DNA of 21,278 nt from an uncultured Deinococcales bacterium (GTDB taxonomy: Bacteria > Deinococcota > Deinococci > Deinococcales > JAAFIG01). The notes below the pieces were generated by a model. That model saw nothing but the letters and a program-made list of their open reading frames with translations. It did no database searches and was not told the DNA's origin. Shown piece by piece: positions 1-21,278 of this stretch (position 1 is the stretch's first letter; each line of letters starts with the position of its first letter). Location: assembly GCA_964244895.1 (NCBI GenBank), contig CAXTKV010000078.1, positions 1-21,278 of the forward strand, read 5' to 3'. The position numbers and the translations under genes are program-made.

Positions 1-1
1 C

Positions 2-673
2 GATCTTCAAGAGCCCTTGCGGATGGTCTCGAGTTACACGCAGTTGCTGGCGCGGCGTTATGCGGGCAAACTCGACGAGAAGGCCGACACGTACATTCGT
101 TTCGCCGTGGATGGCGCGACCCGCATGCAGAACCTGATCGAGGATCTGCTGGCGTTCTCGCGCATCGCCACGCGCCCGCCGACGCCTCAGGAAGTCAACA
201 CGGAAAACGTCGCCCGTCAGGTCGCGGCGGAGCTCGGTCTGGCGCTCGAGGAAAGCGGCGGCAGCATCGAGATCGGCCCCTTGCCGAACGTGCTGGCAGA
301 TCGTTCGCAGGTCGCGCAGGTCTTCTCGAATCTGATGGGCAACGCCCTCAAGTTTCGTCGACCCGGCGTCCCACCGAGGGTCGAGGTCAGCGCCAGGCCA
401 GAAGCTGCCTTCTGGCAGTTCAGCGTCGCTGACAACGGCATCGGACTGGAACCCGAATATTTTGATCGGGTCTTCGTCATCTTTCAGCGCCTTCACACCC
501 GCGACCAGTACCCAGGCAGCGGTATCGGGCTGGCCATCGTCAAGCGCATCGTCGAACGTCAGGGGGGCCGCATCTGGCTCGAGAGCACCCCTGGTTCTGG
601 AACGACGGTCTATTTCACGTTGCCTGCCGCCAGCCCATCGGCTGCGCCGCAGGCGGCATCCTCGGAGGTTTAA
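2..673 (+). CDS. Sensor histidine kinase, C-terminal part (bacteriophytochrome Cph1-like HisKA/HATPase), 5'-truncated by the window
   Basis: Frame is open from position 2: DLQEPLRMVSSYTQLL (the H-box His lies just before the window), N-box NLMGNALKF, G1 DNGIG, F-box FVIFQRLH, G2 GSGIGLAI. The sensor domains are not visible. Confidence 0.9.
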   Translation, partial: DLQEPLRMVSSYTQLLARRYAGKLDEKADTYIRFAVDGATRMQNLIEDLLAFSRIATRPPTPQEVNTENVARQVAAELGLALEESGGSIEIGPLPNVLADRSQVAQVFSNLMGNALKFRRPGVPPRVEVSARPEAAFWQFSVADNGIGLEPEYFDRVFVIFQRLHTRDQYPGSGIGLAIVKRIVERQGGRIWLESTPGSGTTVYFTLPAASPSAAPQAASSEV

Positions 674-1120
674 ATGGTTCAGCCCAACGACATGATCGAA
701 ATCTTGCTGGTCGAGGACAACCCCGGCGATGTCGAACTGACGCGGGAAGCTTTCGAGGAGGGCAAGATTCGCAATCGGTTGCACATCGTCGGTGACGGTG
801 TCGAAGCGCTGGCGTTCTTGCGTCGGGCGGGCAGTTACGCTGGGCTGCCCAGGCCGGACATCGTGCTGCTCGATCTGAACTTGCCCAAAAAATCTGGGCT
901 CGAGGTGCTGGGAGAAATGAAGGCCGACCCGGATTTGCGCACGATTCCCGTGGTCGTGCTGACCACCTCTCGGGCCGAGGAGGACGTGGCGCGAAGCTAC
1001 CAGGCGCACGCGAATTGCTACATCGCCAAACCGGTGGATTTCGAGAAATTCATGGTCGTGGTGCGCTCGCTCGAGGATTTCTGGTTGTCCGTGGTTCGGT
1101 TGCCGCGCCGGGAGGCGTGA
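674..1120 (+). CDS. Single-domain response regulator (Rcp1-like)
   Basis: [10 protein letters not shown], phospho-acceptor [27 protein letters not shown]. The ATG directly follows the kinase TAA, with GGAGG upstream. Confidence 0.92.
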
Positions 1121-1123
1121 GCC

Positions 1124-3076
1124 TTGAACGCGGCGCGGGTTTTGCTGGTCGAGGATCATCCGGGTGACGCCCTGCTGGTGCGCGAACTGCTCGACGAGGC
1201 CGGGGTGCGGGTCGAACTCGAGGAAGTGCCCAATCTGGCTCGGGCGCTCGAGCGGCTTCAGGCGACCACCTGGGAGGCGGTGCTGCTCGATCTCTCGTTG
1301 CCGGATGCGCAGGGCATCGAAACCGTGCGCCGGGTTCGCAGGGCCGACCCGAGCGTGCCGATCGTCGTGCTTTCCGGTCTGGGCGACGATGCCACGGCGC
1401 TGGCTGCCGTGCAATCGGGCGCGCAAGATTACCTGGTCAAGGGTCAGGTCAGCGGCTTCCAGTTGGCGCGGGCCATCGCCTACTCGACCGAGCGCGCCCG
1501 GATGTTCACCGAGGTCGAGACGGCGCGCGAGCGCAGCGCGTTTCTGGCGGGGCAGCTCGAGCGGCGCAACGCGCAACTCGAGGATCGCACCCAGTTCGCG
1601 CTGCAGGCCGCCCGGATGGTCGCCTGGGACTGGACGCTGGCGGGCGACCGGATCGCCCTGTCCGATACCGCGCAGGAGGTGCTGGGCATCGCGAGCGACG
1701 GCCTGATGACTTCAAAGATGGTGCGGACATTGATCCACCCCGATGACCTTCCAGGACACAGCCGACATTTCATCGCGGGCAGACGAAGCGGTCGGGGCTA
1801 CGTCTCGCGCTACCGTTTCTGGCACGCGCAACGCCGGGAGTACATCTGGCTCGAGGAGCACGGTCGAGTCTCGCTTTCGGCCTCCGGGCGCGCGGTTCGC
1901 GCCAGCGGGCTGGCGCAGGACGTGACTGAACGCGTCCGCGCCGAGAAGGCGCTCGAGGAATCGAGCGCCTTCATGAGCGCGACCCTCGATTCGCTGGGTG
2001 CGCACGTCGCCGTGCTGGCCGCTGATGGCACGATCCTGGCCGTCAACGCCGCCTGGCGAGCCTACGGGCAGGCCAACGGAGGGCGACTCGAGGATCACGG
2101 CGTCGGCGCGAATTACCTGGAGGTCTGCGACCGGGCGGCGGATACCAGCCCGGAGGCGGCGCTGATGGCTCAGGGCTTGCGCGACGTGATCTCGGGCGAG
2201 ACCAACGACCTGGTGATCGAATACCCGTGCCCTTCGCCGGCGGAAGAATTCTGGTACATGGCGCGGGTCACGCGCTTCCGCGACGGTTCGGATCGCGTGG
2301 CGGTGGCGCACGAGAACATCACCGAGCGCGTGCGCGCCGAAAGCCTGCTGCGCCGCGTCAACGATGCGCAAAAACGGTTCGTCTCCGATGCCGCCCACGA
2401 ACTTCGCGCACCCCTGACAGCCATTCAGGGCAACCTGGAATTGCTGATCCGCCATCCGAACATCAGCGCCGAGGATCGGGCGGATTCGCTCTCGGACGCG
2501 CACCGCGAAGCCGCGCGCCTCGGGCGGCTGGTGGCGGACTTGCTTTCGGTCGCGCGCGGTGATTCCGGCAGCACCCTGTACCGCGCCCCCGTCCAGTTCG
2601 AGGTCGTGATCGCCGAAACGCTGCGCGACGCCCGCCTGCTCTCGAGCAATCACACCTTCAAGGAAGGCGAACTCGAGCCCTGCGTGGTCGAAGGCGACCG
2701 CGACAAGCTCAAACAGCTTTCGTTGATCCTGCTGGAAAACGCCATCAAGTACACGCCCAAGGGCGGCCAGATCAGCGTCAGGCTCCACTGCAACCCGGAA
2801 TGGACGACGCTGGAAGTGTCCGACAGTGGGGTCGGTATTTCAACCGACGATCTGCCGCACGTGTTCGAGCGTTTTTACCGGGCGGATCGGGCGCGCTCTC
2901 GCGGCGAGGATCCGGGCGGCACCGGCCTGGGTTTACCGATCGCCAAATGGATCGTCGAAAGCCACGGCGGAACAATTCAGATCGAGAGCGAACTCGGGCA
3001 GGGCACGCTCGTTCGGGTGCGCTTGCCGATTGCGGGTGCGGACGAAACGCCTCTGGAACGCAGTTCTGGCCATTGA
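1124..3076 (+). CDS. Hybrid sensor kinase: N-terminal receiver, two PAS/PAC domains, HisKA, HATPase
   Basis: REC motifs VLLVEDHPGD/LLDLSLPD/GAQDYLVKG; PAS-PAC ends IHPDD..QDVTER and ..HENITER; H-box AAHELRAPL; ENAIKYT, DSGVG, FERFYR, GTGLGL. TTG start after GGAGG. Confidence 0.9.
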   Translation: MNAARVLLVEDHPGDALLVRELLDEAGVRVELEEVPNLARALERLQATTWEAVLLDLSLPDAQGIETVRRVRRADPSVPIVVLSGLGDDATALAAVQSGAQDYLVKGQVSGFQLARAIAYSTERARMFTEVETARERSAFLAGQLERRNAQLEDRTQFALQAARMVAWDWTLAGDRIALSDTAQEVLGIASDGLMTSKMVRTLIHPDDLPGHSRHFIAGRRSGRGYVSRYRFWHAQRREYIWLEEHGRVSLSASGRAVRASGLAQDVTERVRAEKALEESSAFMSATLDSLGAHVAVLAADGTILAVNAAWRAYGQANGGRLEDHGVGANYLEVCDRAADTSPEAALMAQGLRDVISGETNDLVIEYPCPSPAEEFWYMARVTRFRDGSDRVAVAHENITERVRAESLLRRVNDAQKRFVSDAAHELRAPLTAIQGNLELLIRHPNISAEDRADSLSDAHREAARLGRLVADLLSVARGDSGSTLYRAPVQFEVVIAETLRDARLLSSNHTFKEGELEPCVVEGDRDKLKQLSLILLENAIKYTPKGGQISVRLHCNPEWTTLEVSDSGVGISTDDLPHVFERFYRADRARSRGEDPGGTGLGLPIAKWIVESHGGTIQIESELGQGTLVRVRLPIAGADETPLERSSGH

Positions 3077-3110
3077 AGCGATTGTTTTTGCGGGTTTGCG
3101 ACACCAAAAA

Positions 3111-3172
3111 AACGTGTCCTGAACGGTGTTATCTGATGCGCCCACCCGAGATCGCCGTCCCGGACGGTGTTC
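3111..3172. repeat. Two units of the CACCGTS-N3-SACGGTG palindrome family
   Basis: ACGTGTC-CTG-AACGGTG (centre 3120) and CGCCGTC-CCG-GACGGTG (centre 3161). Confidence 0.7.
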
Positions 3173-3271
3173 CTGAATGGTTCGCCTCGGGTATCAGCTG
3201 CTCCTCAGGTGCGCCTCAGCCCTCGAACAGGTGCCGTCCGTAGCGTCGATCCCAAAGGTGGGACGCGACCG

Positions 3272-4246
3272 ATGAACGCCCTCGAGACGACCCTGATTCA
3301 CAACCCGCAAGCGGGCGGCTCCAGTCTGGTGACGGCTGCCGACCTGGAAGCTGCGCTGCAGGCCATCGGTCTGGACGCGCACCACCGCCCGACCGGGTGC
3401 GAGGACGACCTGGACGGCGTTCTGGAACACCCCGGCGATCTGGTGGTCGTGGCGGGCGGAGATGGCACCATCCGGGCGGTCGCGCGCCGTCTGGCCGGGC
3501 GCGGCGTGCCAATGGCGGTGCTGCCGCTCGGCACCGCCAATAACCTGGCGGGGGCGATGGGTGTGGCCGGAACGCCGCTCGATCTGGCCAGCCGGCTGGC
3601 CAACCCTGAACGCCGCAAGCTCGATATCGGTCGCGCGATCGGCCCGTGGGGCGAGGGCGTGTTTCTCGAGGGGGCGGGCGTCGGCCTGCTGGCGGCGACC
3701 ATGGCGGCCTACGCGCCCGAGGACGGCAAGAGTCCGTTGCGCGCCCTACAGGCCGTGATCAAGACCGTGCCCGGTTACGCGCCGATCGCCTGTCGGGTGA
3801 GCTGCGACGGCGTCGAACTCGAGGGTCGGTACGTGATGGTCGAGTTGATGAACACGCCCGCCGTCGGGCCGCGCCTGCGCTTCGCGCCGGAGGCCGATCC
3901 CGGCGACGGCTGGCTCGAGGTGGTGCTGATCGAGGAGCACGACCGCGTCGGTCTGGCCGCCTATGCGGCGAACCTCGCGCTCGGACAGCTTTCGGCGCTG
4001 CCGAACGTCAGTCTGCGACGCGCCAGGCGCGTCAGCCTGGAGTGGCAGGGATCGCCGGTTCATCTGGATGCGGAAATCTTCGGCGACGCGACTCAGGGGG
4101 GCGAACCCGCGCTTTGCCGCGCGGAGTTCTCGCTCGAGGTGGGGGCGCTCGAAGTCTGGTTGCCCGCCAAAGTAGAATCCTCGCTGCCCGATCAGGCTGC
4201 GTCAACGGAAGCTGCGCCAACGGAACTCGAGGTGGTTCACCCGTGA
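3272..4246 (+). CDS. Diacylglycerol/lipid kinase family protein (DAGK/YegS-like)
   Basis: LIHNPQAG, AGGDGT, LPLGTANNLA, ADPGDGWLEVV. The start was moved to ATG 3272 because the upstream extension runs through repeat DNA. Confidence 0.88.
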   Translation: MNALETTLIHNPQAGGSSLVTAADLEAALQAIGLDAHHRPTGCEDDLDGVLEHPGDLVVVAGGDGTIRAVARRLAGRGVPMAVLPLGTANNLAGAMGVAGTPLDLASRLANPERRKLDIGRAIGPWGEGVFLEGAGVGLLAATMAAYAPEDGKSPLRALQAVIKTVPGYAPIACRVSCDGVELEGRYVMVELMNTPAVGPRLRFAPEADPGDGWLEVVLIEEHDRVGLAAYAANLALGQLSALPNVSLRRARRVSLEWQGSPVHLDAEIFGDATQGGEPALCRAEFSLEVGALEVWLPAKVESSLPDQAASTEAAPTELEVVHP

Positions 4247-4959
4247 CTGCGCCAATTGTCCAGCCCACCAACATGCGGATCGATCTGCATTGCCACACGG
4301 AAGCCTCGCACGATTGCCGGACGCCGCTTTCGCTGATTCCCGGACGCTGCCTCGAGCGGCACCTGAACGTCCTGGCCGTGACCGATCACGATCAGATCTG
4401 GGGCGCACAGGAACTTCAGGCGCTGGCGGCGGATCAGCCGAACCTGACCGTGATCGTTGGTGAGGAAATCTCGACCATCGAGGGCGAGTTGATCGGGCTG
4501 TTCCTGCGCGAACGCATCCCGCCCGGTCTGAGCCCCGAAAAAACCATAGATGCCATCAAGGAGCAGGGCGGGTTGGTGCTGCTACCGCACGGCTTCGACC
4601 CGCTCAAGGTACACCGCCTGCGCCCGGCCTCGCTGAACCGCGTGGCGGAACGCATCGACATCATCGAGGCGTACAACGCCCGCATCTCGAGGCCATCCTG
4701 GAATCGCGCCGCTTCAACCTGGGCGCGAGAACACGACCGCCCCGAGAGCGCCGGATCGGACGCGCACATCCTTTCGAGGGTCGGGGATGCCTGGGTCGAG
4801 ACCTCCGAGCGTCCGATCCGATCGCCCGAAGACCTGCTGCTGGCCCTGCGCGAGGGGCACATCGGCGGCAACTGGACGCACCCGGTACTCGCGTTCGTGC
4901 AGAAGCTTTTCGATGGCGCTCGCGGTTCGGATTCGCGTCGTTCCGGGCCGAGTCAGTAG
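4243..4959 (+). CDS. PHP-domain metal-dependent phosphoesterase
   Basis: DLHCHT, VTDHD, GEEI, LPHGF and GSDAH motifs. GTG overlaps the TGA of the kinase (GTGA); ATG 4273 is an alternative start. Confidence 0.88.
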   Translation: MTAPIVQPTNMRIDLHCHTEASHDCRTPLSLIPGRCLERHLNVLAVTDHDQIWGAQELQALAADQPNLTVIVGEEISTIEGELIGLFLRERIPPGLSPEKTIDAIKEQGGLVLLPHGFDPLKVHRLRPASLNRVAERIDIIEAYNARISRPSWNRAASTWAREHDRPESAGSDAHILSRVGDAWVETSERPIRSPEDLLLALREGHIGGNWTHPVLAFVQKLFDGARGSDSRRSGPSQ

Positions 4960-4992
4960 ACCCGAAATTCCCGGCGGCACGTTGGGCTCGAG

Positions 4993-5028
4993 TGATCCGC
5001 TCCAGGATTCGGGCTCTCGAGCGGATCA
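4993..5028. terminator. Stem-loop downstream of the PHP gene (possible terminator)
   Basis: Perfect 10-bp inverted repeat TGATCCGCTC / GAGCGGATCA, but no U-tract. Confidence 0.35.
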
Positions 5029-5040
5029 GAGTTCGAGATT

Positions 5041-5080
5041 ACCGTCCAGCACGCGTTATTTAATTCGCGTGCTGGACGGT
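5041..5080. repeat. Paired palindrome-family units forming a perfect 15-bp inverted repeat
   Basis: ACCGTCCAGCACGCG-TTATTTAATT-CGCGTGCTGGACGGT; unit centres 5048 and 5073. Confidence 0.85.
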
Positions 5081-5183
5081 CGCGCTGGAACAAGAACGTT
5101 GTCTACCGAGGTCTGCTCGATTCCTCGTGCCGGTCACGGCCTGACCCGCAGCCTGACGGGCGCGCTCATGTACGATGTGCCGC

Positions 5184-6536
5184 GTGAGCCTACGCGCGAG
5201 GTTGTTCGGGAAGCTCGAGTTCGAGGTGGGTGAGCGGGTTCTGGCGTTGCCGCCCGGTCGCGCGGTGGAAGTGATCGTGTACTTGACGGCGCGGCCCGGA
5301 TTGCGAGCCTGGGCGGAATTGGCGGCGCACCTGGGCATGGGGCGCGAGCAAGTCGAAGCACTCGGGTTCGGCGCGTTCCGCGAGCACCTGGAATTGAACG
5401 ACGCGGGCGCGTTCCTGGATGCGGAAAGCGACCTGGTGGATTACTTCGCGGCAGGAGGCGACATCAGAGCCCTGTCGCGTCTGCGCAAGGAACTCGCGCC
5501 GGGTCTGGAAGAACGCCTCGAGCCGTCCAGCGCGGCGTTCAGGGCGTGGCTGAAGCGCGAGCGCTTCGAGGTCAAACGCACCTTCCTGATCGCGCTGATG
5601 GATCACGCCGCGCGCCTCGAGACGGAAGGCAAAACCCGTGAGGCCGAAGCGAACCTGGCCTACGTCCACAAGCAGCTCGAGGCCGTGCAGACCGCCAGCC
5701 CGCACTTCGGGGCGCTGTTGCGGCTGGACGTTTCCAGGCACCACTGGCGCTTGAACCGTCCCGAACGCACCATCGAGTTGATCCAGCAGGCCGTGCCGGA
5801 TCTGTTGCCCGAAGATGCGCTGGAGGCGCGGGTCAACCTGGGCGCGGCGCTGGTTCGGTGCGGGCGCTTGCAGGACGCCATCCGGGCGCTTCAGACGCTG
5901 CCGGATTCGGGAAGCTCGCGCGGTTGGGGGCTGGTTCACCTGGCGAACGCGCACCGCTGGTCGGGCGATCTGGATGATGCGGTTCGGATCGCGGATGACG
6001 CGTATGCCATCGGCAAAACGGAATCGGACGGTCACCTGGCCATTTCCGCGCTGACCGTCAAGGGCGAGGCGCTCTTAGCGCGCGACATCCTGCAATCCAG
6101 GGAACCCAAAGAGGCCGTGATCGCGTTCGGTCAGGGCGTCGGCATCAGCGAACTGCTGGGCGAGGACGCCTCGGCGGGCGCGCTGGCCGGGCTGGCGCAC
6201 GCGCACGTCATCTGGGGCAACAAACAAAAAGCGCTCGAGGGCGCAGAGAAAGCCTTCAAACGCGCCCGCGCCGCCAAAGACGGCCCGAACGCGACCCGCG
6301 CGCTGCTGGCCCTGTACGCCGCGACTCACATCGGCAGCTTCGCGCGCAACGCGCTTTCCGAAGCGCGCGCGTGCCATCACCGAGGACTCGAGATGCTCGC
6401 GCTGATCGCCGTGGCCGAAAAGGAGCGCGATGTCGGCACCGCCCAGGAAGCTCTGACGCTGGCCGAACAGCTCGGGGCTCGAGGCGGAATCGAGGCTGCC
6501 AGAGCCGTCCTAGAGGCTCTGAGCCAACGCGCCTGA
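5184..6536 (+). CDS. TPR-repeat protein with an N-terminal SARP/BTAD-like region (putative regulator)
   Basis: N-terminus LRARLFGKLEF..IVYL and FRAWLKRER resembles BTAD-type regulators, followed by Ala/Leu-rich helical repeats (EARVNLGAALVRCGRLQDA, LVHLANAHRWSGDLDDA). GTG 5184 lies 7 nt after a TACGAT -10 box; ATG 5175 is the alternative. Confidence 0.65.
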   Translation: MSLRARLFGKLEFEVGERVLALPPGRAVEVIVYLTARPGLRAWAELAAHLGMGREQVEALGFGAFREHLELNDAGAFLDAESDLVDYFAAGGDIRALSRLRKELAPGLEERLEPSSAAFRAWLKRERFEVKRTFLIALMDHAARLETEGKTREAEANLAYVHKQLEAVQTASPHFGALLRLDVSRHHWRLNRPERTIELIQQAVPDLLPEDALEARVNLGAALVRCGRLQDAIRALQTLPDSGSSRGWGLVHLANAHRWSGDLDDAVRIADDAYAIGKTESDGHLAISALTVKGEALLARDILQSREPKEAVIAFGQGVGISELLGEDASAGALAGLAHAHVIWGNKQKALEGAEKAFKRARAAKDGPNATRALLALYAATHIGSFARNALSEARACHHRGLEMLALIAVAEKERDVGTAQEALTLAEQLGARGGIEAARAVLEALSQRA

Positions 6537-6544
6537 CCGAAGAG

Positions 6545-6606
6545 CACCGTCTAGGACGGTATTCTTGTCGCTCGAGAAAACACCGTGCTGCACGGTGTTT
6601 TCTCGA
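6545..6606. repeat. Two palindrome-family units, including the most perfect copy
   Basis: CACCGTC-TAG-GACGGTA (centre 6553) and TCGAGAAAACACCGTG-CTG-CACGGTGTTTTCTCGA (6572-6606, perfect 16-bp arms, centre 6589). Confidence 0.88.
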
Positions 6607-6614
6607 TTTCCGGA

Positions 6615-6811
6615 TCGAAGGCTCGAGAGATTTTGATCGGTGGGACGGGTTCCGGGATGGATTTCTTGCGAAAGCGAGTTCCTATTGACCCGCCCCGCGA
6701 GGGCAACCCCCTACGCGACACGGTTTTTGTCAGGGCAGGTTCGTGACCGGTCCTTCCCTCGAGCCGCCTTCGAGCGCTCCCTCGCAGAGCCTTCTTTTTT
6801 GTCCGCCCCAC
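6615..6811. ncRNA. Candidate structured non-coding RNA, family and strand unassigned
   Basis: Long intergenic stretch with many helices and GNRA-capped hairpins on +, and a T6 run at 6795-6800. No convincing ORF. Confidence 0.3.
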
Positions 6812-6885
6812 GGCGCTCCAGACATCCTCACGCGCATTGGTTAGACTTCAAGCGTGAGACGCGGATTTTCCGATCTGAGGCGACC

Positions 6886-7962
6886 GTGCGGACGATCCTG
6901 ATGGCGCTTCTGATGGCGCTCGCGGCTGGCACCGCCGGAGCCACCAGCCTGAGCGTGCTGGACACGCGCGCGCAACTCGAGCACTCGAAACTGGTCGGGG
7001 TCGCGCTCGATCCCGGAGCGGCCTTGCGCGCGTCGCTCTCGCCGAACACGAAATCGGGCACGCTCGAGACGCCACCCATTCCGGCCAGCGCCTTCGATAC
7101 GGCCATCGTCTCGTGGAACGCGAGCACGCCCCTGGGCACGTTCTTGAAGCTCGAAGTGCGCGCCAGAATCGGGGCGCGCTGGACGCGTTACTACCCGCTG
7201 GCGGTCTGGTCGAGCGACCCGCGCATGGGATCGCGTTCCTTTCCGAAAGCGGAATCGCAGAACGCGGACGGCGGCATCGGCACGGACACGCTGCAACTCA
7301 AACGCGCCGCCAACGCCTTGCAGGTGCGCGTCCGGCTGGAAACGCAGAAACCCGGCTCGATTCCCGTCCTGAGAGCCCTCAGCGCCGTCACGAGCGATTC
7401 CAGCACGCACTTCACGCCCGATCCCGCACCCAGCGACCAGCGCGCCTGGGGTACGGAACTGGTGGTTCCTTCGCATTCGCAGATGATCTACCCCGACGGC
7501 GGCGAAGTCTGGTGCTCACCCACCAGCGTCACGATGATCCTGGGCTACTACGGCTCAAACCTGCCCGACACCGTGCCGATGGCCGCGCAGAGCGTCTGGG
7601 ACAGCGTCTACCAGGGTGCGGGCAACTGGCCGTTCAACACCGCTTACGCCGCATCGAAGGGCTTGCGGGCCTACGTCTCGAGGCTGGGGAGCCTGGCGCA
7701 GGCGGAAGCCTTCATTCGGCGTGGCGTGCCGTTGGCCATGTCCATCGCCTGGGGTGCGGGTGAACTGGACGGCGCGCACATCGCCGAGTCCGGCGGTCAT
7801 CTGGTCGTGCTGCGCGGCTTCACCAGGTCTGGCGATCCGATCATCAACGACCCCGCCGCCGCGTCTGATGCGAGCGTTAGAACCGTGTACAAACGCGCTC
7901 AGCTCGAACGCGCCTGGGTCGGGCATTCCGGCGGCGTGGTCTACGTGATCGAGAAACCGTAA
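6886..7962 (+). CDS. Secreted C39-like (papain-fold) cysteine peptidase
   Basis: Signal peptide MRTILMALLMALAAGTAGA; QMIYPDGGEVWCSPTS (Cys), GHLVVL (His), INDPA (Asp). GAGG lies 5 nt before the GTG and a TAGACT -10 is at 6842-6847. Confidence 0.82.
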   Translation: MRTILMALLMALAAGTAGATSLSVLDTRAQLEHSKLVGVALDPGAALRASLSPNTKSGTLETPPIPASAFDTAIVSWNASTPLGTFLKLEVRARIGARWTRYYPLAVWSSDPRMGSRSFPKAESQNADGGIGTDTLQLKRAANALQVRVRLETQKPGSIPVLRALSAVTSDSSTHFTPDPAPSDQRAWGTELVVPSHSQMIYPDGGEVWCSPTSVTMILGYYGSNLPDTVPMAAQSVWDSVYQGAGNWPFNTAYAASKGLRAYVSRLGSLAQAEAFIRRGVPLAMSIAWGAGELDGAHIAESGGHLVVLRGFTRSGDPIINDPAAASDASVRTVYKRAQLERAWVGHSGGVVYVIEKP

Positions 7963-8034
7963 GGGCGCAGCGTATCTCAGGACGAGAGGCCGCGAGTGCA
8001 CAGGTGATTGGCCTTCCCTCGAGCACGACCTGTT

Positions 8035-8087
8035 CTCGAGAACACCGTCCCAGACGTATCTTCAAGAAGATCGCGCAGGACGGTGCT
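8035..8087. repeat. Paired palindrome-family units between convergent genes
   Basis: CTCGAG-AACACCGTC-CCA-GACG..TTCAAG..CGCG-CAG-GACGGTG; centres 8051 and 8077. Confidence 0.8.
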
Positions 8088-8093
8088 TTCGCA

Positions 8094-8327
8094 TCACGGC
8101 GTTCTGGCCTTGCCGGAATGCCATGAACCGCTGATCCCGCCCGACCAGTACCAATCCCCATTTATCGGTTTTTGCTCGAGCGCCGCACGAACATCCTGAA
8201 GATTGACGCGCGACACGAAACGCGTTTTCGCGTGCCAGGCGCTCAGGTCGACGCTAGAGTTCGCGCCCCGCACGAAGGCCAGAGCGCGGTTGACCGCCAG
8301 ATCGAAGATCGCATCGACGGCGCTCAC
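8094..8327 (-). CDS. Small hypothetical protein (77 aa), translationally coupled to the NUDIX gene
   Basis: GTG 8327 overlaps the NUDIX TGA (GTGA). Protein-like sequence MSAVDAIFDLAVNRALAF..WHAKTRF..WYWSGGISGSWHSGKARTP. Confidence 0.7.
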   Translation of the reverse strand: MSAVDAIFDLAVNRALAFVRGANSSVDLSAWHAKTRFVSRVNLQDVRAALEQKPINGDWYWSGGISGSWHSGKARTP

Positions 8328-8767
8328 GCCATTTCCGTCAGCGCCAGTTGGCACCAGGCGCGCACGTCCGGCACGAGGTCTAGCCTCTCGAGCGCGTCGG
8401 CGTCGTACCACGCGAAACCAGCCTCGAGTCTGCCATCGTAAGGCTCGAGTGGACGCCCGAAGTAAACCAAATCGATGCGCTCGTGACCGTCAGAAATGTT
8501 CTCAAGTTGCACGCCGCGCGGCCTGGGCAGCATGAGCGGGCTGGAAACACCATTCGGCAACTCCAATACGAAATCCGGCTCGAGCGTGATCCGCACGCCT
8601 GTCTCCTCGAGCACCTCGCGCAGGGCGGCATCGTTGGGCAATTCGTCGGGTTCGACGTGACCGCCGGGCGGAAAGACCAGCGAGCCCAGTTTGGCGTGGC
8701 GGTGCAGCGCGACTTGAGCCCGCCAGACCACAAAAACGCTGGCCGTAAAATCTCGCGTCACCGTCAT
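8324..8767 (-). CDS. NUDIX hydrolase
   Basis: Nudix box GGHVEPDELPNDAALREVLEETG; RBS GGAGG. Confidence 0.9.
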   Translation of the reverse strand: MTVTRDFTASVFVVWRAQVALHRHAKLGSLVFPPGGHVEPDELPNDAALREVLEETGVRITLEPDFVLELPNGVSSPLMLPRPRGVQLENISDGHERIDLVYFGRPLEPYDGRLEAGFAWYDADALERLDLVPDVRAWCQLALTEMA

Positions 8768-8787
8768 GCGCTCATCCTCCGAAAGGA

Positions 8788-8813
8788 GAAGGGCGACAGA
8801 ACGCTCGCCCTTC
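8788..8813 (-). terminator. Probable intrinsic terminator after the DUF1232 gene
   Basis: 9-bp stem GAAGGGCGA/TCGCCCTTC followed on the minus strand by TCCTTTC. Confidence 0.55.
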
Positions 8814-8829
8814 AGATCGTGAAATGCCC

Positions 8830-9264
8830 TCAGCTCGCGCTGCTCGAGCCGGAACCCGAAGGTGGGGTCTGCGCGGTCGTACCGGTTTGTCCAGCCTTGA
8901 AGGCGTTGTAGCGCGCGATTTCCGGCTTGGCGTAATTCAGCGCGAACATCAGCACCGCCACGTCGTCCGTCAGTCCGAGCGGCCCCAGGAAGCGTTCGGG
9001 CAGCAGGTCAATCGGCGAGATCAGGTACGCCAGCGCGGCAATGCACGCGATCTTGACCTCGGATTTCATCTCGAAACGCTGGTCGAAGGCCATCGTGTAG
9101 ATCGTCTGCACGTCCTGCCAGGCGTCCCCCAGCTTGTCCTTGACCTGCGCGAAGGCCGCGCCGAAACCGGATTCGATCCCCTGAAGGGTCTTCGGGTCGG
9201 TCGCTTTGTCCTTGAAGCCCTGGAGCATCTGCTGGATCTTGTCCTCTGAGAACGGTTGTGACAT
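8830..9264 (-). CDS. YkvA/DUF1232 family protein
   Basis: ALAYLISPIDLLPE..LGLTDDVAVL signature. GGAGGT lies 4 nt before ATG 9264, and the upstream ATG 9282 overlaps a TAACAT -10-like box. Confidence 0.85.
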   Translation of the reverse strand: MSQPFSEDKIQQMLQGFKDKATDPKTLQGIESGFGAAFAQVKDKLGDAWQDVQTIYTMAFDQRFEMKSEVKIACIAALAYLISPIDLLPERFLGPLGLTDDVAVLMFALNYAKPEIARYNAFKAGQTGTTAQTPPSGSGSSSAS

Positions 9265-9366
9265 GTCCACCTCCGGGTTCATGTTACGCGAGGGAACGCG
9301 TCGGGGTTCCGGGCCGATTCAGTCTCGAGCTGCGCGTCTGGTGCTGCCCTCTTGAAGATCAAAGAA

Positions 9367-9383
9367 CGCTGTCCAGAACGGTG
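9367..9383. repeat. Single palindrome-family unit
   Basis: CGCTGTC-CAG-AACGGTG (centre 9375). Confidence 0.5.
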
Positions 9384-9435
9384 TCGCTCGGATCTCGAAC
9401 CGCGCGAGGCGTGAGGCAACCGTTTTCTTCTGGTT

Positions 9436-10683
<1,248 letters not shown>

Positions 10684-10743
10684 GCCTCGAGTCTAACGGT
10701 TCGGGATTCTGGTGATTCGGGCGTGACTCACACGCTCAAGTAC

Positions 10744-10802
10744 CCGAGAAGATCGTCCCACACGGTGCTTCTCGAGTCTGGCGAATGCCGTGCTGGACGG
10801 TC
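10744..10802. repeat. Paired palindrome-family units
   Basis: GATCGTC-CCA-CACGGTG (centre 10759) and TGCCGTG-CTG-GACGGTC (centre 10794), with CTCGAG between them. Confidence 0.78.
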
Positions 10803-10805
10803 TTC

Positions 10806-11915
10806 TTACGCGTTTGTCTGTTCGTAGTCGGGCTCTGGATCCAGACCGCCGTGCGGTTTCGAGCCAATCCAGTACTTGCGAATCAGGCGGCTGCCCAGCG
10901 CCGCCAGCGGTACGGCCACCAGCGCGCCGACGATGCCGCCGAAGGCCAGCCCCGTAAAAATGGCCAGGATCACCGTGACTGGATTGAGGTGCAATGACCT
11001 CGAGAGGATCTGCGGGCTCAGCACGTGCGCCTCGACCTGGTTGGCGATCGTGAAGACCAGCACCACGCCCAGCACCTTGAGCCAGCCGAATTGAATCGCC
11101 AGCAGAATCGCGGGCGTGATCGCGATGATCGTTCCGAGGTTCGGCACGATGTTCAGCACGCCTGCCAGAAAACCGAGCGTCGGCGCGATCGGCTCACCGA
11201 TGATCGTCAGTCCAGCCGCAACCATCACGCCGATGGAGACGGCGATCAACAACTGCCCCCGGATGTACCCGCCGACGGCCACGCTGACATCGTCCGCCAG
11301 ACTGGCCGCCAGCGCGCGCCACGACGCGGGCAGCACGTTCAAGAACGTCTGACCGATGCCCGGAAAGTACAAGAGCATGTACGTGCCGACCACGAAAATC
11401 ACGAAAATTTCCAGCACCCCGGAGATCACGCCGAAGGTGCGCGACAAGAAGTTCGCGCCCTGACCTTGCAGGACTTTCAAGACCGTATCGACCAGGTTTG
11501 AAAGCCCATCTTGTACGGCTTTCGTGCCCTGCACGACGGCGTCTTTGAGTTCCGGGCGCTGTTGCAAGACGGCCACGTAATCCGTTAAGGCGGTCTCCAG
11601 GCTCGAGACGAGCTTCGGCAGTTGGCGGCTGAAATCCACCAGTTGCGCCACGAGCGTGCTCAGGAGCACGCTGGACAGCACCAAGAAAACAATCACCATC
11701 ACCAGCACCAGCGTCACGCCCAGCACGCGCGGCACGCCGCGTTTTTCCAGGTTGGTGACCAGCGGGTTGCCCAGGTACGCGAACAGGTACGCCAGCAACC
11801 CGAGGCGCAGGACGCTCTCGACCCTGCCCAGCAGGCGGTAGAGCGCGTAGGCGACCAGCGCGTAGACCAGAACCCGCACGTAAGGGTTGCGCCAGACCGA
11901 CACGAAGGCGTTCAC
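10806..11915 (-). CDS. AI-2E (PerM/UPF0118) family transporter
   Basis: LFAYLGNPLV, VGGYIRGQLL, LNIVPNLG, NQVEAHVLSPQIL, LNPVTVIL, GALVAVPL. Start placed at GTG 11915 because the longer ORF crosses repeats and the next gene. Confidence 0.88.
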   Translation of the reverse strand: MNAFVSVWRNPYVRVLVYALVAYALYRLLGRVESVLRLGLLAYLFAYLGNPLVTNLEKRGVPRVLGVTLVLVMVIVFLVLSSVLLSTLVAQLVDFSRQLPKLVSSLETALTDYVAVLQQRPELKDAVVQGTKAVQDGLSNLVDTVLKVLQGQGANFLSRTFGVISGVLEIFVIFVVGTYMLLYFPGIGQTFLNVLPASWRALAASLADDVSVAVGGYIRGQLLIAVSIGVMVAAGLTIIGEPIAPTLGFLAGVLNIVPNLGTIIAITPAILLAIQFGWLKVLGVVLVFTIANQVEAHVLSPQILSRSLHLNPVTVILAIFTGLAFGGIVGALVAVPLAALGSRLIRKYWIGSKPHGGLDPEPDYEQTNA

Positions 11916-11920
11916 GCCCA

Positions 11921-11980
11921 GACCGTCCCAGACGGCGTTCTTGAAGATTCGAAAACACCGTCCCAGACGGTGTCCTCGAG
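11921..11980. repeat. Paired palindrome-family units
   Basis: GACCGTC-CCA-GACGGCG (centre 11929) and AAAACACCGTC-CCA-GACGGTG-TCCTCGAG (centre 11964). Confidence 0.85.
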
Positions 11981-12024
11981 GACTCTCGGGGCATAAACCT
12001 GGGGTGCCGTGCGCGCGACCGCCT

Positions 12025-12474
12025 TCACTCGAGCCTCGAATCTTCCGAGCCGAGCGCCGTCGGCATGGGACGAGCCGCACCCGTCTGGGACGGCGCAATC
12101 GTGAACCCGACGGGTCGGGTCGCGGCGCGCGATTCGTTCGAGAGCACGAAACCCTCGAAGGCGTCCACACCGTTGGCGGTGACGTGCACGTACAGATCTT
12201 CGGCTTTCAGACCGCCCCTGAGCAGACCGTCCGCACCCATCAGCACGACCAACCCGCGTTCCAGCATGTAGTACACGGCAGCCCGCAACTCGAGCGGCGT
12301 GGGCGGGTTTTCCGCGAAGCGCACGGCGGGCGGCGGGTCCTTGGCCTCGGACGCCGCGTCGAAGGACAGGCTCGAGACATCCACGAAACCGTCGGGGTCC
12401 TGAATGAACGCGGCGTAAGCAGCGTTCAGCAATCGCATTCGCAACTCTCGTTGACGGTGAACGGCATCGTGCAT
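12025..12474 (-). CDS. Hypothetical protein, possibly winged-helix fold
   Basis: Fills the gap between two minus-strand genes. The AVYYMLERGLV..YVHVTANGVDAFE pattern resembles a wHTH helix plus wing. Confidence 0.65.
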   Translation of the reverse strand: MHDAVHRQRELRMRLLNAAYAAFIQDPDGFVDVSSLSFDAASEAKDPPPAVRFAENPPTPLELRAAVYYMLERGLVVLMGADGLLRGGLKAEDLYVHVTANGVDAFEGFVLSNESRAATRPVGFTIAPSQTGAARPMPTALGSEDSRLE

Positions 12475-12544
12475 GAATAGGTCACTCTACCGTGCCAGAG
12501 CGCACCGAGGTGCGAGCGCGCACCTCGAGACGGACGGTTCGCGC

Positions 12545-13405
12545 TCAGCGCTGGATCAGCTTGGCGGCCTGCGCGCGCACCTGGGCGGGTTTCAGCCCAG
12601 CCCCGAAGAACGCGTTGTTCGCCCAGATCTCAAATTGCAACCGCGCGTTGCCCGCGCCGCCGCGCACGCCCTCGAGCGTGCCGGAATTGCCGACGAACCC
12701 GATCACCGCGCCGCGCCTGACGCCACCGAAACGCAGTCCGGGCGCGATCCGTGAAAGATGCCCGTAACGCGTGACCGCACCGTTCGGGTGCTTGATCCAG
12801 ACCTGCCGTCCGCGCAGCAGGTTCAGGTCGTTCTCGCTCGCGCCGCTTTGAACGGCGCTCAGGAGCTTCGCGTAGTCTCGGGGTGCGATTTCCTTGTAGT
12901 CCAGATCTGCGCGCACCACCTGACCGTCTGCGGCGGCCACCACGGGTGAACCGAACCCGACCGGGACGCCCGCGTCGGAAGCCTGAAAGGTGAAGCCCTG
13001 CGAGACGCCCTTGCGGTACGCGCGCGGCGCGTTCGGCAGGTTGTCATCCGACTTTGGGATGCTGGCGCCCAGGATCGGCCAGGTCAGGGCGCTGCTGGGC
13101 GCGAGCCTCGCTTCCAGGGTTCTGACGCGCTGCTGGCTGGCATCCAGTTGCCCTTTGGACACGACCAGCAGCACGGTGACCATCAGCGCGTACAGCGTCC
13201 CGATGCCGACCACGTACCAGCCGGGTTTGATGCTCTCCCAGTGAACCCGCCGGAACGATTCCAGGCCAGTTCCAAAAATCCTGGCGATGACCGCACCGAT
13301 GCCGGATGCGAACCTCGAGAATCCCGAGAGGCCGTTCCTCAGGCGCGGTCTGGCTTGAGTCCAGAGCTGCCCGACCCGATCAAGCACGCGCTGCTGGGTT
13401 CGCAT
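12545..13405 (-). CDS. Membrane-anchored M23/LytM-family protein lacking Zn ligands
   Basis: TM helix WYVVGIGTLYALMVTVLLVV, a short coiled coil, and M23 core PVVAAADGQVV, TRYGHLS, IGFVGNSG. TAAAAT lies 5 nt before ATG 13405. Confidence 0.85.
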   Translation of the reverse strand: MRTQQRVLDRVGQLWTQARPRLRNGLSGFSRFASGIGAVIARIFGTGLESFRRVHWESIKPGWYVVGIGTLYALMVTVLLVVSKGQLDASQQRVRTLEARLAPSSALTWPILGASIPKSDDNLPNAPRAYRKGVSQGFTFQASDAGVPVGFGSPVVAAADGQVVRADLDYKEIAPRDYAKLLSAVQSGASENDLNLLRGRQVWIKHPNGAVTRYGHLSRIAPGLRFGGVRRGAVIGFVGNSGTLEGVRGGAGNARLQFEIWANNAFFGAGLKPAQVRAQAAKLIQR

Positions 13406-13422
13406 AGCGCATTTTACGCCAC

Positions 13423-13470
13423 CCCAAGATCTTGGGTGCGCGAATCGCGAAGCCCTCAATCTTGGGTGCG
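13423..13470. promoter_or_regulatory. Putative operator: 14-bp palindrome plus a 12-bp direct repeat
   Basis: CCCAAGATCTTGGG at 13423-13436; ATCTTGGGTGCG at 13429-13440 and 13459-13470. Sits just upstream of the M23 gene -10 box (13411-13416). Confidence 0.4.
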
Positions 13471-13488
13471 GGTGATTTGGCTTGAAAA

Positions 13489-13614
13489 CTCGAGAAAACC
13501 CGTGCCAGACGATCAAAACGCATTCCTTGCGTCCGTGACGGTCTTTATTCATCAGAAAAACACCGTCCCACAGGCCAATTCTCGAGAAAACACTCCAATG
13601 CGTCTCAGACGGTA
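13489..13614. repeat. Cluster of four degenerate palindrome-family units
   Basis: Centres 13506, 13535, 13569 and 13606; CTCGAGAAAAC occurs twice. Confidence 0.7.
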
Positions 13615-13683
13615 TTCGGCGCGTTTTGACCCCAGGACATGCCACCAGCAAGCGTTCTGTGATGATTCCATGACAGGTGTTCG

Positions 13684-13692
13684 TGCTAAACT
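13684..13692 (+). promoter_or_regulatory. Extended -10 promoter element upstream of the DUF4258-like gene
   Basis: TG-C-TAAACT, followed after 6 nt by ATG-ACC-CTT-TGA. Confidence 0.5.
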
Positions 13693-13818
13693 GCGCGCAT
13701 GACCCTTTGAGGGTTACGCGAATCCCACCCGCTCCCCGCAATCTGTTGCGAGGGGCGGTTTCGCTTAAAAAAGGCACTCTGCATGGGATTCGTGCGTCAT
13801 CACCGGGAGGTTACGGTT

Positions 13819-14232
13819 ATGAAGCGACACAGCCTGCAAGACCTGCAAGACCTCGTCTGGGAAGGCCGTTACGCCATCAAACCTCACGCTGCCCGTCACG
13901 CCATCAGTGAGGGCTTCACCGAGGTAGACATCGTCGCCGCCCTCCAGCACGGACGGGAACTGGCGATCTACCCGGAAGATTCCAGAATGCTGGTGCTGGG
14001 TTACATCCGCGTCGGACAGCTCAGAATCCCGTTGCACGTCGTGGTGGATTACTCGCCGTACCGTTTCCTGGACGTGGTCACGGCCTTCATTCCGACCGAC
14101 CCGTACCGCGTCTGGAGCCGCGAACGCGTCGCGATCCTGGTCAGCCCCGGTCAATCCCAACCGCGCGAACGCACCGTGCGCCCCAGAGGGCAGGCCAGCA
14201 AACCTCGCGCCTGGCGTTTACGCGGCGCCTAA
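13819..14232 (+). CDS. DUF4258-like protein
   Basis: YAIKPHAARH..FTEVDIVAAL..YPEDSRMLVLG..PLHVVVDY..VVTAFIP pattern. GGAGG lies 8 nt before ATG 13819. Confidence 0.75.
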   Translation: MKRHSLQDLQDLVWEGRYAIKPHAARHAISEGFTEVDIVAALQHGRELAIYPEDSRMLVLGYIRVGQLRIPLHVVVDYSPYRFLDVVTAFIPTDPYRVWSRERVAILVSPGQSQPRERTVRPRGQASKPRAWRLRGA

Positions 14233-14273
14233 AGCACCACAGAACCTTTCAGCTCGAGAATCCCACAAATGTT

Positions 14274-14298
14274 CGACCCCCGCTTTGGGCGGGGGTCG
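14274..14298. terminator. Hairpin between convergent genes (likely terminator)
   Basis: Perfect 10-bp stem CGACCCCCGC/GCGGGGGTCG with a 5-nt loop. Confidence 0.6.
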
Positions 14299-14318
14299 TC
14301 AAGGGACTTCCGGGGCGG

Positions 14319-14504
14319 TCACGCGCGGCTCACGCGGAATCCGGCGGGGCTGGCCTTGCGGCTGGGGCGCACAGCATCCAGGATCGCCTGGAGCGGGTTG
14401 CGGCCCTGGCGTGCGGCTCGAGCGAGGGCCTCGTTGCGGGCTTCACTGCGGAGGGCTTCAGCGCGGGCATTGGCGTGATTCTGAGCGACGAAGTAGGCGT
14501 TCAC
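14319..14504 (-). CDS. Small hypothetical protein (61 aa)
   Basis: Purine-rich RBS GAAAGGAAGGGAA before the GTG; helical Ala/Arg-rich sequence; ends just before the hairpin at 14274-14298. Confidence 0.6.
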   Translation of the reverse strand: MNAYFVAQNHANARAEALRSEARNEALARAARQGRNPLQAILDAVRPSRKASPAGFRVSRA

Positions 14505-14645
14505 GGTTCCCTTCCTTTCTCGAGCCGGGCTGTGCCGCGCTCATGGGTTCAGTATCGGCGTTCGCGCGGCTTCTCGCGTCACCCGAACGGCTTGTTGCAA
14601 CCTAAGTGCGATGACCCGCGCCGCTAAGCTGTTCGGCTGAGGCTA

Positions 14646-14758
14646 AAAATACTGTCCTGGACGGTGCTTATCGCGCCTCGAGGCGATGATCTTTCAGGTC
14701 GTCGTTCCTGAGGTCAAACCGAACCGGCGATCTCGGGAAAACACCGTCCCGAACGCCA
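14646..14758. repeat. Two palindrome-family units between divergent genes
   Basis: AAAATACTGTC-CTG-GACGGTG (centre 14658) and AAAACACCGTC-CCG-AACGCC (centre 14750). Confidence 0.7.
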
Positions 14759-14846
14759 TTTCTCTTCTTCAGACAGACCAAATCCGAAGCTGCTAGACTG
14801 CGCAAACGCACAACCCAATCGGCCCTCTCGCACCCGGAGGTGAGCC

Positions 14847-15419
14847 ATGACGGTATCGGCAGCATTTCGACCCGCCAGCGAAAGCGATCTCGAGGCGATC
14901 CGCGCCATCGCCTGGGAAACCTGGGCGGACACCTACGGCGGCGAGATCGAGCCCGAAACGATCCAGGAATCCCTGGAGCGCGCCTACGCCCTGGAAACCT
15001 TGCGCAACGAAATCGTGCGCGAGGACTGCGGGGTGTTCGTGCTCCAGCAACCCGACCCGGACGCGCTCACGACCGGTATCGTCGGCTTCGCGCGGCTGTA
15101 CTTGCAGTCCTCGGGCGCGGGTCATCGCGGCGTGCTGGGCGCGGTCTACCTGATGCCGCGCGTCCAGGGTCGCGGCCTGGGGCGCGCGCTCCTGAACGGT
15201 TGCGAGGAATGGTTCGTCAGCCAGCGTGTGCGCGGCCTGGAACTGATCGTGACCGCCATGAACGCCCGCGCCAGACGCTTCTTCGAGGCCGCCGGATGGA
15301 ACCTGGAAACCGAACTGGACGCGTCGCTGGGCGAACAGGTCGTGCGCGAGGCGCGCTACCGCAAGATGGCCTCGAGCCACGGGCCGCAGACCGCGAAACC
15401 CGCGCAGACCGGGCGATAA
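14847..15419 (+). CDS. GNAT family N-acetyltransferase
   Basis: AVYLMPRVQGRGLGRALL (acetyl-CoA motif), NARARRFFEAAGW; RBS GGAGGTGA. Confidence 0.9.
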   Translation: MTVSAAFRPASESDLEAIRAIAWETWADTYGGEIEPETIQESLERAYALETLRNEIVREDCGVFVLQQPDPDALTTGIVGFARLYLQSSGAGHRGVLGAVYLMPRVQGRGLGRALLNGCEEWFVSQRVRGLELIVTAMNARARRFFEAAGWNLETELDASLGEQVVREARYRKMASSHGPQTAKPAQTGR

Positions 15420-15422
15420 ACG

Positions 15423-15452
15423 AAAAAGCGGGAGGCGATTCGCCTCCCGCTT
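15423..15452. terminator. Intrinsic terminator between the GNAT and ferredoxin genes (strongest for the minus strand)
   Basis: AAGCGGGAGGC/GCCTCCCGCTT stem; the A5 run on the left is a U-tract for the ferredoxin transcript. Confidence 0.8.
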
Positions 15453-15466
15453 CACCACTCGAGTTC

Positions 15467-15703
15467 TTAGAGCCCGAAGTGCGTGCGGTTCTTGGCGATG
15501 AACGAGGTCTGATCGGCGGGCATGTCCTCTTCCGGGAAGATCGCGCTGACGGGGCAGGCGGGAACGCACGCGCCGCAGTCGATGCACTCCTCGGGGTGAA
15601 TGTAGAACTGATCGTCGCCTTCGTAAATGCACTCGACGGGGCAAACTTCGACGCAGGCGGAGTCCTTGGTACCGATGCAGGGCTGGCCGATCACGTGGGT
15701 CAT
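15467..15703 (-). CDS. fdxA: 7Fe-type ([3Fe-4S][4Fe-4S]) ferredoxin
   Basis: CIGTKDSACVEVCPVECI and CIDCGACVPACP; 78 aa; RBS GAAAGGAG. Confidence 0.93.
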   Translation of the reverse strand: MTHVIGQPCIGTKDSACVEVCPVECIYEGDDQFYIHPEECIDCGACVPACPVSAIFPEEDMPADQTSFIAKNRTHFGL

Positions 15704-15755
15704 GATGTGCTCCTTTCGGATCTCGAGGCTGCCTCGAGCCGTGTTCCTGAAACGC

Positions 15756-15783
15756 ATTATAGGAGTCGCGCGATGCGCGTCAA
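15756..15783 (-). promoter_or_regulatory. Near-consensus sigma70/sigmaA promoter of the ferredoxin gene
   Basis: Minus strand TTGACG-N16-TATAAT. Confidence 0.8.
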
Positions 15784-15902
15784 GTGGCTTCTGCACGCAA
15801 TTTAACCTGACTGGAATACTCGGGATTCCGTAGGGATCACCCTCGTTTACCCGCGCGGCAACATCGTCATCGAACGGTCATCCCACAAACCCGACCAGAA
15901 CA

Positions 15903-15948
15903 AACACCGTCCTGAACGCATGTTAAAGAACGCGTCCCAGACGGTGTT
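15903..15948. repeat. Paired palindrome-family units
   Basis: AACACCGTC-CTG-AACGC-ATGTTAAAGAAC-GCGTC-CCA-GACGGTGTT; centres 15913 and 15938. Confidence 0.85.
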
Positions 15949-15990
15949 CAGGCTGCATCGCCGCGTTCGCGCAGCGGAAACCCGCCAGGC

Positions 15991-16545
15991 TCAGCGCGTC
16001 TTGCGCCACAAACCAGCCACGAACATTTCCTGCGTGATCAAACCGTGAACCTGATCGCCGTCCGCCACGACCACGAACGGCGCTCGAGACAACGCGCCGC
16101 GCAACTCCGTCACCGCGATGCTGCCGGACACGCGCGGAACCTCGTCCCAGGGAAGCGTGCGGTCGCGGTCGCCATCGTGCAGACCGATCGGGCGACCGTT
16201 CTGGCGCAACACGAAAGTGCGCGTCCCCAGCTCGAAGGTCGAAGGATTTTCCAGCACGTCCAGGGGTTCAGCCACGTTAGACGCGTCCGTCGGCGCGATC
16301 AAGCCAGCCGTCAAACAGGTCGTGATCGGCAATTTGAAGAGCTCGCGCGTGCCCAACAGACTGCTCGAGAAGGCCAGCGCGAACGCCAGGAATTCAAAGA
16401 TGCCGCCCGGATTGAGGCTGGTGAAACTGACGTTCCCGACCGACCCGAAGATCAGATGCACCACGAAAGCCGCCACCACGCCCGCCACCAGCGACAGCGC
16501 GTAAGCGATCAACGCGTTCAACCGAACTTGTTGGGGTGTCCTCAA
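15991..16545 (-). CDS. Hypothetical membrane protein with two TM helices and a degenerate CBS-like C-terminal region
   Basis: Two hydrophobic segments; FVLRQNGRPIGL and VVVADGDQVHGLITQE resemble CBS strands. RBS AGGAG before the TTG. Confidence 0.65.
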   Translation of the reverse strand: MRTPQQVRLNALIAYALSLVAGVVAAFVVHLIFGSVGNVSFTSLNPGGIFEFLAFALAFSSSLLGTRELFKLPITTCLTAGLIAPTDASNVAEPLDVLENPSTFELGTRTFVLRQNGRPIGLHDGDRDRTLPWDEVPRVSGSIAVTELRGALSRAPFVVVADGDQVHGLITQEMFVAGLWRKTR

Positions 16546-16646
16546 GGCTTCACTCCTGCATCGTTCATTTGTTGACTCCCGGATTGGTCTTCAGTACACC
16601 GTATCAGACGCGCCCAGCTCCGAAGGGGATTCCCACACACGCAAAC

Positions 16647-17402
16647 TCAACCGCGATCCTTCAACGCCCGCACCGCCACCTCGAGATCACCCGGTTTGTC
16701 CACGTCGAAACCGATCTCGGCGTGATCGGTGATCAGGGCGCGCGCGTCCACACCCAGAATACGGGAGACGCGCACCTCGAGTTCCCGGATGGTCAACGAA
16801 CCCAGCACCAACTTGACCAGCACCGGCAAACCGATCAACCCGGCCAGCGCCAGCACGTTCTTGCGGTTCTGAATGACCTGCTTCAAACGCGGCATGAACT
16901 GCCCGATCAACCTCGGCTCGAGCAAGAACAGGTTGCCGCCCGTGAAGCGTCCCTCGCGCACGCGCGCAGCGGTGCGACGACCGCCCGGAAAGCGCGCCTC
17001 CGAAGCCGCCATCGGAATGATCGGGTAGACCAGCCCCGCGCCCGGATCTCTGGTCAACAAATCCCGCACAGATTCCGCCGTCAAGAGCGGCACGTCCGCC
17101 GTCGAAACCAGCACGCGCTCCGTGGCGGGCAGGGCGGCCAGACCCAACTCCAGGTTCTCGAGCATTGCGCCCCGATCCTGGACGTGAACGTCAAAAAGCC
17201 CGTCCAGCGCGGGCGTGACCGGCCCAACGTAGACGATCTGCCCGACCGAGCCGCTCTCGCGCAACGCGCGCAAAACGTAAGCCGACATCGGCGCGCCGCG
17301 AATCGGAATCAACGATTTGACCGGAACGCCGAAGCCCTGCGCGAACGCATCATCGCGCCCACCGCCCAGCACGACGGCGTTCAGGGCGCCCTCAAGGAGC
17401 AA
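16647..17402 (-). CDS. Nucleotidyltransferase family protein (MobA-like NTP transferase)
   Basis: AVVLGGG..KSLIPIRG, VSTADVPLL, FTGGNLFL, IGFDVDKPGDL. The exact start is uncertain. Confidence 0.85.
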   Translation of the reverse strand: MLLEGALNAVVLGGGRDDAFAQGFGVPVKSLIPIRGAPMSAYVLRALRESGSVGQIVYVGPVTPALDGLFDVHVQDRGAMLENLELGLAALPATERVLVSTADVPLLTAESVRDLLTRDPGAGLVYPIIPMAASEARFPGGRRTAARVREGRFTGGNLFLLEPRLIGQFMPRLKQVIQNRKNVLALAGLIGLPVLVKLVLGSLTIRELEVRVSRILGVDARALITDHAEIGFDVDKPGDLEVAVRALKDRG

Positions 17403-17484
17403 ACCAGTGTCCTCGAGGGCGCTCCGTGGGTTGCGGTCATCACGCGATTACGATACCCCGCAGCCCGGATCCCGCAGCCCGAGA

Positions 17485-18015
17485 TCACGAATCTGGCGTC
17501 GGTGCAACCTTCCGACGCGCGAACAACAGAATCCCGACACCCAGCAAACCCATCACCACCGGAATACCGACCAGCACCGCGATCAACAGCACCGGGAAAC
17601 CCTGATTGGCGCGCTGCGCCCCCGGTGGCGGCGTCGCGGGCCAATCCCAGATCTGCACGTCCTGATCTTTCGGGCGCGGCAACGAGGCCGTGATCTCGCG
17701 CTCGAGCGACTCGTAATCGAAGGTGCTGTCGATGACCTTGAAGGTGTACGCGCCCTCCTGAAAACCCCGATCGATCTTGTACGTCCCCGGCGGCCCCTCG
17801 ATGAACGACTGACGTTCATTTTTTCCGTCCGGGCCGCGAATCTCGAGTTCGAGCTTCGCGCCCGTCACCGGAAACCCGGAGCTGGAACCCAGCAAATGCA
17901 ACTGCACACCGCTCCGCGATGCGGTCGGGAAAATGGCTTCGACCCGCACGGCCTCCAGGTGCGCGAAAGCGCTCGAAGACAAGACCAGCCACAGAACCAC
18001 CAGGGCGCGACGCAT
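17485..18015 (-). CDS. Exported beta-rich (YtkA/Ig-like) protein with a C-terminal membrane anchor
   Basis: Signal peptide ending SAFA-H; PVTGAKLELEI..EGPPGTY..GAYTFKV; Pro-rich linker; TM helix followed by RRK. TAGATT lies 7 nt before the ATG. Confidence 0.7.
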   Translation of the reverse strand: MRRALVVLWLVLSSSAFAHLEAVRVEAIFPTASRSGVQLHLLGSSSGFPVTGAKLELEIRGPDGKNERQSFIEGPPGTYKIDRGFQEGAYTFKVIDSTFDYESLEREITASLPRPKDQDVQIWDWPATPPPGAQRANQGFPVLLIAVLVGIPVVMGLLGVGILLFARRKVAPTPDS

Positions 18016-18098
18016 GGTCTTTAATCTAGCAACCCGCACCTCGAATGCTCGTGAAGAGTTCGCGTTGCCCGACTCGAGCCTCACGAGCCAAAGATCGA

Positions 18099-18123
18099 CC
18101 CGGCGGTCGCGATCACCGCCGGG
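18099..18123 (-). terminator. Hairpin downstream of the pilin gene
   Basis: Perfect 9-bp stem CCCGGCGGT/ACCGCCGGG about 20 nt after the stop; weak U-tract. Confidence 0.55.
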
Positions 18124-18141
18124 CGCAAAGGGGAACCGTCT

Positions 18142-18513
18142 TCAGTTGCCGACCGTGAACGAACCAACGCCCGAGATGCTGCTCGTGGCCGTGACCGTGA
18201 CCTTCTGCGTGCCCGAGGTGAAAGACACATTGCAAGCCGTCAGCGTCGCCGGGCCGGAGCCCGCACCGTAGCTGCCCACCGTGTAGCTGCCCGTACACAC
18301 GGTGGTTGGCAAGGTCGTGGCGCTGATGTTGTCAGCGATGTACGCGTTGGCCGCCTTGAAGACGTTCTGCGTGTACGCCTGCTCCGCGCGCTTCTGCGCG
18401 GTCACGCGGGCGCTCAGCAGGTTCGGGATCAGCACGGCGGCGAGAATACCGATGATGGCGATCACGATCAGCAGTTCGATCAGGGTAAAACCTTGCGATT
18501 TGTGGTTCTTCAT
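18142..18513 (-). CDS. pilA: Type IV pilin (probable major pilin)
   Basis: Class III signal peptide MKNHKSQG/FTLIELLIVIAIIGILAAVLIP with Glu5; two C-terminal Cys; strong RBS GAGGAG. Confidence 0.92.
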   Translation of the reverse strand: MKNHKSQGFTLIELLIVIAIIGILAAVLIPNLLSARVTAQKRAEQAYTQNVFKAANAYIADNISATTLPTTVCTGSYTVGSYGAGSGPATLTACNVSFTSGTQKVTVTATSSISGVGSFTVGN

Positions 18514-18784
18514 AGTGCTTCTCCTCGGTTCTGATCGTCGGGTATAGGGAATATGCGATCAGGACTGGTTTGCAACCCAACGCCCGAGGACCCACCCCCA
18601 CGCGTCGCTGCCGATATTGTCACCAATGCGTTATCACGCTTCTCTTACGTTCTGGAAGTGACGTTGCCCAGACAAAACTGGCGTTTCCTGCCGTTCCTTC
18701 TCGAGCCAATACGACCCGCTCGGACTCGGGTTTTCCCCCCTCGCGTGAGCGAGCAGAACGAAGCGCGATCCTACGGGTGCCTAC

Positions 18785-18837
18785 CTCGAGAACACCGTCC
18801 TGGACGCATATTTAGAAACGTGTGCTGGACGGTGTTC
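18785..18837. repeat. Paired palindrome-family units between the divergent pilin and alaS genes
   Basis: CTCGAG-AACACCGTC-CTG-GACGC-ATATTTAGAAAC-GTGTG-CTG-GACGGTGTTC; centres 18801 and 18826. Confidence 0.85.
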
Positions 18838-18870
18838 CCGTCATTCCAGCTGCAAACCGTGCCCGCGCGC

Positions 18871-18899
18871 TTGCGATCCGGGCGCTTCGTTTGTAGACT
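18871..18899 (+). promoter_or_regulatory. sigma70/sigmaA promoter of the alaS leader
   Basis: TTGCGA-N17-TAGACT. Confidence 0.75.
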
Positions 18900-18906
18900 C
18901 CTTTCA

Positions 18907-18933
18907 GTGACCTCGCCTGCCGCACACGCTTAA
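18907..18933 (+). CDS. Putative leaderless alaS leader peptide MTSPAAHA
   Basis: GTG lies 7 nt after the -10 box; 3 of the last 4 codons are Ala (GCC, GCA, GCT); the ORF overlaps the 5' arm of the downstream terminator-like fold. Confidence 0.6.
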   Translation: MTSPAAHA

Positions 18934-18985
18934 CGACTCGAGCCAGAAAGCTGGTTGAGTCGTCGCGCACCGCGCAGGTTTTTTT
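18915..18985 (+). terminator. Attenuator-type terminator in the alaS leader
   Basis: Inner hairpin 18933-18963; outer stem CCTGC(C)GC 18916-18923 with GCGCAGG 18972-18978; T7 run at 18979-18985. Confidence 0.6.
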
Positions 18986-19012
18986 ATTGCCCACTGACAC
19001 GGAGGATTCCCC

Positions 19013-21278
19013 ATGAACGACCCCAGATACCTGACCACCGCGCAAATCCGAGAGTTGTACCTGTCTTTTTTCGAATCCAAAGGCCACCTTCGCGCCGCAT
19101 CGCACCCGATCCCCGTCTACGACGACAAAACCCTGATGTTCAGCGTGGCTGGCATGACGCAATTCAAACCGTACTTCATCGGTGCGGAACCCAACTTTCC
19201 CGGCAAGGGCATCTGGCGTCGCGTCACAACTTCTCAGAAGTGCATCCGGATCGGGGATATCGAAAACGTCGGGCGCACGGATCGGCATTGCAGCTTCTTC
19301 GAGATGCTGGGCAATTTCAGCTTCGATTCGTACTTCAAAAAAGAAGCCATCGAATGGGCGTGGGAATTTTTGACGAATGATCAATGGCTCGGCCTCGACC
19401 CGGCTCGCATGTACGTCACGATTTACAAGGACGACGACGAAGCCTTCGAATACTGGCGCGGCGTCGGACTGAGCGCCGACCGCATCAACCGCTTCGATGC
19501 CGACGAGAACTTCTGGCCGCAAAACGCGCCCAGCAAAGGCCCGAACGGCCCGTGCGGCCCGTGCTCTGAAATTTACTACGACCGAGGCGAGGCTTACGGC
19601 ACCGACACCTGGGCCGATTACGCGCAGAACCCCGAAAGCAACCGATTTCTGGAAATCTGGAATTTGGTTTTCCCCGGCTACAACCGCACGGACGGCGAGG
19701 ATGGAAAAGGCGCGCTAGAAGACCTGGGCCGCAAGAACATCGACACTGGCATGGGCATGGTTCGCGTCGTCGGGATCATGCAGGGCGTGCGCGATTTCTA
19801 CGACAGCGACGACTTCAAACCGTTGATCGCCGAGGTCGAGAAGTTGAGCGGCAAGCCCTACGACGGCCCCTCGAGCATCAGCCACCGCGTGATCGCGGAA
19901 CACGTTCGCATGGTTTCCATGACCCTGGCCGACGGCGTGACCTTTGGGAACACCGGGCGCGGCTACGTGGTCCGCAAGGTCATGCGCCGTGCGAGCCGCC
20001 ACGCGTACCTGCTGGGCATGAAAGAACCCGTAATTTACAAACTGGTTGGTTTGGTCGCGCAAACGTTGGGACAGCATTACCCAGAGATTGTTGAACGCCA
20101 GGAAACCGTGGCAAAGCAGATCAGGCAAGAAGAAGAACGATTCTTGAAGACGCTCGAGAATGGCGTCCGCTTGCTCGATGAAATTATGTTTGCAGCAATC
20201 TTCGAGACGGGTTCGAAAATACGTGAAAGCCGCAAGTTCAAGGATGATGAGTACATCGGACAATGGTTTGGCGTGGAGATGGATACTCGAGTTCGGAAAC
20301 AACTTGTTCAAATGTTTGGTGTCGAGTATATGCGTGAACATTCAAGCCAAGTAGCTCGTGATCTGGTCGAAAAGACGGGCTACTCCGGTTCAGTCGCGCC
20401 AATTCTTGAAGCTGAAAGAAATGAAGAACTGACTAAACCTTTAATTTCTGGGGACAAAGCCTTCACGCTTTACGATACCTACGGTTTTCCGCTCGATCTG
20501 ACTATCGAAATTGCGGAAGAACGCGGTGTAGCGGTTGACGTTGACGGTTACAACAAAGCGCTCGAGACCGCGCAAAATCTCGCTCGGGCAGGATCGAAAT
20601 ACAAAAACCTAGAATTGTTTTCGGGCGTGTCGGATGTACTCGAGGGCTTCAGCGAGACAAGATTCGTGGGCTACGAGCACCTGACGGCGGAATCGAAGGT
20701 GTTGGGCATCATCGCGGATTCGGATTCCATCTCGAGGCTGAACGCGGGGTCATCGGCGCAAGTGATCCTCGAGCCGACGCCGTTCTACGCGGAGGGCGGC
20801 GGGCAGGTCGGGGATTCGGGACGGCTGGAATGGGATGGTGGCGCGGCGGAGGTCTTGAACACGATCAAGACGCCGCAGGGCGTATACTTGCATCAGATTC
20901 GCGTGCTGGACGGTGTTCTCGAGGATGGGTCAACGGTTCAGGCGAAGGTCGGCGGGGTACGCAAGGCCACGGAGCGGCATCACACGGCCACGCACCTGTT
21001 GCAGGCGGCCTTGCGGGCGACGTTGGGCAGCGGCGTGCAGCAGAAGGGGTCGTTGGTCGCGCCGGATCGGTTGCGGTTCGATTTCAGCCACAATGAAGCC
21101 ATGACGCCGCCAGAAATTCGGCGTGTGGAACAACTGGTGAACCGCTGGATCGAGGCGGATTTCCCGGTCACGTACAAGCTCATGCCGATCGACGAGGCCC
21201 GAAAGACGGGCGCGATGGCGCTCTTCGGCGAGAAGTACGGCGATGTCGTGCGCGTCGTGTCGGTGGATGGGAACGTGA
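19013..21278 (+). CDS. alaS: Alanine--tRNA ligase, 3'-truncated by the window, carrying an internal insertion
   Basis: Manual translation is open to the window end: SQKCIR, DIENVG, FFEMLGNFSF, GPCGPCSEI, EIWNLVF, IDTGMG, LYDTYGFPLDLT, TPFYAEGGGQVGD, HTATHLL, QKGS, LRFDF, GAMALFGEKY. RBS GGAGG. Confidence 0.97.
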   Translation, partial: MNDPRYLTTAQIRELYLSFFESKGHLRAASHPIPVYDDKTLMFSVAGMTQFKPYFIGAEPNFPGKGIWRRVTTSQKCIRIGDIENVGRTDRHCSFFEMLGNFSFDSYFKKEAIEWAWEFLTNDQWLGLDPARMYVTIYKDDDEAFEYWRGVGLSADRINRFDADENFWPQNAPSKGPNGPCGPCSEIYYDRGEAYGTDTWADYAQNPESNRFLEIWNLVFPGYNRTDGEDGKGALEDLGRKNIDTGMGMVRVVGIMQGVRDFYDSDDFKPLIAEVEKLSGKPYDGPSSISHRVIAEHVRMVSMTLADGVTFGNTGRGYVVRKVMRRASRHAYLLGMKEPVIYKLVGLVAQTLGQHYPEIVERQETVAKQIRQEEERFLKTLENGVRLLDEIMFAAIFETGSKIRESRKFKDDEYIGQWFGVEMDTRVRKQLVQMFGVEYMREHSSQVARDLVEKTGYSGSVAPILEAERNEELTKPLISGDKAFTLYDTYGFPLDLTIEIAEERGVAVDVDGYNKALETAQNLARAGSKYKNLELFSGVSDVLEGFSETRFVGYEHLTAESKVLGIIADSDSISRLNAGSSAQVILEPTPFYAEGGGQVGDSGRLEWDGGAAEVLNTIKTPQGVYLHQIRVLDGVLEDGSTVQAKVGGVRKATERHHTATHLLQAALRATLGSGVQQKGSLVAPDRLRFDFSHNEAMTPPEIRRVEQLVNRWIEADFPVTYKLMPIDEARKTGAMALFGEKYGDVVRVVSVDGNV
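20897..20923. repeat. Palindrome-family unit embedded in the alaS coding sequence
   Basis: ATTCGCGTGCTGGACGGT is identical to 5063-5080 (18 nt) and is followed by GTTCTCGAG; it encodes IRVLDGVLE. Confidence 0.65.

Follow-up and report, generated by a model that had tools for sequence, protein, structure and literature searches.

Evidence for a swappable hypervariable cassette within the alanyl-tRNA synthetase gene of Deinococcales

Background

How does an essential gene come to carry, between two anchor motifs, a segment that differs from one close relative to another and may be missing altogether? Alanyl-tRNA synthetase (AlaRS) has been described as a conserved prototype structure, and alaS, the gene encoding it, is used as a marker on the assumption of vertical inheritance. 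The question is raised by the alaS of an uncultured member of a Deinococcales family, located at the end of the window (the whole stretch of DNA analysed here, 21,278 nt), in which an AT-rich insertion extends the protein without breaking the reading frame. An earlier note, made from the letters of the window alone, interpreted it as a foreign, possibly exchangeable domain cassette. The analyses described below provide good support for the reality of a swappable, hypervariable cassette in this essential enzyme, and allow the forces that could maintain it to be discussed with different degrees of confidence.

Results and discussion

Extent and composition of the insert

The alaS gene (positions 19013..21278 of the window, + strand, aa 1-755) matches PF01411 with an E-value of 7e-176 and scores 693 bits against the bacterial AlaRS family TIGR00344, for which the curated cut-off is 457. 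It is truncated by the end of its contig, and its C-terminal part was found on another contig (C280) of the same assembly (G000; 328 contigs, 91% complete), in which the N-terminal region is present in one copy and no other alaS was found. The in-frame insert comprises 86 codons (20186..20443, + strand, aa 392-477), precisely the coordinates and the sequence reported in the earlier note, and is swapped in for a loop of about nine residues, in keeping with the 8-10 residues that had been assumed to be normal. Because the distance between the anchor motifs EExxFxxTL and FxLYDTYGFP is 102 aa here as compared to 22-25 aa in the empty relatives, the net gain amounts to 77 aa, within the previous estimate of 75-80. 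Both the Pfam and the NCBIfam models of AlaRS are broken into two stretches, the first of which stops at aa 393-395. The internal repeat QWFGVEM/QMFGVEY, also pointed out earlier, is indeed present (20261..20326, + strand; two 18-nt copies, 78% identical, 48 nt apart), but it is weak and exceeds chance by a modest margin, an equal or higher score being obtained in 5 of 300 shuffles.

The insert has a GC content of 0.450 and a GC3 of 0.407, which reproduces the hand counts of 45% and 41% made from the window; GC3 in the rest of alaS is about 0.80, and, when the genome is divided into 19,693 segments of 258 nt, about 1% of them are as AT-rich. With respect to the internal dip in GC3, alaS ranks 8th among 3,263 ORFs, and first once the seven ORFs above it, all of which contain N-masked stretches, are set aside. 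The AT shift extends into the flanks, as had been claimed: the best two-change-point block is a tract of 600 nt (20021..20620, + strand) with GC3 of 0.475 versus 0.807, and GC3 is 36/61 in the 5' flank (Fisher p 4e-4) and 34/63 in the 3' flank (Fisher p 1e-5), as compared to 438/545 for the remainder of alaS. Among the relatives, insert GC3 is below that of its own gene in 26 of 26 alleles (mean 0.37 vs 0.76), and the fall of GC3 in the 3' flank amounts to 0.18 in the 26 insert-bearing genes as compared to 0.03 in 41 empty ones. Because related genes are not independent of each other, the p-values given for the flanks are too strong. The tract 20021..20620 is likely to represent the segment exchanged by recombination.

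Empty and filled slots among the relatives

Alignment of AlaRS from close relatives, which the earlier note had proposed as a check, revealed a loop that is empty in some of them and filled with different inserts in others. In the family of the host, 17 of 19 genomes yielded a match; eight of these have an empty slot and nine contain inserts (10 alleles, two of them in G013). In genus g7, which is Deinococcus according to one allele identical to a protein so labelled by NCBI, 110 of 111 genomes matched: 16 contain inserts, 91 exhibit one contiguous match, two are split by a stop or frameshift without a gap, and one is masked. In family f2 the slot is empty in all 45 matched genomes (G172 included). 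The filled slots of the family and of Deinococcus contain 59-126 extra residues, mostly mutually unrelated, and inserts are present in 9 of the 120 protein matches listed. Three of these proteins (P0002, P0003 and P0041) are 96-97% identical to the host AlaRS outside the tract and 81-93% identical in the flanks, and bear different inserts despite the near-identity of the rest. The slot is either empty or filled with one of many in-frame inserts at fixed boundaries, and related inserts occur on distant branches. An old, ordinary loop expansion, conserved across the clade and with host-like codon usage, would look different: here the relatives are empty or differently filled, and the inserts are of lower GC3 throughout (26/26). 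Empty slots predominate, and many lineages can therefore do without the insert.

Two assemblies contain two different insert alleles each, every one at a contig end (C67 and C11 in G013; C146 and C527 in G123), which could be due to co-assembled strains or contamination. Each species being represented by a single genome, these pairs give no more than a hint of polymorphism within species. The exact insert of the host is absent from the contigs of runs X1 and X2; in either run the site is spanned by one contig with different letters there (184 for 376 and 432 for 435, respectively), consistent with other alleles.

Outside these groups, loops of 41-113 aa were found at the same site in 7 of the best 80 of 599 loci from other phyla, a proportion that should not be taken as a frequency because the query was insert-bearing and one sixty-fourth of the collection was sampled. 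An expanded loop was seen in Neisseria musculi and in six uncultured bacteria of other groups (L040, L041, L044, L046, L054, L057, L103), in some cases with host-like GC3. A metagenome scan returned only three loci, all of them distant and empty.

Diversity of the inserts and selection on their products

Of the 34 distinct alleles analysed, 15 group into six families and 19 are near-singletons, which amounts to about 25 sequence groups. No motif is common to all of them, and the median z of pairwise similarity over 561 pairs is 0.1. Remote mutual homology is detectable in a subset that includes P0001, P0011 and G013a (0/300 shuffles), whereas the match of the host allele to the shared insert profile is not significant, 25 of 300 shuffles scoring as high. 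The P0001 insert starts with a similar helix (IAYAIFKTGAKI vs MFAAIFETGSKI). Iterative profile searches, which could have revealed a single superfamily, neither joined the families nor recruited the host allele.

None of the 26 inserts taken from genomes is interrupted in the frame of alaS, while stops occur in 129 of the 130 other frames. In all ten pairs of related inserts pN is lower than pS, and dN/dS is 0.30-0.40 in the three pairs with measurable dS. The inserts are under purifying selection, and each of them is likely to specify, as judged from the sequences, a translated small accessory domain.

Probable exchange between alaS genes

The backbone tree was calculated for 67 genes (26 with inserts and 41 empty, 20 of the empty Deinococcus genes having been hand-picked as likely neighbours), with the insert and about 60 residues on each side removed. 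On this tree, the presence of the insert requires 14 gains or losses, of which at least 13 are forced by the starred branches. In the AU tests (18 rows; the insert families had been delimited from the similarity of the inserts prior to tree construction), monophyly of the backbones was rejected for G052 and G086 (p 2e-50), for G063 and G044 (p 2e-91), and for G091, G096 and G118 (p 2e-6). In G126 and G075, the inserts are synonymously saturated (pS 0.80, 36% identity) but the backbone dS is as low as 0.15-0.17, and the flanks, with 0.73 and 0.36, are intermediate; these alleles are thus of far greater age than the gene in which they reside.

The junctions convey a similar picture. In genus g4, pairs with different inserts exhibit a pooled distance at four-fold sites that peaks at 0.59 just 3' of the insert, compared to 0.21-0.44 elsewhere, and amino-acid identity in the first 30 codons downstream goes down to 0.73. 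The DNA of G086 is near-identical to that of its empty sister G073 up to both junctions, between which a loop of about 10 codons was replaced, and no target duplication is visible there. G063 and G044 possess a common non-canonical flank motif that is missing from their empty sisters. Co-transfer of the flank is clear in this one of the four cross-clade families examined; in the other three, the flanks match the backbone sister as well or better. Taken together, the alleles are incongruent with the backbone phylogeny and a peak of divergence decays into conserved flanks, as in replacement cassettes, and we consider it very probable from these sequence comparisons that the cassettes are exchanged, likely by homologous recombination.

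Searches for a donor

Exchangeability, one half of the original proposal, thus finds support in the empty or differently filled slots of the relatives and in related inserts that cross the backbone tree. The other half, foreign origin, is unproven because a donor or a free-standing homologue was not found in the databases searched (Pfam, PHROGs, PADLOC, NCBIfam, phages, plasmids and a word-indexed protein set). Among shorter proteins, none of nine candidates was a homologue from outside AlaRS; among 7,995 longer proteins scored with the insert profile, the three matches were to AlaRS and apparently were members of the profile itself, which makes this result weak evidence. Searches of phages and plasmids with the insert gave no match, and neither did the ESM Atlas at 0.9 or more. 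For the 26 inserts, Pfam returned nothing above the cut-off (a GRIM-19 match with E 0.04 was rejected as falling below it), and the best PHROG (E 0.013) and PADLOC (E 2e-4) matches concern alleles other than that of the host. We infer that drift towards AT inside a pool of alaS cassettes is a reading equal to foreign origin.

Location within the enzyme

In the tRNA-recognition domain, a long helix leads into the insert, which stands in place of the short loop at the helix tip. According to the relevant passages of PMC6055181 and PMC8583063, E. coli Asp400 (A. fulgidus Asp450) contacts G3 and E. coli Asn303 (A. fulgidus Asn359) contacts U70. By alignment register, these residues correspond to Asp488 of YDTYGFP (20474..20476, + strand), located ten residues downstream of the end of the insert, and to Asn313 (19949..19951, + strand), both of which are intact. 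In the AlphaFold model of aa 1-546, for which 116 sequences were used, the core is predicted with confidence (mean pLDDT 87) and adopts the class II fold, confirmed by a Foldseek match to E. coli AlaRS (3hxz, E 6e-43); helix 363-406 runs on into a helical insert of low confidence (pLDDT about 41-68). The model suggests that the insert lengthens the long helix without disrupting either the catalytic core or the two contacts with G3:U70. Modelled alone from the single sequence, the insert reaches a pLDDT of 62.6 and a best fold-match Z of 4.0 for what is a low-confidence model, with no significant fold match by Foldseek or VIA. Three chromosomal-type tRNA-Ala genes and the tmRNA of this genome contain G3:U70; with such ordinary pairs, altered tRNA identity is not supported as a cause.

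Variation in the same region was observed among the relatives. In four alleles (L022 of G012, L005 of G013a, L123 of G063 and L131 of G044), the insert is accompanied by a Pro residue in the helix upstream and by changes to the YDTYGFP motif. The G3-reading Asp is replaced by Ala in G012, by His in G013a, and by Gly in six Deinococcus genomes (L126, L133, L156-L159), four of which are without an insert. In most alaS genes of genera g3-g5 (L002-L004, L007, L009-L011, L013, L017), the Asn303-equivalent is Thr or Ile and GRGY is replaced by EREY; discrimination of G3:U70 is possibly relaxed in these enzymes.

What maintains the cassettes?

On balance, we favour an explanation in which the slot is an allelic site for a predicted accessory domain, exchanged by recombination through the flanks, and in which the diversity of alleles is kept by conflict with phages or toxins. 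Incoming DNA would pair with the conserved codons on both sides and displace either the loop of about 10 codons or the cassette already present, in some cases together with part of the flanks. In what is the least certain step, rare alleles would be favoured, each of them altering a surface whose recognition is required of a protein encoded by phages or competitors; negative frequency-dependent selection by synthetase-binding phage or toxin proteins might, tentatively, maintain the alleles. That conflict is the driver of diversity is an evenly balanced proposition, which draws on how the alleles vary and on an analogy. The latter is provided by bacteriophage T4, in which the product of vs, by modifying ValRS, contributes to the fitness of the phage in minimal medium (part of PMC13716836), in a case of phages targeting host synthetases and thus of pressure of the kind proposed here; it differs in that the part of the paper considered concerns ValRS, without an AlaRS-binding phage protein or counter-variation in the host. 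If conflict is the driver, the cassettes point to synthetase-targeting phage or toxin proteins yet unknown, and to a layer of defence missed by gene-level tools.

It is tempting, if unlikely, to go further and regard the insert as an allele-specific shield or tripwire placed by the tRNA-reading surface, which would block a phage or toxin protein, or bind a phage protein and stop alanylation, aborting the infection. In that case a defence locus would be hidden in an essential translation gene, and synthetases would carry swappable immune cassettes. Several of the alleles are present in Deinococcus, a genus in which the exchange of cassettes in a laboratory strain would put these ideas to a direct test.

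Near-neutral carriage is a strong competitor of the conflict-driven exchange, because no AlaRS-targeting factor was found in the papers listed for toxins and empty slots predominate; we regard it as possible and not probable. Here, an insertion-tolerant loop would capture fragments by homology-facilitated illegitimate recombination, and these would spread by recombination and drift, with selection acting just to keep them folded and in frame. Such a scenario would account for the predominance of empty alleles, for the lack of a common motif (median pairwise z 0.1, 561 pairs) and for the enlarged loop at this site in 7 of the best 80 loci of other phyla, where GC3 is in some cases host-like. 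It is harder to reconcile with inserts that last to synonymous saturation within young backbones and recur on distant branches, with searches that found no donor outside AlaRS, and with domain-like sizes (59-126 aa) and fixed boundaries.

A quite unlikely alternative is that the insert serves as a niche-specific moonlighting or regulatory module (for binding of a partner, membrane or nucleic acid, or for tuning of tRNA recognition), spread horizontally where useful. Although purifying selection, the vicinity of Asp488, the altered YDTYGFP in the alleles of G012, G013a, G044 and G063, and the remote homology of P0001, P0011 and G013a (0/300), which fits one old domain, are all compatible with such a role, one function predicts conservation and not about 25 sequence groups in 34 alleles; the link of the host allele to the shared profile is not significant (25/300), and G3:U70 is ordinary in both tRNA-Ala and tmRNA.

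In-frame, site-specific and patchily distributed inserts in essential genes are also known in the form of inteins, RPE and REP/MITE elements. A selfish element capable of self-removal or of promoting its own propagation (an intein, an intron, a MITE or a homing cassette) would explain the single fixed site in an essential gene, the patchy distribution, and AT-shifted flanks reminiscent of a homing co-conversion tract. However, we judge it very unlikely. With patterns for intein, LAGLIDADG, GIY and HNH motifs, the host allele was found to lack intein-like termini (C/S at the N-terminus; H-N and then C/S/T at the C-terminus), and a C-terminal pattern was seen in 1 of 26 alleles; LAGLIDADG and GIY motifs are absent from all 26, and a loose HNH-like pattern occurs in four, the host's not among them. 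No insert matched a Hint or nuclease Pfam family, in agreement with the absence of intein termini and endonuclease motifs claimed at the outset for the host insert. Group I/II introns were rejected (no Rfam intron match up to E 1, and a folding z of 0.05), and so were MITE, REP and RPE inserts (no terminal repeats, palindrome, dispersed copies or second insert copy in the host genome). Silent-cassette antigenic variation of the pilS/vlsE type needs unexpressed donor copies in the same genome; it was rejected as well, the insert profile having matched the alaS site only (in two of the five genomes to which it was applied), and G006, a complete genome, possesses one alaS. Finally, an assembly artefact, which the absence of the exact insert from X1 and X2 contigs and the fragmentation into 328 contigs might suggest, is a negligible prospect given that the reading frame is continuous, that inserts with the same boundaries occur both in near-identical genes of independent records and in the complete G006 genome, and that the P0001 insert opens with a similar helix.

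Comparison with known systems

Full-text searches of a mostly open-access literature listed no paper whose title or opening lines of the abstract describe the AlaRS slot, no AlaRS-targeting factor was found among the papers listed for toxins, and the part of PMC7373986 considered contains no such slot. The nearest published concept is that of segmentally variable genes (Zheng, Roberts and Kasif 2004, PMC387263, in whose main text the word 'alanyl' is absent). The similarity lies in a variable segment flanked by conserved blocks, and synthetases figure among the examples given in that text, with the segments proposed to mediate interactions; however, those segments are of similar length by the method of selection, and divergence from one ancient segment is favoured for them. 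The AlaRS slot, on the other hand, is empty or filled (0 or 59-126 extra residues, so that filled slots vary twofold in length), and its alleles move horizontally.

Aminoacyl-tRNA synthetases are known to acquire lineage-specific appended domains, such as the cyanobacterial CAAD domain. The AlaRS inserts resemble the lineage-specific synthetase domains, e.g. the insertion domain of ProRS mentioned in PMC387263, in that an extra domain occupies a permissive site. Domains of the ProRS/CAAD type form conserved, recognizable families inherited with the lineage, whereas the AlaRS inserts match no family and differ between genes that are 96-97% identical elsewhere.

In flagellin, the hypervariable core of a surface protein is exchanged through conserved flanks. 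Replaceable flexible islands, as presented in the part of PMC3542563 considered, likewise have a variable core exchanged by recombination via conserved flanks, with raised divergence next to it; synthetase genes flank these islands and do not contain them. Both cases involve surface structures or whole gene clusters, and the AlaRS slot is a stretch of less than 400 nt in a cytoplasmic essential enzyme. In its behaviour the AlaRS loop is comparable to the variable part of a surface antigen, with dozens of old, apparently exchanged alleles beside a tRNA-identity residue.

Other observations in the host and its relatives

An AT-shifted block of about 150 codons was also observed in the editing region of valS of the host (contig C268, 4363-4812; L160/L161), with GC3 of 0.42 vs 0.87-0.90. 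It contains a 22-aa insert common to G005 and missing in the 14 other parsed genomes of the family (i.e. shared by 1 of 15). The gene 3' of alaS varies among the relatives (L031, L033, L035): according to a reading of the sequences by eye, it is a DNA-methyltransferase-like ORF in G013 and G009, and an AT-richer ORF of unknown family in G006. Divergently from alaS, the window contains a type IV pilin-like gene (18142-18513, - strand). Elsewhere in the host genome, ARAGORN called 24 tRNAs within 3.7 kb (contig C151, 8015-11705), an array suggestive of a mobile element.
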